From IMG/VR virus record IMGVR_UViG_3300037628_000643, positions 32,001 to 96,000 of that record: 64,000 nt of DNA, one strand, 5' to 3'. Source of the DNA: a virus. The position numbers were made by a program, and so were the translations under genes. Numbering within the stretch: the stretch's first letter is position 1; each line of letters opens with the position of its first letter. The notes beneath the pieces are model-generated. The model ran no database searches. It was not told the origin of the DNA and saw nothing but the letters and a program-made list of their open reading frames with translations. Shown one piece after another: positions 1 through 64,000 of this stretch.

Positions 1-3
1 GTC

Positions 4-1242
4 ATGGTTTCTATTGATAAGAAAACAAATGACGACATACCTTCACCCTTCAGGGAATGGGTAGCGAACATGAATCTTGATGGCGACAATTTAACCATGA
101 TGATTCAAAATCAGCTTAAGAGTGGTATGGCCAAAGGCATTTCGCTCATAATGACAGATTATGATTCTGAAGCAAAGAGACCATACACTCGTGAAATAGA
201 TATTGACTCGGTATTATCTTTCAAGTCAAATCCAAAAACTGGTCGTTTAAAGCAGATTAAATTCTTGTTTAATGTTGTTTCAGATAGCGAAGAGGACTTT
301 CAATTAGTTCCTTCTATCTTTGAGGTAAACCCAACAACATGGAAAATATACGATAACGACACTGACGACGTAATTGACGAAGGCGAGATAATAAGATATA
401 GGAATAATGGCAAAGATCGTATAACTGACGAGATACCAGTTGATGTTTTTTATACCAACAAGACAGGACAAATGCTTGCTCAAAGCCCATACCAAGGCTT
501 AGCAGAGCTAACTATTGAACACTATCAAGTCTACTCTGACATCAAAAATATGATGTTTTACGCACTAACACCGATACTAACAGCAATCAACGCGCCTACA
601 GATTTCGAGATAACAATGCTTGCATCATATATGTTCGTTAAGATGCCTGCTACAGGCGACGTTTCACCAGAATTAAAGTGGACTCAAGTTGATACTGGCG
701 CACTAGAGCAGGGACAGAAACAGCTTGAAGGCATTGAAAGGCGAATCTCGACATACTCAATTGATTCAAATTCTCTGCGTCCTGGCACCATTACCGCAAC
801 ACAAGCGTCAATGGAAGGTGCAGGCACTAATGCTGCGTTAAAATCATTTGCAGTAGCATTATCAGAGCATGTCCAAAACATACTAACAACAATGGTTAGC
901 TACACATTCGAGAACGTTAAAGAGATAAAGGGTTATATTGCCCCTGAGTTTAATTCTCTTGAAACAGACAAAGAAATGCGCGTACTACTTGAGATGCGTA
1001 GAAATGGCGACCTGTCTCCAGAGTCAATAGTTGATGCAGCTATCCAGCGTAAGTTGTTACCGCCTGATTTTGATAAGACTAAGAACACTGAAGGAATTAT
1101 GAAAGAGCTTGATGAAATGATTGAACTGGGAGAAGCAAAAGCCAAGTTCGAATCAAGAATGAATAAATCACAGCAAGCATCAGATGGATTGATGTCCAAA
1201 GATGGAAAAGAAGAAATTAGTGGTAAACCACGCGACGCATAG
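4..1242 (+). CDS. portal protein (probably 5'-truncated by window edge)
   Basis: 412 aa ORF directly upstream of scaffold and capsid; helical, SPP1/DUF4055-like portal character (TATQA motif, LSPESIVDAAIQRKLLP C-terminal region). Confidence 0.7.
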   Translation: MVSIDKKTNDDIPSPFREWVANMNLDGDNLTMMIQNQLKSGMAKGISLIMTDYDSEAKRPYTREIDIDSVLSFKSNPKTGRLKQIKFLFNVVSDSEEDFQLVPSIFEVNPTTWKIYDNDTDDVIDEGEIIRYRNNGKDRITDEIPVDVFYTNKTGQMLAQSPYQGLAELTIEHYQVYSDIKNMMFYALTPILTAINAPTDFEITMLASYMFVKMPATGDVSPELKWTQVDTGALEQGQKQLEGIERRISTYSIDSNSLRPGTITATQASMEGAGTNAALKSFAVALSEHVQNILTTMVSYTFENVKEIKGYIAPEFNSLETDKEMRVLLEMRRNGDLSPESIVDAAIQRKLLPPDFDKTKNTEGIMKELDEMIELGEAKAKFESRMNKSQQASDGLMSKDGKEEISGKPRDA

Positions 1243-1245
1243 TCT

Positions 1246-1256
1246 TGTGGTATAAT
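1246..1256 (+). promoter_or_regulatory. extended -10 promoter for scaffold
   Basis: TGTGGTATAAT in intergenic region, no -35 consensus. Confidence 0.6.
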
Positions 1257-1323
1257 CGCTGTTCACGGAGGTATGGAGGTTTTCTTCATGCGCTAGGCGT
1301 AAATAAGAGAAAAGGTAAATAAA

Positions 1324-2127
1324 ATGCCAGATATAGACTTAAATGACGAAGCAGTTAAAGCAGCAATTACGGCAGAAGCTACAAAGATCGCAAACCAAAC
1401 GATTGAAGATAACTATGTACCTGTAAGTGACATCGAAGGGTTAAAGAATAAAAACACTGAGCTATTAACATCTCTTGCCAAAAACAAAGAAAAGTTTGCA
1501 GGGCTTGAAGAGGGTGACGTAGTAGAGCTTTTGCGAATCAAGGAAGCGCGAGAAAAAGACAAGTTCATCGACCTGATTATGACGGGCAAGACCGAAGAAG
1601 CAAGAACCTTGGCTGCTGAAGGTGCCGTGGCACCATGGAAAGAGCAGGCGACTGATCTAAGAAGTCAGTTCGAAACCGCACAAGGAAAAATCTCTGAATT
1701 TGAGCATGAAATAAAGACACGAGATTCTCGCATTGCAGACATGCAGAAGCGTCAATATCTTCGAGAGCTAGTTGCTGGAGATGACTCATTCAAAGATGAT
1801 TACTTCGATGATTACTATACGTTAAATGCCAAGTTTATTGATATCAACTCTGAGAATGGCGATGTCAATGCCATTGATTCAGTAGGTAAGCCGATCCTTA
1901 ATACTAACGGAGAGCGTGTTTCGTTTGCTGAGCACTACGACAAGCAAAAAGCCAAGAACGGATTGTTCTGGACTCCAGGCGCTGGATCTACTGCGAAAGG
2001 CGTTTCAGGCGATGGTAGTCATTTAGGTAGTGACCCAAGTAAATGGGCACGACAGGACAAACTTGATTACATTGGCAAACATGGGCCAGCGGCTTACGGA
2101 GCGCTTCTGCAGGAAGCTAAGAAATAA
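1324..2127 (+). CDS. capsid scaffolding protein
   Basis: coiled-coil, GLKNKNTELL motif, Gly-rich linker and C-terminal KLDYIGKHGPAAY helix; between portal and capsid. Confidence 0.8.
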   Translation: MPDIDLNDEAVKAAITAEATKIANQTIEDNYVPVSDIEGLKNKNTELLTSLAKNKEKFAGLEEGDVVELLRIKEAREKDKFIDLIMTGKTEEARTLAAEGAVAPWKEQATDLRSQFETAQGKISEFEHEIKTRDSRIADMQKRQYLRELVAGDDSFKDDYFDDYYTLNAKFIDINSENGDVNAIDSVGKPILNTNGERVSFAEHYDKQKAKNGLFWTPGAGSTAKGVSGDGSHLGSDPSKWARQDKLDYIGKHGPAAYGALLQEAKK

Positions 2128-2155
2128 AAAAGCTTTACAGATAAAAAATAATATG

Positions 2156-2182
2156 ATACCCTCTAAATGAGGGTATTTTTTT
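2156..2182 (+). terminator. rho-independent terminator overlapping a promoter
   Basis: ATACCCTC-taaat-GAGGGTAT then T-run; TTTACA-N17-TACCCT at 2134-2162. Confidence 0.7.
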
Positions 2183-2203
2183 GTGTAAAATAAGGAGAAT
2201 TGA

Positions 2204-3238
2204 GTGGCAGGATATATAGTAAATGTAGGAGATGTTTTTAGCGAACTAACCGTAATAAGCGGGCCAATAAAAACACCAAAAGGAAAGCGATGGAAGGTGA
2301 GGTGTAGTTGCGATAATGAGTTTGAGGTAACTAACTCATCATTGGGCGCTGGACGTATTACTAAGTGTAGGTATTGCGCTAACGGAAAGACACCTCCAGT
2401 AAAAACAGGTGATATCTATGGTGATCTTGAAATACTTGAAAAATCTGAAAGAAATGGACGCAAGTACTTTATTGTCAAATGCCTTAGATGTAACGAGACA
2501 ACATTTGAAATTAGAGAAGATTCAATCAAAAGATCTAAGAGGCAGTCTTGTGCGCCTTGTGCAAGAACCAAAGGAGAGCCAACTAAAGTAGGCGACATAT
2601 TCGGAGTTCTTACCGTGACTGCTTTTTTGGGGCTTAGTGGGCTTGGTAAAAAGATGTGGTCTTGCGTTTGCGACTGCGGAAAAACCAAAGATTATATTGA
2701 TAATAATTTAAGGTCTAGAGCTGCTGACGCTGAGTGTAGCTGCAAAACATCACTTGGCGACCCAACAAGGGTAGGGGATGTTTACGGAAATTTAACCGTC
2801 CTTAATATATTTAATAACGAAAAAAGATGGCGCAAAGCTACATGCAAATGCACTTGCGGTAGCGTGAGCGACAGAGATCTTATAAGCCTAAGAAATGGAG
2901 CTGCAAAAAGCTGCGGATGCCTAGGCAACACCTATAGCCGAAGTGATTTTATTAAGCTTTCCTCTAAAGGTATCGCCACGCTATATACGATAAAGTGTGA
3001 GGGTAACAATGAAAAGTTTTTCAAGATAGGAATAACAACAAGAACGGTAAAGAAGAGATTCAGTGCGAAGGAATTGATGCCTTATAAGTACAAAATAGTG
3101 AAAGAAACAAAAGGAGAGGCCGGTTACATATGGGATCTAGAAAGAGAGCTTCATAAGAAGCATAGTAATCATAGCTATTCTCCTAAAATAAAGTTCAATG
3201 GCTATACTGAATGCTTTAGTGAAATCATAGACATATAA
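2204..3238 (+). CDS. free-standing homing endonuclease (CxC repeats + GIY-YIG/T5orf172-like domain)
   Basis: four GDxF/YGxLTV...CxC repeats; C-terminal LYTIKC...FKIGIT...RF...GYTECF; GTG start. Confidence 0.75.
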   Translation: MAGYIVNVGDVFSELTVISGPIKTPKGKRWKVRCSCDNEFEVTNSSLGAGRITKCRYCANGKTPPVKTGDIYGDLEILEKSERNGRKYFIVKCLRCNETTFEIREDSIKRSKRQSCAPCARTKGEPTKVGDIFGVLTVTAFLGLSGLGKKMWSCVCDCGKTKDYIDNNLRSRAADAECSCKTSLGDPTRVGDVYGNLTVLNIFNNEKRWRKATCKCTCGSVSDRDLISLRNGAAKSCGCLGNTYSRSDFIKLSSKGIATLYTIKCEGNNEKFFKIGITTRTVKKRFSAKELMPYKYKIVKETKGEAGYIWDLERELHKKHSNHSYSPKIKFNGYTECFSEIIDI

Positions 3239-3267
3239 AAAGAACATAAAAAACACCTTTTAAAGGA

Positions 3268-3278
3268 TGTGTTATAAT
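3268..3278 (+). promoter_or_regulatory. extended -10 promoter for major capsid
   Basis: TGTGTTATAAT. Confidence 0.6.
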
Positions 3279-3347
3279 GCGTACATTAGTAGTTGCTAGG
3301 CAACTCAAAACAACGTTTTTCTAGCAATTATTTAAAAGGTAAAAATC

Positions 3348-4319
3348 ATGGCTCTCTTAGAATTATATCAAACCGAGTTCTACGCCGGATGGATTGAAGC
3401 ATTAGCCCAAGAAGTAGACTTATTTAACGAAAAATCCAACATGACTATCATGTTGGGCAGCGAAGCGTACATCGGATCTTATTTTAAGGAAGCTGGTTAC
3501 GACCGTATCGCAAACCTAATTACCCGTCGAGACGTAACAGACGATAGTGTTGTTGCTCCAGGACGTATGGCTCTGGAAGAGTTGGTTGGCGTTGATTTAG
3601 CGCAGAAAATTGGCCCTATCTTTGAGACTGACGAGAACTTCAAGCGTCGAGGTCGATCTGTAGGCGAAATGGCTACCATTATCGGTCGTCAAGCAGCTGG
3701 CGATTTCCTGAAGCGTGCTCTAGATCAAATCGTTGCATCCCTTATCGGATCTGTTGGCGTTGATACTGTTCTTGTGGACGAGACTGACAAATCATCTGCA
3801 ACAAACCATAAGCACTTAACCAAAACCATGCGTTTGTTCGGCGACAAAGGTCGTGAGATTTCAGCTTTCTTGATGAACTCTGAAGCATTTTATGACTTGG
3901 TTGACGACAAGCTAGATAACTATGTTATCGACTCGGTTGCAGGCGCAACAATTGTAACTGGCGTTATGCAGGGTGCTTTAGGTAAGCCAATTATCGTTTC
4001 TGATATTGGTGCTCTGAATTATGACGAGGGTGCTGGCGAACTTAAGAACCGTGTATTCGGTCTCATGCAGGGTGCGGCAAGCGCATTGCAGCGCGGAGCA
4101 ACAGAAATTGTTGTTGATCGTACCGTTGGTCAAGAGAACTTGGGCTTCACTTACCAAGGCGAGTATAACTACTTAATGAAGATCCTTGGTTATGCATGGA
4201 ATACAGGCTCCGGTATTAACCCTACTGAAGCTGCTCTTGCTACTCCTGCAAACTGGACTCGGATCTTTGATCCTAAGTTGTGCGCAGCTAGCATGGTTAT
4301 TTCAGACGCAGCTAACTAA
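3348..4319 (+). CDS. major capsid protein (HK97 fold)
   Basis: 323 aa after scaffold; FGDK...FLMNS, LGKPIIVSD, LGYAWN...NPT..LATPANW motifs of siphovirus capsids; followed by strong terminator. Confidence 0.9.
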   Translation: MALLELYQTEFYAGWIEALAQEVDLFNEKSNMTIMLGSEAYIGSYFKEAGYDRIANLITRRDVTDDSVVAPGRMALEELVGVDLAQKIGPIFETDENFKRRGRSVGEMATIIGRQAAGDFLKRALDQIVASLIGSVGVDTVLVDETDKSSATNHKHLTKTMRLFGDKGREISAFLMNSEAFYDLVDDKLDNYVIDSVAGATIVTGVMQGALGKPIIVSDIGALNYDEGAGELKNRVFGLMQGAASALQRGATEIVVDRTVGQENLGFTYQGEYNYLMKILGYAWNTGSGINPTEAALATPANWTRIFDPKLCAASMVISDAAN

Positions 4320-4341
4320 GTTAGCGTTTAAATAAAATATT

Positions 4342-4367
4342 AAAGGACGCACGTTGCGTCCTTTTTT
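4342..4367 (+). terminator. rho-independent terminator after capsid
   Basis: AAAGGACGCA-cgt-TGCGTCCTTT plus T-run. Confidence 0.85.
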
Positions 4368-4395
4368 CTTAGAATTAGGTTAAAAGGCACTGAAT

Positions 4396-4722
4396 ATGAA
4401 AGAATATAAAGTAAGATCGGCGGATGCGACTACTGAGATCGACATTCCCGTAAGTACTAGATACAACCAATGGATGGTGAATATCACTTATTACGTTGAC
4501 AACACTTTCGCAGCAACTGCAACTCCGTCTGCAGGAACCGTGGCTGTTACTGGACGCACTGCACCACAAGAATGGATAACTACATTTAATGCTAGCGCGT
4601 TAGATGCCACTGTTCCTCTGGAGGCTGTCTCTGTAAGCGGAAAGTTAGACCAAGTGACCGTGACTCCATCTGGTATTACAGGTGCAGGTGCATTCGAAGT
4701 TACCATTATTGGTACTGACTAA
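4396..4722 (+). CDS. small beta-rich virion protein, putative head decoration (paralogue A)
   Basis: 108 aa Thr/Val rich; similar to 5452-5778. Confidence 0.5.
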   Translation: MKEYKVRSADATTEIDIPVSTRYNQWMVNITYYVDNTFAATATPSAGTVAVTGRTAPQEWITTFNASALDATVPLEAVSVSGKLDQVTVTPSGITGAGAFEVTIIGTD

Positions 4723-4741
4723 TCATTTTGGACAAAATATC

Positions 4742-4767
4742 AAAGGACGCACTCCGTCCTTTTTTTT
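4742..4767 (+). terminator. rho-independent terminator, near copy of 4342-4367
   Basis: AAAGGACG-cactc-CGTCCTTT plus T-run. Confidence 0.8.
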
Positions 4768-4807
4768 ATGTTAAAATGATCACTCTATGAATTAATAGGA
4801 GTTACCT

Positions 4808-5365
4808 ATGAAAATTTTATTTTTTGTACCACAAGGCAAGGTTCTTCCAAAGCACACTGATTATCAGTACGAACAAAACAAAGTGTCTAATAAGGTTATT
4901 TTTGGCAACGGCTCTTTTAATCATGGGTTCGAAGATTCCTGCGATAAAGTTGTTTTGGATTGCGATAACGATCAGATTGTCGCGTGGACTAAAAAGAACG
5001 GAATCTTGCTTGAAAGGTTCGGTGTTGACAATAAAGAGCTTAACATAAAGTCTGTAGCAGGCTATACGTTTGAAGATGAGAGCGTAGATTCTTTGGCTGC
5101 TCTACAGGTTGAGAAAGCCGAGGCTGAATCTGAAGATGAGAGCCCTTATTCTTTGGCAGTCCAGCAAGCTAAAAAAGCCGAGGCTGATATTGTTAACGAA
5201 ACTGTAAACGAAATTCCTGCTGTATCTGATATCGCAGTTGGTGATTATACCGATCCCGATGGTAATGTTTATTCGCGCAAAAAAGGCCCAAAGCTTAAGG
5301 GCGACTTAGCAGAAGCTATTAAGAAGTACGGATTCGAAAATCTAACATATTCTGCTTCAGACTAA
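4808..5365 (+). CDS. hypothetical head-module protein
   Basis: 185 aa, AGGAG RBS, own TGT-TAAAAT -10 at 4769-4777 and terminator. Confidence 0.7.
   Translation: MKILFFVPQGKVLPKHTDYQYEQNKVSNKVIFGNGSFNHGFEDSCDKVVLDCDNDQIVAWTKKNGILLERFGVDNKELNIKSVAGYTFEDESVDSLAALQVEKAEAESEDESPYSLAVQQAKKAEADIVNETVNEIPAVSDIAVGDYTDPDGNVYSRKKGPKLKGDLAEAIKKYGFENLTYSASD
5071..5190 (+). repeat. 60 bp imperfect in-frame tandem duplication
   Basis: EDESVDSLAALQVEKAEAES / EDESPYSLAVQQAKKAEAD; units start TGAAGATGAGAGC at 5071 and 5131. Confidence 0.85.
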
Positions 5366-5383
5366 AAGTCTGTAACTAATAAG

Positions 5384-5409
5384 AACCCAGACTTAGTTCT
5401 GGGTTTTTT
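5384..5409 (+). terminator. rho-independent terminator
   Basis: AACCCAGA-cttagt-TCTGGGTT plus T-run; TGTGTTATAAT follows at 5414-5424. Confidence 0.8.
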
Positions 5410-5451
5410 GCGTTGTGTTATAATAAATGAATTAAATTTTGAGGTGTTACC

Positions 5452-5778
5452 ATGTCCCGTTCTTACATAATTCCTGGATTAGTTTCAGAGGGAAAAACTA
5501 TCATCGTTGATAGTAGATTCTACAACTGGATCGCTACAGCAACGTATTATTCTGATGAGTATATCACTCCTGTCACTCCTTCTGCTGGCACAATGGGCGT
5601 ATTAGGCACAGTTGTAGGTGCTGGAGGTGCAGGTCTCTTCGCAGACTCACCGCTAGACTGCACAGATGTAACTGACTTTGCCTCCGCTGGTTTTCCATTA
5701 GAATCAATAACTTCTGCGCCTGTTGGTATCACTGGTGCAACACATTATAGGCTTACGATTACTGGGACTGAGGGGTAA
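5452..5778 (+). CDS. small beta-rich virion protein, putative head decoration (paralogue B)
   Basis: 108 aa; shares TYY.D, TPSAGT, GITGA, TI.GT motifs with 4396-4722. Confidence 0.5.
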   Translation: MSRSYIIPGLVSEGKTIIVDSRFYNWIATATYYSDEYITPVTPSAGTMGVLGTVVGAGGAGLFADSPLDCTDVTDFASAGFPLESITSAPVGITGATHYRLTITGTEG

Positions 5779-5781
5779 TGC

Positions 5782-8706
5782 ATGAAAAACCTTCGCCCAG
5801 CATACAGCGGAGGGGTTAGTACTGCTATATTGGAGACAGTAGAACATTTTCAATATAATGCAAATAAGGAAATGCTGGTAGCAACGCGCCCTATTGAAAC
5901 AACACTTAATAGTTTTTATCTTGGTGGACAGCATAAGATAAGCTCAGGTGGCGAGAATGTATTCTTTGAAAACTTGGGCTCTGATGTTAATTGGTATCCA
6001 ATGTGGGGCGGCATCAAAGATCAGTCTGTCGCAGCCAATAAAGATTCTACCGGAATTATAGCGCCTTCTTCCAGAGTGTATTCTGATGCACTTATTGAAG
6101 TTGAGCCTGATGGTGCAGCCGATACATCTGGTGCTGTTGAATATCATACACATACCACCCTTACTGGTAATTTCTCTGTACACACAAAGGAAATAATTGT
6201 AGAGCAAGATATAGCACCTACTGACTATGTATTTTATTCAGTTCATGAAGGTGATCATACCGATGAGATGTACACCCAGACTATTACAGGGCTTACCCTA
6301 TCTGCTGGCGATACTTTTGTTTGGAATTTCAACCATCCTTTAGAAAACCATTCTGGACAAGAAATTCATGGAGTCATAGAAGTATCAACTAGCGGACGTG
6401 ATGGCCCACGAACACCATTGCAGGCTCGTAGATCTGCTTCGGCGCCTACAGAACCTTATTTTAAGTTACACCTTCGGACGTTTACTGATGAGGCAATCCA
6501 GCACTCAGGTAATAGCCCTTGGAGTAGAGTAGGAACAACTATTAGCCCCGCAAATGCTGGAGATGGTGTTGGTGTTGGTACCTCAGATATGAGTACAAGT
6601 CTAGGTAATTCTAGACTAAAGGTTAAATCTAAAGAGCCTTCGTTTAATGCCTTTGCTGTAGAGAGTAGTCTGAACCAAGACCTTTTATGGGTAAGACAAA
6701 GCACTGACGGGGATAGTTCGATCCACCTGTTTGACAAGACCGAAACGCAGACTGTGTTGTTTACTACAGATACGGCAGTTTCATATGACAATAGTGGTGG
6801 TAATTTTGGGATTGGAACTGATGACCCTATACGTAGACTAGACGTAAGATATGGACTAAAAACAATAGATGGTGTTGTTGCTACATTCGGTTCAACTGAC
6901 GGTGATCCGATAGCATTGAATATAGGAAAAACTGGAAGTGCTACTGCCGCAGAACGAGGTATGTGGATAGACGCTACTGAATCCGGTGTAAGTGACGACA
7001 GACCATTAACCCTTCAAAGATATGGCGGTGATGTTGGTATCGGGACGGACAGTCCTCAGGTGAAGTTGGATGTTTATAAGAACGATGCGTTAGTTACTCC
7101 TATGTTTAGTTTGGAGCAGGATGGCGGCGGTGATGCATCAATGAGATTTATATTAACAGGGGAGAGAGCCTTCACAATGGGGGTTGATAACTCTGATAAT
7201 AACTTTAAAATAGGTATTGATGCGAATGATGTTGGAGTTAATCCGTTTTTTACAATTGAGGATCTTACTGGTAATGTAGGGGTTGGGATAGTCCCAACCA
7301 GTAAGTTTCATGTTGAAGTTCCTTACAATACCTCAAACGACTTTAATCTTGGTGTAAAACATAGCTGGTCAGGCGGCGACAGGTATGTAACACACGGTAT
7401 ACTTGACGGTAATCTTCGTTATGGCATGTTCGGCAGGGGATCTTCCCTTGTTGACCACAGAATATGGACTATTGATACATGGAATGGAGGTGGCGGTTCA
7501 TTAGATTTAGACTTCCACCGATGGTATTGTTCAGGCGAACTTGGAATGATACTAAGGAACGGTATGGTCAAGATAGGTTCTAACTTATCAGATATGATTG
7601 GCCCTACTCATACACTAGAAGTTGTTGGTGATGGGATGATTCATGGTTATCTTAAATTAGATAGCACGTTAATAATGCCTGACAGTAATCCAATCCTTTG
7701 GGGTGATGGGTCAGTATCTATTCTGGCTAATAGTGATATAGCTGATGAGTATTGGAAAGTTCAAATTGGTGGTACAACTCGATTGCTCCTTGATAGCGGT
7801 GGGGCAGAGATTGCTGGAGATGCTATCATATCTGGAAATGTGCAAGCGAATGGTAATGGCACGGACTTCAGTAATTTTTGTGCGGGTGGTGGAGCTGGGG
7901 ATAGTTTAACAATTGGTGGAAATAACATATTAATTGGTAGAAACTCAGGTTACTTGTTAACAAATGACCAACAAAATATATTAATAGGTTCATATGCTGG
8001 ATATGATACTACAGCTATGTCTTATTCGGTGGGCATAGGACATAACGTTTTGCGGGATGCATCAGGCGCTATCAGAACAACAGCAGTAGGTTATGGAGCT
8101 GGTGAAAGCGCTGCTTGCAGAGATGGAGTATATTTAGGATACTTAGCAGGACAATATGAGACCCAGAACAATAAACTTTGGATTTCAAACGATACAAATA
8201 ATTTGATAGAAGGTGATTTTTTTAGTCAATGGGTGAAAGTACACGGTGATTTAGAAGTGACCGATAAAATTGGTATTGGAATACCTGAACCTTCTCAAAA
8301 AGTACATATTTGGGAGAACTCTGTTAATCCTGTAGGTATGGCAATTCAGAACTCTGGTACTGGAGACCCAATTCTTCAATTCAAAACTTCTACCTCTACT
8401 TATGTTATGGGTATAGATAATGATAATGGAGACATCTTTAAGATAGATGTTGGTAGCGATATAGGAGTTGTGCCTGCTTTATCAATTGACTTAAATAGGA
8501 ATGTCGGTATTGGGGTAGATCTTCCAGATGAAAAATTAGAAGTTAATGGTACAATAAAGGCTGCTCAGAATGTTTTGTGTGGCACCTACTTTTATTTAGG
8601 TGATCCCGATACTGATGGTTCAGGACGTATATTTATGAGCGGAGGGACTATGATGTTTGAGCATAGATCAGCAGGGCTTTGGGCGGCTATTGGCGGCTTT
8701 GGTTAA
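5782..8706 (+). CDS. fibre/adhesin-like virion protein in head module (putative head fibre)
   Basis: 974 aa with about 7 G(N/D)VGIG-type repeats and an N..IG..AG repeat segment. Confidence 0.6.
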   Translation: MKNLRPAYSGGVSTAILETVEHFQYNANKEMLVATRPIETTLNSFYLGGQHKISSGGENVFFENLGSDVNWYPMWGGIKDQSVAANKDSTGIIAPSSRVYSDALIEVEPDGAADTSGAVEYHTHTTLTGNFSVHTKEIIVEQDIAPTDYVFYSVHEGDHTDEMYTQTITGLTLSAGDTFVWNFNHPLENHSGQEIHGVIEVSTSGRDGPRTPLQARRSASAPTEPYFKLHLRTFTDEAIQHSGNSPWSRVGTTISPANAGDGVGVGTSDMSTSLGNSRLKVKSKEPSFNAFAVESSLNQDLLWVRQSTDGDSSIHLFDKTETQTVLFTTDTAVSYDNSGGNFGIGTDDPIRRLDVRYGLKTIDGVVATFGSTDGDPIALNIGKTGSATAAERGMWIDATESGVSDDRPLTLQRYGGDVGIGTDSPQVKLDVYKNDALVTPMFSLEQDGGGDASMRFILTGERAFTMGVDNSDNNFKIGIDANDVGVNPFFTIEDLTGNVGVGIVPTSKFHVEVPYNTSNDFNLGVKHSWSGGDRYVTHGILDGNLRYGMFGRGSSLVDHRIWTIDTWNGGGGSLDLDFHRWYCSGELGMILRNGMVKIGSNLSDMIGPTHTLEVVGDGMIHGYLKLDSTLIMPDSNPILWGDGSVSILANSDIADEYWKVQIGGTTRLLLDSGGAEIAGDAIISGNVQANGNGTDFSNFCAGGGAGDSLTIGGNNILIGRNSGYLLTNDQQNILIGSYAGYDTTAMSYSVGIGHNVLRDASGAIRTTAVGYGAGESAACRDGVYLGYLAGQYETQNNKLWISNDTNNLIEGDFFSQWVKVHGDLEVTDKIGIGIPEPSQKVHIWENSVNPVGMAIQNSGTGDPILQFKTSTSTYVMGIDNDNGDIFKIDVGSDIGVVPALSIDLNRNVGIGVDLPDEKLEVNGTIKAAQNVLCGTYFYLGDPDTDGSGRIFMSGGTMMFEHRSAGLWAAIGGFG

Positions 8707-8884
8707 GAAGTACAGGTATTGAATACACAATCAACAGCGGCTCGAACTGGATTAGCCTAATATAATAAATATGAAGCATTCTGTCCTGAAGGCCATATTC
8801 AGAACATTCAAATGGAATGAGCGCAAGAAATTTAATGGTATAATTACAATAATTAAAATACTCTATTAATATTAAGGGATACAC

Positions 8885-9673
8885 ATGAAAAGATTCAGGC
8901 CTGCACATACACCAATAGAAGTTGGCCCTACAGGAACGATGGGGGTTCCAACTTTCATTCAAGATCAGACGACATTTCCTCTTGACTTATGGTTTTTGGA
9001 GAGATTAAACGATGCAACAATTGCAGTTGACACTGTTCTGGGAGCAGCTTCATTCACTGCAACTGCAGGACATGGAATTGTTGATGGAAATGTGATAGAG
9101 ATAAATAACACTACTACGTTTATTCAAGCGATTGTAACGAATGTCGCTACTAATGTAATTACCATTGATCAGCCAATCAATCATGTGTACTTGGCAGCTA
9201 GCCAATTAATTGTCAGCAATAAAAATATGAATGTACTTGGCACTCAAGGGTCTCCTAGGATATTCACTATAGCTCCCGAAGTCGGACAGAAAGGAGATTT
9301 TACTCGTATCATCTCTACGCTAAGTGATGCGTCAGCTATGGATTTCACTACGTTTGGCGGACAGTCTGCTCTTGCTAATGGATGCGTCTTGAGACTTAAA
9401 CTTGCCGGAGGAGACTTTTTTAATTTATTTAACTGGAAGACTAACGGTGAGTTCATTGTACGAGCTTTTGACCATAGCTTCCAGACAAAAATAGGAGGCG
9501 GTGAGCATAGCTTCACAGCAAGAAGCACATGGGGTGGTCAAAGCAAAAGAGGCGTGGTTTTAAGGGTAGAAGGAACCCGACTGGAAGAGTTGCAAATACT
9601 AGTCCAAGATAATTTAACTGGCTTGACAGACTTTAATATGGTTGCTCAAGGCCATGCACTACAAGAAGATTAA
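8885..9673 (+). CDS. hypothetical virion protein
   Basis: 262 aa beta-rich; N-terminus MKRFRPAHT resembles MKNLRPAYS of the fibre. Confidence 0.6.
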   Translation: MKRFRPAHTPIEVGPTGTMGVPTFIQDQTTFPLDLWFLERLNDATIAVDTVLGAASFTATAGHGIVDGNVIEINNTTTFIQAIVTNVATNVITIDQPINHVYLAASQLIVSNKNMNVLGTQGSPRIFTIAPEVGQKGDFTRIISTLSDASAMDFTTFGGQSALANGCVLRLKLAGGDFFNLFNWKTNGEFIVRAFDHSFQTKIGGGEHSFTARSTWGGQSKRGVVLRVEGTRLEELQILVQDNLTGLTDFNMVAQGHALQED

Positions 9674-9686
9674 AGGATAACAAATT

Positions 9687-10217
9687 ATGGCAGTCACGGC
9701 AGATAATGTTCCATCAGCAACTGCGAACTCATACGCCAGCTTAGTTGACACAAAAGCTATCTGGGATAATGATCCGTATAAAAATGATTATACTGCTTTC
9801 CCAGATGATGATATTAGTCGTGCATTAATTTCGGCTACATCGCAACTTGACGGTGAGTATGGTCATAGATATAAAGGACTGCTATTTGATGATACCTTTG
9901 CGTTATTTTATCCAAGAACAAATATCGTTGACTCTCGTGGCGTATCAATAACTGACTTTACTATATTCCCACCAGAGGTTGCTTTAGCGGCATCTACTCA
10001 GGCTTGGTATATACTACAGTCTGATAGGGAGGCAGAGGTAAGCGTGTCAGGAACAAAAAAGCAAAAAATGGATGGTTTAGGGGAACTCGTCTTCTTCTCT
10101 CCTTCAGAGCAACAATCTGTCAAGGTAGCATTAATTCATAGTGAAACAAGAGCAATTATTAATCCATACGTTACTGGTGGAACAAGTCAATATGTAACTT
10201 TGGTAGGTAGAGGCTGA
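9687..10217 (+). CDS. head-tail adaptor (DnaT-like family)
   Basis: ANSYAS, ALISAT..LD, YKG, L.YPR motifs and terminal RG; position. Confidence 0.8.
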   Translation: MAVTADNVPSATANSYASLVDTKAIWDNDPYKNDYTAFPDDDISRALISATSQLDGEYGHRYKGLLFDDTFALFYPRTNIVDSRGVSITDFTIFPPEVALAASTQAWYILQSDREAEVSVSGTKKQKMDGLGELVFFSPSEQQSVKVALIHSETRAIINPYVTGGTSQYVTLVGRG

Positions 10218-10218
10218 T

Positions 10219-10599
10219 ATGGCTGGCGCAAATGAAATCTTTAATAATCTGTTTGATACTTTTCAGGCTACAGAATTCTTCCAAGATGCCATCTACCCGT
10301 TCTCGTGGACAGAATCCGTATCTGGTGGAATAAATAGGGATACAGGTGCACAAGTAATTACAGATACAATTTATTCGTCTGATGCTTTTTTATTGAACCC
10401 ATCAAAAAGTGAACGTCCAAGCCAGTCTATATTCAAAGATATTCAAGCAGGTGACGTTGTTGCTATGGTACAGACAAATGAGCTAATAAAGAAACCACCA
10501 ATAGACACTACTGTGACATTCAATGGCGAAGATCATGTATGCAAAGAAATCGTCAGCGACCCTGTCGGTGTATCTTGGAAGTTCTTACTTAGGAGATGA
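10219..10599 (+). CDS. head closure/stopper protein
   Basis: IQAGD, DPVGVSWKFLLRR C-terminus; synteny. Confidence 0.7.
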   Translation: MAGANEIFNNLFDTFQATEFFQDAIYPFSWTESVSGGINRDTGAQVITDTIYSSDAFLLNPSKSERPSQSIFKDIQAGDVVAMVQTNELIKKPPIDTTVTFNGEDHVCKEIVSDPVGVSWKFLLRR

Positions 10600-10600
10600 T

Positions 10601-11005
10601 ATGTTCAATATTGATGCAAGAGACTTATTGAATATCCCTGATGATATAATCAAAGAAATTGATCCTGCGATTCGCAAAGGTGCTATTATGGGTTCAAAAT
10701 CAGTGGTCGCTAATAGTCCCGTATTAACAGGCTTATTCAAGGGAAACTGGAATGTTTCTCTAAACGAAACTTTTGATGGATCATTCTCAACTGAAGATCC
10801 ATCAGGAAAATCAACACTTTCAAAAATGATTCAAAAAATAAATTCTTTCTCTATAAAGAAAGACAAGATGCTTTTTATACAAAATAATGTTTTAAATTCT
10901 GAAGAGCATGAATTTTATGCAGAGACAGTGGGCTACGACTTTAGCAAAAGCACTGCACTTAATATCGTAAAAAGCGCAGTCGTATCAGTGGATGCAATTA
11001 GATGA
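10601..11005 (+). CDS. neck/tail completion protein (HK97 gp10-like)
   Basis: SPVLTGLFKGNW motif; start moved to ATG 10601 (AGGAGA RBS). Confidence 0.75.
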   Translation: MFNIDARDLLNIPDDIIKEIDPAIRKGAIMGSKSVVANSPVLTGLFKGNWNVSLNETFDGSFSTEDPSGKSTLSKMIQKINSFSIKKDKMLFIQNNVLNSEEHEFYAETVGYDFSKSTALNIVKSAVVSVDAIR

Positions 11006-11499
11006 ATTCATTTAAAAAAGACCTTACAGCAATTTTCGTAGAGAATTTCAGTGAAGATATAATTGCTTATTTTGCTGATGGCTATCACAACGGGCCAACC
11101 GATTTCGGTAGTAGCTTTATTGATATGTCGGACTTCACCCCAACAACTCCAAATGAACAGCCTACGGAAGGCTCGTGGATGCGCATATCGATTGATGAAG
11201 GAGTGGTCGCCAATGACGCAATTACGAATGGGGTAATAAAAGCAAAGCGAATGATTGGATTCGTTCAGTTCGACCTACTTTGGCATGAAGATGTTTCAAG
11301 CAAAGTTATTGATGAAACAATAGAACCAGCGTTAGACCTGCTGTACCTAAATACAAGCTTTCGAGGTAGTGATGGAGATTCAGAAATATTTAATCAGCAG
11401 GATGTTCCCAAAGATACCATAATAACAAGGGCCACAGGTAATAATGTCTGGAGTAAAAAGGAGCTCATATACCCATTTGTTTTGAGATATCTAGCTTGA
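11002..11499 (+). CDS. tail terminator protein
   Basis: synteny, W.R.S and G.VQFD pattern. Confidence 0.55.
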   Translation: MNSFKKDLTAIFVENFSEDIIAYFADGYHNGPTDFGSSFIDMSDFTPTTPNEQPTEGSWMRISIDEGVVANDAITNGVIKAKRMIGFVQFDLLWHEDVSSKVIDETIEPALDLLYLNTSFRGSDGDSEIFNQQDVPKDTIITRATGNNVWSKKELIYPFVLRYLA

Positions 11500-11552
11500 C
11501 ATGAAATAGCTTTGTGGCATAATTAATTATTATTTATGATTAGGAGTCATTA

Positions 11553-12641
11553 ATGCCAAAAAAACTTTCACAAGATGAAGTTATTGAAAAATTCAAGGAA
11601 GCCCATGGAGATGGTACTTATGACTACTCTCTTGTGGAATATAAATCAAGTAAACTAAAGGTAAAAATAATATGCAAAAAACACAAAGGGGTTTTTGAGC
11701 AAGCTCCAGTGGCTCATTATAATGGGCACAGGTGTGTGGTATGCTATGGGACACTGCTAAAAAACACAGAGTCATTTGTAGTTTCAGCGAGAAAAGTTCA
11801 CGGTTATGAATTTGACTACGGCGAATCGAATTACAAGGGAAGTACCGAAAAAGTCATAATTACATGCAGCAAGGGACACAGGTTCAGTCAAACAGCGGCT
11901 GTGCACCTTTCTGGTAGTGGCTGCAAGGTATGTAACTTTGCTGGTAACTCACCTCCGATGATGACTCAGGAAGAATTTATCTCAAGATCTAAAAAAATAC
12001 ACAAAGGGAAGTATAATTACTCATCGGTAGTGTATCTTGGTTCAGCGTTAAACGTGGAAATACTATGTGATTGTGGGCATACATTTCACCAATCAGCAAC
12101 CAACCATTTACAGGGGGCAGGTTGCGTCAAATGTAGAGATAAAAAAACTAGCGAAACAAGCAGGTTGACACAAAAAGAGTTCATAGATAGGTGCACCAGT
12201 GTTCATGGGGATAAATATAAATACAACAAAACGAAATATAGACTATCTACAGAAAAGGTGACAATAACTTGTCGAGAGCATGGTGATTTCCGCCAAAATG
12301 CAAAAAACCATTATTCCAGCGGGGCAGGGTGTCCATCTTGTGCCAGCCATGGTTTTGATGGAAATAAAGACGGATACTTATACTTGATTCACTCTTTATG
12401 CGGTAAATATATGAAGATAGGAATTACAAGAGATATAGGTAGCAGACAAAAATCTATTACTAGAGACACTCCATTCGGAATTGTTCTTGTGGATAGCATA
12501 AAGATGGGCGGGTACGAAGCAATGGATCTAGAGAAAACATTACACAAGCTATTTACGCCAGCGGGCTTCTCTGGATTTGACGGGTACACAGAATGGTTTA
12601 AACGAGACCTTGATGATCTCAAGGCATTATTCGTGTTATAA
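11553..12641 (+). CDS. free-standing homing endonuclease (DUF723-like Zn repeats + GIY-YIG/T5orf172-like domain)
   Basis: four HG..Y.Y...I.C...F.Q....H..G.GC..C repeats; GYLYLI...MKIGIT...GYTEWF. Confidence 0.8.
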   Translation: MPKKLSQDEVIEKFKEAHGDGTYDYSLVEYKSSKLKVKIICKKHKGVFEQAPVAHYNGHRCVVCYGTLLKNTESFVVSARKVHGYEFDYGESNYKGSTEKVIITCSKGHRFSQTAAVHLSGSGCKVCNFAGNSPPMMTQEEFISRSKKIHKGKYNYSSVVYLGSALNVEILCDCGHTFHQSATNHLQGAGCVKCRDKKTSETSRLTQKEFIDRCTSVHGDKYKYNKTKYRLSTEKVTITCREHGDFRQNAKNHYSSGAGCPSCASHGFDGNKDGYLYLIHSLCGKYMKIGITRDIGSRQKSITRDTPFGIVLVDSIKMGGYEAMDLEKTLHKLFTPAGFSGFDGYTEWFKRDLDDLKALFVL

Positions 12642-12679
12642 TCACACGATACATTAATTTTTTTCAAAAGGTGACTTAA

Positions 12680-13867
12680 ATGGCAGGCTCTTCTATCCAA
12701 GGAAACTCGATTGTCCACGCTATGGTACTTCAAGCAAGTGCAGTTTCTGGGAGTCCTTTAACGCCTACGTTCGACATCCTTCCAAGGACGAGCGGTGACA
12801 TTGATATCGCCAAATCGTTCACTCAAAGTGAACTGGTAGATCCGACCAGACAGCCTTCGTTCAATGTGACCACAGGTTCTGAAATTGCAGGCTCCATCGA
12901 GAGTGAACTTGCGGTAGATACTCCCGTGCTTCAGACGATAGTGCAAGGCACCATGCAGAATACATACGTTACTGCTATATCATTCAATGGTTCGGCGACA
13001 TTTACCAACGGAACGTCAAGTATTCTTGCAATCGGAGCATTTACTAACGCAGTCGTTGGTCAGTTTATCGGCGTCTTTGGAACTGTAAGCAATGACGGGG
13101 TATTCAAAATTACTACGGTTACGGACAACGACAACGTGGTGGTGAGCGGAGCACCAACAGATGAAACAATCTCTTGTGATATAGTCTCAAAGGCAATCAG
13201 AAACTCCAATGTACAGCAAGGTTTAACGGTACAGAAACGAATTCCTACTGACTCTGGTATCATTTACAAGACTTTCGAAAACTGTCAAATAGGTACTTTA
13301 AATCTATCTATTACTACTGGCTCAATTGTTACTCTTAATTATGATCTTATCGGACTGGACAAAATCGCTGGCGATGCCATCGTCTCTGGCCAAACAGATA
13401 ATCCCCTTGATGCATCTCGTGTAGCTGGTTCTGTTAATGATGTTGTTGAGTTCTGGATTGATGGAATCGCACAAACCACTGATTCAGTTTGCTTTACAGA
13501 TTTTACGATTTCCGTCGACAATTCAGCTCAGTCAAATCCAGCGATTGGCAAGGAAGGTGCTTGTTCTATCAGTTTCTCGCAAGCAGTAGTAACCGGAACT
13601 TTAGTATCTTATGTAGACGGAACTGACACAACTACAGCAAATAGCGAAGTAGCAAAGCGTGATGCTGAAACACTCTTTAGTCTTGCAGTCGTAATGAAAG
13701 ATGTTGATGGAAACATTCTTGTTATCTCAATGCCTTCTATCCAGTACACTGAACTTACTCAGTCTGATACAGCCAACGGCGATGTGCTGAAAAACAACGG
13801 AACCTTCTCTGGAAACGGAAAAGCTTCTGGGTACGCAATCGAGTTTGACTTTATCGCTGCACCATAA
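12680..13867 (+). CDS. major tail tube protein
   Basis: 395 aa Thr/Ser rich, upstream of chaperone and tape measure, followed by terminator. Confidence 0.85.
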   Translation: MAGSSIQGNSIVHAMVLQASAVSGSPLTPTFDILPRTSGDIDIAKSFTQSELVDPTRQPSFNVTTGSEIAGSIESELAVDTPVLQTIVQGTMQNTYVTAISFNGSATFTNGTSSILAIGAFTNAVVGQFIGVFGTVSNDGVFKITTVTDNDNVVVSGAPTDETISCDIVSKAIRNSNVQQGLTVQKRIPTDSGIIYKTFENCQIGTLNLSITTGSIVTLNYDLIGLDKIAGDAIVSGQTDNPLDASRVAGSVNDVVEFWIDGIAQTTDSVCFTDFTISVDNSAQSNPAIGKEGACSISFSQAVVTGTLVSYVDGTDTTTANSEVAKRDAETLFSLAVVMKDVDGNILVISMPSIQYTELTQSDTANGDVLKNNGTFSGNGKASGYAIEFDFIAAP

Positions 13868-13889
13868 ACATAACTGTAGTATACTGCTT

Positions 13890-13917
13890 TGGCGTACATA
13901 TGTGCGCCATTTTTTTT
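13890..13917 (+). terminator. rho-independent terminator
   Basis: TGGCGTACA-ta-TGTGCGCCA plus T8. Confidence 0.8.
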
Positions 13918-13938
13918 ACCAAAACTAGGAGTTATAAT

Positions 13939-14277
13939 ATGAAAATTGCCATAACATCTCATACTGGTTTTTATGATGCACAAGATGAGCATGATTTCAC
14001 TGGCGAAGGGTTTGTTATTAAACCAATCGATAATACATCAGAGGAATGGGCTGAAGGCTGCATAACTGGAGTCTCTGAGTTAATGACCATATTATCTAGC
14101 GAACTAATGTTTATTGCAATTGACGATAACGAAATCGATGACTTCGTTGGGATTTCAGAAGAACTAGCAACAACTTTAACAGGGACTGCTTTTAGTGATA
14201 TAGAAATCATTGATTGCAGGAATAAAAATGCAAAAGAAACCGTTTCAATTTTACTTGCACAGGAAAAAACACAATGA
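13939..14277 (+). CDS. hypothetical protein
   Basis: acidic ORF, AGGAG RBS before ATG 13939, ATGA overlap with next gene. Confidence 0.65.
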   Translation: MKIAITSHTGFYDAQDEHDFTGEGFVIKPIDNTSEEWAEGCITGVSELMTILSSELMFIAIDDNEIDDFVGISEELATTLTGTAFSDIEIIDCRNKNAKETVSILLAQEKTQ

Positions 14278-14645
14278 AGAAAAAGTTAAAAATCGGCTTT
14301 AAAGATCGGAGTCCAAAAGAAGTAATAATCGATAAAGTTACTTTCATGGTCAAGCCAATGGCTCAAGAAACCATGACAGGACTGGCTCTTTATAGTCAAG
14401 GCATCAAAGACACTCTATTGTCATTAGGTATGAAAAAAGAGTTCGTAAAGACTCATATTACCGGATGGTCTGACCTTTACGATGAAGACGGAGACGAGGT
14501 TGAGTACACACAGGAGCTTGCTGTAGAATATCTAACAGACGATGATTATGACGATCTTCTTATGATGCTTTACTGGAAATCAATCGAGTCTGCAAACATT
14601 GATGCAGAGGAAAAAGAGAAAAATAAAGACAAAGCAAAAAAGTAA
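14274..14645 (+). CDS. tail assembly chaperone (gpG-like)
   Basis: ITGWSDL.DEDG.EVEY motif; ends in slippery A AAA AAG. Confidence 0.85.
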   Translation: MKKKLKIGFKDRSPKEVIIDKVTFMVKPMAQETMTGLALYSQGIKDTLLSLGMKKEFVKTHITGWSDLYDEDGDEVEYTQELAVEYLTDDDYDDLLMMLYWKSIESANIDAEEKEKNKDKAKK

Positions 14646-14956
14646 TTTCCCAGCAGCTTTTTGAGGCAAATGTGAAACCGCATGAGCTTGCAATGCTAAA
14701 GTCTCGCGGAATGATAAAAGCCCCAGAAAGTAATGATGATGTTGACGAAGCTATAAGATGGTATTACTCAACAATCTCTGCCAGAGGCCACGATTATGCT
14801 GCTGGGCTTATTATGAAGCTAACATGGGATCATGTAAAATCTCTGGTTGGATATGAACCTACATTCCTGTCAACAAGAGATTTGGCTTTTTATTGCTTTG
14901 TACTTGATTCTGTATACCTAGAATTCTTGGTTGAGAACAAAGAGAAGCCTAAATGA
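14642..14956 (+). CDS. gpT-like extension reached by -1 frameshift
   Basis: -1 frame open from GTA at 14642 through GTG 14672 to TGA 14956. Confidence 0.8.
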   Translation, partial: VISQQLFEANVKPHELAMLKSRGMIKAPESNDDVDEAIRWYYSTISARGHDYAAGLIMKLTWDHVKSLVGYEPTFLSTRDLAFYCFVLDSVYLEFLVENKEKPK

Positions 14957-14991
14957 TATAATAGGAATACCATTAACTGTGAGCATCTATA

Positions 14992-17688
14992 ATGTCTATC
15001 GAAAGAAAAATAAAAATAACTTTAGATGCCTCATCCGCTAAAGCGAGTATTGACGAGCTCGCAAAAAAGCTAAATACACTGACAGGATCAACTGGAAACT
15101 TAACTTCTGCTCAAAGAAGGCAAGCTAGATCTCAAACTAATTTAAATAAAAAAATAGTTGACACCAATAGATCTTTAAATGCCATGAATGGCCTATTAAG
15201 GAAAGTTGCTACTGCAGCTACAATTTTTACTGGCATACGTTTAGCTGACGACTTTAACGAGTTACAAAACAGATTAAGAATCACGCTGCAAGAAGGTGAG
15301 AAATTAGTCGATGTCCAAGAATCAATCATTGATGTATCGCTGAGAACAAGATCTGCACTTGCAGAAAATGCTCTGTTATATTTGCGATTATCTAACTCTG
15401 TTGACAGAACTGTAACGTCTCAAGCAGAGTTACTTAAGATAACTGAAACAGTTAACAAAGCCGTACAATTGGGTGGATCATCTGCGCAAGAAGCAGCTGG
15501 TGCTGTTCGACAGTTTACCCAAATTATCTCAGCTGGATTTTCTAGTGGATTCTCTCAAGAAATTAACTCCATATCTGAGCAGACTCCAGGCTTATTCAAA
15601 TTAATAGAAAATGGATTAAGAGAGACATCTAAAGAATTTAGAGAGCTTGAAGAGTCTGGGCTTGGCGCTGTTAAAATATTGAAAACATTCTCGGAGGAAG
15701 GTATCGGTGACCTAGATACATTGCTTGAAGCCATCAACTCTCAATTTGAAGTAACTAATGAAGAGTTCAAAAAGATTGATGTAACAGTATCAAAAGCTTT
15801 AGGAAACCTGAAGACAGGAATAGAAGCTTACATTGGTAGAGCTGATGACGCATTAAACATAACACCAAAGCTGGCTCAAAAAATAAACGATCTAGCCATA
15901 AATTTTGACGATTTTGCATTCGAAGTAACGGTATTGACCGCAGCCATGGGAGCAGCACTTGCGGCAACAATATTAATCACTGCAGCAATGGGAGCATTTA
16001 ATGCCGTATTGCTTGTTACGAAAAGAAACCTAGTTGGCGTATCCAAGATAGGATTATTATTCGTTAAGTTTGTTCGCATACTAACGCCTATCGGTGTTGC
16101 TTTCACCGTTATATCGTTAGCTGTTGTAGCATTAATAAAAGACATTGGTGTATTTGAAGATGGACTTATAACTGTTGGTGATAAATTCACCGATATAAGT
16201 GGTTTGGCAAAAGCCATATTCAAAACAATTGGAGATAGATTCAAGAATTTTGCATCAAATATAATTGGAACACTATCAGCCGTAGCCAACAACATAAGAA
16301 TGCTATTGACTGGCTTTTATGAGCGGTGGTTTAAAAGAGATGTTGATTTAGTAATCGATGCATTCAATTTCCTTGGAAATAAAGTATCAGAGATATTCGG
16401 GTTTATATTGGACATAATTCCTTTTAAGGCTATGGCAGAAGCTGCCAGAGATAACATTAATACCGTAATAGGTTTTTTTGTATTGCTGGGACGATCAGTA
16501 AGTATCGTCTTTGAAGGATTAAAGCAAGGATTTAAAGATATATTCAACAATGGAATAAACCTAATAAAAGCATTGGGCCCAGCGCTTATTGCCGCAGGGA
16601 AGCTGAACTTTAAAGAAGCAGGAGAAATCTTGTCTACAGCATTTGCTGATAGTTTTTCTGGAAGTCTAATAGGTGATTTCGAAACGCTATTCTCCGAGGC
16701 AAAAGGTATTTTAGGTGACACTGATTTTCTTGGTGAAATAATATCTCAAAGTGAAGTGTCTGTAGAAAAGTTTAAGCAATTTGTTTCTGCGATACCAGAG
16801 GCTGTAAGAGATAGCTTTGAAAGCTCTTTAGATTTCATAACCTTCGCATGGACTGAATTTAAAGAAGATGTAGAAAAAAATATAGACTCTCTGAATAAAA
16901 AAATAACAGGGACGCCTTTAAGTTTAGAGCTTGAAATTGATCCAGAGAAAATAAATCTTTTTGAACAAATTGAACTGAGACTACAACTTCTTGGCGAAAA
17001 CCTAGCATTCCTTGGCAAGAACATAGTGAAAAATTTAGGCAGCTTATTTTCAAAAGAATCTGCTGTTACTGCATTCGGAGGTTTCGCTGACGCGATTGAA
17101 GATATATTTAGTAAGATTGGTAAGTCATTAAACCTTGAATCTATAAAAGATAATTTTGCAGAAATAAGAGATGCTATGGCAGAATCAATCATATCTTTTA
17201 CAGATCTTTTTTCCACGCTATCCAGTATCAGGCAAGACAAGCTTGATGAAGAACTAAGGACATCTGTCAATTTGTCAGACGAGGAAAGAGCTGCTAAAGA
17301 AAAGAATGCCAAGGCATCTTTTGATAACAGCAAGAGACTGACGCTAGCTGGAATAGCATTACAAACTGGCTTAGCGATAATGAATGCTTTAGCCCAGACA
17401 ACACCGAATTTTTTAATCAATCTAGCAAACGCAGCTGGTGCAGCAGCTATGGGCGCAGCTCAATATGCAAAAGCTAATGCACAGCAATATAAAGCTCCAA
17501 GTGCTCCATCGGGCGGAGGAATTAGTGCTGGATCTTCAAGCATATCCAACAACACTCAGAACGTTACTACCACAGTAAACATCACTGGCGGCGTAGGATT
17601 TTCTATAGAAGACCTGCAAAAGATTTTTGATGACGATGTTGTTATAATAAATAAAGACTCAGCGCAAGGTAGGCAGCTCCGTGGCTAA
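14992..17688 (+). CDS. tape measure protein
   Basis: 898 aa helical; LQNRL...LYLRL...GGSSAQEAAGAVRQF..EINSISEQTP tape-measure N domain. Confidence 0.95.
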   Translation: MSIERKIKITLDASSAKASIDELAKKLNTLTGSTGNLTSAQRRQARSQTNLNKKIVDTNRSLNAMNGLLRKVATAATIFTGIRLADDFNELQNRLRITLQEGEKLVDVQESIIDVSLRTRSALAENALLYLRLSNSVDRTVTSQAELLKITETVNKAVQLGGSSAQEAAGAVRQFTQIISAGFSSGFSQEINSISEQTPGLFKLIENGLRETSKEFRELEESGLGAVKILKTFSEEGIGDLDTLLEAINSQFEVTNEEFKKIDVTVSKALGNLKTGIEAYIGRADDALNITPKLAQKINDLAINFDDFAFEVTVLTAAMGAALAATILITAAMGAFNAVLLVTKRNLVGVSKIGLLFVKFVRILTPIGVAFTVISLAVVALIKDIGVFEDGLITVGDKFTDISGLAKAIFKTIGDRFKNFASNIIGTLSAVANNIRMLLTGFYERWFKRDVDLVIDAFNFLGNKVSEIFGFILDIIPFKAMAEAARDNINTVIGFFVLLGRSVSIVFEGLKQGFKDIFNNGINLIKALGPALIAAGKLNFKEAGEILSTAFADSFSGSLIGDFETLFSEAKGILGDTDFLGEIISQSEVSVEKFKQFVSAIPEAVRDSFESSLDFITFAWTEFKEDVEKNIDSLNKKITGTPLSLELEIDPEKINLFEQIELRLQLLGENLAFLGKNIVKNLGSLFSKESAVTAFGGFADAIEDIFSKIGKSLNLESIKDNFAEIRDAMAESIISFTDLFSTLSSIRQDKLDEELRTSVNLSDEERAAKEKNAKASFDNSKRLTLAGIALQTGLAIMNALAQTTPNFLINLANAAGAAAMGAAQYAKANAQQYKAPSAPSGGGISAGSSSISNNTQNVTTTVNITGGVGFSIEDLQKIFDDDVVIINKDSAQGRQLRG

Positions 17689-18118
17689 TGCAAGAATAGA
17701 ATTTTTACCAAAAAGAAACCTTATTTCTCCAGCCCCTGACTTGGAGACCTTATATCCTATAGATGTTACACTAGCTACATATGGTCATGGAATAGACATT
17801 AATGTAAAAGAATCAAAAACCTTGAGTGGTATTGTGTCAAAGTCTCTTTACAGTATTAATGAGACAACCACTTATGAGATCATTCCTATAGCTGGAGAAG
17901 CAACTACCGAAGAAATTCAGATGTTTCTATACTCTGTTGTCGCTGGTGAGGAATTTACAGCTACAGATATTGATGATCCAGCATTTGATATTGATGATCT
18001 GGCAAACAGCCCTACACTAACATTACAACTAACAGACAGATGGTCAAGAGACAGGAGAAGTAAAGTGGAAGTTGGTCAGTTTATTTATAGCTTTAATGGT
18101 CGAGAGGTTAATGCGTAG
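17681..18118 (+). CDS. distal tail-like protein
   Basis: 145 aa between tape measure and tail tip. Confidence 0.55.
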   Translation: MANARIEFLPKRNLISPAPDLETLYPIDVTLATYGHGIDINVKESKTLSGIVSKSLYSINETTTYEIIPIAGEATTEEIQMFLYSVVAGEEFTATDIDDPAFDIDDLANSPTLTLQLTDRWSRDRRSKVEVGQFIYSFNGREVNA

Positions 18119-21100
18119 TGAGACAGCTTTCTGATGCGTACAGACAGGCTAACACCGCTTATTCACGCGAGCCTAGGTTTTATGCAAAAATACTAAATGA
18201 CACCAAAACAATATACATTACATCGCATAGTGACATAACTATTGTTGATGTTGGTTCAGAAATATTTAGTGGTGTATTAACATCGTCTGTCGGTAATTCA
18301 CAAAAAATAACTCCTGAACGCGGATACTCTACTATTGGCGGAGCATCTTTATCACTTAAGGATCTTGGTTTTACAGAACTGTTGCGCGATCTTAAAGATA
18401 ACTTTAATGATACGCTGAACAATAACAAGGTAGAACTGTACACTGGGTTCAAGGATTTAGACACTGCAGACTATACACTGATCATTCCAATGTACGTCAC
18501 TGGCATTGACAACAATGAACTTGACTACATCTTAAAATTAAGCGACACACAAAGATTTGTAAAAAAATCAATATTCAAGAACTTAGCATTAACAAAAGTC
18601 GTAACATCTCTCGGTTATGATACAGGTTCTATAGAGGTTGTATCTTCTGATGAATTTAATCGGGTAGAGCATGACTCAGGATGGACTGATGCCCCAAGCG
18701 CTACTGTTGGCTATTTTTCTATCAGCGGAACGAATGAATACGGCGAAGACATAGAAGAGATAGCAAGATGGACTTCTGCTCCTGACTCTACACACTTTAT
18801 TGTTGACGCAAGAGGGCTTTTTGGCACAAGACCTGTTGACATAGTAGGATCTATTGATGAGGGCAGTAGTGAGTTAAAAGAGCTTGTTTACCTTGATTTA
18901 CCTGTACCTAAAATGATACTTGCTTTAATGACTGGAGACCTGCTTAATCAGGTTGGAGCTACACTACCAGATAGTTGGCATGCAGCTGTAGAGGCGTCAC
19001 TAATAAGTTTATCTTCATTTGTAAATATAGGCGATGACCTTTCGAACTTTAATCTCCAATTCATTGGTGAATCTGATCAAGAGGCAAAAGGGTTTATAGC
19101 TAACCAATGCATGGCGCCAATGAATTTGTTTACATTCATCAATCAAAACGGTGAGCTTAATTTAAAGCGTTTTTCTGCGCAATCATTAGTATCTCCAGGA
19201 AACTTAATATTAGATTACGATAAATTAACAGCCATATCTCCAATCGAAAGAGACGCTAAATCGATAAGAAACATATTTTCTATAAACTGGGAGTGGCAGT
19301 TTAGCGGAGAATATTTCGCTAGAAGAGATATTTATATTGATGGAGATAGCATAGCCAGAAACAATCAGACATCTGTTGATTATCAGCTGGACTTGCGCGG
19401 CATAAGAAATTCTGGAAGAGAAGCAAAAACATCACTAGATAGTTTGGCAGAAGGAATTCGAGCCAGATTCAGCGAGCCAAGAGTTATCCCTACTGCATCA
19501 TGCTTAATCAGGGATACTATTGAGCTTGAGGTTGGAGACGTTGTTCTTCTTGACCTTCCAAATCAACCTGACTTCGCGTCTCCAGATACGCTATTCTCTT
19601 CATTTGAAGTGCAAGGGATAACATGGGATTTTCTAGCTGGAACATCTGTATTAAGTTTATTCGGATCTAGCGGTTCTGCTACACCAATAGGCTTGACTTC
19701 TGGAGAAGACATACCACTTCTTACTCATGATGGTTCATGGACTGATATAACCGGAGTTTTGACGGGAACAGACTCTGGAGGAACATTTACCGTAACTGCA
19801 AATGGAAACCTTCCTAGTGGAAAGTATTTCTATGATGGCAATATAGTTATTAATACTGGAATAACCGTTACGTTTAATGGCTCTACATGGATAGATTGTT
19901 TGGATTTCAGTATTATCGGCACAGGGAAAATGGACGGCGCTGGTCGATCAGGTGTTCTTACGGCTGGGTTTTTTGGCGGAAATGATTCAGCACAAGAAGG
20001 CATGAAAAGAACTTTTGATGGCTCACTTTTTCCAGACTCGTACTATGTGAGACAAACACCTGGAAAAAATTCAGATAAAATAGCTGCATCTAATACAGTA
20101 GTACCGAGTGGTACTCTAGCGACAATTGACGAAGCAAATAACTTAACCGGAATAGATTTCTCGGCTGCGCTGTACGGCAATGCTGGAGGGACAGGAGGCA
20201 CGCTTGTATTCAGATCTCAAGTGCTTGATAGCGAAGATGATCATCTCGGCGGTGACAAGGTTTCTGGAGGTGCAGGTCTGGGTCTTATCTGTACAAATTT
20301 ATTCGCTACCAATAAATCAATAATAACGAATGGAAGCGACAATGACTTTACAGTAGGTAATGCAACTGCCGCTGGAGGAGGTAGCGGTGACTTCTATGCA
20401 GGAGCCGGTGGATTCGGTTGGCCTGGGGCTGTATTATGCTATCTAAAAGATAGAACCTCAGTTGTTCCGTCTATAAGAAATATCGTTGAAGCACGAACAG
20501 GCTCATGGGATGAAGCCGATGGATTCACTGTGGGATTTAGGCCGAAAACTAATGGGGCAAGAACAAGACAAAACAGATCCTCTGGCGACAAAATTGCACC
20601 TATATTCCCTAGCCAAGCTGCACTAGCTGATAATGATTTCTCATCAGATGCATCAATTGTTTATCGAATAGCAAAAGCATCTGATCATGTTCCAGTCCCA
20701 GGTACGGACATAACACCAACGGCAAAACTTCCTACATTATCGACTATAGAAGAAGTTAACTTACCAAAGACACCACTTGGAAATCAAACAACAGTAACTA
20801 TAACGGCAGTCGCAGCAATTGGAGATGATGCATATTCATATACACAATTCGCCTATAGATTAAAAGGGCAGCTACAGTGGGTTCCTATTTCTTATGGTAT
20901 CAGAAATGAGTCTACCGTAACTGTTGTCGCTGACGGTTCAACCTATGAATTTAGTGGTCAACCTGTAAATAATCAAGGGGTAGCATCCACTGGTCGATCA
21001 ATTATTGAGCATACAGTAAAATTAGTATCGAAAGATTCTGATGTCGGTGATGCTACGCCATCAATACCTCCAATACAACGCCTAGAGCTGGTTAATAGTG

Positions 21101-22746
21101 TTACAGGGCAAGGTGGTGATGGATGGGATCAATGGAAAGGCCCAGATGCTATTTTCAGATGGGCTAAATTATCTATAACAAATAGCGGAAATATTGTTAC
21201 TCCAAACGGAATACTTGATCTTCATTTGGATGGATATCGTATTAGTATTTATGATTCTAGCGATAATTTATTGCGCGAAGAAATAGTAAGGGACAGTACC
21301 TTTACTTATACTTTAGAAAAAAATAGAAGAGACACAAATTTAAATCCAGTTCGTAATCTTAAATTTCAAATTCAAGCTGTTACTGTCAGTGGCTTCGAAG
21401 GTGAAGTGTCTGAACTGATTGTTTCTAATCCAGCACCTAGTGTTCCGGCTAATGTTACTTATAATCCTGGGTTTAGCTCTATTGCCATAAATTTTGACTT
21501 TCCAAACGATCTTGATTTCGTTGGTGTCAATCTTTATATAGCTGAAAGCCCTACAGACCCACTTACTATTGATCCTATATTGCTTACTGGCAATAACACA
21601 ATTCGTGACGCGCTAGATTCTGGCACAACATACGGAATAGTGCTTGAATCGGTTGACCAATTTGGTATTGGTGCACAGACCACCCAAGCAAATATAGTTA
21701 CAGACCTAATTAATGCCCAAAACATTGGCGACCTAACCGGAACCATTACGCTAGATGAGAATGGCGGTCAGATAATAACTAATAACGATAACTTTATCTC
21801 TGTTATGGGAGCAGTTGATCGAGCTGGATTCGGTAATGGTACGCTAGTATTTCATACGTGGGATGGCAACACTGCTCCGTTTTGGGTGGACAGCGCTGGT
21901 GACGCTGCCTTTAGTGGAACTGTTACTGCCTCTACTTTTGTTGGCGGACTGGTGTCTAATGTGGAGGGAGCTTCCTTTGGAGATGACGGATATCAGCTTG
22001 GCGTGTTTGGTGGGATTCCTAAGTTTCATGTGGGTAATGGTAATAAATTTGTTCAGTTTGACGGCACTAATATTGTAACTGGAAAGGAGTCTGTTTTAAG
22101 GGGTGTTCGGTCATTCAATACAGATCAGCTTATTTGGTATGACAATATGGTTGGGGTAGACGTAATTCAAAAATCAGCTGGTGCAACATTTTCTTTCAAT
22201 CAGCAGCAGGGACTTATAATCACCGTTCCTAGTAGCGCTCTTGATGAGTGGACTCACACTGTAGTCGGTCGAACAGGAGTATCCCTTACTGGGCAAAAAA
22301 TAAACATGGAAAAGAATGGAAGACTTAAAGTTGGAATGACTGGTTCTGCAAGCACCAACGGTACTGTGTATGTATTAGCTGGCAGTAAAAATATATTAAT
22401 AGACACTACTGGGTCATTTGACAGAAATTGGGGCTTCAAGCTTGAAGGGAACGTTGCTTTTGCATACTACCAAGAGGGTAACACTAGGCGAATAGCTACA
22501 ACTGGAATTACTGTTACAACAAATAAGTCAATTTTTGAGGTTGAGTACTTTGGCCTTGAAGGGCGGTGCTTAGTTACAGTTATAGATGAGTTTGGCGTTA
22601 TTGTTGGTACATCACAAGTAATCTCAACTCCTGCCACAGGTAGCGTCTTTGAGATATGGACTCATCAGATACATAGAAGTATCGCGCAAGGAGTTGTCTC
22701 AAGATCCACTATACTGTCCGATATATTTATAGAACAAGATGCATGA
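18118..22746 (+). CDS. central tail tip / hub-spike protein
   Basis: 1542 aa; LELEVGDVV hub motif, Gly-rich middle, Fn3-like domains (NPAP..P, Y.I...VDQFG). Confidence 0.8.
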   Translation: MRQLSDAYRQANTAYSREPRFYAKILNDTKTIYITSHSDITIVDVGSEIFSGVLTSSVGNSQKITPERGYSTIGGASLSLKDLGFTELLRDLKDNFNDTLNNNKVELYTGFKDLDTADYTLIIPMYVTGIDNNELDYILKLSDTQRFVKKSIFKNLALTKVVTSLGYDTGSIEVVSSDEFNRVEHDSGWTDAPSATVGYFSISGTNEYGEDIEEIARWTSAPDSTHFIVDARGLFGTRPVDIVGSIDEGSSELKELVYLDLPVPKMILALMTGDLLNQVGATLPDSWHAAVEASLISLSSFVNIGDDLSNFNLQFIGESDQEAKGFIANQCMAPMNLFTFINQNGELNLKRFSAQSLVSPGNLILDYDKLTAISPIERDAKSIRNIFSINWEWQFSGEYFARRDIYIDGDSIARNNQTSVDYQLDLRGIRNSGREAKTSLDSLAEGIRARFSEPRVIPTASCLIRDTIELEVGDVVLLDLPNQPDFASPDTLFSSFEVQGITWDFLAGTSVLSLFGSSGSATPIGLTSGEDIPLLTHDGSWTDITGVLTGTDSGGTFTVTANGNLPSGKYFYDGNIVINTGITVTFNGSTWIDCLDFSIIGTGKMDGAGRSGVLTAGFFGGNDSAQEGMKRTFDGSLFPDSYYVRQTPGKNSDKIAASNTVVPSGTLATIDEANNLTGIDFSAALYGNAGGTGGTLVFRSQVLDSEDDHLGGDKVSGGAGLGLICTNLFATNKSIITNGSDNDFTVGNATAAGGGSGDFYAGAGGFGWPGAVLCYLKDRTSVVPSIRNIVEARTGSWDEADGFTVGFRPKTNGARTRQNRSSGDKIAPIFPSQAALADNDFSSDASIVYRIAKASDHVPVPGTDITPTAKLPTLSTIEEVNLPKTPLGNQTTVTITAVAAIGDDAYSYTQFAYRLKGQLQWVPISYGIRNESTVTVVADGSTYEFSGQPVNNQGVASTGRSIIEHTVKLVSKDSDVGDATPSIPPIQRLELVNSVTGQGGDGWDQWKGPDAIFRWAKLSITNSGNIVTPNGILDLHLDGYRISIYDSSDNLLREEIVRDSTFTYTLEKNRRDTNLNPVRNLKFQIQAVTVSGFEGEVSELIVSNPAPSVPANVTYNPGFSSIAINFDFPNDLDFVGVNLYIAESPTDPLTIDPILLTGNNTIRDALDSGTTYGIVLESVDQFGIGAQTTQANIVTDLINAQNIGDLTGTITLDENGGQIITNNDNFISVMGAVDRAGFGNGTLVFHTWDGNTAPFWVDSAGDAAFSGTVTASTFVGGLVSNVEGASFGDDGYQLGVFGGIPKFHVGNGNKFVQFDGTNIVTGKESVLRGVRSFNTDQLIWYDNMVGVDVIQKSAGATFSFNQQQGLIITVPSSALDEWTHTVVGRTGVSLTGQKINMEKNGRLKVGMTGSASTNGTVYVLAGSKNILIDTTGSFDRNWGFKLEGNVAFAYYQEGNTRRIATTGITVTTNKSIFEVEYFGLEGRCLVTVIDEFGVIVGTSQVISTPATGSVFEIWTHQIHRSIAQGVVSRSTILSDIFIEQDA

Positions 22747-22752
22747 AAACAT

Positions 22753-22789
22753 TTGACTACAATGCTTTATTATGCTAGCATTGTAGTCA
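22753..22789 (+). promoter_or_regulatory. sigma70 promoter within a 13 bp perfect inverted repeat
   Basis: TTGACT-N17-TAGCAT; TGACTACAATGCT / AGCATTGTAGTCA. Confidence 0.65.
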
Positions 22790-22808
22790 GCTAATCAAGG
22801 AGAAACAT

Positions 22809-23291
22809 ATGAAATCAATCATTTTTTTAATGTTACTAAGCTTTAACTTAAATGCTGCAGAACTAAATCTAGGGTTTTATAGCTTTCACTTGTTTTCTTC
22901 TGGGCTAAATGAAAGTAACTATCTTATAGGTATATCAACCAAACACGCTGAATTCGGAACCTATCAGAACAGCTATGACGTTAGATCATATTATGTTGCA
23001 AGAAAGTTTTCCTATAATGACAAAATAAGCTTTATGGGTGGAGTGGTGTCTGGTTATAGCTCTGAATGCATTTTTGCATCTAATAAATCATCGCCAGTCC
23101 GAATTGATAAGAACAAAACACCTCCAACACTGACAGGCGTCAGCGCCCCCGAATTACCCCCTGAAATCAATACATGCAATGAATCAGATTTATCCCCTCT
23201 TATAGCCATGGACATAACCCTAACAGACAATGTACATGTAATAGTTATGGGCGATGCATTCATGCTGGTACTAAAACTACCGATAAAATAA
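22809..23291 (+). CDS. exported PagP-like outer-membrane beta-barrel (moron)
   Basis: signal peptide ending LNA-A; S.H, NE.N, G.Y.NSY..RSYY, G.VSGY motifs. Confidence 0.55.
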   Translation: MKSIIFLMLLSFNLNAAELNLGFYSFHLFSSGLNESNYLIGISTKHAEFGTYQNSYDVRSYYVARKFSYNDKISFMGGVVSGYSSECIFASNKSSPVRIDKNKTPPTLTGVSAPELPPEINTCNESDLSPLIAMDITLTDNVHVIVMGDAFMLVLKLPIK

Positions 23292-23335
23292 TTTGTGATA
23301 CAATAGAGAACACTTTATTTTTCTCAGGTCTCTCC

Positions 23336-24868
23336 ATGTCACAAACGAAAACGGGTTTGTCTTCCCCAACAAATGCCTCTGCTACTGTTCTTGGTAATGG
23401 AACTTTGTGGCTCACTGAAGTCTCTATAGGCGACTTCTATATAAAAGCAGGTAACGCACTACCTATTGTCTACACTGTCGGAGGCATTGTATCCGATACA
23501 GAATTGACCTTAACAGCACCATATGGCGATGCAACAGAAGTAGATATAGCATACGTCATTCATCGAGATTTTTTCCCAAATGGTAACGGACAATTATTTA
23601 GTACTGATGTAGAGACCGCTGGTATTTATAATGAGACGGCGAAGAGTGAAATTGTCCAAGGTGATCTGGGAACTGCTTCACTTGCAAGCGCAGAACGCTT
23701 ATCAAACACACCTTATTGCACAGATTCAGGTATTGCAGATGCTTACGTCCTAACGGTCGACTATACAAATGCAGCTGTTACCGCATACAATGACGGCGAC
23801 CAATTTCGGTTTATGGTAACCAATACACCAACTGGTGGATCGACTATAAAAGTTGGTTCTGGAGCTGTCGTAGCATTAGTCAAAAAAGATGGCACAGCAA
23901 TTACAGCGAGTTATTTTGCTGGTGGAGATGAACTTGAGATTCAATACGACCTTGCGAATAATCGGTTTTTTATTACAAGTGGAACATTGGCTCAACTTGA
24001 TGGACAAATAACTCCAGCTGTTTCTGGAAACACAGTTGGTGATTTAACAAAAGTTGGCGATGACATTTCAAACTTTACTGGTATTGGTCGAAAGAATTTA
24101 TTAATCAATGCAGGCTTTAGGATTAATCAGGAAGAGTATGTATCGAGTGCAACTTTAGCTGCTGGTGAATACGGTCATGATATGAACAAGGCTGGTTCAT
24201 CAGGTGGAGACTATACATTCACACAATTAGCCAGCACTACTGAAATAACTATTTTGGCCGGCAAGTCTTTAATCAATGAAATTGAGTCCAAAGAAGTAGA
24301 GGGCGGCACTTATGTTTTGTCATGGGAAGGAACCGCAAAGGCGCGAGCCGGTGTTGATTCATTAATTCCATTAGGAACATTTGTGGTTAGCCCATTAGTA
24401 ATAAATGCTCAAACAGCATCCACTGTAATGTCAGTTGAATTTGATGAAGGCACATTAAAGAAAAAGAAATTGGAAAGAGCGTCAGTACCAACAGAATATA
24501 GAGAGGTAAGTATTGGTAATGATGAGTATGAATGTTTCCGTCATTTTGAAAGGATAAGGGCTGATGCTGCTGGATATCGTTTTTCTGTAGGGTATCAGGA
24601 TACTACTATAGCTTTAAATTCAATATTATTTTACCGAGAAAAAAGAATTGATTCGGTAGTAATAAGCAGCAGTGCTGTATCTAATTTTACGATGATAACC
24701 GCTGGCGCAATTGCAAACATAACCAGTTTAACCACCTCGAACGCATCACGAAGTCGAGCAAATCTAGCAGGCGGACACAATCCGTTTGGTGTAGCCGGAA
24801 ACGGGTGTATGGTTCGAGCCATAAGCGCTAGTGCATTTATTGACATAGACGCGAGGTTAATAACATGA
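23336..24868 (+). CDS. tail fibre protein
   Basis: V.GNGT.W N-terminus, ADAYVLT...Y..G..F.F domain, RKNLLINAGFRINQ domain. Confidence 0.85.
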   Translation: MSQTKTGLSSPTNASATVLGNGTLWLTEVSIGDFYIKAGNALPIVYTVGGIVSDTELTLTAPYGDATEVDIAYVIHRDFFPNGNGQLFSTDVETAGIYNETAKSEIVQGDLGTASLASAERLSNTPYCTDSGIADAYVLTVDYTNAAVTAYNDGDQFRFMVTNTPTGGSTIKVGSGAVVALVKKDGTAITASYFAGGDELEIQYDLANNRFFITSGTLAQLDGQITPAVSGNTVGDLTKVGDDISNFTGIGRKNLLINAGFRINQEEYVSSATLAAGEYGHDMNKAGSSGGDYTFTQLASTTEITILAGKSLINEIESKEVEGGTYVLSWEGTAKARAGVDSLIPLGTFVVSPLVINAQTASTVMSVEFDEGTLKKKKLERASVPTEYREVSIGNDEYECFRHFERIRADAAGYRFSVGYQDTTIALNSILFYREKRIDSVVISSSAVSNFTMITAGAIANITSLTTSNASRSRANLAGGHNPFGVAGNGCMVRAISASAFIDIDARLIT

Positions 24869-25176
24869 TTATTAACAGCGTAAAAATTAGAGGTGATGAT
24901 TTCTCCGCTGTTATTTGTGGTCGAGAACACTTTGGTATAAAGAAAGGATCTAGCTTTTATCCAGAAGTAAAAGAATGGATTGAAGCAGGAAATACACCTG
25001 AACCAGAATTCACTAAAGATGAACTTGACCAGCAAGCGCAAGAGAAAGTAAATGCTGACGCAAAGAAGTATTTAGACGATACTGATTGGTATATAACCAG
25101 ACGAACAGAAGCTAGCAAGCCAATTCCTAATGATATATTAGAAAAGAGACAACAAGCAAGAGACGCAATCGTATGA
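24865..25176 (+). CDS. tail fibre assembly protein
   Basis: WIEAGNTPEP, YLDDTDWY..R..E, RQQAR motifs. Confidence 0.8.
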   Translation: MIINSVKIRGDDFSAVICGREHFGIKKGSSFYPEVKEWIEAGNTPEPEFTKDELDQQAQEKVNADAKKYLDDTDWYITRRTEASKPIPNDILEKRQQARDAIV

Positions 25177-25706
25177 CTAATTTTAGAGACAACACAATAA
25201 AAGAAATCATCCGCATAGAAGGCGGATACAGTAACGACAAAAATGACAGTGGAGGCGAAACCAAATACGGTATAGCAAAAAAATCACACCCGAACATTGA
25301 CATTAAGAATTTAACAAAGTCAGATGCAACAAAAATCTATATTGATATGTATTGGAACTCTATAAGAGGTGATGACTTAACAGCTATCTCCACCCTTATT
25401 GCTAATGAAGTTTTCGATACAGCAGTGAACCTTGGCGTCAACCGTGCATCAAAAATATTGCAAAGAAACTTAAATGTATTCAATAACAGACAAGAGTATT
25501 ATAACGATATACTTGTAGATGGAGACATCGGCAATGCGACAATAGTAACGCTACAATCTTATGCTAGAAAACGCTTCAACGATGGAGGCGAAGAAGTATT
25601 GCACAAGATGCTTAATTGCCTTCAAGGTGCGTTTTATGTCGATCTATGTGAGCGCAGAGAGAAAGACGAAAAATATATGTTCGGCTGGGCGAAGAACAGA
25701 ACATGA
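25173..25706 (+). CDS. endolysin, glycosyl hydrolase family 108 with PG-binding domain
   Basis: EGGY.ND..D.GGETKYGI, FDTAVN.G, VDG.IG..T. Confidence 0.95.
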   Translation: MTNFRDNTIKEIIRIEGGYSNDKNDSGGETKYGIAKKSHPNIDIKNLTKSDATKIYIDMYWNSIRGDDLTAISTLIANEVFDTAVNLGVNRASKILQRNLNVFNNRQEYYNDILVDGDIGNATIVTLQSYARKRFNDGGEEVLHKMLNCLQGAFYVDLCERREKDEKYMFGWAKNRT

Positions 25707-25924
25707 GTCTTCCAACCAGAAAAAATAGAAGATTAATAGCTATTTGGACTATGGTACTAATTTCAATGGTAGTGCTTAGGACATTATTTTTACCTGATCT
25801 TCCACCACAGGCATCAGGCCTTCTTATGGTCATTGTGCCATCATTGATCACTATTATTGCTGTATTTATCTCAGGTGAGACATATAGTGATCATTCTGCT
25901 AGAAAGCATAAAGAGGATGCGTAA
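25703..25924 (+). CDS. holin
   Basis: 73 aa, two TM segments, charged termini, next to endolysin. Confidence 0.75.
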   Translation: MSLPTRKNRRLIAIWTMVLISMVVLRTLFLPDLPPQASGLLMVIVPSLITIIAVFISGETYSDHSARKHKEDA

Positions 25925-26325
25925 TGGAAATCATACTGTCAATAACAATCATCCTCTCATTGCTTGGAAACTTTTTTCAGCATAATAAAATACAAAATGT
26001 AAAAGAAGACAACAAAATAATAACAATTGCCGCAGAAAAAAATTACAACGCATACATTATCGCTATAAAGGCAAATGAAGAATATGAATATATTATTACT
26101 GATATGGAAAGTGCTAGCGAGTCCTGCAACAAAGATCTTGAGTTCGCTATTAACAAGTTCGACAGGTGGCAAGATTCTGAACGTCTCCAAGAGAGCATTA
26201 TCAAAGATCTCGAAGAAAGACTTAGCCATATTGATTATAGCGATAGCTGTGTCGTTCCCGCTTGGGTGGATTTTGAAGCCGGAGAAGCAAGTATTAGTAG
26301 TGTCGGAACCGGAGATGATCAGTAG
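25924..26325 (+). CDS. i-spanin (Rz-like)
   Basis: N-terminal TM, coiled coil, C-terminal SCVVP. Confidence 0.7.
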   Translation: MEIILSITIILSLLGNFFQHNKIQNVKEDNKIITIAAEKNYNAYIIAIKANEEYEYIITDMESASESCNKDLEFAINKFDRWQDSERLQESIIKDLEERLSHIDYSDSCVVPAWVDFEAGEASISSVGTGDDQ

Positions 26326-26518
26326 GCCCGTATATGTAACTAAGATACAATATGAGATGCCACTTCTTTTGTGTCCAAAGCCAACAATTAATGGCAAAGT
26401 TGGTGGCATGACAATGGTCGAATTTCAATTATGGGGACAGAAATCATGGAACTGGATTTCAACTTGTTATAATTCTATTATCACAGAAAGTGATATAATA
26501 CGCATAAATAACTCTTAA
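26075..26518 (+). CDS. o-spanin-like protein overlapping i-spanin in +1 frame (start uncertain)
   Basis: hydrophobic segment then P/V-rich linker and PLLLCPKP...W....C; no lipobox Cys. Confidence 0.5.
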   Translation: MKNMNILLLIWKVLASPATKILSSLLTSSTGGKILNVSKRALSKISKKDLAILIIAIAVSFPLGWILKPEKQVLVVSEPEMISRPVYVTKIQYEMPLLLCPKPTINGKVGGMTMVEFQLWGQKSWNWISTCYNSIITESDIIRINNS

Positions 26519-26535
26519 CATTCAAGGAAATAAAC

Positions 26536-26958
26536 ATGCAGTCTTTAACAGCCTTTTTTCAAGGTATTTTTCAGCATAAAGCAACTACTCCAGCCAGTAT
26601 TATTTTTGCAGTAATTGTTTATTGGTCTGGATTTCAAACCACACAAGAAACAGCAGAAACAAATGCAATTGAGGTGTCACAGCTTGTTATCCAAGTATCT
26701 AGTCTTACCGATCAGATTGGCGAAATAAGCGATCAATTGTATGAAATGAAATATGAACCCGCGTATAAAATTATTAAACTCGGTCTCGCAGGAAAAAGCC
26801 ATGACGAAGCAATTGAAAGGATCAAATTTTGGGTCGATGAAGATTGGGTTGCAAAAATAGTAAATCTAACAGAACTATGCGAAGAGCCTAGTCGAAAATA
26901 TCTAATGAAGATTGGCGGGCCACAAGGCGCTGTAGATTATTGTAGGGCACTTTCTTAA
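26536..26958 (+). CDS. hypothetical membrane-anchored coiled-coil protein
   Basis: N-terminal TM, AAGGA RBS. Confidence 0.65.
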   Translation: MQSLTAFFQGIFQHKATTPASIIFAVIVYWSGFQTTQETAETNAIEVSQLVIQVSSLTDQIGEISDQLYEMKYEPAYKIIKLGLAGKSHDEAIERIKFWVDEDWVAKIVNLTELCEEPSRKYLMKIGGPQGAVDYCRALS

Positions 26959-26992
26959 AAAATTATGCCCACTATTATGTGGGCATTTTTTT
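26957..26992. terminator. bidirectional terminator between convergent arms
   Basis: ATGCCCAC-tattat-GTGGGCAT with flanking A and T runs. Confidence 0.75.
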
Positions 26993-26993
26993 G

Positions 26994-27263
26994 TCAATAC
27001 TTAAATGTATCTATCGTTTTCCCAGACTCATTCATGATATAGACTTTTTCATCTTTGAATACAGTGTGATCTATTCTTCTCTGCATGCCTTCGCCATGAT
27101 GCTCATACTGAACTATCGCCTGAACATCATCGTGCGCACTAATATTAAGTGCTTCAGCTAGTGGCTTAAAATCAATATGACCCTTTGCGGTAATATTTAT
27201 ACCTCCGTCTTTAACCTCGTCAATCATTATTCCTCTCTTTCTTTCTATCTTTATAACAAACAT
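26994..27263 (-). CDS. hypothetical protein
   Basis: 89 aa, VYIMNESGKTID C-terminal motif. Confidence 0.65.
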   Translation of the reverse strand: MFVIKIERKRGIMIDEVKDGGINITAKGHIDFKPLAEALNISAHDDVQAIVQYEHHGEGMQRRIDHTVFKDEKVYIMNESGKTIDTFKY

Positions 27264-27327
27264 ATCTACTTCCTTCTTCTATGTGCGTTATTGCACGGTA
27301 ATATTTAATCACAAACAAAAACACTTG

Positions 27328-28956
27328 TCAATACTCTCTTGTCAACACCTTATGCCCCATGTAATTCCCTCCGCTCGTTATCTTTACTCCAGTGTAATCA
27401 ACCGTCAAAGATGTAGCTTTCTTATACCCATGAGCTTTAAGTTCTGCTATCGCTGTCAATAACGACTTAGGGCAATGATCAATAAGATCATCCGATGATA
27501 CTTCAGCCCACCATCTGCACGCATCTGATCTTCTATGAGGATTTCCTTCAAAATGAAAGTACTCATGAATCTTCTCTATGCCACAATGATAAGTGACACG
27601 TAGAGAGTTCTTTTTGCTCACTCTTGAATGGTGATTATCAACGGTGACGTTGAGCACCTTGATATCTTTTATCGGTGATGCGCCTTCAATAATATCATCT
27701 GTTGATGCTTCAACACCGTGATTTGGCGCTATATCTCCTCCGAATTTAGTAAAGCAAAACGGACACTCGGATGCGAGGTATTTTACTAGCTTGTCACAAC
27801 ATCCACACTTCTTAAATGGCGTTCTCTTTGCTTGCTTTTGAGCCTCTTTTGTTGGAGGTGGGCCCAATTTTGTAATATCTCTGAACCTAGAAATATTTTC
27901 TCCATAATCAAGCACCATGGCGTTTATTTTTGAAAAATGAGTACGAAGAAGTCTTCCAATTATCTGAAGCCATAAAGCCGATGACTGAGTTGCGCGAAGC
28001 ACAATCCCACAGTCAATTGACTTCACATCGAAGCCAGTTGTTAAAGTATTAATACTTATCAACCATCTTAATGAAAAATCTTCGAAGCGCTCTATAAATC
28101 CAGTTCTATCATCTAGCTCCGTATCACCTGTAATTACTTCTGAAATCTCACCCCTCTCAGCAAGAGCTGCCTTAATCTTGTATGCATGCTCAACTCCACA
28201 AGCAAAAACAAGAATGCTTTTTCGGTCAGAAGCATACTTCATTGCATCATCAAGTGCAGCTTCAATGAGGTAATCATCGTCCATTACCTGCTGCATTGCT
28301 TCGTCATTAAACTCTCCATTAGCGTTCAGCTTTATAGATGACGTATTTGCAGATAAACTAACCTCTGGAGTAATTAATGGACAAAGGAAGCCTTCATCAA
28401 ATAAAGTTGTCATTGATATTTCGTAAACAATATCATCAACAAGCCAACTCCCTTCCAATGTTCCGCTTTCCATCTTCCAAGGACTAGCGCTTAAAGTTAC
28501 AATTCGAACATGAGGATTTTTTTTCTTTAAATTCTCGAAAAATATGTAATACATCGAATCTTTTTTTAAGGAAACCCTATGGGCCTCATCAACATAAACC
28601 ACTGATACATTTTCGAATAAACTTGCTTTCCTGTATACCGATTGTATGCCAGCGAAGACAATATCTCCTGTGTGGTCTTTTGATTTATATGACGCAGAAA
28701 ATACTGTAGTCTTAGCGCTTGGCCACTGTTCTAGCATAGCTAAATTGTTTTGTAAAATTAATTTGGTAATATCTGTCAAGACAATCTGCTGAAATCCAGA
28801 AGATATGTCATGTATCCTTTTTGCAAGCTCAGCTATAATTAAGCTCTTGCCACTTCCTGTCGGAGCTTTAATTAACGGGTTTTTATCCGTGGAAAATAGA
28901 TAGTCAATCGTAGCGTCAACTGCTTCTTGTTGATAATAATGTGGCTTGTATGCCAT
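27328..28956 (-). CDS. SF2 DNA helicase, RadD/YejH-like
   Basis: YQQEAV, APTGSGKS, DEAH, TTGFD, QIIGR..R, CxxC..CPFC zinc finger. Confidence 0.92.
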   Translation of the reverse strand: MAYKPHYYQQEAVDATIDYLFSTDKNPLIKAPTGSGKSLIIAELAKRIHDISSGFQQIVLTDITKLILQNNLAMLEQWPSAKTTVFSASYKSKDHTGDIVFAGIQSVYRKASLFENVSVVYVDEAHRVSLKKDSMYYIFFENLKKKNPHVRIVTLSASPWKMESGTLEGSWLVDDIVYEISMTTLFDEGFLCPLITPEVSLSANTSSIKLNANGEFNDEAMQQVMDDDYLIEAALDDAMKYASDRKSILVFACGVEHAYKIKAALAERGEISEVITGDTELDDRTGFIERFEDFSLRWLISINTLTTGFDVKSIDCGIVLRATQSSALWLQIIGRLLRTHFSKINAMVLDYGENISRFRDITKLGPPPTKEAQKQAKRTPFKKCGCCDKLVKYLASECPFCFTKFGGDIAPNHGVEASTDDIIEGASPIKDIKVLNVTVDNHHSRVSKKNSLRVTYHCGIEKIHEYFHFEGNPHRRSDACRWWAEVSSDDLIDHCPKSLLTAIAELKAHGYKKATSLTVDYTGVKITSGGNYMGHKVLTREY

Positions 28957-29279
28957 TATTCCTCCATTCCCTCAAGCTTATCGCCAATAACTTCAGCTAA
29001 ACTACCTCCGCCATTATAGTGATATGTGAAAAAAGAAATAGACCCATCATTATTTTTATCTACAATAGCAAAGCCGAACTCGTCTCCGTTAAATTCCTCT
29101 ATTTCAATTGTGTATGCGATACCGTTGATGACTTCGATATTATCAATCTCATCTCTCGCCCAACTAGTGTATGTCTTATGCCATGAAGGTAGTCTTGATC
29201 CCTCGAACTTCTTTTCGAAATATTCTTCCGCATCTTTGATAGGTATTAACGTGCCTTTATTTAATTCCATGTCGCTCAT
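28956..29279 (-). CDS. hypothetical protein
   Basis: 107 aa in operon. Confidence 0.7.
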   Translation of the reverse strand: MSDMELNKGTLIPIKDAEEYFEKKFEGSRLPSWHKTYTSWARDEIDNIEVINGIAYTIEIEEFNGDEFGFAIVDKNNDGSISFFTYHYNGGGSLAEVIGDKLEGMEE

Positions 29280-29293
29280 ATATTTTTCCTAAT

Positions 29294-29746
29294 TCACTTC
29301 GACAAATAATGAAGATTTGTAAATGTGTGGAATAACCCATTACTCTTTCCTTCCCACTCTATGACAATGTCTCCGCATGATGTATATATCTCATATACTG
29401 TATTATTAATCTGACGAACTTTTTTATGTGATCCAAATTGCTCACAGCTTGATTTATTGCTGTCCCAATAAAAATATTCGTCATCGTCATCGTCATCGCT
29501 CCAATCGGCATCTCCTTCAAGGTGTTTAAAGTTAATACCAGTTATGATATTTCCATCTTCAAATACCTCACTACAGTTAAAATCTTTTACTAGAGATGTT
29601 TCGCAACAATGCTGATGATGAAAAATAATATACTCCGAACCATTCTTCATAAAAATAGCTACTCTGTCTGATCCTATGAACAGCCCATCTATTCTTTCTA
29701 TCTCTGCACCGAGGATACAGGTTAAATTGACTCTTTCTTCGCTCAT
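29294..29746 (-). CDS. hypothetical protein (H.Q.CCE motif)
   Basis: 150 aa; HHQHCCE and W.G.SNG motifs. Confidence 0.7.
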   Translation of the reverse strand: MSEERVNLTCILGAEIERIDGLFIGSDRVAIFMKNGSEYIIFHHQHCCETSLVKDFNCSEVFEDGNIITGINFKHLEGDADWSDDDDDDEYFYWDSNKSSCEQFGSHKKVRQINNTVYEIYTSCGDIVIEWEGKSNGLFHTFTNLHYLSK

Positions 29747-30766
29747 TTATTTCTCCTGTTGATTATTCTTGAGTATAAATTCTTTTCTAAAGTCACGAGA
29801 ATCACAATTAGTAATTTCTTCTCCATTATCCTTTCTATACAATACACTACCATCTTCATTCTGGCAAATCAAGTCATAACCTACGATTAAGCTGGGATGA
29901 TATTTATGACAAGGTTTGAATCCTTGCATGTCATATGGTTTAATTTCTTTTTTGCTCAAAAAACAATGACCCATTCCTGTTTCAAGAAAAGTTATATAAC
30001 TACAATTAAAACAATCAGGCTCAGATATATCTTTACCAGTACAGAACTTGTATGCTTCACAGCTTTGATAGGATTCACTTCCCCAAATGCAAAGCGGCTT
30101 CGAAACGGCGAGTGCCCAAGATGCTTCTGGCATTTTGTCTGTAGCGATAATGTTTTTTGCTTTTTCTTGGAGTTCCTTGAATTTAACCTCATCGAACAGT
30201 GTTTCAACGACAATGGTTCTATAGTCACCTTTAGAGTTTTTCCTTTCGCGCCCTCCATGAGCTGAAGCGAATAGTATATGCTTATGAATGCCACTATAGC
30301 CCATGTAGAACTGTGATTGATTGTAATATAAAGGAGACCACTTCTCAAGTGCTGAATGCTCGTCTTTCGCAATTAACTTTTCAAGCTTGTCTCTTTTTTG
30401 CTTGTCTGTTGATTTCATTTCCCAGACGTACTTTTCACCATCCCACACAAACTCGCCGTCTGAGTGTCCGCGAGTGAAACCATCAATAAACGTAAACTGA
30501 TTACCGTCCTCATCTACTGGCTTGAAATCAAAACCAGCCGCCAAAAATCTGTCACCTATGGTTTTTTCTGTTTTATGGCCGTCAAAAAAATGACTAGCTG
30601 ACTGATAGTTAATAAATGGCGTATATGCGTGCCTAAAGGATAGCCACTGTTTGCGATCACATCCCCCGAAAGATGACATACCTAAATAAGTTCTTTGGGT
30701 ATTATCCTTATTAGCTTCCTCTTCCATAGATTTAAATAATCTATCTAATATTTTTTGATGCTTCAT
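29747..30766 (-). CDS. PD-(D/E)XK (Cas4-like) exonuclease
   Basis: R.YLGMS...C.R..W, GHSDG, WEMKS, Y.Q.Q.YM, C-terminal Cys cluster. Confidence 0.85.
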   Translation of the reverse strand: MKHQKILDRLFKSMEEEANKDNTQRTYLGMSSFGGCDRKQWLSFRHAYTPFINYQSASHFFDGHKTEKTIGDRFLAAGFDFKPVDEDGNQFTFIDGFTRGHSDGEFVWDGEKYVWEMKSTDKQKRDKLEKLIAKDEHSALEKWSPLYYNQSQFYMGYSGIHKHILFASAHGGRERKNSKGDYRTIVVETLFDEVKFKELQEKAKNIIATDKMPEASWALAVSKPLCIWGSESYQSCEAYKFCTGKDISEPDCFNCSYITFLETGMGHCFLSKKEIKPYDMQGFKPCHKYHPSLIVGYDLICQNEDGSVLYRKDNGEEITNCDSRDFRKEFILKNNQQEK

Positions 30767-30776
30767 TTGTTTTTTC

Positions 30777-31073
30777 CTAAGATTTTGAAAGCCTACCCAT
30801 TAAAGCTTCAGATATATTTACAAGTATTCTTCCTTTTGCATGAATAACCTTTACTCTTTGAGTCGTTTCAATTAAGCCCATTCTAAATGCAAGAATACCA
30901 AAAAGCTCATCAGCGAAACCTGAGGACATACTCATTACGTTAGAAAAGTCTAACCCAACAGTGCTTAAATCAGATATCTGCAAATCCACCTGATCTCTGT
31001 ATTTTATGGCTAGAACTCTTGTGCATGGGTCTGTTTCTGTGATAACAATTATGTTGTGAATTGTAGGATTCAT
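30777..31073 (-). CDS. STAS-like (DUF4325-type) protein
   Basis: V.LDFSNV..MSSGFADELFG; start moved to ATG 31073. Confidence 0.7.
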   Translation of the reverse strand: MNPTIHNIIVITETDPCTRVLAIKYRDQVDLQISDLSTVGLDFSNVMSMSSGFADELFGILAFRMGLIETTQRVKVIHAKGRILVNISEALMGRLSKS

Positions 31074-31507
31074 ACAGTTTCTCCATTTAGTCCTTCTCCG
31101 TTTTTGGAGTGCCACTCTATATGGTGTTTGCTACATAACCATCGCACAGAAAGTGGATCTGAATAGTCATCATGGTGGGCATTAGTTCTATGGGTATTTC
31201 CGCAAATTTCACATGGTTTTTTCTCTAACTTACCGTCTCTCACTGCATTACCCACTATTATTTGAGCATTTCTTTTTAATGGATTATTTTTAATCCATTT
31301 TTGCTTGCACTTAGCGCCAGACGCCTTTCCTTCTTTTGTCTTGCTGTATTCCTTCCTAGCAACAACCCTTTTCGGATTCATTGCCCTTGACTTGTCATAT
31401 GTACTCTGGCACTCTTTGCATTTTGGAGAAAGACCATCTGGACTAGCTGATCTCTTGCCAAACATTAATGATTCTTTTTCTTTGTTGCATGTCCTGCATA
31501 ACTTCAT
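31070..31507 (-). CDS. HNH endonuclease
   Basis: CxxC...CKEC N-terminus, PCEICG....AHHDDY..PL.VRWLC..HH..WH; start ATG 31507 with AGGAGA. Confidence 0.85.
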   Translation of the reverse strand: MKLCRTCNKEKESLMFGKRSASPDGLSPKCKECQSTYDKSRAMNPKRVVARKEYSKTKEGKASGAKCKQKWIKNNPLKRNAQIIVGNAVRDGKLEKKPCEICGNTHRTNAHHDDYSDPLSVRWLCSKHHIEWHSKNGEGLNGETV

Positions 31508-31519
31508 ATATTCTCCTAG

Positions 31520-31546
31520 AAAAAAAGGCCTCACTTAGAGGCCTTT
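31520..31546 (-). terminator. rho-independent terminator after SSB
   Basis: AAAGGCCTC-taagt-GAGGCCTTT plus T-run on - strand. Confidence 0.85.
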
Positions 31547-31607
31547 ATATTACCCATCAGAAGGGAATTTCGTCCGAATCGAAATCATCAAAATCGTTAC
31601 CAGTTAG

Positions 31608-32105
31608 CTAACTTTTATTTTGAAACGGATTAGCGCCCTGTTGAGCAGGAGAATTCCCCACCGCACCTTGAGCAGGAGCTGCAGTACCACCAATCGCCTT
31701 GGGGTTTTTAACCTCGTTTTTGTCTTCGTAGCCTTGACTCTTAACTACCTTGACCGTACCGGAGATCATTTTGCTAAGCAGATTTTTTGGGTCTAGCATC
31801 GCTTTTGGATCTGTTACGCCACATGCGTTGCATAGACGTCCATATTCTGAGCGAGCAACCTTATTCTCTGTTCCGTCTTTTTTGACAAGGTAGTAGTTCA
31901 TCCAGATCTTGCGACCATTGTATTTTTCGCCTACAACGTCGAGTACAACCTCAACATAAATAGAACTTTCATTTCCCTGCTTCGACTCAGAGCTTGCAAC
32001 AAGAAAGGTATTCTCATGCGCTTCCATCGCACCAAAATCACCGCCTTCCTGCATTTCTTGATCAATATTATCAAAGTTTGCGAAATCACCTAAATTAACT
32101 GTCAT
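31608..32105 (-). CDS. single-stranded DNA-binding protein (DUF669-type); possible readthrough extension to 31557
   Basis: G.KYNGRKIW, L..ACGV, KNEVK, Ala/Pro/Gln tail; next to Sak4. Confidence 0.85.
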   Translation of the reverse strand: MTVNLGDFANFDNIDQEMQEGGDFGAMEAHENTFLVASSESKQGNESSIYVEVVLDVVGEKYNGRKIWMNYYLVKKDGTENKVARSEYGRLCNACGVTDPKAMLDPKNLLSKMISGTVKVVKSQGYEDKNEVKNPKAIGGTAAPAQGAVGNSPAQQGANPFQNKS

Positions 32106-32152
32106 ATTTTATCTTCCTATTGCTTATTAAAAAATTATTTTGTTCTTTTTCT

Positions 32153-32938
32153 TTACCATGCTGCCAAAAGCGCATTAAGATCAAGAGGCATCTCATCAGG
32201 CAGACCTTTTTGCGATCTGTTCTTCGCAAGGAAAGATGGTCGCTCTGTCGTATGAATGACTCGCTCACCTGTTCCAACTGCTTTTGCAATACCGTCTTTA
32301 TCCATTCCTCCTTTTACTTTTCGGATAAACTTCTTGTACTTAGCAAAAAGTAATGCATCGCAATTCTTTTGCAAAAATCCAACAGCATCTTTATGAAGCT
32401 CTGGAATATAGCGATCATAAGGCTCGTTCTCTGGATCATTAACAGTTTTTACCTGTGAATGACCAATAAGCCAAACATTGATTTTAAGTTCTGATCGGAT
32501 AAACTCAATTAACTCGAAAAACTCTCCCCAAACTTTCAGAGATCGCTTATAACCTCCTCCATAGCCAAAGTCTTCGATATTATCTTTTGCCACACCTTTT
32601 TCATCGCCTTTCTTACACACAACGTCATGAATCAGTGGCTCTAATGCGCTAACACTATCGATGACCAAGTTCTCAATGCCAGATGCAGCACCTTGATTAT
32701 AAATCATGGTCAAAACACCGACTACCTCGTCATAGGTCTTAAGCTTAACTCGACCATCTTCAAAGACGTATTGCTGTGCAGTCTCAAGCTCTGCAGTACC
32801 ATCTTCTACCGGAATAAAGAACGTGTTCGGCAGGTTTGCGCAAGATGTTGTTTTTCCAATTCCTGGGACACCATAAAGAAAAATAATCTTCTTATGATCT
32901 CTTTTACCAATGGCTACATTACCAAAATCAAAACTCAT
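32153..32938 (-). CDS. Sak4-like ssDNA-annealing ATPase (AAA_24)
   Basis: YGVPGIGKTT, LVIDS, GYG.GY, LIGHS, AKNR. Confidence 0.88.
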   Translation of the reverse strand: MSFDFGNVAIGKRDHKKIIFLYGVPGIGKTTSCANLPNTFFIPVEDGTAELETAQQYVFEDGRVKLKTYDEVVGVLTMIYNQGAASGIENLVIDSVSALEPLIHDVVCKKGDEKGVAKDNIEDFGYGGGYKRSLKVWGEFFELIEFIRSELKINVWLIGHSQVKTVNDPENEPYDRYIPELHKDAVGFLQKNCDALLFAKYKKFIRKVKGGMDKDGIAKAVGTGERVIHTTERPSFLAKNRSQKGLPDEMPLDLNALLAAW

Positions 32939-32977
32939 AAATCTTACTCTCTCTTTTATTGAACGTGGGATTATACA

Positions 32978-33172
32978 CTACTTTTCTCCTGTTAATTTAT
33001 CGTACTCTTCTTTTGTGATCATAATGAAACTTGTTCCACTAATTAACTCAAAAACTTCATCTGCATCATCGTCGTACTCTTCTAAAAAATCATCCATCTC
33101 ACTCCAATCCCATTCGAATTGTTGACTTTGATGATTACAGAAATCTTCAATGATTTCTTTTTTATCGATCAT
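32978..33172 (-). CDS. hypothetical acidic protein
   Basis: 64 aa, ATGA overlap. Confidence 0.6.
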   Translation of the reverse strand: MIDKKEIIEDFCNHQSQQFEWDWSEMDDFLEEYDDDADEVFELISGTSFIMITKEEYDKLTGEK

Positions 33173-33450
33173 TTAACTACTCCTAGATTATATTGTTTAT
33201 TGTAAATATCTACAGGATTTTCACCTGAGATATTTATTCCTAGCAACTCACTAACCTTATCTATAAACTCTTGATCATCTGACTTAACCACAAAATCAGA
33301 AGAATCTATCTCAATCTCAAACTGAGACTCCTCACCGATATAGATACTTTTTCCATAGAGTGCTTCTATGTCTTTTTCTTCAGCTATAAACATACCTTCA
33401 AAGTCTACGTAATCTCCTTCTTCATGGTAAAACTCATATAGCTTTTTCAT
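33169..33450 (-). CDS. hypothetical acidic protein
   Basis: 93 aa, ATGA overlap. Confidence 0.65.
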   Translation of the reverse strand: MKKLYEFYHEEGDYVDFEGMFIAEEKDIEALYGKSIYIGEESQFEIEIDSSDFVVKSDDQEFIDKVSELLGINISGENPVDIYNKQYNLGVVK

Positions 33451-35771
33451 TCTTCATCCTCCACATATTTACTCGCAAAATACCTGTAAGCCTTTCTCCC
33501 TCTACCTTCTCCTTCTGGCTTCATTCTCACCTGACAACTTTCATTTATCAGATAATGAATCATTTCAGACCTGTCTTTACTGTTCACTGATTTGAATGGC
33601 GATCTCATCATCAAGTCTTTATTTAGGACACCTTTTTCCTCATACCTCTCGATTGCCTCATAAGCTTCTTTGTATCTCTTGTCCGTACTGTTCTCTACCA
33701 TTTCAAACTGAATGTACTCTATTAATTGCTCAAAACAAAAATCTACCAACATCACTGCAAATCTAACACTATGCTCTGTTATTTCTGTCGCATAAGGATC
33801 TCTTGATAATTCCATAATCAAGGATATTCTCATTGCTTTTTCGCGGTTACGAACAATCATTAGCTCCAAGCCATCTTTTCTTAATTCTTTTTTACGCTTA
33901 AGAATATTATCCTCATACTGATCGAGAAGTTCATACGATTCTTCGTTAAACGGAATTTCAATCGGATTCAATGGTCTAGAGTACACGTTCCTACCTTGGC
34001 CTCCTCCACTCTTGTTATGATGTAAAACTCTTCTTTCAATAGTCTCTATCCACGATAAAACCTCTTGAGGCACTGGGCTTGACAGCCTGTTCTTGCTCAT
34101 CTTTTGATCACCCTCTTGGGCAAACATGATAATGAATCGATTAAGGAATCCATCGCTAATCATCATCCTAGTCATTGCTTCAGAAAGTTTTTGTGGTGTT
34201 GTAGCTCCCTTTAATGTCACTGATGGTTTTAATATCGTTATTGAATTTTCACCAATATCTTCTGCCTTACCCTTAAGAATTTCACTTAGATTTGTAAATG
34301 AGTCAGAAGAATACGTAGAATCCTGCTTGCTAAATAACTCCATCCAAGACTTTACTTCTGACAGCTTATTTTCACTGGCATTCTTTGATCCAACAATTTG
34401 CATCCAGTGTGCCATTTCATCCTTATAGAACAATGCTCTTGGGTTGCTATAGAGCTCAGTAACAATCGCACTCTTGCCTGTAACCTCGCCTTTAATTAGC
34501 TGTGCTTGATTGGCAGAATACATAATTTTCGAGATCACCTTAAATGGGTGTTCTTTTCCTGTCCCTGTCTCGGCTACAGACATCACATATAGTGATGTGT
34601 AATTGTCAAAATCACTCACAAAATCACGACCAAGTATTGTAGAACATAGCGCAAGAGCTCCATTAATTGATGGCATATACAGTGGATATTTCGCTGTATT
34701 TAGAGTATATTTCACAATTTGACCCATAACTCCAGAGATGTTTTGCAGGTCAATAGGAGTGTCATTTAATTCTAATGTAGAATCATCTTCTTTCTTTATA
34801 ACAAACTTATCATGTTTACTTTCCTCAAATCTTCTTACAAATTCTGACAAATCAATATCTGCACCATAATCTTGTTCCCAACCATTGTCAAACGCAAATT
34901 TGAAAATAGTTCCTGCAGTGAATGGTTTCGGAATATTTGATGTGCTTGAGAATGAATCCCATTTCATTGACATTTGTGCATAATCATGTTTTGAAGATTT
35001 TCCACTCCACTCATCCCATAGGGCAAATCCATTATCTGACGAGCCAGTTTCAAATGATAATGCCATACCGATACTTAGCCAAAAATCATAATCAACTGTT
35101 TCGTCATTTGGAATTGACATTAAAGCGCTCTTGAGTTCGTCTATATCGGATGATCCTGCTTCATACGATGACTCCTGTACCACTTCGGTTTTTTCAACAT
35201 AAGCTATAAGTCGCTCTGGAGCTTCGCCTATTCTATCTATTGAAGATTTTTTAGCAGCAGTTATCTCATATTCAAATCCACTTTTATGCATTGATCCGCA
35301 TCCGACAACAAAACTTCCTTTTGACAGAAAATCAATGCCTTTTAGCTCTCTTATGTTCTTTGAGATTTTTACGTCAGATGGCTTCTTGAAATAGAAATGC
35401 TTTCCACCACTACCTGTAGTCACAATGAATTCACACTCACTCTCAATGTCAAAACCAACGGCTGCGTTTAAATCTTCTATTGCATTCTCATTATTTCTTG
35501 GGTCAAAATCAACAACAAAATCTGTATCAGATAGCACAATACCATATGACTGAGCAAAGACTTTATTGTCTATCAGTGCTTGTATTTCATTTGCTGGCTG
35601 AACTGGTTTTTTTGTCCAACCTGATATTTTAGGATGCTTATATTGATTTTGACATTCTGGATGTCCACAAGAACATTCGCCATCACTCACAGATCGGATA
35701 GGCATAATGTTAAAGTTTTCTTCTGCAAAATCTAATATCCATTCGTACATTGTATCTGGATTAAATAACAC
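33447..35771 (-). CDS. primase-polymerase (Prim-Pol + PriCT-2 + DUF3987-like helicase)
   Basis: CSCG...C....KHP, VVDFDPRN, TGSGGKHFYF, W..IGMAL...WDEWS, TGTGKE, DGFLNRF. Confidence 0.9.
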   Translation of the reverse strand: MLFNPDTMYEWILDFAEENFNIMPIRSVSDGECSCGHPECQNQYKHPKISGWTKKPVQPANEIQALIDNKVFAQSYGIVLSDTDFVVDFDPRNNENAIEDLNAAVGFDIESECEFIVTTGSGGKHFYFKKPSDVKISKNIRELKGIDFLSKGSFVVGCGSMHKSGFEYEITAAKKSSIDRIGEAPERLIAYVEKTEVVQESSYEAGSSDIDELKSALMSIPNDETVDYDFWLSIGMALSFETGSSDNGFALWDEWSGKSSKHDYAQMSMKWDSFSSTSNIPKPFTAGTIFKFAFDNGWEQDYGADIDLSEFVRRFEESKHDKFVIKKEDDSTLELNDTPIDLQNISGVMGQIVKYTLNTAKYPLYMPSINGALALCSTILGRDFVSDFDNYTSLYVMSVAETGTGKEHPFKVISKIMYSANQAQLIKGEVTGKSAIVTELYSNPRALFYKDEMAHWMQIVGSKNASENKLSEVKSWMELFSKQDSTYSSDSFTNLSEILKGKAEDIGENSITILKPSVTLKGATTPQKLSEAMTRMMISDGFLNRFIIMFAQEGDQKMSKNRLSSPVPQEVLSWIETIERRVLHHNKSGGGQGRNVYSRPLNPIEIPFNEESYELLDQYEDNILKRKKELRKDGLELMIVRNREKAMRISLIMELSRDPYATEITEHSVRFAVMLVDFCFEQLIEYIQFEMVENSTDKRYKEAYEAIERYEEKGVLNKDLMMRSPFKSVNSKDRSEMIHYLINESCQVRMKPEGEGRGRKAYRYFASKYVEDEE

Positions 35772-36313
35772 TAAATTACCTCTATAATTTCATTGAGTTT
35801 CAATCGATCTTCATTAAGATAAAGATTGAATACTGGAATATCGCTACGCTCAGCTATTGCAATCGCAGTCGATGTTCCTCCTCTTGAATACGGATTATCA
35901 TTAACCTCTGACCAGCAAATAACGCACATTGACGGACTACATAAATCTTTCCCTAACACCTGAAATACATTTCTTGTATGCAATATTTTTGCAGGAGTGT
36001 CGATGACATCCCAAAACGGATGCACACTTTTAGTTATAGCAATTGCCTTTCTGATATCCAATCCGTCATTAGGAATAATATTATGCAGGCTTCTTTCGTA
36101 CCCGTTATATGTATTCCATGGGATAAATATCTCTCTAAAATCATTTTCTGAATCCATGCATCCAGCTTCAAATGCTGAATCTGATCCTACCGCTCCACCT
36201 GATCGAAGAATGAAATTTTTGTCAGCCATTATTTTTCCAATGACTTGCATTTCTTCTAGGATGTTATTTGGAGCTGCTCTTGAGCCTACTCCTGTGTAGT
36301 AGTTAGTCATCAA
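35771..36313 (-). CDS. SLOG/DprA-like protein
   Basis: YTGVGSR, LRSGGA.GSD.AFE, RNVFQVLG, GGT. Confidence 0.8.
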   Translation of the reverse strand: MMTNYYTGVGSRAAPNNILEEMQVIGKIMADKNFILRSGGAVGSDSAFEAGCMDSENDFREIFIPWNTYNGYERSLHNIIPNDGLDIRKAIAITKSVHPFWDVIDTPAKILHTRNVFQVLGKDLCSPSMCVICWSEVNDNPYSRGGTSTAIAIAERSDIPVFNLYLNEDRLKLNEIIEVI

Positions 36314-36546
36314 GATATCTCAATAAGTTTGGTTCCATGTTTTTTGTATTCAGACGAATCTTCGTCGTCCAAATCTTCCAGTGTATGTACTTCAATCATA
36401 CGTTCATCCGGTTCTAAAGTATACACAACAGTTGCATGGTCAGCATACATTGATTCCTGACCATGATCCGCCCAAACTAAAATATCAGAGTCACCTTCTT
36501 TGTTCACGATGTTTTGTAGCCTCTCAATCAATTCGCTTGCTTTCAT
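36310..36546 (-). CDS. hypothetical protein
   Basis: MKASELIERLQ...GD N-terminus, GGAG RBS. Confidence 0.65.
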   Translation of the reverse strand: MKASELIERLQNIVNKEGDSDILVWADHGQESMYADHATVVYTLEPDERMIEVHTLEDLDDEDSSEYKKHGTKLIEIS

Positions 36547-36573
36547 TTTTTTCTCCTTTAAGTTCTTTTATAA

Positions 36574-37059
36574 TTAATTGGCAGCTATTGTTTCCAAAAA
36601 ATACATCCTATCTTCTATGAATTCACCAGAGCTAAGTATGCATTTAGCATTAACATTTAGATTTAGATCTAAATAAGTCCAGTTATCCCAATTGTTTATC
36701 ATCGCCCTAATAAAGCTTTCTGTATTCCCGCGAACATAGCATCGACCAATCCACTCATCTCTCAGTGATCTATCAGGAATAACTATTGACCAACATAAAC
36801 CAGACTCACTAAGAGCATTTTGTACATCAAAATGACTGCTAACAAAAATAATATCTACAGCTCCGATTAAGCTTTTAATATGCTCAATATAGTTAGCGGG
36901 AAATCTTGGGTTTCTTACACTTGTTTGTTGCCCATTACTGTCATATAGCCAACTAAAGCTACTCGAATCGCTATCGCTAATAACCAGACCTTCATATCCT
37001 TTGCCTGATAGATATGTTTTGCCTGTTGCTGGGAATGCGCTAACTATTCTGGTTTTCAT
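36574..37059 (-). CDS. P-loop kinase-like protein
   Basis: SAFPATGKT, DSDSS.FSW, FPANYI.HIK. Confidence 0.75.
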   Translation of the reverse strand: MKTRIVSAFPATGKTYLSGKGYEGLVISDSDSSSFSWLYDSNGQQTSVRNPRFPANYIEHIKSLIGAVDIIFVSSHFDVQNALSESGLCWSIVIPDRSLRDEWIGRCYVRGNTESFIRAMINNWDNWTYLDLNLNVNAKCILSSGEFIEDRMYFLETIAAN

Positions 37060-37125
37060 TTCCTTCTCCTAATCTTTCATTGGTTGCCATAATACACACT
37101 TGTTTTCATGTGTCAAACGCAAATG

Positions 37126-37308
37126 CTAATTAATTTTAGTTTTTTCCAGCGACCCACAAAAAAGGCACTCACCTTCGGAATCATCATATGTCTGACACTC
37201 ATCGCATACATATAACTCTTCTTCATAAGAATCATCTGGCTTATTCTTTTTTGTGTGAAACCCGCCTTGGTTTATCCCTGCGAATTTTGCAACTGGATTA
37301 TTCTTCAT
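37126..37308 (-). CDS. small zinc-ribbon protein
   Basis: CDEC...CLFCG, GAGG RBS. Confidence 0.6.
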   Translation of the reverse strand: MKNNPVAKFAGINQGGFHTKKNKPDDSYEEELYVCDECQTYDDSEGECLFCGSLEKTKIN

Positions 37309-37344
37309 TTAAATTTTCCTCAATTAATCTCTTGTAGGCCACGT

Positions 37345-37609
37345 ATTATATACCCTTAATCAGAAAAGTCAATAAAAAGAATAAAAAGGAGGAAGTAGGG
37401 AGATATAGGGAAAGTATAAGTATATCCTCTAACTGACAGAGAAGAGACTATAGAACTATACTATTTAATCATTTATTACTATTAAATTACTACTATTACT
37501 ACTACCACTGGGTTCGAACAGTGTTCGATAAAAAGAATTTTTTATACTTTTAATTCATTTTTATTCTTTTTATTAAACCGCTTGACTAACATTATTTCTT
37601 GTGTATTAT
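37345..37609. promoter_or_regulatory. divergent promoter region with nested inverted repeats (candidate origin)
   Basis: - strand TTGACT-N16-TATAAT (37372-37345); + strand TTGACT-N16-TATTAT (37582-37609); 17 bp inverted repeat 37371-37387/37558-37574. Confidence 0.65.
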
Positions 37610-37634
37610 CCTGAGCACACATGAGGAAAGAGTT

Positions 37635-37796
37635 ATGGATAGATCAAAAGAAATGGCAGAATCATATTTCTGCACAGGAAGAAAGGTTCGTATTGGAAAG
37701 TCTGATGTTATGCAAACAGTTTCAGGAATCAAAAAACTTGAGATAGCTATAAGCGACAAAAGAAATCTTTTGAAGGAGTTAAGATTATCAAGTTAA
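37635..37796 (+). CDS. small hypothetical protein
   Basis: GAGG RBS before ATG 37635. Confidence 0.55.
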   Translation: MDRSKEMAESYFCTGRKVRIGKSDVMQTVSGIKKLEIAISDKRNLLKELRLSS

Positions 37797-38347
37797 TAAC
37801 AGTAGACCAGAAATTTTTACTCGATGCGTTTATTTTCGATTATGAAACAGGAATGATATATCATAATAAAAACAGACCTAGGAGTCACTTTAAGACCCAA
37901 GGAAGTTATGGGTCATGGCTAGTAAGACACGCTGGTGAGTTTGCAGGGTCTGTGCATAATGAGAATACAATAGGAGGTCTATGCTATTGCAGAATAAGAA
38001 TTTACGGTAAAAACTATTTTGCACATAGACTAATATGGCTTTCTAAGTACGGTGTCAACCCTAAAATAATTGACCATATTGATGGTAACGGTTTGAATAA
38101 CAAGCTTTCTAATTTAAGAGAAGTTTCTGCAAAACAGAATTCATTAAACCGCTCAGCGCCAGTTAATGGTGTGAAGATAAATGGAGTTTACCATAGAAAA
38201 AAGTGTAATAGCTGGGAGGCATCAATAAAGGTTGATGGAACATATAAATATCTTGGAAGACACAAGACACTCCTCGATGCAGCCTGCGCAAGAATCTCAT
38301 ATGAAAACTTAGTTGGAGGATATAGAAGAGGTTTGAATAATGAGTAA
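37784..38347 (+). CDS. HNH endonuclease with AP2-like domain (start probably upstream of ATG 37853)
   Basis: AHRLIW, IDHIDGNGLNN..SNLR, W.A.I....YLG. Confidence 0.85.
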   Translation: MIKLITVDQKFLLDAFIFDYETGMIYHNKNRPRSHFKTQGSYGSWLVRHAGEFAGSVHNENTIGGLCYCRIRIYGKNYFAHRLIWLSKYGVNPKIIDHIDGNGLNNKLSNLREVSAKQNSLNRSAPVNGVKINGVYHRKKCNSWEASIKVDGTYKYLGRHKTLLDAACARISYENLVGGYRRGLNNE

Positions 38348-38837
38348 ATTCATATCGATAGACGCTGGGATTATCGGTGCCATAGCGTTCTTTGACGGAA
38401 AGAAACTAATCGGTGTCGAAGACTTCATTTATGAAAAACATGGAAAAAATAATGTTATCGATGCTTTTGACTTGATTTCGAAAATAATTGATTTCAAACC
38501 AGAAGCAGCAATTATTGAGCAGGTTGGATTTATCCGTGGTCAAGGTGGAGTGAGTTCGTTTTCTTTCGGAGGGCGGTTCGCTGAGGTGTGTATGATCTCA
38601 CGATTAGCAACCAAGAACCTGATTTTTCTAACACCAATGAAGTGGAAAAAGTCAGTTGGCCTAATAGGGTCTGACAAAAAACAAAGTGCTATAGTGGCTG
38701 CAAAAGTGTATCCTGCGCTATATGATTCTTTTGTTCAAAAAAATAATAGATGCAAAGGCGGCATTAAATATTTCGATGGCAGAGGTGACGCAGTTATGAT
38801 AGGATTGTCTGCAATTAAATTGGGAGAGGTTGGATGA
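38340..38837 (+). CDS. RuvC-like Holliday junction resolvase
   Basis: ISIDAG..GAIA, IIEQV, SFSFG, P.KWKK, DGR.DA. Confidence 0.85.
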   Translation: MSKFISIDAGIIGAIAFFDGKKLIGVEDFIYEKHGKNNVIDAFDLISKIIDFKPEAAIIEQVGFIRGQGGVSSFSFGGRFAEVCMISRLATKNLIFLTPMKWKKSVGLIGSDKKQSAIVAAKVYPALYDSFVQKNNRCKGGIKYFDGRGDAVMIGLSAIKLGEVG

Positions 38838-39019
38838 CCAATATAGAAAAAATGGCTATAGGTAGAATTGAGGCAATAGCCGATGATCTAGTAAGCTTAA
38901 CGTATACAAGACCAGAAGATATGGGGTTGGTATCTGAAAGTGGCACGGTTGCTAACAAAATATCAAGCGGACTAAGAGAGATTTCTAGCTGGGCAGAAGC
39001 TTTAAGGAAAAACCAATGA
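38834..39019 (+). CDS. hypothetical protein
   Basis: 61 aa, ATGA overlaps. Confidence 0.6.
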   Translation: MTNIEKMAIGRIEAIADDLVSLTYTRPEDMGLVSESGTVANKISSGLREISSWAEALRKNQ

Positions 39020-39183
39020 AAATAGTAGCTGGAGATTTAATTACGTATCTAGACTTAAAATCACAAGAAATTAGTGTGGATGCTCCATATTTTGATGGCG
39101 ATGATTCGTCGCGTGCTGTAATTGACGGAGTAGTAGATCTTGATGATTTGGCAGAATATTTAAATTATATAGCGGAGGAATAA
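39016..39183 (+). CDS. small hypothetical protein absent from ORF track (55 aa)
   Basis: MKIVAGDLITYLDL...YIAEE, AAGGA RBS, fills the gap exactly. Confidence 0.65.
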   Translation: MKIVAGDLITYLDLKSQEISVDAPYFDGDDSSRAVIDGVVDLDDLAEYLNYIAEE

Positions 39184-39184
39184 A

Positions 39185-40498
39185 ATGATCGAAAGCTACA
39201 TAGCATTTCTAAATGCCTTAAGCCAAGGTAACGATATGGTAGCCGGAGCTCTTGTTATGGCAAGTACTGGAGTCGGTTTGTATGTCGCAAGAGCGTTACC
39301 AAGCAAAATATTTAATTTTGTAAAAAGATTCTCTACGATAAGTTTGGTTTATGATAATACTACGCATGCATCTCGTGAACAATACATAGAGTTAGAACAA
39401 TTTCTTTTGAACAATAAAGCTTTAGGAAATATAAGAACCTACTCGTTAAATACTATCTGGGATTCAGATAAGCAGGCAAATTCAACAAAATTGGGAATAG
39501 GATATGGCGCACACTTAATTCGACATAATCTCAGCCTAATACTTGCCGTAAAAGAACAATTAGATAGTAGTGGATCAGAACTTCAAAAAGAAAGAGTAAC
39601 CCTGTATTGTGTTGGGAAGAAACCGGTTTTCTTTAATGCGATAGTGGATCACCTTGAAAAGATGAGCTCAGGTTACGGAGCCGATGGGACGATACCAATA
39701 TTGGATTGGGATAATCATAGTTGGAGAAAGACAACATCACAGCGTCCTGCGGGATTAGATTCTTTGGCTATAAACAATGACATAAAAGATAAATTTAAGA
39801 ATGAATTTAAATTCTTCATGGAAAGCAAAGAAGAGTTTCATCGATTAAATCTACCCTATAAGATGACTTATCTTCTGCATGGAGTACCTGGATCTGGAAA
39901 AACATCGCTTATTCGAGCGCTCGCTAGTGATTATAGTTTATCTATAGCAAGGATAAATCTGAATGACTTTTCCGATGATGGTTTTTACAAGGCCATAACT
40001 AAAGTTCCAAAAAAGTCAATTGTTCTCATAGAGGATTTTGATAGTACCAGCTCAACAAAGAAACGAAAAATAAATAGAGATCTAATTGATTCTGACTCGG
40101 ACACTAAAGATGACTTTGAAACATTTAGTTTCTTAACATTATCTGGGATACTAAACACTTTAGATGGAATAGTTAGCCTGAATGAATGCATAATATTTTT
40201 AACAACCAACAATATAGGTGCCATTGATGAGGCTCTTTATAGAACGGGAAGAGTTGACGTTATACGAGAGCTTCCAAAAATTAATGAAGATGTTGTTAGT
40301 GAATATTTTGAAAAACTTTATCCAAACATTAAAGATAAGGTCAAATTCAACAGTATGTCAGCCAAGGATATTAACGGAATTGTGTCCTCTGCTAAATCTG
40401 ATAAAAATAAAGCAATAGAATTGTTAAATGAAACGGGAGAAGAAAATGAACAGAGAAGAAATGTTTGCAAATTACCATTACAGAAGAGGCTACCTTGA
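39185..40498 (+). CDS. BCS1-like membrane-anchored AAA+ ATPase
   Basis: N-terminal hydrophobic helix, G.G.H, LLHGVPGSGKTS, IEDFD, TLSGILNTLDG, D.AL.R.GR.D. Confidence 0.8.
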   Translation: MIESYIAFLNALSQGNDMVAGALVMASTGVGLYVARALPSKIFNFVKRFSTISLVYDNTTHASREQYIELEQFLLNNKALGNIRTYSLNTIWDSDKQANSTKLGIGYGAHLIRHNLSLILAVKEQLDSSGSELQKERVTLYCVGKKPVFFNAIVDHLEKMSSGYGADGTIPILDWDNHSWRKTTSQRPAGLDSLAINNDIKDKFKNEFKFFMESKEEFHRLNLPYKMTYLLHGVPGSGKTSLIRALASDYSLSIARINLNDFSDDGFYKAITKVPKKSIVLIEDFDSTSSTKKRKINRDLIDSDSDTKDDFETFSFLTLSGILNTLDGIVSLNECIIFLTTNNIGAIDEALYRTGRVDVIRELPKINEDVVSEYFEKLYPNIKDKVKFNSMSAKDINGIVSSAKSDKNKAIELLNETGEENEQRRNVCKLPLQKRLP

Positions 40499-40886
40499 TG
40501 GTAGCGGAAATGGAGATAGGGCGCATGGTAAGACAGGTAGAAATATTTTAGATGCAGTAATGACGGCTTCTGAAACGAAAAGCGATGTGTTTTTTGTTTG
40601 CGATAATGATCGAACAATATCAGTTGAAAAAAGAAAAGTTATGGATATATCTCAAATCATTGGGTTTGATTTTTGTAATAGAATGAACATGTTCGAATTT
40701 GAGAACGGATCTACCATTTGGTTTGTATCTAAGCAAAACATTAGGGGTGCAGCAGAAAGCATGCTCGGATGCCATTATTTGAGCAATCCAGTGGTAATAC
40801 TTGATATTGACATGACTCAGATATGCTGTAGGACTTATGATGATATAGGTGAATTTAAATATATGATACAAGCGAGAACGCGATGA
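40446..40886 (+). CDS. hypothetical protein, terminase-ATPase-like fragment
   Basis: [17 protein letters not shown]...RG, VVILD. Confidence 0.45.
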
Positions 40887-41719
40887 GTAAACAATATCTA
40901 GATCTAATCCAAAGAACAATCGACACTGGCGAATGGATTGAAAACAAACGAACAGGAAAGAAATGTTTAACTGTTATTAATGCTAGCTTCGAGTATGATT
41001 TGTCCGAAAACAAGTTGCCCGTACTCACGACAAAGAAATCCTATTGGAAACCCGCTATTGCAGAGATGCTTGGTTATCTTCGAGGTTATACCAGTGCAGC
41101 TGATTTCAGGGGAATAGGTTGTAATACATGGGGGTCTAATGCTAATGAAAACGAAGCGTGGCTTAACAACCCTCATAGAAAAGGAAAAGATGATCTCGGC
41201 AAAATCTATGGCGCTATAGCTCGTGATTTTGGGGGGAAAAATCTAATAAGAGAAGTCTATGATGATTTACGCAATGGAATTGATTCACGAGGAGAAATAA
41301 TTACATTCTATAAGCCGGATGATTTCGACAAAGGATGCTTGAGGCCATGCATGCATACTCATACTTTCAGCATCATTGGCGATAAATTGTATCTTACATC
41401 TTATCAGAGATCTGATGACTTACCTCTAGGTCATGGTTTCAATCAGATTCAAGTGGGGTGGCTACTAATGATTATGGCACAAATAACGGGATTAAAACCA
41501 GCTAAAGCATTTCATCATATAGTGAATGCTCATATATATGAAGATCAGCTGCCGTTCATTTATGAGCAACTTGAGAGAGAGCCATACGATCTTCCGACAC
41601 TAAAGATTAATCAAAAAATAAAAACATTAGAAGACTTGGAAACATGGGTAACGCTTGATGACTTCGAATTAATTGATTATAACCATCATGAAGCAATCAA
41701 ATTTCCGTTTTCAGTGTAA
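40883..41719 (+). CDS. thyA: thymidylate synthase
   Basis: RTG, P.LTTKK, LRPCM, YQRS.D.PLG..FN, HIYE. Confidence 0.97.
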
Positions 41720-41772
41720 ACGAACCACAAGGATGTGGTATTATTGTTAGACCATTCAAAGCAGGTATCACT

Positions 41773-42483
41773 ATGACCAGACATGCGAGCAAAGATAAAA
41801 CTGTAACTGAACTCAAAAATTACAATAATGCTAATGGTATCGATAGATGGGAGCTGTCAAACGAACAAAAAGAACTATCAAAAATAATCTCCATGAGCGA
41901 TATGACGCTCGTCAGCGGAAAGGCTGGAGTTGGAAAAACAGCAGCTATACTTCATAATTACGTAAAAGAATACCTTTCAGATGTATCAAAGCACATAGTT
42001 ATCATTAGAACGCCAGTTGAGGTAGGGCTGGATAAGATAGGGTTTTTACCAGGAGATTCAAAAGAAAAGCTTGAACCTCACTTTGCACCTTTCAAGAAAA
42101 TTCTAGAGTTACTCATGTCAAAAGATAAGGTTAAGTGTGACCTTAATAAAAGAATACACTTTTCAATTCCTAACTTTTTGCTCGGAGATAGTCTGGACGA
42201 TTCTCTTATCATTGTTAGTGAGGCACAACAGCTCCCCAAAGAGGTTGTAAGGCTTATTATGGAGCGAGTAGGAAACAATTCAAAAATAGTCTTTGAGGGA
42301 GATGAATCTCAAAAATATACAACAACAGGAATTAGAAGCGGTCTTAGTCATGCTTTTGGTTTGTTTCAAAAACACCCAACGGAAGGTGTTGATTTCTATA
42401 CATTTAGTGGAAATACAAATATGAGGTCTGATTTTGTTGGAAGAATAAATAAAGTTTATGAATTAGAAGAAGACCGCGCTTGA
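41773..42483 (+). CDS. phoH: PhoH-family ATPase
   Basis: GKAGVGKT, IGFLPG...EK..P, EAQ, RVG..SK....GD..Q. Confidence 0.9.
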   Translation: MTRHASKDKTVTELKNYNNANGIDRWELSNEQKELSKIISMSDMTLVSGKAGVGKTAAILHNYVKEYLSDVSKHIVIIRTPVEVGLDKIGFLPGDSKEKLEPHFAPFKKILELLMSKDKVKCDLNKRIHFSIPNFLLGDSLDDSLIIVSEAQQLPKEVVRLIMERVGNNSKIVFEGDESQKYTTTGIRSGLSHAFGLFQKHPTEGVDFYTFSGNTNMRSDFVGRINKVYELEEDRA

Positions 42484-42556
42484 CAAGGCATATTTAATGT
42501 AAGATAATCCCTGTTGACAATTAGTTAACGGGGATTTTTTATGTTTGGAGAATTAA

Positions 42557-43015
42557 ATGACAGATAAACACAAAGCAATATCAGTAGCTGATGAATTATG
42601 CGAAAAATATTCATTTACAGTTCTGCAATTAGTCGCATCAACTCTATTTCAGAGAACAATAGAATTTAAAAGTAAAACAAAATGGATGTCATCAGAGGAT
42701 GATCTTCTGTCTACATTTTTCTATCTTTCATCAAAAGAAGAGTTATGCGAGGCATTACAGTGCACAATGGAGTCCCTTTATGTAAGAGCTAGAATGCTTG
42801 GTGTTGTGAGTCCGACTTTTGATACCTTAAGTTCATATGATCTTGGTATGGCACTTAGTTTATTTCAGGAAGGAAAAACACAAGAAGAGGTATTATCTCT
42901 ATTTGGAGTTTCAGCGACAACAACACCGATAAGAACTTTAACTTTAAGTAATTATAATGACATTGGAAATGCATTGAATCCAAAAGATAGTTCTCAGATG
43001 GAGTTGTTTGAATGA
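42557..43015 (+). CDS. hypothetical protein, possible DNA binding
   Basis: W...ED.LL and HTH-like segments. Confidence 0.55.
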   Translation: MTDKHKAISVADELCEKYSFTVLQLVASTLFQRTIEFKSKTKWMSSEDDLLSTFFYLSSKEELCEALQCTMESLYVRARMLGVVSPTFDTLSSYDLGMALSLFQEGKTQEEVLSLFGVSATTTPIRTLTLSNYNDIGNALNPKDSSQMELFE

Positions 43016-43785
43016 ATGAAGGTGTATGGCTAATGCATGGAGACTGCTTAGAGAGAATGAAGGAAATACCAGATGGAAGTGTAGATTTAGTATTAGCCGA
43101 TCCGCCATTTGGAACAACTCAATGTAAGTGGGATTCTATAATTGATTTGGATTTAATGTGGGATCAACTAAAAAGAGTGATTAAGCCTAATGGTGCTATT
43201 TTACTATTTGGACAAACACCATTTGACAAAGTCTTAGGCTGCAGTAACTTGCCTATGCTCAAGTATGAATGGATTTGGGAGAAAACAAGCGCAACAGGTC
43301 ATTTGAACGTAAAAAGATCACCGATGAAGGCACATGAAAATATATTGGTATTTTACAAGAAGCCACCTACATACAATGGACAAAAAACTACGGGACACAA
43401 AAGAAAAACAAGCAAAACAGGTAAAACATATAACAGCGCCTGTTACGGAGCCGAGTCAAAGAAGCCGGATTACGATAGCGATGAAAGGCACCCAAGAAGT
43501 GTTCAGGTGTTTAAAAGCGACAAGCAAAAATCGAAACTTGTTCCAACGCAGAAACCACTTGCGCTAATGGAGTATTTAATGAAAACATATTCTAATGAGG
43601 GTGAAGTAGTTTTGGATTTTACGGCTGGTTCATTTACAACTGGAGTTGCTTGTGTCAATCTTAATCGTAAGTTTATCGGGATAGAAATGGATGAAACTTA
43701 TTTTAATATTGGAGTTAACAGGATTGAGGAACGTATAAAGTGCCTAGATTTAAAGACAGAACTAATGACAAGCACGGAAGATTAA
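43012..43785 (+). CDS. N4/N6 DNA methyltransferase (beta class)
   Basis: GDCLE.M, DPPF motif IV, PTQKP, VLDFTAGS.TTG motif I. Confidence 0.95.
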   Translation: MNEGVWLMHGDCLERMKEIPDGSVDLVLADPPFGTTQCKWDSIIDLDLMWDQLKRVIKPNGAILLFGQTPFDKVLGCSNLPMLKYEWIWEKTSATGHLNVKRSPMKAHENILVFYKKPPTYNGQKTTGHKRKTSKTGKTYNSACYGAESKKPDYDSDERHPRSVQVFKSDKQKSKLVPTQKPLALMEYLMKTYSNEGEVVLDFTAGSFTTGVACVNLNRKFIGIEMDETYFNIGVNRIEERIKCLDLKTELMTSTED

Positions 43786-44324
43786 CTGTGATATCTCATG
43801 CAGGTAAAGACCATAGAAATAAGCATCTATGGCTTTGTTTATGCGACTGCGGAAATGAAAAAATAGTCGTCTCTGATAACTTGTCTAGCGGAAAGTCAAA
43901 CAGTTGCGGGTGCTTAAAGGCTGAGTTTTTGGCTAAAAAAGGAAACCAATGGGGTCTTTACGAAGATAGGGAGGTAGCATTATTAAAGGTTCAGTATAGC
44001 CACTTAAAAAGAAGAAATAGAAAGATGGGGTTTATTGGCGAGCTTAGCTTTGATTCTTTCTCATTAAAAGTGAAGTCTCCTTGCAGATATTGTGGTCTTG
44101 AGCACTCAAAGGAGGTTGAGGATAGATTAAATGAAAGCCCTAAGCAGAAAAGGCTATCAGACCATGTTCTGAAATGTAACGGCATTGACAGAGTTGATAA
44201 CAAAAAAGGATACGAAGATGAGAATTCTGTTTCTTGCTGTAAGTTTTGTAACTTTGCCAAGCACACAATGTCAGAAGATGATTTTTATTTATGGATAAAG
44301 AGGGTTTATGAATTTAACTTTTAA
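43740..44324 (+). CDS. HNH homing endonuclease
   Basis: GRLTV...WLCLCDCG, C.YCG, GIDRVDN.KGY...N.VSCC..CN.AK; GTG start. Confidence 0.85.
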   Translation: MPRFKDRTNDKHGRLTVISHAGKDHRNKHLWLCLCDCGNEKIVVSDNLSSGKSNSCGCLKAEFLAKKGNQWGLYEDREVALLKVQYSHLKRRNRKMGFIGELSFDSFSLKVKSPCRYCGLEHSKEVEDRLNESPKQKRLSDHVLKCNGIDRVDNKKGYEDENSVSCCKFCNFAKHTMSEDDFYLWIKRVYEFNF

Positions 44325-44325
44325 C

Positions 44326-44433
44326 AGCACAACTGGGGTAGCTGCAAAAAAGCTCAATAGAAAGTTCATTGGAATAGAAAAATTCGAAAAAGAATTCAAT
44401 ATCGCAGAAAAAAGAATTAAGGAGTCTAAATGA
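44326..44433 (+). pseudogene. stranded former 3' end of the methyltransferase
   Basis: STTGVAAKKLNRKFIGIEKFEKEFNIAEKRIKESK* aligns to the MTase C-terminus; TGA overlaps dnaN ATG. Confidence 0.88.
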
Positions 44434-45530
44434 AATTCACAATCAAAGTCGAAGACCTAAGATCAGCACTTTCTTCTTTATCTTCTATAATACCCAAGAA
44501 GCACTTCAACACATACATCACCAATACGCTAGCATGTGTTAGTGATTCAGTTGTGGCTTTTACTGGTTACAATGAAGCTATACAGAAGACTGTAAGAGTG
44601 GAATGTACAGCGCAGGATTCAATGGAAATACTGTTTGACTACAACAAGGTCAACAACCTTTCAAAGATGCTTCCAGATGGAAAAATGGTGACTTTTACTG
44701 TAAAAGACGGTAAGCTTGTGGTCTCGTGTGGTAAAAGCAGAAGCACGCTATCATTGTCTGATGTTAGTTCGTATCCAAGCATGACTATTGATGAGCTCAC
44801 TGTTATTGATCATGATCCAAAGGAGTTATCAGAAAGTATCGATACTGTTTTTCATGCATCTGATCGAGATAATGCCAAGCACGAGATAAACGGCGTAGCA
44901 ATGATATCTGGAAACGGAACTGTTGATGTGGTTGCCACAAATACAGCAAGATTATCAGCCTGCAAATTACCAACAAGCAGTAGCGAATCTTTTTCCATGA
45001 TAATTCCGTACTCATCCGTATCGTCTGTTTCAAAATCACTAGCTGCAGCAACTAATGTTGGTACTGATGGAAGGAATTTAGTGGTAGCAGGAGATGACTT
45101 TTTGCTTGTTTGTCAGCTTTTTGATGGCAAATATGTGCCATATGATAGGGTGATACCTAGTGATAATACCATCACTAATAAGTTAACTTTTAGCAAAGAA
45201 AATATGGTTAACGCATTAAAGAGAATTATTGCAATAGCAGAAAATTCATACGCAACAACGTGTGTTATTACAGCTGATACCGGAACAGTTGATGCAACGA
45301 TTCAGGGTAACAACTCTTTAGGAGGTAAAGATGAAATTATTGAAGTTATACCAATGACAAACGATTCAAAAGAGTCTTTTTCTATTGGATTTAATCCAAG
45401 GTTTATTATGGATGCATTATCCAAGATAAGCAACGAGACTGTGAACTGTACTATTCATTCAGGTGGATTTTCTATGTTAAAGTTTTCTGAAGGAAATTTC
45501 GTAGCCATTATCACTAAAAAAATAATTTAA
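44430..45530 (+). CDS. dnaN: DNA polymerase III beta sliding clamp
   Basis: 366 aa; MKFTI, S.YP, VATNT.RL, G.Y.PY.RVIP, IGFNPRF..DAL. Confidence 0.9.
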   Translation: MKFTIKVEDLRSALSSLSSIIPKKHFNTYITNTLACVSDSVVAFTGYNEAIQKTVRVECTAQDSMEILFDYNKVNNLSKMLPDGKMVTFTVKDGKLVVSCGKSRSTLSLSDVSSYPSMTIDELTVIDHDPKELSESIDTVFHASDRDNAKHEINGVAMISGNGTVDVVATNTARLSACKLPTSSSESFSMIIPYSSVSSVSKSLAAATNVGTDGRNLVVAGDDFLLVCQLFDGKYVPYDRVIPSDNTITNKLTFSKENMVNALKRIIAIAENSYATTCVITADTGTVDATIQGNNSLGGKDEIIEVIPMTNDSKESFSIGFNPRFIMDALSKISNETVNCTIHSGGFSMLKFSEGNFVAIITKKII

Positions 45531-45575
45531 TATTAGTGGTAGTATTTAGCGTGTTAATTAATAATGGAGAACTAA

Positions 45576-46151
45576 ATGGAAGATAATAGAGCAGTACTTG
45601 AGCCATATAATGAGCCTGTTGAAATTAACAGGTACTCATTTCACTTAGACGAAGATATTGAAAGACCTTCTTATTACAGAACCATGATAGAGGTAATGAC
45701 TGGATGCTCTCGCGCTGATGAAGTTACAATCTATTTTAATACTGATGGTGGTAGTTACGATGGAATGATTTCAATCATACATGCGATTAAGGCTTGTCAA
45801 TGCCCAGTTGTTGGAATACTATACGGTAAGGCATATAGTGCGGGAGCTGGAATACTGCTTAATTGCACTGATATCTATGTTGGAGAAAATGCCTCTATCA
45901 TGGTGCATTCTGGATTTGACGGTATTGGAGGGAAGGTGTCTGACATTAAGGCTTATGTTGATTTTTCAAACAAAGAAAATACAAGGTTTATCAATAATGT
46001 TTATAGTGACTTTTTGACAGGTGACGAAATGAACAGGGTTGAAAGGGGTGACGATCTTTTCTTTGACTCTAAGGAATCAAAAGAAAAACTTGATTTAATG
46101 TTCAAGAAAAAACACGCAAATGCTATTGTGAATAATGAGCCTGTTCATTAA
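45576..46151 (+). CDS. ClpP-like serine protease
   Basis: IYFNTDGGS, G.AYSAG, IMVH. Confidence 0.8.
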   Translation: MEDNRAVLEPYNEPVEINRYSFHLDEDIERPSYYRTMIEVMTGCSRADEVTIYFNTDGGSYDGMISIIHAIKACQCPVVGILYGKAYSAGAGILLNCTDIYVGENASIMVHSGFDGIGGKVSDIKAYVDFSNKENTRFINNVYSDFLTGDEMNRVERGDDLFFDSKESKEKLDLMFKKKHANAIVNNEPVH

Positions 46152-46165
46152 ATTTAGGAGCGAAT

Positions 46166-46525
46166 ATGAGTACAGCAAGCGGAGCAGAAATATGGGTTGG
46201 CGTTGGGTATGATGTTTTGGCAGAAAATCTAGGATGGAAAAAAGAGGTTAACGAGTACAAGGAGGTAGAATGGGAAGTGCCAGAAGATTTTGACATGTAT
46301 GATTATACTGAAGATATTGGCATAGGTTACCCTGTATCTTATGATAGTCAAGATAATGAAGATAGGGTATACGGCATTGAAATCAAATCAGTAGAGTGGG
46401 GAGCAACTGAGTTTGATCCACTTGAAATATTGAGAAAATCTGGCGCTGAGCGACTTAATGTATCAGAAAGACTTGGTATTGATATTAATAAAGTAGAAGT
46501 GTTCTTGGTTTCAACGTACTTTTAA
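46166..46525 (+). CDS. hypothetical protein
   Basis: 119 aa, AGGAG RBS. Confidence 0.65.
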   Translation: MSTASGAEIWVGVGYDVLAENLGWKKEVNEYKEVEWEVPEDFDMYDYTEDIGIGYPVSYDSQDNEDRVYGIEIKSVEWGATEFDPLEILRKSGAERLNVSERLGIDINKVEVFLVSTYF

Positions 46526-46544
46526 TGTATTGGGAGTAATCCGC

Positions 46545-48137
46545 TTGGCAATATTTACAAATGACGAACTAATAGAAATAGAACGCCTCTCCGAGCAAGA
46601 GGGTCGTTCTAGCAGGTACATAGCAACAGTTTTTGGATGTGGTAAGAGTACAATTTCTGATTTTCTCAGAGGCGATACGTATGCAGAATATCGGGAATCA
46701 AAGAAACCGACAGCCTCTGGATCAATATCTGAGCCATACAAAAAAAGAAGACGACTGTCAGGAAGTAAGTTTGTCTTTACTTCTGCTCAAAACAATACGT
46801 ATGTCCATGACAATTTTCTAAAATCACTCGAAGGATATTGTATTGATAATGATGCACAACTCATAGTCGGTACTTTTCATTATAATAAAAACGCCTATCA
46901 AAAACACGATGAGCAAGATGATAATTGTTGGTTTGATCCAAAAATAAGAAAGTACATTCTTGATGAGGATATGGATATCGCTGATGATTTGATGTGGTGT
47001 GGAGAGCTTGATATTAATCCAACGGCAGTGAATCCTATGACTGGCTTTCATAGCTATACAAAGCAGTCATGCGGCATTATTCCTCATGTAAAGGTGCAGC
47101 TAGAGAGCGTTCCTACTCCAAAGTACTTGGATGCAAAGATTCTTTATACTACAGGAGCGATAACGCAAAGAAACTATATTCAAAGAAAAACAGGGCAAAT
47201 AGCATCTTTTCATCATATTTTTGGCGCATTGGTCGTTGAAGTTGATGAAGATGGAGATTGGTTTGCTCGTCAGCTTTCCGCAGAGTCAGATACAGGTGAG
47301 TTTTACGACCTTGATAGAAAATATACACCTCATGGATCTGAGTTTTTAGATCACATTAAGGCTGTTAATTGGGGAGATATTCACGCTGCAAACCTAAACA
47401 AAACAGTTGCCAATGTAAGTTGGGGGTCAAACGACTCGATGCTCGACACACTAAAACCTAGACATCAGTTTCTACACGATGTATTTGATATGAATTATCG
47501 GAATCACCACAATATTAAGAATGCTTATTTTAGATATAAAATGTTTATAGATGGGACAGAAAGTGTTCGAGATGAAGTTGAGATGACATCTAATGTTATG
47601 CTTGATATGACAAGGGACTTTTCAGAGATAATTGTCGTTCAGAGCAACCATGACTTGGCACTTAAGAAATGGTTAACCGAACAGGATTATCGAACAGATC
47701 CAGTGAACGCAGAGTTTTTTCTTGAGATGCAACTCGCTTCTTATCAGGCTATTAAAGGCGGCGGTAAGTTTGCCGTATTTGAGCATGCATGCAAGACGAT
47801 AAATGAGAAATTAATTGACGTAAGATTCTTGGGTGAGGATGAGTCGTTCATTGTTTGTGGCGATATCGAGTGTGGACAACATGGCGCGAATGGAAATTCA
47901 GGAGCCAGAGGGTCTGTGCGAGCATTTCAGCTTCAAGGTCGCAGGTTCAATGTGGGTCATTCTCATTCAATTTCGATAAAAGATGGCGTCTATACAGCAG
48001 GCGCATGTATGTCTGCAGAAGAAACATCTTACGCAAAAGGAGGTGGAAGCTGGAGCTTTGGACACATCATTACCTATCCAAATGGCAAACGTGCAATTAT
48101 TTCTATTAAGAACGGAAAGTGGCGAAAAAATGATTGA
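46545..48137 (+). CDS. HTH + metallophosphoesterase protein (T5 A1-like)
   Basis: N-terminal HTH; FTSAQNNT, WGDIH, HD.FD, SNHD, GHSH; TTG start with GGGAG. Confidence 0.65.
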   Translation: MAIFTNDELIEIERLSEQEGRSSRYIATVFGCGKSTISDFLRGDTYAEYRESKKPTASGSISEPYKKRRRLSGSKFVFTSAQNNTYVHDNFLKSLEGYCIDNDAQLIVGTFHYNKNAYQKHDEQDDNCWFDPKIRKYILDEDMDIADDLMWCGELDINPTAVNPMTGFHSYTKQSCGIIPHVKVQLESVPTPKYLDAKILYTTGAITQRNYIQRKTGQIASFHHIFGALVVEVDEDGDWFARQLSAESDTGEFYDLDRKYTPHGSEFLDHIKAVNWGDIHAANLNKTVANVSWGSNDSMLDTLKPRHQFLHDVFDMNYRNHHNIKNAYFRYKMFIDGTESVRDEVEMTSNVMLDMTRDFSEIIVVQSNHDLALKKWLTEQDYRTDPVNAEFFLEMQLASYQAIKGGGKFAVFEHACKTINEKLIDVRFLGEDESFIVCGDIECGQHGANGNSGARGSVRAFQLQGRRFNVGHSHSISIKDGVYTAGACMSAEETSYAKGGGSWSFGHIITYPNGKRAIISIKNGKWRKND

Positions 48138-48195
48138 CAACAAGGCTACATTCGTGTAGCCTTTGTTTTAATTATTGAATTTGAGGAGGTTAATT

Positions 48196-48456
48196 ATGAA
48201 GATTGCAAAAGTGTACGATCCCAAAACTAACCAAGTGACAGCTTGGAGTCAGGTTTTTCATGTAAGTTGGTGGTGCGAATGGATATCAATAGATGCTGAC
48301 GGAGAAATAGTTTTCTGGGAGGATAAACCGATAGCAAGGGCTGATAGCTGGGTTGGGTATGGAGACATAATATACAAAACAAAACACTACGGGAAAGCTG
48401 AAGATTTTGGAGATTGGCGCAAGTGCTTAGTGCGTATTGGTGACAAGGAATTTTAA
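48196..48456 (+). CDS. hypothetical protein
   Basis: GAGGAGG RBS; WI.ID.DG...W..KP motif. Confidence 0.65.
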   Translation: MKIAKVYDPKTNQVTAWSQVFHVSWWCEWISIDADGEIVFWEDKPIARADSWVGYGDIIYKTKHYGKAEDFGDWRKCLVRIGDKEF

Positions 48457-48458
48457 TA

Positions 48459-48653
48459 ATGGCACTCCCATGCAATCGTGAGGCGACAGACTTTATTGTA
48501 AAGAAAATACTGGAAAACGAATGCTTTTTTACAAAAATTATATCTCAAAGTTTTTATTTTTTCAGAGAAATATTTGACAAGACGCCCCATAGTGAGTTAA
48601 GGTGGGATTGTATGAGTAATGAAGCCATGAGAACAACGATGTTGGAGTTTTGA
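48459..48653 (+). CDS. hypothetical protein
   Basis: 64 aa, AAGGA RBS. Confidence 0.5.
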   Translation: MALPCNREATDFIVKKILENECFFTKIISQSFYFFREIFDKTPHSELRWDCMSNEAMRTTMLEF

Positions 48654-48666
48654 ATAGGAGGAGATT

Positions 48667-49029
48667 ATGGATTTTGACGAAATTAGCGATGCACAAATAG
48701 CAAAATCAGTTGGCGAAAGTTTAGGTCATGTATGCGTAATTAAAGATGATGAATGCTTGATTATTAGCCGCCCTAAATCACGCAAGCCACTCAAAAGGCG
48801 AACAATAACTACAAAATTCGATCCTTGTAATGTATGGAATGACGCTGGGCCTATTATCGTTAATGGCTGTATCGAGCTGACGCCTTTATTTCGAGGTGCG
48901 TGGTGCGCAAGCAAAATAGATAATTATACATATGATGAAGCTCCAATATATGGCGACAACCAGTATGTTGATGAGAATCCATTGCGTGCAGCTATGATCG
49001 TTTTTCTTATGATGCAGGAAAACAAATGA
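48667..49029 (+). CDS. NinX-family protein
   Basis: FDPCN...DAGPII...I.L, NPLRAAMIVFLMM. Confidence 0.85.
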   Translation: MDFDEISDAQIAKSVGESLGHVCVIKDDECLIISRPKSRKPLKRRTITTKFDPCNVWNDAGPIIVNGCIELTPLFRGAWCASKIDNYTYDEAPIYGDNQYVDENPLRAAMIVFLMMQENK

Positions 49030-49523
49030 GCACCGTATACTTTATCTCTGACACGCATTTTGGTCACAGAAACATTTGCAAGTACAGAACAGAATTTAAC
49101 TCTGCCGAAGAGCATGATGAGTTTGTGTTCGACAATATTATGTCAACTGGAAGTAAGCGGGATACGCTCTGGATGCTAGGTGATCTATTTTTCACTGAAG
49201 AATCAATAAAAAAATTTGACGAGATAAACAATAAATTCAACTGTGTCAACGTTATTTTTGGTAATCATTGTACCGAGGGTAAAGGAAAAATTATTAGCAA
49301 ATACATAGCTAATAATTGCAATCGGTTTGGATCTATGTTTAAGTATAAGGGTTTCTGGTTGACTCATGCACCGATACACGCAAATGAACTGAGAGGAAAG
49401 TATAATATTCATGGGCATACGCATCATCATATTATTGATGATCATCGGTATATAAATGTTTCCGTTGAGAATATTAATTATAAGCCAATTTCATATAACG
49501 AGATAATGGAGAGAGTGAAATGA
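49026..49523 (+). CDS. calcineurin-like metallophosphoesterase
   Basis: SDTHFGH, LGD, GNH, HAP, HGHTH. Confidence 0.9.
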   Translation: MSTVYFISDTHFGHRNICKYRTEFNSAEEHDEFVFDNIMSTGSKRDTLWMLGDLFFTEESIKKFDEINNKFNCVNVIFGNHCTEGKGKIISKYIANNCNRFGSMFKYKGFWLTHAPIHANELRGKYNIHGHTHHHIIDDHRYINVSVENINYKPISYNEIMERVK

Positions 49524-49837
49524 AGAATATATTGTATGAAAATACACATGGACTAATAGAGTTTCTTATTGAGATAGGAGAGGATGTGGAGTACTCAATG
49601 CAATTTAAGGTTTTCGAAGTGACCAGCCGGAATTTAGATGACTCTCCGTATGGTATGGAAGAATATTTAACTGGATCAGTTAAGTGGGACGGATGTTCGA
49701 ATTTTAATTTCGGAGACGAGGGATATATTCATCTTTGTGGAAAGAGTGGGATTATTACTCATAACTTTATAGTCAGTAAAGTATTTGAGCTGGCTGAAAG
49801 CACTATAACCAATTTTGATATGGATGTTGCGTATTAG
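49520..49837 (+). CDS. hypothetical protein
   Basis: G.VKWDGCS motif, ATGA overlap. Confidence 0.65.
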   Translation: MKNILYENTHGLIEFLIEIGEDVEYSMQFKVFEVTSRNLDDSPYGMEEYLTGSVKWDGCSNFNFGDEGYIHLCGKSGIITHNFIVSKVFELAESTITNFDMDVAY

Positions 49838-49861
49838 CAGGATATCGATAGGAGAATAATT

Positions 49862-50062
49862 ATGCGATTAATCGAAGATCTACACAATCAGATATTTGAA
49901 ATACAAGACAAGATAAAGACAATACAGAGCCAGTGTTCACATCCAGAGTCTGCTGTCGAGTCTAAAAATAGTTCTGCTACGGGAGACCCCTATAGTAATG
50001 ATGAATATTGGACAGATAACCATTGTCAGTTGTGCGGTAAAAAATGGCGCGGAAAACAGTGA
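49862..50062 (+). CDS. small Cys/His protein
   Basis: Q..C.H...C..CGK.W. Confidence 0.6.
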   Translation: MRLIEDLHNQIFEIQDKIKTIQSQCSHPESAVESKNSSATGDPYSNDEYWTDNHCQLCGKKWRGKQ

Positions 50063-50072
50063 GGAGGAAAAT

Positions 50073-50336
50073 ATGAGCTATACAATCGAAATGTACTATA
50101 AGGGTTCATTAGTGTTTCGTTTTCCTTACAGTAGCGCACAATCTATAAATGACGTTGAGATCTTTCGCGGTTCCGATGCAAGGGATTTTTATAATGATGT
50201 GCGGCGTAATAATATGCCGTATACGAGCAATTGGTCTATATGGAGCGAATTAGCAGATGTTGATCTTGATAGACTTCGTCTGTTTTTGATGCCTATTCGT
50301 AAGATGCCGAATCGCAAAAGCAGGAGGCTAGTGTGA
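50073..50336 (+). CDS. hypothetical protein
   Basis: GAGGAGG RBS before ATG 50073. Confidence 0.6.
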   Translation: MSYTIEMYYKGSLVFRFPYSSAQSINDVEIFRGSDARDFYNDVRRNNMPYTSNWSIWSELADVDLDRLRLFLMPIRKMPNRKSRRLV

Positions 50337-50713
50337 GAGAAATTAAATTTAGAGGTTGGTTCCAAGGAAAGATGTACTACAGGACATTACATGATCAATC
50401 TTGGGTCGCTGATCGAGATAGTGTTCTACCTGTAGTATATAGTGATGATGATAAATTTGAAATCATGCAGTATATAGGATTAAAAAACAGTAAGGGTGTC
50501 GAGGTATTTGACGGTGATATTATAAAGATGGAAGGTGTAGAGCCTACTGAAGTATTTTATTCTAACCCTGATTTTGGGTATGTAGTCTGGATAGAGTCTA
50601 TGCAGGCGTATATGTCTATGGCATTTCTTAATGGTTACAAAAATTTTGAAGTGATCGGTAATAAATTTGAGAACCCAGAACTGATAACTAATAATGATGA
50701 TATAGGAGGCTAG
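50333..50713 (+). CDS. YopX-family protein
   Basis: MREIKFR.W, MQY.GLK..KG.E.F.GDI, EVIGN.FENPEL. Confidence 0.9.
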   Translation: MREIKFRGWFQGKMYYRTLHDQSWVADRDSVLPVVYSDDDKFEIMQYIGLKNSKGVEVFDGDIIKMEGVEPTEVFYSNPDFGYVVWIESMQAYMSMAFLNGYKNFEVIGNKFENPELITNNDDIGG

Positions 50714-50714
50714 C

Positions 50715-50939
50715 ATGGAAGAGAATGGTGTACACAAAGAAACATTTTTCCAAAGTGCCAGCGATGGAATCCCGTCTCATTGGGTTGTTTTCTATTGGCC
50801 TGAAGACTTACACCCAATGCATGACACACATGAAGCTGAGTATTTTGGAGACTATAAAAAAGCGCAAGAGTTTGAGGCTTCATTACAGGCTTTTGATGAT
50901 TGGTGTTCAGTTCAAGAAGAGCCGCTTGCAGTTCAATGA
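50715..50939 (+). CDS. hypothetical protein
   Basis: 74 aa, AGGAGG RBS. Confidence 0.6.
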   Translation: MEENGVHKETFFQSASDGIPSHWVVFYWPEDLHPMHDTHEAEYFGDYKKAQEFEASLQAFDDWCSVQEEPLAVQ

Positions 50940-50955
50940 TATGGAGGAGAATAAC

Positions 50956-51156
50956 ATGAAACAAACACCAGTAACGCCTCAGATTTCAGATTGCTTTTGT
51001 GGCTCCAAAGCAAAAGCAATCGATTGGGATTTCAAAGATATGTGGCAAGTTATGTGCGATAAAAATCATACGCTTACAAAAGAATGCGGAACTAGGCATA
51101 GAGCGACCTGTCTTTGGAATAATAGGATAGCAGAAATAATTGGTGTAGGAGAATGA
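50956..51156 (+). CDS. small zinc-finger protein (Lar-like pattern)
   Basis: C.CG...V.C...A...WNNR; GGAGGA RBS. Confidence 0.5.
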   Translation: MKQTPVTPQISDCFCGSKAKAIDWDFKDMWQVMCDKNHTLTKECGTRHRATCLWNNRIAEIIGVGE

Positions 51157-51157
51157 T

Positions 51158-51421
51158 ATGACAACACATTATACAGTAGTTTATACAATCCATGATAGAG
51201 AAGCTTTTGAAGAAACGCGGAAAAGGCTGAATGCAGACATGAAACCTTCTGAAGGTGAGCCGTTCGCAATTACAGCTATTAGTTGTGATCATGAAATACA
51301 AAGATGCCACTGGTATGAAGTGGCTTCAGAGACAGTTGATGATGATTTGCTCAGGGACACGATGGATGACATTGCTTCTCGCGTAGATATTGGAAGTATC
51401 GAATCTTTGGATGACCTTTAA
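51158..51421 (+). CDS. hypothetical protein
   Basis: 87 aa, AGGAG RBS. Confidence 0.6.
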   Translation: MTTHYTVVYTIHDREAFEETRKRLNADMKPSEGEPFAITAISCDHEIQRCHWYEVASETVDDDLLRDTMDDIASRVDIGSIESLDDL

Positions 51422-51447
51422 TTCATTTATACATAGGAGATAAAAAT

Positions 51448-51642
51448 ATGGGCGAGTATCTTAAAGAAATTAACCATAAATGGAGCGATAATAACATGTG
51501 TGGCTCTTACAAAGATGGTAAGGGCAAAAACTTTCGCCTCTTATTGCTTGGTAGTGGCAATCCTAATATGTCACTAAAGAAAAAGGATGTTATTGCTTTA
51601 GCCAAATATTTCAACCTCACGCAAGAGGATATAAGACAATGA
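51448..51642 (+). CDS. hypothetical protein
   Basis: 64 aa, AGGAG RBS. Confidence 0.6.
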   Translation: MGEYLKEINHKWSDNNMCGSYKDGKGKNFRLLLLGSGNPNMSLKKKDVIALAKYFNLTQEDIRQ

Positions 51643-51917
51643 AATATTTACCTCACATAACAGATTGTGAGGACACCTGCTGGCACCTGCTGGAGATGCA
51701 TTTTTGTATTGACTTCGGTGGAAGGCAGATACAGATGGAATTCCAGAGAGAAGAAGAAGGTAACTACATTACTAAATCAGCTACATTCTACTATCTTGAA
51801 AATTCATTTGAGACAGAAATCGATGTAGATAGATCATCAGATGAGACTCAGAAAATGTTTGGCATCTTTGATGCTGCTTTCGGTGCTTTCGCTGAATATG
51901 ATGTTAAGGAGGATTGA
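51639..51917 (+). CDS. hypothetical protein
   Basis: 92 aa, ATGA overlap. Confidence 0.6.
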   Translation: MKYLPHITDCEDTCWHLLEMHFCIDFGGRQIQMEFQREEEGNYITKSATFYYLENSFETEIDVDRSSDETQKMFGIFDAAFGAFAEYDVKED

Positions 51918-52096
51918 TCATGAGTAACAAGGTAGTAAAGAGGCTTGTTGGAGCAATAGAGCACTCTTGTAGAAATTGTGTTTTTGACGATGACGATATT
52001 GCTTGTATTGCTACAGACTGTACCGATGATGAATGCGAGTGTATTTATGTTTTCAGCGATACGGACAATCTCACACCAGAAGACATAAACCAATGA
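51914..52096 (+). CDS. small Cys-rich protein
   Basis: SC..C.F...C...C motif, AGGAGG RBS. Confidence 0.55.
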   Translation: MIMSNKVVKRLVGAIEHSCRNCVFDDDDIACIATDCTDDECECIYVFSDTDNLTPEDINQ

Positions 52097-52287
52097 AGGA
52101 TTGCAATAGCTGTAGATATAGGCCATGCACGTCCATCTCTGAGTATTGCTTGCAAATTTTAAGTAAGCAGCAAATAAAAGACGCATTAAGTGGAAAAGAA
52201 TGCAGCTTGTTCAAATGGCCTTTAGACTCTGACGGTAATGAAGTCAAGGGCAGTGAAGCCTATTTGTATTATGAGAGATTAGACTAA
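52093..52287 (+). CDS. small Cys-rich protein
   Basis: ATGA overlap, C..C...C. Confidence 0.5.
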   Translation: MKDCNSCRYRPCTSISEYCLQILSKQQIKDALSGKECSLFKWPLDSDGNEVKGSEAYLYYERLD

Positions 52288-52490
52288 CAATTTAACAGGA
52301 GAAACAAAATGAAAACATTTGAATGTATTGAAGATGGAGTTGTGCCAAAAGAATTTTATGAGGCAGAAAAGAATGGGTTGATTCAGGTTTTTACTGCAAT
52401 CGGTTGGATTGATGTCGATGAAACTGAGTTTAGGAATTCACTGCTGTATAGAATTAAAGAAGACTAATATTTTAACAGGAGAAACAAATG
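52281..52490 (+). repeat. ~30 bp direct repeats flanking a small gene
   Basis: AGACTAACAATTTAACAGGAGAAACAAAATG (52281) and AGACTAATATTTTAACAGGAGAAACAAATG (52461). Confidence 0.85.
52309..52467 (+). CDS. small hypothetical protein absent from ORF track (52 aa)
   Basis: MKTFECIEDG...YRIKED with AGGAG RBS. Confidence 0.7.
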   Translation: MKTFECIEDGVVPKEFYEAEKNGLIQVFTAIGWIDVDETEFRNSLLYRIKED

Positions 52491-52829
52491 ATATATATCG
52501 CATCACCGTACACATCGGTATTGCCGAACAAGAACGGAATTAATGTAATGCAACGCCGTTATGAGGTTGTTATGGAATTCGTTGCAAATAATCTTGAGAT
52601 GCCATTTTTCAGTCCGATACTCTATTGCCATGAAATGGCAAAGAAGTACGAGCTGCCAAAAACATTTGGTTACTGGCAAAAATTAAATCATCATTATATT
52701 GATATATCCACTGAGGTGTGGGTATTAAAAATGAATGGCTGGGAGGAGTCTAAAGGTGTTAGTGATGAAATACAATACGCAACAGAGATAGGTAAGAATG
52801 TTATTTACGTTAAAATGGAGGATTTATGA
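52488..52829 (+). CDS. DUF1937 / nucleoside deoxyribosyltransferase-like protein
   Basis: IYIASPYT, FSPI...H, GW.ES.GV..EI..A. Confidence 0.8.
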   Translation: MIYIASPYTSVLPNKNGINVMQRRYEVVMEFVANNLEMPFFSPILYCHEMAKKYELPKTFGYWQKLNHHYIDISTEVWVLKMNGWEESKGVSDEIQYATEIGKNVIYVKMEDL

Positions 52830-53974
52830 GTTATAGAATTAAAAGCATTAATGAGGAAAAGAAGTTAGCAGCATTACTTTCGTATAATTCAGTTGAGCTT
52901 TTTAAGGAAGCAGGATGTATTATTGCTGGAGGCGCGATAACTTCTGTGTTTACAAACCAAGAAGTTAATGATATTGATGTGTATTTTAAATCTGAGGAGA
53001 GCTTGTTTCGAACATTAGCTTCTATCTTTTGTGCGGAAGAATATCACAACTTTACAGAGATGGAACAGTTTGAATTTATCTATAATGGCAGTAGTCTTCG
53101 GACGCTGATGTTTCAGTGCGAAGGGCAGCAAGAAGTTCAGTTCATGACATTCAAATATTTTGATTCAGCAGAGGATATTTTTGAAGCATTTGATTTTACA
53201 TGTTGTATGGGTGCTTTCGACTGCGCCTCTGGCGAATTTGTGCTTCATGATGACTTTATGAAACATAACTCACAAAGATATCTTAAGTTCAATAATGGGA
53301 CAGATTACCCGTTAATGTCACTTTTGCGTGTTGATAAATACCGGAAAAAGGGCTTTTCAATATCAAAAGCTGAACTGCTTCGCGTTGCATTTTCATGTAT
53401 GTCATTGAATATTTCGACATGGGAAGAGCTACGAAATCATATTGGTGGTATGTACGGGTATGATATGAGTGATGTTTTTGACGAAACTCAAGACTTTGAT
53501 ATCGCTAATGCTTGTGATCAGCTGAGCAACCTTGACGAGAAAGACATTAAGGTAATCGTTCTGGATGATAAAAACTTAAGTTTGTTTAAAATAGCTGAAA
53601 AGTTTTGTGATATCGAGATAGACAATAAAGAGGAGGTTTTCGATGACAAGAAGTACATTTACAAATGCGTAAATTCAGCTTGGAAGTCACCGATATCAAG
53701 CTCTAAGATATCCTATAAGGAGGGCGATATTATTGACACGAAAAATACTGGCAAGCTGTTTTTTAATAAAAATTCAGATAACTTGTATTTTGAGTCATGT
53801 TATTGGGTTGAGGCCGAGATAATATCTGGAGATTCAGAGCCTTTAGAAAATAATAATGAGAAAATAGTTATAAACGGGCAGATAAAAATAGTCAGGACTT
53901 TTATTTATGACCGTAGAAATGGTGAAAAAATACAGAAAATTATGGATAAGTATTTAATAGATTTTGATGAGTAG
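52826..53974 (+). CDS. nucleotidyltransferase-fold protein
   Basis: IAGGAI.S......DIDVYF, FDFT.C, R..KY..KGF. Confidence 0.7.
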   Translation: MSYRIKSINEEKKLAALLSYNSVELFKEAGCIIAGGAITSVFTNQEVNDIDVYFKSEESLFRTLASIFCAEEYHNFTEMEQFEFIYNGSSLRTLMFQCEGQQEVQFMTFKYFDSAEDIFEAFDFTCCMGAFDCASGEFVLHDDFMKHNSQRYLKFNNGTDYPLMSLLRVDKYRKKGFSISKAELLRVAFSCMSLNISTWEELRNHIGGMYGYDMSDVFDETQDFDIANACDQLSNLDEKDIKVIVLDDKNLSLFKIAEKFCDIEIDNKEEVFDDKKYIYKCVNSAWKSPISSSKISYKEGDIIDTKNTGKLFFNKNSDNLYFESCYWVEAEIISGDSEPLENNNEKIVINGQIKIVRTFIYDRRNGEKIQKIMDKYLIDFDE

Positions 53975-54013
53975 TGTTATAATACACGACCAAAAAACAA
54001 CATAAGGAACAAC

Positions 54014-54262
54014 ATGAACTTAATTCTTTTTAGTGCGCCTGCGTGGTGCACTCCTTGTAAGATGCTTAAAAAATACGCAGATGAGAATAACGTTGAGTTC
54101 ACTGCAATATATGATATTGATACAGAAGAAGGTGCAGCTATCGCTCAAAAATACGCCGTGAGAGGTGTGCCAATGGTGATTAGGTTGGATGATGACGTGG
54201 AAAAAGGAAGGTTACTAGGTATGGATATTAATAAGTTTAATGAATTGAGGAATGCAAGTTGA
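54014..54262 (+). CDS. thioredoxin
   Basis: WCTPC, VRGVP. Confidence 0.9.
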   Translation: MNLILFSAPAWCTPCKMLKKYADENNVEFTAIYDIDTEEGAAIAQKYAVRGVPMVIRLDDDVEKGRLLGMDINKFNELRNAS

Positions 54263-55186
54263 GAACAGAGTTTACAAATGACTTCTCAGAAGAAGTATGG
54301 GCGTCAACATATAAGTACCATAAAGATAAAAATGTTGACGATACATTAATGCGAGTAGCCAAGGCTGCAGCATCCGTAGAAAAAACAGAAGCAAAGAAGG
54401 AGGAATGGACTGAAAAGTTTTACGATATGCTTGGTGGCTTCAAGAATACATCAGGTGGTCGCATATATGCAAATGCCGGTACTGATTATAATGGAGTCAC
54501 ACTTCTGAATTGCTATGTTGGCCCAGAGGTTACAGGCACTAAAGACAGCTTGGATGGCATACTTAAAGTCTTAAGAGATCAGGCGCAGACATTAAAATCA
54601 GAAGGAGGCTGGGGTTATAATTTTAGCTTCATACGGCCCCGTGGAGCATTTATATATGGCGTTGGAGTAGAAACGCCTGGAGCCGTGCGATACATGGAGC
54701 TCTTTGATAAGTCCTCAGATATTATAACTTCAGGAAGTGGGCTTAATGGCTCTGATAATAAGAATAAAAAAGGAAAGATTCGCAAGGGAGCTATGATGTC
54801 AGTTTTGGACTGTGCCCATCCCGACGTGATTGAGTTTATACAGGCGAAACAAACATCTGGCAGATTGTCAAAATTTAATATGTCTGTTAATTGCACTGAT
54901 GAGTTTATGAATCTAGTTGCTAAAAACGATGACTCATTAGATTGGGATTTGATTTTTCCAGAAACAACACACCCTAATTATGACGAAGAATGGAAGGGTG
55001 ATCTATCTGATTGGATAGAAAAAGGCTATCCAGTAAAGGTGTACAAAACAGTAAAAGTCCAGTGGTTATGGAATTTGATTATGGAGTCAACGTATAACAG
55101 AGCCGAGCCTGGAGTGCTTTTTTTAGATAGAGCAAATGATCTTAATGAGCTTAATTATTTGGTAAAAATAGTCGCGAGTAACCCGT
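54259..55186 (+). CDS. nrdJ: class II (B12-dependent) ribonucleotide reductase, exon 1
   Basis: GGRI..NAG, TL.NCYV, GG.G.NFS.IRP.G, R.GA.M, HPD..EFI, FN.SV, EPG..F.D, ends ASNP. Confidence 0.9.
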
Positions 55187-55416
55187 TAAACCTAGCGGCC
55201 TGATGTAGTGATGCATCTTGAATAACCCTGAATATCGGTGGAAGTCTGGAGGCAGATAATACCGAGACACAAGCGTAATGGCGAGGTCGTAGAGACTACC
55301 AAGGGGAATCTTTATAAGATTGTGGTATAGTCCGATCTGCATTTATAACCTAAAAAGAAGATGCAGAGACTAGCAGAGATGACTAGTCCACTCAGAGATG
55401 AGTAGTAACAATAATG
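55187..55416 (+). ncRNA. ORF-less group I self-splicing intron (230 nt)
   Basis: removal restores NPCGEQ; exon ends in U, intron ends in G; P1 CCGU/GCGG, P7 GACUA/UAGUC, P2, P5, P8, P9 hairpins. Confidence 0.92.
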
Positions 55417-57005
55417 GTGGTGAACAACTATTAAGCCCAGCAGGAGTTTGCAATCTTGGTAGTATGAATATTGCAAAATTTGTAAAGAATGGAAAATTAG
55501 ACAAAGAAGGTATTGAAAAATATGCAAGATACCTAACAAGATTTTTGGATAACATAAACTCACTAACGCTTGCTCCTTTGAAGGAATATAAAGAGTTTGC
55601 AGAGAAGTCCAGAAGAATAGGTGTTGGTATTTTAGGTTGGGCTTCTGCTCTGTACCTAATGAAAACACGATTCGGCTCCGATGAAGCTCAAGCCATACGC
55701 GACGACATGATGAAATTAATTTCTCATACGGTTGTTGATGAGAGTATCAATCTTGCGGAAGAAAAAGGCATGTTCGAATGGTGTGATCCAGAAAAGCATG
55801 CAGAAGCTAAGTGGTTTAAACAGATTGGATTGCCTCAGTCACAGATTGAAAGAATTAAAAAGGTTGGCATACGAAATAGCTCTTTAATGAGTATTCAGCC
55901 TACTGGAAATACTTCTATATTTGCCAATATCGTATCTGGTGGATTAGAGCCTATTTTTGCAAAAGAATACGTAAGAACAAGTATTGTTAATGATATTCCA
56001 GAGAACCTAAAAGGAAAGATGCCGTCGTACTGGGAAGGCGAATTCGAAGAGACCGATTGGTTTAAAATGGAGAAAGAGGGCGATGATGATATTCTTAAAT
56101 ACACTGATGAAAACGGTATCGTATTTAAGATTGACAAGTCAAGAGGGTTAACGAAAGAAACTCTTTGCGAAGATTATGCAGTGCATAAAATGAAAGAGTC
56201 TGGCGAATGGGATTCGGATGCTGACTGGGCTGTAGATGCTATGAGTCTGGATGCTGAGCATCATATTAATGACTTTAAAGGTTTTGCTAAATATATAGAC
56301 TCTGCAATTAGTAAGACAATCTGTCTTCCATTTGATTACAGTTTTGAGGACTTTAAAAATCTGTATTTAGATGGATACAATACCGGATATATCAAGGGTT
56401 TGACTACTTACCGATCTGGAACCATGGCATCTGTTCTTTCTGAGAAGAAAGATAATGATGCAAAAGGTATTGATAGTGAGGTTATTATTCCGACTGACGT
56501 TAAGCTGCCGGATGACTCTCCTGCTCGTGTGAAGGTGCTAAGGGCAGAAGGAAGGAAGTGGTACTTAACCGTGACATATCATAACGATACTGATCAGCCG
56601 TTTGCCTTGTTTTGCAGAACTAACAGTAGAGAGAAGTCTGCTCAAACAAGTGACGCTGTTGAGCGGTTTGAATCTCTTGCAAAACGGAAAGGAATCAATA
56701 TTGAGCATATTGAAAAAACTGTCGAGAAAACTTCTCACGAGAACAATATCGATAAGCTGACAAGAATGCTTAGCTTACTTCTTAGGCATGGAGTATCAAT
56801 AAAAAATATTGTTAAAGAAATCGATTGCATGGATGACGTTTATGCTGGGTCGTTCCTTTTTCAGATAAAGAAGTTTCTTAGTCATTATATTAAGGATGGA
56901 GAAGCTGTCGAAGGAGTTAAATGTGAGTCCTGCGGATCTGAAAAAATAGTGTACAGCGAGGGTTGTAGTAAGTGCCTAGAATGTGGGTCAAGTAAATGTA
57001 GTTAA
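55417..57005 (+). CDS. nrdJ: class II ribonucleotide reductase, exon 2
   Basis: (C)GEQ, CNLGS.N, R.G.G..G, RN......PTG..S, SGG.EP, DSAISKT, KG.T.YR, C-terminal Zn ribbon; no nrdB nearby. Confidence 0.9.
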
Positions 57006-57072
57006 AAAGTAGTTGACTAAACAGTAGAGCCCGCGTATAGTGGGCTTTATTATTTATAGGAGGAAATTAATC

Positions 57073-57414
57073 ATGGATCTTAAAGAGGAATTCAACAAGA
57101 TTACTTGGATAAGTCATTTAATTTTAGGTAATAGGGAATTATGTAAAAAAGTTAAGGCCACAGAAGGTTATGATATAGAAAATGTTGAGATTTCATTTAA
57201 GGTAAATGGAGTTGAGTTCGCTGTAGATGCGTTCGAGCAGATAACTAATGAATGGTCTGATCGAATTGAGGAAGAAGTAAAAAAGAAATACGACTTTCTT
57301 GAATCTGAACAAGCTGTAATCAAAAAAGCAGAAGAGTTAATAAAGGATAAATTAAGTGCTACTTGGGATATGCTTAATAATATCGAAGACAATCTTTGGA
57401 AGCTGGAGGAATAA
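57073..57414 (+). CDS. hypothetical protein
   Basis: AGGAGG RBS before ATG 57073; promoter TTGACT-N17-TATAGT at 57013-57041. Confidence 0.7.
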   Translation: MDLKEEFNKITWISHLILGNRELCKKVKATEGYDIENVEISFKVNGVEFAVDAFEQITNEWSDRIEEEVKKKYDFLESEQAVIKKAEELIKDKLSATWDMLNNIEDNLWKLEE

Positions 57415-57487
57415 ATTATGGATCACCAGTGGAGTGAAACGGATAAATCTTTGACATTAAGTATGTATGCATTTAGTATGCATACAA

Positions 57488-58135
57488 TCAATTAGGGCAT
57501 GTTTTTAAGTGCTCTTTAATCTCTTTTGGTCTTCCATAAAAATCGCAGTTAACGCACTGCGATTTTGTCATCGCTTCTTTTATTCTAGCCCTTCTAAGCC
57601 TTCCTTTTTCGCCTTCCCATCCGTTTTCTGATATCTTCTTTTTTGTTTCTTCTGTATGTTTTTTGCCATAAAATGAATTTCCCGCACCAGTTCTAGTTCC
57701 TTTTCTTACTAGTGAAAGATAGTCCTTTGTTTTTTTGCTATGTTTCTTTCCATAGAATCCATTTAGCTCTCCAGAACATGCATCTGATATTTTTTTTCTT
57801 GTGTTTTTGCTAAACCTTATATCAATAGGCGCATTATTCCAATTACTCCATCCTGTGGTTCCTCCTAAGTCTCCACCAAGAGCCTGATTATATGTGTCAG
57901 CCCTTTTTATGAATTCAATATCAACTATTTCAGCTTCTTTCTTATACATTTCTTCTTCTGATTCAAATGTATAGAGAACCTCTCTCGCAAAGTCATTCTT
58001 GTTGTATTTCTTAAGTGCGTCTAGGATTCCTTTTCCAGAGCCGAGATATCCATCATTTATGTCTTCTGTTTTATGTACACCAATATAGATCTTCCCATTG
58101 ATTTTGTTTGATGTTTTGTATAGTATATATAGCAT
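57488..58135 (-). CDS. GIY-YIG homing endonuclease with NUMOD3 repeats (Seg-like)
   Basis: ILYKT.N.INGKIYIG.H, Y.GSG, YN, two FYGKKH(S/T)..TK motifs; inverted relative to neighbours. Confidence 0.92.
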   Translation of the reverse strand: MLYILYKTSNKINGKIYIGVHKTEDINDGYLGSGKGILDALKKYNKNDFAREVLYTFESEEEMYKKEAEIVDIEFIKRADTYNQALGGDLGGTTGWSNWNNAPIDIRFSKNTRKKISDACSGELNGFYGKKHSKKTKDYLSLVRKGTRTGAGNSFYGKKHTEETKKKISENGWEGEKGRLRRARIKEAMTKSQCVNCDFYGRPKEIKEHLKTCPN

Positions 58136-58307
58136 TATGACTTACCTTTTTCTATAGTATATCACTTTTAGTAATTTGTTTGCGACAATCTCAAGGTGAT
58201 GTTATATCCGGTAATAATCACAATGACAGATTTAATTCTGCAGTAAAGCTTGTAAATGGGCTTCTGAAATGATAGTATGTTTTTAAATATAATTTAGGAG
58301 AAAGACC

Positions 58308-58727
58308 ATGAACCTTAAATTCGAAGCTTGGGATACAGAAAATAATATTATGTATCGAGTTGGAGATGATTATGGAACGACATCACATCTAGAACCAATT
58401 AAATATCTATCCGAGGGTCAGCCGGTTATTGTGAGGCAGTATATTGGTATTGAATACCCTTGCGGCAGAGATATTTTTTCTGGAGACATTTGTCATATTG
58501 TAAAAGATCGCTTCGGAAAAGGCAAAGATGAAATATGGACTATTGAGTATGGATGCTTTGGTGATGCGAAGTATTATGTTTATAATCAGCTCAATTCATG
58601 CAGAGAGATAGAAACGGAATATGGTGATGTTTATTTTATTGCATCAGAAGAAAGAGTATACATTGAGTATTTTGGTAATAAATATGAGAATAGCGGTATT
58701 ATGAGTGGAGGAGTAAGTCATGACTGA
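58308..58727 (+). CDS. YopX-family protein (second copy)
   Basis: LKF.AWD, QYIG......IF.GDI, GN.YEN. Confidence 0.75.
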   Translation: MNLKFEAWDTENNIMYRVGDDYGTTSHLEPIKYLSEGQPVIVRQYIGIEYPCGRDIFSGDICHIVKDRFGKGKDEIWTIEYGCFGDAKYYVYNQLNSCREIETEYGDVYFIASEERVYIEYFGNKYENSGIMSGGVSHD

Positions 58728-59751
58728 CGCATACAAATTAAAAGCATACACATCAAAAGAGGGTGTTTTTGTAGCTGAGGTACAGAAGTATAGCTATGGA
58801 TACTACCCAATTAAGTTTGATGTTTATAGAATCAACGATAAAGACCCTAAATTAACAGCAAGCGGTTATTGGTTTTTCTTTCCAGATAAAGATATTTTTT
58901 CTGTCAAAAGAAAAGTTAATCCAAAGAATATTAATCATAGATACATCCTAAAAGATGATTCCATGAAGTCAAAAAAAATACCGTTAAAGCTATCGAGAGA
59001 AGATGTTGGGTATAGTCAAGATAGTGACTATGATACATACTGGAAAAACTTTAGCAGCCTAAGATCATTGTATAAAGAAATATATGATACAACTGAAGGA
59101 TCGTGGGAAGAGATTGATTTTACCGTTGATGTAATCGGTGATATTGAAATTAGTGATTTATCTAAACCTGAGTCAATGGTGGTTTCTGTGCTTAATGATG
59201 AAAGTTGGACGCACCAAGGGGTAAAAGAAATAGATATAATGGATGTTGCTATATTTTCAGAGTTAGAGCAAATGCTCGTTCCAGAGTTTGCAATCCACAA
59301 GCGACCATGCTCTATTTCCTCAAAAATTACTTACAGTATCGTGCGACAGTATGTAAAAGATAATTTGAACTCATCAGTAGCTTTGATTACGTCTGATTAT
59401 AAATTTTGCTTCACTGTTAAAAAGAAAGTAAAGATAAAGCCATACGAATTACGATCTGAACAAAAAAAATCAAACGGTAGAAGTTACGCAAAACCAAGAA
59501 TATCTTCAAAGAATGTAGACCATAAGCAAATTGAAGTATTTGCTATGACGCATGCTGGCGAAAATTACAAAGGATACATTCCAATTAAAGGATTCAAAGG
59601 TGAGTCCATTAACGACCTCATTGAGAATGTTAAATTATACTTGGATGAACTAATGCAGCACATTAACTCAGACGTAAGCGAATGCGAGCATTGTAGTGGG
59701 TATGGGCACGTAATGACAGGGAGCCATAGTTTAAATGGAGAAAGAGTATGA
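58720..59751 (+). CDS. hypothetical protein
   Basis: 343 aa, C-terminal CEHCSGYG. Confidence 0.75.
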   Translation: MTDAYKLKAYTSKEGVFVAEVQKYSYGYYPIKFDVYRINDKDPKLTASGYWFFFPDKDIFSVKRKVNPKNINHRYILKDDSMKSKKIPLKLSREDVGYSQDSDYDTYWKNFSSLRSLYKEIYDTTEGSWEEIDFTVDVIGDIEISDLSKPESMVVSVLNDESWTHQGVKEIDIMDVAIFSELEQMLVPEFAIHKRPCSISSKITYSIVRQYVKDNLNSSVALITSDYKFCFTVKKKVKIKPYELRSEQKKSNGRSYAKPRISSKNVDHKQIEVFAMTHAGENYKGYIPIKGFKGESINDLIENVKLYLDELMQHINSDVSECEHCSGYGHVMTGSHSLNGERV

Positions 59752-60182
59752 AAACACTAGAAAAGTTAAATGCCTTTGCCAAAAAGCATGAGGTTACTTT
59801 AATTGAAAAAGGAGAATGTGGATTTGGGCGACCATGTGTAGGGTTCACCTCAGAGAGTGGAAATTATGTCGATTATAATCCAATACGCATGCATGGCGAT
59901 TATGACTATATTCTTGAATACGATGACAAGCTAGAGCCACCAGATAATATAGATGCATACCATAAGCACGAATGCTTTGCTGTATTGGTATCACACGATA
60001 ATTATGCTACAGCACTGGGCGAACTTCTTGAATGGGTTGAGCATCTAGATTCGCAAGGTTCTTTATATCTATCTCCCTATTCAACTGGAGCAACTGGAAT
60101 GCAGGCAATGATATCGGGAGCGACAGGATGGGCATTTAGATTTGAAGAAGATGATTTGAAATTGCCAGTAAAATTTGTATAG
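59748..60182 (+). CDS. hypothetical protein
   Basis: GECGFGRPCVG and AYHKH.C motifs. Confidence 0.7.
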   Translation: MKTLEKLNAFAKKHEVTLIEKGECGFGRPCVGFTSESGNYVDYNPIRMHGDYDYILEYDDKLEPPDNIDAYHKHECFAVLVSHDNYATALGELLEWVEHLDSQGSLYLSPYSTGATGMQAMISGATGWAFRFEEDDLKLPVKFV

Positions 60183-60192
60183 GAGAAAGAAT

Positions 60193-60393
60193 ATGAAATT
60201 AGAAATTAAAGTAACTGGCCCTACTGGAAGCGGCACTGGATTCACTATTATTAAAATATTAGATTTTCTTAAAAATAGTGATGAATTTCAGTTGGCAAAT
60301 CTTAAAGAGTGGGGAGATGATGGTTATCATAATGAAAGTGTTGAGTGTGATATCTTGTGTCTCCTCGGTAATGAGAAGGACAATAAATCATGA
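60193..60393 (+). CDS. small hypothetical protein with degenerate P-loop-like motif
   Basis: IKVTGPTGSGT; AGGAG RBS. Confidence 0.55.
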   Translation: MKLEIKVTGPTGSGTGFTIIKILDFLKNSDEFQLANLKEWGDDGYHNESVECDILCLLGNEKDNKS

Positions 60394-60827
60394 AAACACT
60401 AACAAACACAAACGCAATTGACTACATGCTAGCTGATGATAATCGTGCTCTTTTGCATGTTGTTAATTGCAAATCTGTGATGGCCTCTGGAATCGCATTG
60501 GAAATCAAAAACAGGATTCCAGAGGCATATAAAGAGTACTTGAAAGCAAATCAAAAGCTTGGTAATATTTCCTTTGGTGGTCGAGTGGTCAATCTTTATG
60601 CGCAAGACCTCTACGGAATAGGCAGGCGTCAACTGAATTACGGTGCTTTATCTGCGTGCTTCTCTTATTTCAAAATGCTTTGTGAAAATGAAACTTTTGA
60701 AATCGTAATCCCTTACCTAATGGGCTGCGATAGAGCCGGAGGTGATTGGGAGGTCGTCATGGAATTAATTGAATTTGGATTAAGTGATTTTAATGTGACT
60801 ATTTGTGCTATTGGAGATGTGAAATGA
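60390..60827 (+). CDS. macrodomain protein (Poa1p/DarG-like)
   Basis: H.VNC...M.SGIA..IK...P, VNLYAQ, P..MGC..AGGDW. Confidence 0.88.
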   Translation: MKTLTNTNAIDYMLADDNRALLHVVNCKSVMASGIALEIKNRIPEAYKEYLKANQKLGNISFGGRVVNLYAQDLYGIGRRQLNYGALSACFSYFKMLCENETFEIVIPYLMGCDRAGGDWEVVMELIEFGLSDFNVTICAIGDVK

Positions 60828-61186
60828 GAGATATTTTATTCGAAATATACTTATGGATTCGTGTAACATTTAATCCTAAATATTGGCTGTCAAATTATTC
60901 AATATCAAAAGAATGGGATATTCAAGTTAGGGCTGCAATATCCCATGGGGCCATAATTAAGAGGGTTGATCAGTACCGCATATCTATTGGTTGCTTGCAG
61001 GGTGTATGGGGTGCAAGCTATCCTTGCGCATACTGTGAAGACCCTATAAAGAACGGTGTTCCAACAAGAAGAACAAGGCTGTTAGTTAGGATGCTTGAGG
61101 ATAACTCTGAATCAGAAAATGCACAGAAGAAGCGGAGAGAGGATGTTTTTGATAAGATTATGGGGAGGCAAAATGAAACACGCTGA
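60824..61186 (+). CDS. hypothetical protein
   Basis: ATGA overlap with macrodomain gene. Confidence 0.6.
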   Translation: MRDILFEIYLWIRVTFNPKYWLSNYSISKEWDIQVRAAISHGAIIKRVDQYRISIGCLQGVWGASYPCAYCEDPIKNGVPTRRTRLLVRMLEDNSESENAQKKRREDVFDKIMGRQNETR

Positions 61187-61331
61187 AAAAGCCATCTGCT
61201 GCATTGACGCAGCTCTAGCTGAAATTGAGAGCGCTATAAAAGAAGATCCTGCTCATATAGATTGGTACTTAGCTGCGAAGGAAAAACTTATTTCCGCAGA
61301 TAGTTATCTTACATATTGCATTGAAGATTAA
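61173..61331 (+). CDS. small hypothetical protein
   Basis: GGAGG RBS before ATG 61173. Confidence 0.55.
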   Translation: MKHAEKAICCIDAALAEIESAIKEDPAHIDWYLAAKEKLISADSYLTYCIED

Positions 61332-61348
61332 TTAGGAGGAACTAATAA

Positions 61349-62218
61349 ATGAATTTCAAACTAATATGCACAACAAGAAATAATTATGAAATCAAATACA
61401 GCCGCAAGACATTTGCAGGAGGTGAGGTTCAAGTAAAGCTACTTAAGTATCCTGTCGGAGACACTTTTGGGCCAGTACTGATTGATGGCTTAATTAAGTC
61501 GTCTGATATGTTGATGGAGTTATTACTGCTAGCTAATGCACTTCATCACTCAGGCAAGAGTGGGAAAATATCGGCTAATATTCATTATTTGCCGTATGCT
61601 AGGCAAGACAGGATATGTACTTTAGGAGAGTCTTTTGCATTAGAAAACTTCATGCATACACTGACTAATAGTTGCTTGGAGCACATTATAGTTGAGGATG
61701 TTCATTCTGACGTAGCCATATTGTTGGCAAATAAAATTCACTCCGGTGGATGCTGGAGCTTTATCAGTCAGACGGATATAGTCTCTCCGCACATTCCGCA
61801 AGGAGTCACACTAATTTCTCCAGACAAAGGTGCTTTAAGAAAAACAATTGCATCCGCCATTGCTACTGATAATAATTTTGTCACCTTTAATAAAGTTCGA
61901 GATCCGCATTCTGGTTCTATTTCTGGTACAGAGATTATTGATGGAGAGGAATTTGTTGATGGCAAAGTTTGTTTGATACTGGATGATATTCTCGATGGAG
62001 GGCGTACGTTTGTGCCAATTATAGAAAAACTGTTTGACAAAGGAGCTAAGGCAGTATATCTTTACGCAACTCACGCAATCCTTCCTTATGGGTTAGATGC
62101 TGTAATGAATGTAGGATGCGATGGAGTCTTTTACAAAAACAGCTTTAGAGATGACACTGATGGAGAATTGTTCTATCATGTCTCAAAAATGAAATCAACA
62201 CTGGAGGAAAAACTATGA
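61349..62218 (+). CDS. ribose-phosphate pyrophosphokinase-like enzyme (NARP1 Adps candidate)
   Basis: F.GGE, YLPYARQDR, D.HS, SPD.GA, K.RD, DDI.DGG.TF, TH. Confidence 0.9.
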   Translation: MNFKLICTTRNNYEIKYSRKTFAGGEVQVKLLKYPVGDTFGPVLIDGLIKSSDMLMELLLLANALHHSGKSGKISANIHYLPYARQDRICTLGESFALENFMHTLTNSCLEHIIVEDVHSDVAILLANKIHSGGCWSFISQTDIVSPHIPQGVTLISPDKGALRKTIASAIATDNNFVTFNKVRDPHSGSISGTEIIDGEEFVDGKVCLILDDILDGGRTFVPIIEKLFDKGAKAVYLYATHAILPYGLDAVMNVGCDGVFYKNSFRDDTDGELFYHVSKMKSTLEEKL

Positions 62219-63978
62219 CTAAAATTATTACATCGCCGATCTTTGACACCGATTTTTATAAAGTAGGACACGCCAGCCAATATCCAAAAGGCACTAAAAA
62301 AATCTACTCAAACATGACGCCAAGAAGCGCTCGGCTATTCAAGGGGAGTAAATTCTTTGACGATAAGGTTGTTGTGATTGGCTTGCAGTCATTTGTCCAA
62401 GAGTATTTGATTGATACTTGGAATAATGAATTCTTTAAAAAATCGAAAGAAGAGATTATAGAAGCATATATCGAAACCATGGATTTTTCCTTGGGCGAAG
62501 GAGTTGTTCTTCCAGATCACGTTGTAGCGCTTCACGACTTGGGTTATTTGCCGTTACGAATCAAAGCAATCGAAGAAGGTAACCGAGTCAATATCCGAGT
62601 TCCAATCACTACGATTACCGAGACTATCAGCGAGTTTTTCTGGCTTGTTAATTACCTTGAGACTCCAAAATCTTCAGAACTGTGGCACCCAATGACAAGC
62701 GCAACAACAGCCTTTGAATTTAAGCGTATCTTTGTAGATGCAGCCATTAAAACAGGATCTCCAGTTGATTTCGCAGCTCTACAGGGTCACGATTTTTCAG
62801 CTAGAGGGATGCAAAACAGGCAGTCTGCCTCTAAAAATATAGGACACCTACTCCCTTTTATTGGTACAGATACTATTTCGGCAATCCAATGGATTAAGAA
62901 GTATTACTTTCCTTCTGAAGGAGATCCAGTAGGGGTTAGCGTGCCAGCAACAGAGCATTCTGTTAGCTCTCTGAATATTGCGCTAAATATGATTCGAACA
63001 GGATGCTCACAACTGGAAGCTGAGCGTCAATTCATTAAGCGACTAATTACTGAGCAATATCCCACTGGAATTGTGTCAATTGTTAGTGATACATATGATT
63101 ATTACAGCATTATAACCGAAGTAATTCCTTCGTTAAAAGAAGAAATTATGTCTAGACAGCCTAATGCTATTGGCTTGAACAAGGTTGTTGTTCGACCTGA
63201 TAGCGGAGATCCAGTCAGGATTATTTGTGGCGATGAATTCAAGACTATAAAGAACGAACCAGACACGTTAGATGAATGGAAGGAGTGGGTAGCAGAGTCT
63301 ATGGACGACCAGTTCCGCACTAATCTTGATGCAGAAGAGCCTCATTCGTCAGAAACAGAGCTATGGCAGCGTGGAAATGAATACTACAAAGTAACATACG
63401 AGCCAGATCTAAATCGCCATGATAAGCAATATTATTATGTTGATAACTACGGCTCAGCTGTTAGTAGGTGCGAATTCACTGGAATTACTCCAACACCTGA
63501 GCAAAAAGGCTCAATCCAGTGTTTGTGGGAAACATTCGGTGGCACAATTACAAGTACTGGGCATAAGTTGCTCGATGAGCATATTGGTCTTATCTATGGT
63601 GATTCAATCACTCTGGCGAGAGCTCAAGAAATTATGGATCGACTAGCTGATAAAGGTTTTGCTAGTGGTAACGTAGTTATGGGTATCGGGAGTTATGAAT
63701 ATGGGATGAAATCACGAGACACCTTCGGCTTCGCAATCAAGGCAACGTATGCAGAAGTTGACGATTTAAAGATCGATATCTACAAAGACCCAAAAACTGG
63801 AGATGGAACAAAGACTTCGGCAAAAGGTTTGTTACGAGTTGAAAAAGAAGGCGATGACTATGTGCTTTATGATCAACAGGAAACAGATGAGGGCGGAGAG
63901 CTGAAGGTCGTCTTCGAAGATGGAGTTGCGCACAACATCCAAACTTGGGATGAAATTAAAGCGCGATTAAATAAGTAA
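62215..63978 (+). CDS. nicotinamide phosphoribosyltransferase-like enzyme (NARP1 Namat candidate)
   Basis: TDFYK..H..QYP, HDFS.RG, GTDT, PATEHSV, S.VSDTYD, RPDSGDP, IYGDSI, RDT.GFA.KAT, KDPKT...K.SAKG. Confidence 0.92.
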   Translation: MTKIITSPIFDTDFYKVGHASQYPKGTKKIYSNMTPRSARLFKGSKFFDDKVVVIGLQSFVQEYLIDTWNNEFFKKSKEEIIEAYIETMDFSLGEGVVLPDHVVALHDLGYLPLRIKAIEEGNRVNIRVPITTITETISEFFWLVNYLETPKSSELWHPMTSATTAFEFKRIFVDAAIKTGSPVDFAALQGHDFSARGMQNRQSASKNIGHLLPFIGTDTISAIQWIKKYYFPSEGDPVGVSVPATEHSVSSLNIALNMIRTGCSQLEAERQFIKRLITEQYPTGIVSIVSDTYDYYSIITEVIPSLKEEIMSRQPNAIGLNKVVVRPDSGDPVRIICGDEFKTIKNEPDTLDEWKEWVAESMDDQFRTNLDAEEPHSSETELWQRGNEYYKVTYEPDLNRHDKQYYYVDNYGSAVSRCEFTGITPTPEQKGSIQCLWETFGGTITSTGHKLLDEHIGLIYGDSITLARAQEIMDRLADKGFASGNVVMGIGSYEYGMKSRDTFGFAIKATYAEVDDLKIDIYKDPKTGDGTKTSAKGLLRVEKEGDDYVLYDQQETDEGGELKVVFEDGVAHNIQTWDEIKARLNK

Positions 63979-64000
63979 ACAAATAAGTTGACACAACATG

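Follow-up and report, generated by a model that had tools for sequence, protein, structure and literature searches.

Intron-less homing by free-standing endonucleases is reportedly found in T-even phages, with SegF, SegG and MobE as examples. The gene for such a nuclease adjoins the gene that it cuts. It spreads by break repair, during which flanking polymorphisms that protect the donor are co-converted.

A different arrangement can be found in fungal mitochondria, where mobile endonuclease ORFs (mORFs) insert together with a foreign gene C-terminus. This is described for atp6 of Allomyces macrogynus and for atp6, atp9, cox2 and nad3 of Glomus sp. (PMC3630166, citing Paquin et al. 1994).

Phage DNA methylases can also carry nuclease genes. 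The ShiLan element is a hidden, out-of-frame HNH in the DNA methylases of actinophages (PMC11855218, PMC9957025). In the Lactococcus phage phi93, the putative homing endonuclease PHEasePhi93I lies between M.Phi93I and M.Phi93DAM (PMC4190342).

The locus described here lies in a window of 64,000 nucleotides, positions 32,001 to 96,000 of the viral record IMGVR_UViG_3300037628_000643. Three elements follow each other on the plus strand: a gene for a beta-class DNA methyltransferase (MTase, 43012-43785), an overlapping gene for a 194-aa HNH protein (43740-44324), and a relic of an MTase 3' end with 35 codons (44326-44433). They are followed by dnaN.

The MTase reading frame matches PF01555 over residues 24-233 (E 5.9e-30; 105.3 bits against a cut-off of 26.7) and phrog_67 (E 6e-82). 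Motif IV (DPPF/Y) precedes motif I, the order of beta-class N6/N4 enzymes in PF01555. The native body of the gene (43012-43623) contains motif IV as DPPF, a variable target-recognition part and a pre-motif-I block. The cassette-borne replacement end (43624-43785) consists of a recoded motif I, the last ~35 conserved residues, and a tail of 15 codons that overlaps the start of the HNH gene; the stop codon is at 43783-43785. The recoded motif reads Ala-Gly-Ser-Phe (43624-43635), where HNH-free alleles read Met-Gly-Ser-Gly. The same Gly-Ser-Phe variant of Gly-Ser-Gly can be found in the active enzyme M.Phi145I.

Comparison of the junctions of 38 loci yields a minimal inserted block of 693 nt (43633-44325). 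It runs from a Phe codon (TTT), which stands where Gly-Ser-Gly has its last Gly codon, through the replacement 3' end and the HNH gene to TAA plus one base. The GC content of 0.35-0.39 over the cassette and its flanks is uninformative on foreign composition.

The HNH gene encodes a putative homing endonuclease with an N-terminal zinc module (CxC...CGC) and a C-terminal nuclease module (CxxC...N...CxxCN). As read from the sequence, its ribosome-binding site GAGGAA (43726-43731) and its GTG start (43740-43742) both lie within the replacement end of the MTase coding sequence, and the gene ends with TAA at 44322-44324. The start position is kept as ATG, GTG or TTG in 10 aligned relatives. Residues C115, C118, C167, C170, N162 and N171 are invariant in the relatives aligned, and H142 is nearly so. 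The product matches phrog_374 'HNH endonuclease' (E 2e-19) and phrog_1035 (endonuclease VII, E 1.4e-12), and has no match in Pfam at E<=0.01. Its AlphaFold model (pLDDT 74) shows two strands (149-151, 163-165) followed by a helix (168-176). In a fold search with this model the best PDB match, PacI HNH, is weak (E 3e-3, probability 1.00, TM 0.37/0.48), and the next is the Gme HNH nickase. The assignment as a nuclease is therefore putative, drawn from the PHROG profiles and the motif reading. PHEasePhi93I is the best GenBank match among those listed (39% identity over residues 1-191, E 2e-36); no Mycobacterium phage is among the tblastn matches listed.

The relic is the stranded original 3' end of the MTase. 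Read as MTase it has Ser at 44326 and Thr-Thr-Gly, codons of motif I, from 44329, and it runs to its own TGA at 44431-44433. By itself the relic hits the final 29 positions of the PF01555 profile (193-221, E 4.8e-6), and 21 of 32 residues are identical to the active end (BLASTP E 2e-12). Since the DNA alignment of the two stretches has an average column identity of 71% with many synonymous differences, the relic is a diverged second copy and not a fresh target-site duplication. The translation signals of dnaN sit within it (44419-44433, read from the sequence): the ribosome-binding site AAGGAG is at 44419-44424, and the ATG at 44430 overlaps the stop codon of the relic as ATGA. This dnaN-like sliding clamp gene (44430-45530, plus strand; PF00712, PF02767 and PF02768; phrog_947, E 2.7e-53) was the MTase's downstream neighbour to begin with.

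The active and relic copies lie 693 nt apart in the same frame, and the MTase frame between them is shut by stops at 43783-43785 and 44296-44298. In 42000-46000 Rfam (E<=1) yields no intron family, just two weak chance matches to sRNAs. An earlier note on this DNA had described an HNH cassette inserted into an MTase gene at motif I, without any intron or intein, that supplies a replacement 3' end. These features are borne out and lie at the coordinates that it gave. The same holds for its alignment of the stretch after the HNH to the active MTase end, for its view that the different codons mark a diverged allele and not a target-site duplication, and for the ATGA overlap between relic and dnaN.

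The best explanation of the locus, with a probability of roughly 85%, is a homing cassette of ~0.7 kb that has neither intron nor intein, consists of a diverged MTase 3' end and an HNH gene, and occupies the SAM-binding motif I of a beta-class MTase. The gene stays whole because the cassette brings a spare copy of the last ~50 codons, and the original end is stranded behind the nuclease. Examined part by part on related DNA, this interpretation, which the earlier note had also given, is supported.

The proposed mechanism would start in a mixed infection with a cut or nick that the HNH makes in an MTase allele lacking it, at the Gly-Ser-Gly / Thr-Thr-Gly codons or right beside them. The break would be repaired from the cassette-bearing allele, with the MTase body as upstream homology and the relic as downstream homology. 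The recipient's reading frame would then continue from the native body into the foreign 3' end and terminate in it. From the cut site on, the recipient's own 3' end would remain untranslated behind the HNH as the relic, still bearing the start signals of the next gene. With the cassette site recoded from Met-Gly-Ser-Gly to Ala-Gly-Ser-Phe, and with only a half site at the other junction, the occupied allele should escape cutting. Later decay by deletion may remove the HNH and the relic and leave an MTase with a foreign end. We infer cleavage at motif I, and the sparing of the occupied allele through its recoded site (MGSG to AGSF), from the fixed junction and the recoding; the copy in the window may itself be active at present.

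The replacement end and the HNH gene are conserved together. Among six compared loci, amino acid identity is 83% in the replacement end and 78% in the HNH, against 33-72% in the MTase body and 63% in the relics. Average identity is put at ~84% for active ends, ~56% for MTase bodies and ~64% for relics, with 70-88% for the HNH. Identity at third codon positions is 0.50-0.56 in the block of end and HNH, 0.30-0.45 in the MTase body and 0.37 in the relics. In a tree of the ends, the label 'active' changes 6 times over 43 rows; the label 'relic' changes 22 times over 38 rows, and relics are interleaved with the native ends of HNH-free MTases. The element is thus more conserved than its host gene and incongruent with it.

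The MTase of the window is itself chimeric. The closest relatives of its body are HNH-free MTases with 75-77% identity (for instance L082/P0008, with 75% for L082), whereas its end is nearest to cassette-bearing loci (87%). For the replacement end (43624-43785) the best matches come from active ends at other loci with an HNH (81-88%) and not from the ends of those MTases whose bodies are nearest. A tree of MTase bodies was left unused as evidence; in it the carriers other than the window group together, and its HNH-free set was sampled around the window's MTase only.

On the end tree, the nearest neighbours of the window's relic are native or relic ends, not cassette ends. In a direct comparison with the ends that belong to the nearest MTase bodies, the relic does not come out closer than the active end. 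Over 31 aa these ends have 21.1 matches to the active end and 18.6 to the relic, a comparison confounded by the decay of the relic and the consensus-like active end; the first 17 residues alone lean to the relic. The slightly higher likeness to the active end is attributed to relic decay.

A tractable test system is offered by cultured dairy phages, among which there are filled (phi93, PhiM1127), empty (Phi155-type) and decayed (Phi40, phi145) alleles. The HNHs of the Lactococcus phages PhiM1127 and phi93 are 39% identical to that of the window, and the layout is the same. Between PhiM1127 and Phi155, the upstream flank is identical at 1213 of 1216 nt and the relic with the downstream sequence at 700 of 700 nt. 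A 776-nt block in PhiM1127 replaces 13 nt of Phi155. Two near-identical genomes thus differ by the presence or absence of the cassette at one precise site. The relic of PhiM1127 is the native 3' end of the HNH-free Phi155 MTase (105 of 105 nt), whereas the active end agrees at just 58 of 96.

In Phi40 and phi145 the foreign end persists, together with a stub of the relic. M.Phi145I, which has a foreign end of the AGSF type, is experimentally active; it methylates GGWGA and protects against HphI (PMC4190342). Three further claims of the earlier note find support here. The relic as the native end agrees with the comparison of PhiM1127 and Phi155, the foreign MTase 3' end plus HNH as the mobile unit agrees with their joint conservation, and M.Phi145I is an example that the gene can stay functional.

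The relic of PhiM1127 is unannotated. Term searches of both papers on PHEasePhi93I, which annotate a putative homing endonuclease only, found no mention of a relic, a chimeric MTase end or an empty allele (PMC4190342).

Because the polymorphism is found among 99%-identical Lactococcus phages, the family has been mobile recently. The copy in the window may have a different history. Its relic keeps 7 of 9 strongly conserved positions, having lost the other 2, and is among the most decayed relics. Together with the far-diverged synonymous sites of the cassette, this means that the copy may be old and no longer mobile. A rival reading is that the cassette is a fossil. It would stem from a single ancestral homing event or illegitimate recombination and now be inherited vertically, with an HNH that is inactive or has another role, so that the layout merely records history. 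The relic decay fits this, as do a third-position identity of merely ~0.5 between the cassette and its relatives, and decayed cassettes elsewhere (L012, L013, Phi40, phi145). Polymorphic relatives of the window's phage were also not found in GenBank phages, viral contigs or a set of 5.8 billion proteins. Megablast of 42500-45600 against GenBank phages gave no match, a search with the dnaN protein in phages and viral contigs gave nothing useful, and the best dnaN match in the large protein set is 64% identical (P0002) and lies on contigs of at most 1.5 kb. Since no close relative was found, no empty allele beside dnaN was obtained. However, the HNH reading frame is intact and retains its start signals and all residues that are invariant in 10 relatives, and the Lactococcus phages attest to recent mobility of the family. 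A fossil is therefore unlikely.

The triplet layout recurs in dozens of unrelated phages, cultured dairy phages included. A survey of MTase-HNH-relic triplets, which had been suggested earlier, was run on public contigs and gave 47 loci with an HNH at least 60% identical. Both flanks are present in 40, and 35 of these have an MTase end, an HNH and a relic. The layout is shared by HNH relatives at 60-81% identity and by more distant HNHs as well (35-47%). The junction is fixed. The relics of 38 loci all begin with the Thr-Thr codons of SAM motif I, 4-10 nt past the last aligned HNH codon; the HNH stop and one base are followed by GGN in 24 of them, and the offset from active to relic copy is 690, 693 or 696 nt in 22. 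At the recoded codon of the active copy, Phe is present in 37 of 43 loci.

Tandem MTase arrays occur in some viral contigs (L104, L110-L112, L138). The relic could accordingly be what remains of a tandem paralogue, mostly deleted when a free-standing HNH landed between two MTases. This is very improbable, because relics in 38 loci begin at the identical motif I codon right after the HNH stop, and because the empty allele of Phi155 has one MTase whose end equals the relic base for base. PF01555 also matches the whole 104-kb genome at the active MTase and the relic alone, so there is no second MTase. Two full tandem MTases, which the earlier note had named as contrary to its reading, were not seen.

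A mobile unit of HNH and relic, landing downstream of an intact MTase, would reverse the roles of the two ends; the active end would be native and the relic foreign. Phi40, with its PhiM1127-like active end and neither HNH nor most of the relic, could alone pass for the state before such an insertion. However, the final ~30 nt of the relic still follow its complete MTase, for which deletion from a triplet is the sole explanation. The Phi155 comparison (700 of 700 nt against 58 of 96) contradicts this order of events, and in the comparison of loci it is the active end that shares the conservation of the HNH, while the relics are diverse. There is hardly any room for it.

Splicing of the insertion from RNA or protein (group I intron, intein), or read-through as in ShiLan, with the relic as the true C-terminus, would suit two copies in one frame 693 nt apart, an insertion ending in TAA plus C and an HNH starting with GTG (PMC11855218), but this reading is practically discounted by the two stops in the MTase frame, by the lack of an Rfam intron in 42000-46000, and by an active copy that already gives a complete consensus-like C-terminus.

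The homing cassette may belong to something larger, which is proposed tentatively and with more doubt than confidence. The cassettes could be a large undescribed family of 'end-replacing' HNH elements on the SAM motif I DNA of beta-class MTases, from Lactococcus skunaviruses to environmental 100-kb phages. More than debris, the relic would be preserved almost whole as downstream homology arm and as carrier of the next gene's start signals. Such a cassette would be a self-contained alternative to introns and inteins, and ShiLan-type read-through could be a derived form.

End replacement is a third route into coding sequence besides introns and inteins: the homing endonuclease brings a spare gene end, and the gene survives. 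A literature search found no published phage account of end-replacing cassettes, which is not proof of absence. The solution is common in phages and not confined to fungal mitochondria. Since the stranded end marks the probable cut site, nuclease specificity should be predictable from sequence alone. Chimeric MTase ends and short, orphaned 'methylase' pieces, which escape annotation pipelines, are explained by the cassettes as well. Finally, they illustrate the tolerance of the SAM loop, which accepts Gly-Ser-Phe for Gly-Ser-Gly.

As in the intron-less homing of T-even phages, the nuclease gene of the cassette adjoins its target gene, and break repair would be accompanied by protective co-conversion. 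The T-even genes sit between genes, whereas the cassette lies inside a reading frame. Intergenic nuclease genes have homology on both sides, and thus no part of the target gene is duplicated. A cassette within a reading frame must bring a spare gene end.

The PHEasePhi93I locus resembles the window in having an MTase with an AGSF-type end, an HNH and a relic. It differs in its identity of only 39%, its replacement end and its host.

ShiLan is likewise an HNH insertion in a phage DNA methylase without intron or intein. Like the window's HNH gene it begins with GTG and encodes a protein of ~195 aa that has zinc modules, and the last bases of the insertion are again TAA plus C. In both, the first residues of the insertion resemble those just downstream of the site, and the distribution is disjunct (PMC11855218, PMC9957025). 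In ShiLan, however, the methylase frame is open through the insertion and the downstream part is the real C-terminus (PMC11855218, PMC9957025). In the window the gene terminates at a stop codon supplied by the cassette and the part beyond is dead, the frame being closed at 43783-43785 and 44296-44298.

The kind of element is already known from fungal mitochondria as mORFs, and ShiLan is a related element in phage methylases. In mORFs, as in the cassette, an endonuclease gene and a diverged 3' end of the host gene travel together, and the inserted end is in phase. The native C-terminus persists beyond the insert as a second copy that is not translated, and it is this copy, not the inserted one, that agrees with close relatives (PMC3630166). 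The window and 35 of 40 related loci likewise encode an endonuclease reading frame, with a foreign end in phase and the native end duplicated downstream. The differences lie in host, nuclease, target and distribution. Here the host is a phage genome and the nuclease is of the HNH type, whereas mORFs are mitochondrial and of the GIY-YIG or LAGLIDADG type. The gene targeted encodes a DNA methyltransferase and is non-essential. The start of the endonuclease gene lies within the replacement end, whereas a mORF is fused in phase, and very different phages carry members of one family at one and the same site.

The MTase gene lies at 43012-43785 (+) in a 104,021-bp IMG/VR virus record that is rated complete. 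It encodes a 257-aa beta-class N6/N4 methyltransferase (PF01555, E 5.9e-30; phrog_67, E 6e-82). An HNH-like ORF of 194 aa follows at 43740-44324 (+) and shares 46 nt with the MTase end; it starts at GTG, and GAGGAA stands ahead of this start at 43726-43731. Behind it stands the relic, 35 codons of MTase-like reading on the same strand that run from 44326 to a TGA at 44431-44433 and match the last 29 positions of PF01555 (E 4.8e-6). The sliding-clamp gene starts at 44430 (+) in an ATGA overlap with the relic stop, and its AAGGAG (44419-44424) lies within the relic.

The relic matches the active end, the C-terminus of the MTase, at 21 of 32 residues (E 2e-12). The active copy keeps all nine strongly conserved positions and has a complete, consensus-like C-terminus. 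In the whole genome, PF01555 matches the MTase and the relic and nothing else. The layout proposed in an earlier note, made from the sequence alone, is real, a chance match is excluded, and the note's reading of the locus is supported. Its view of the relic as a diverged allele also holds, as the DNA of the two copies is on average 71% identical with many synonymous changes. A close relative of the window phage was searched for and not found.

An ATG at 44308 (+), with AAGAGGG before it, opens the relic frame as a possible 41-codon ORF (44308-44433), whose stop overlaps the start of dnaN. Because this ATG derives from conserved Tyr-Glu codons of the HNH C-terminus, it recurs in relatives.

The same note had held that neither an intron nor an intein is present, and this stands. 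Positions 42000-46000 have no match among Rfam intron families; the frame between the two copies, which are in phase and 693 nt apart, is shut by stops at 43783-43785 and 44296-44298, ruling out an intein or read-through insertion; and the active copy alone already gives a complete C-terminus.

HNH relatives at 63-81% identity are found on nine IMG/VR contigs; on seven of these a full MTase precedes the HNH and a piece of an MTase 3' end comes immediately behind it. When metagenomes were scanned with an alignment of the IMG/VR HNHs, 80 loci were added. Among the 47 pooled loci whose HNH is at least 60% identical, the motif I MTase end is present at 41 of the 44 with at least 200 nt upstream, the relic at 38 of the 43 with at least 130 nt downstream, and the full triplet of MTase, HNH and relic at 35 of the 40 with both flanks. 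The layout is unchanged on several contigs whose HNH is only 35-47% identical. The window cassette, a replacement MTase end plus HNH gene, belongs to a widespread family.

Some public loci depart from this arrangement. Two decaying cassettes (L012:3201-4198 and L013:4001-4243) have no relic and an HNH shortened to 66 and 81 aa respectively; the first also has an in-frame stop at a conserved MTase Trp codon. At L007:3140-4594 and L010:2991-4585, the MTase is followed directly by a same-family HNH (at 75% and 63% identity respectively) and no relic is present; the L007 MTase has a normal Gly-Ser-Gly end. These could be donor-type free-standing arrangements, or the relic could since have been lost.

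The junctions are fixed across loci. The relic invariably starts at the Thr-Thr(Gly) codons of motif I, 4-10 nt past the last aligned HNH codon. Ahead of it come the HNH stop and one base; between these and the relic, 24 of 38 loci have GGN, the codon for the final Gly of Gly-Ser-Gly. The active copy has Phe (TTT) at that codon in 37 of 43 loci. From these fixed junctions, the minimal inserted block in the window is 43633-44325 (693 nt). The break point is probably between the Ser and last Gly codons of Gly-Ser-Gly. HNH-free alleles read Met-Gly-Ser-Gly at motif I. The residue preceding Gly in the active copy is Ala at 27 loci and Met at 11, which suggests that co-conversion tracts on the left side vary in length.

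Filled, empty and decayed alleles can be found in Lactococcus phages. The best GenBank match to the window HNH is in PhiM1127 and phi93 (39% over residues 1-191, E 2e-36), where the gene order is terS, MTase, HNH, relic, Dam-type MTase, terL. The PhiM1127 relic (KP793132.1, 2242-2346) is unannotated, between the HNH and Dam-type methylase genes. Phi155 carries the empty allele, a single MTase that reads Met-Gly-Ser-Gly and then exactly the PhiM1127 relic sequence. The two phages are identical at 1213 of 1216 nt upstream of the junction and at 700 of 700 across the relic and 595 nt downstream. The relic equals the Phi155 native end at 105 of 105 nt, which supports the earlier proposal that it is the ancestral end, whereas the PhiM1127 active end matches that native end at only 58 of 96 nt (19 of 32 aa). 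In PhiM1127, 13 nt are replaced by 776: CATGGGTTCAGGA becomes TGCTGGTTCTTTC plus the other 763 nt of the block.

Two decay states are also present. In Phi40 the foreign end is kept, the HNH is gone and the relic is reduced to its last ~30 nt; in phi145 the last relic codons are fused to the foreign end. Because Phi40 retains a relic stub, comparison of these alleles shows a direction of change from triplet to deletion. The same stub excludes HNH plus relic as the mobile unit. In the two Lactococcus phage papers, PMC4190342 among them, the HNH is annotated as a putative homing endonuclease, and a term search of both gave no mention of a relic or chimeric end.

That the replacement end and the HNH move as one unit is supported by identities across six loci compared in detail. 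Amino-acid and third-codon-position identities are 83% and 0.56 for the replacement end, 78% and 0.50-0.52 for the HNH, 72% and 0.42 for the MTase motif IV block, 33% and 0.30 for the MTase variable part, and 63% and 0.37 for the relics. Over the window and nine carriers of its cassette type, mean identity is 84% for active ends, 56% for MTase bodies (the part upstream of motif I) and 64% for relics. In a second cassette type (L005, L009) the ends are 90% identical and the bodies 51%. On a tree of 151 ends, poorly resolved with 32 columns, the 'active' label (43 rows) takes 6 changes; relics are intermixed with the native ends of MTases that lack an HNH and take 22 changes over 38 rows.

The window MTase body is closest to an HNH-free MTase (L082, 75%), and its end to the cassette ends of L012, L004 and L003 (81-87%). 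Judged from these matches, the gene is chimeric. Against 5.8 billion proteins, the closest match to residues 1-205 is 77%. A plausible explanation for the joint travel is that the replacement end contains both the ribosome-binding site and the start codon of the HNH, so the nuclease gene cannot move without it.

The 194-aa ORF matches phrog_374 'HNH endonuclease' (E 2e-19) and phrog_1035 'endonuclease VII' (E 1.4e-12), and has no Pfam match. Ten HNH relatives share an N-terminal CxC...CGC module, the CxxC pairs C115/C118 and C167/C170, N162 and N171, and a near-invariant Asp/Ser-His at 141-142. In an AlphaFold model (pLDDT 74), two short strands and one helix follow each other as expected. The best-matching PDB entry, though a weak match, is the HNH enzyme PacI (E 3e-3, probability 1.00, TM 0.37/0.48); the Gme HNH nickase comes next. 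From the PHROG matches, conserved residues and model, the product is called HNH-type.

Related modules occur elsewhere. The N-terminal zinc module (residues about 7-62) matches three times in one 344-aa ORF and twice in a 313-aa ORF (window about 2228-2929 (+); 28999-29289 in G000 numbering, upstream of the window); these look like repeated homing-endonuclease-type DNA-binding modules. On contig L002, further ORFs with this module (207-467, 2009-2512, 2373-2777) cluster around the cassette, apparently as a hot spot for homing-endonuclease genes. The window also has another HNH ORF, unrelated to the first and 154 aa long, directly downstream of an SSB-like gene (31070-31534 (-) and 31557-32105 (-)).

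An MTase with a foreign end can function. Murphy et al. cloned mtPhi145-1 (locus Phi145_02) and found GGWGA methylated and DNA protected from HphI; phi93 genomic DNA is also HphI-protected (PMC4190342). Phi145_02 is the ORF with an Ala-Gly-Ser-Phe end at L244. M.Phi145I supports, by likeness, the proposal that the window gene can stay functional. The PhiM1127 gene upstream of the HNH is annotated 'cytosine MTase', although M.Phi93I/M.Phi145I, 99% identical to it, is reported to be an adenine enzyme (GGWG6mA). At the third position of Gly-Ser-x, HNH-free proteins of the window's subfamily vary: over the 103 top matches where the motif was located, Gly stands there 81 times, Cys 10, Phe 8, Met 2, Ala 1 and Asn 1. 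Some Phe forms resemble cassette ends whose HNH has been lost.

In the proposed mechanism, the HNH would cleave at motif I, the occupied allele would be immune through its recoded 13 nt and split site, and the relic would serve as downstream homology arm. The cultured Lactococcus phages provide a system ready for tests. All relics are open through to a natural-looking stop and keep on average 8.8 of 9 strongly conserved positions, equal to active ends. Decay is this slight although the cassette lineages are old. Possibly the invasions are much younger than the lineages, which would imply a fast homing cycle; alternatively, homology or the start signals of the gene downstream may be the reason why the relic is kept. 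Since the window relic is among the most decayed (7 of 9), this copy may be old.

No phage description of an end-replacing HNH cassette family was found in the literature searched. The nearest published phage cases are two, and one is the intron-less homing of the Seg and Mob enzymes of T-even phages. The other is ShiLan, a hidden HNH in actinophage methylases. It is similar in its GTG start, ~195 aa, TAA-plus-C end and short echo of the downstream flank, but there the methylase frame runs through the insertion (PMC11855218, PMC9957025). Mobile endonuclease ORFs are also found in Allomyces atp6 and in Glomus atp6, atp9, cox2 and nad3 (PMC3630166). In these fungal mitochondrial genes, as in the window, a foreign C-terminus is brought in and the native duplicate is left behind.
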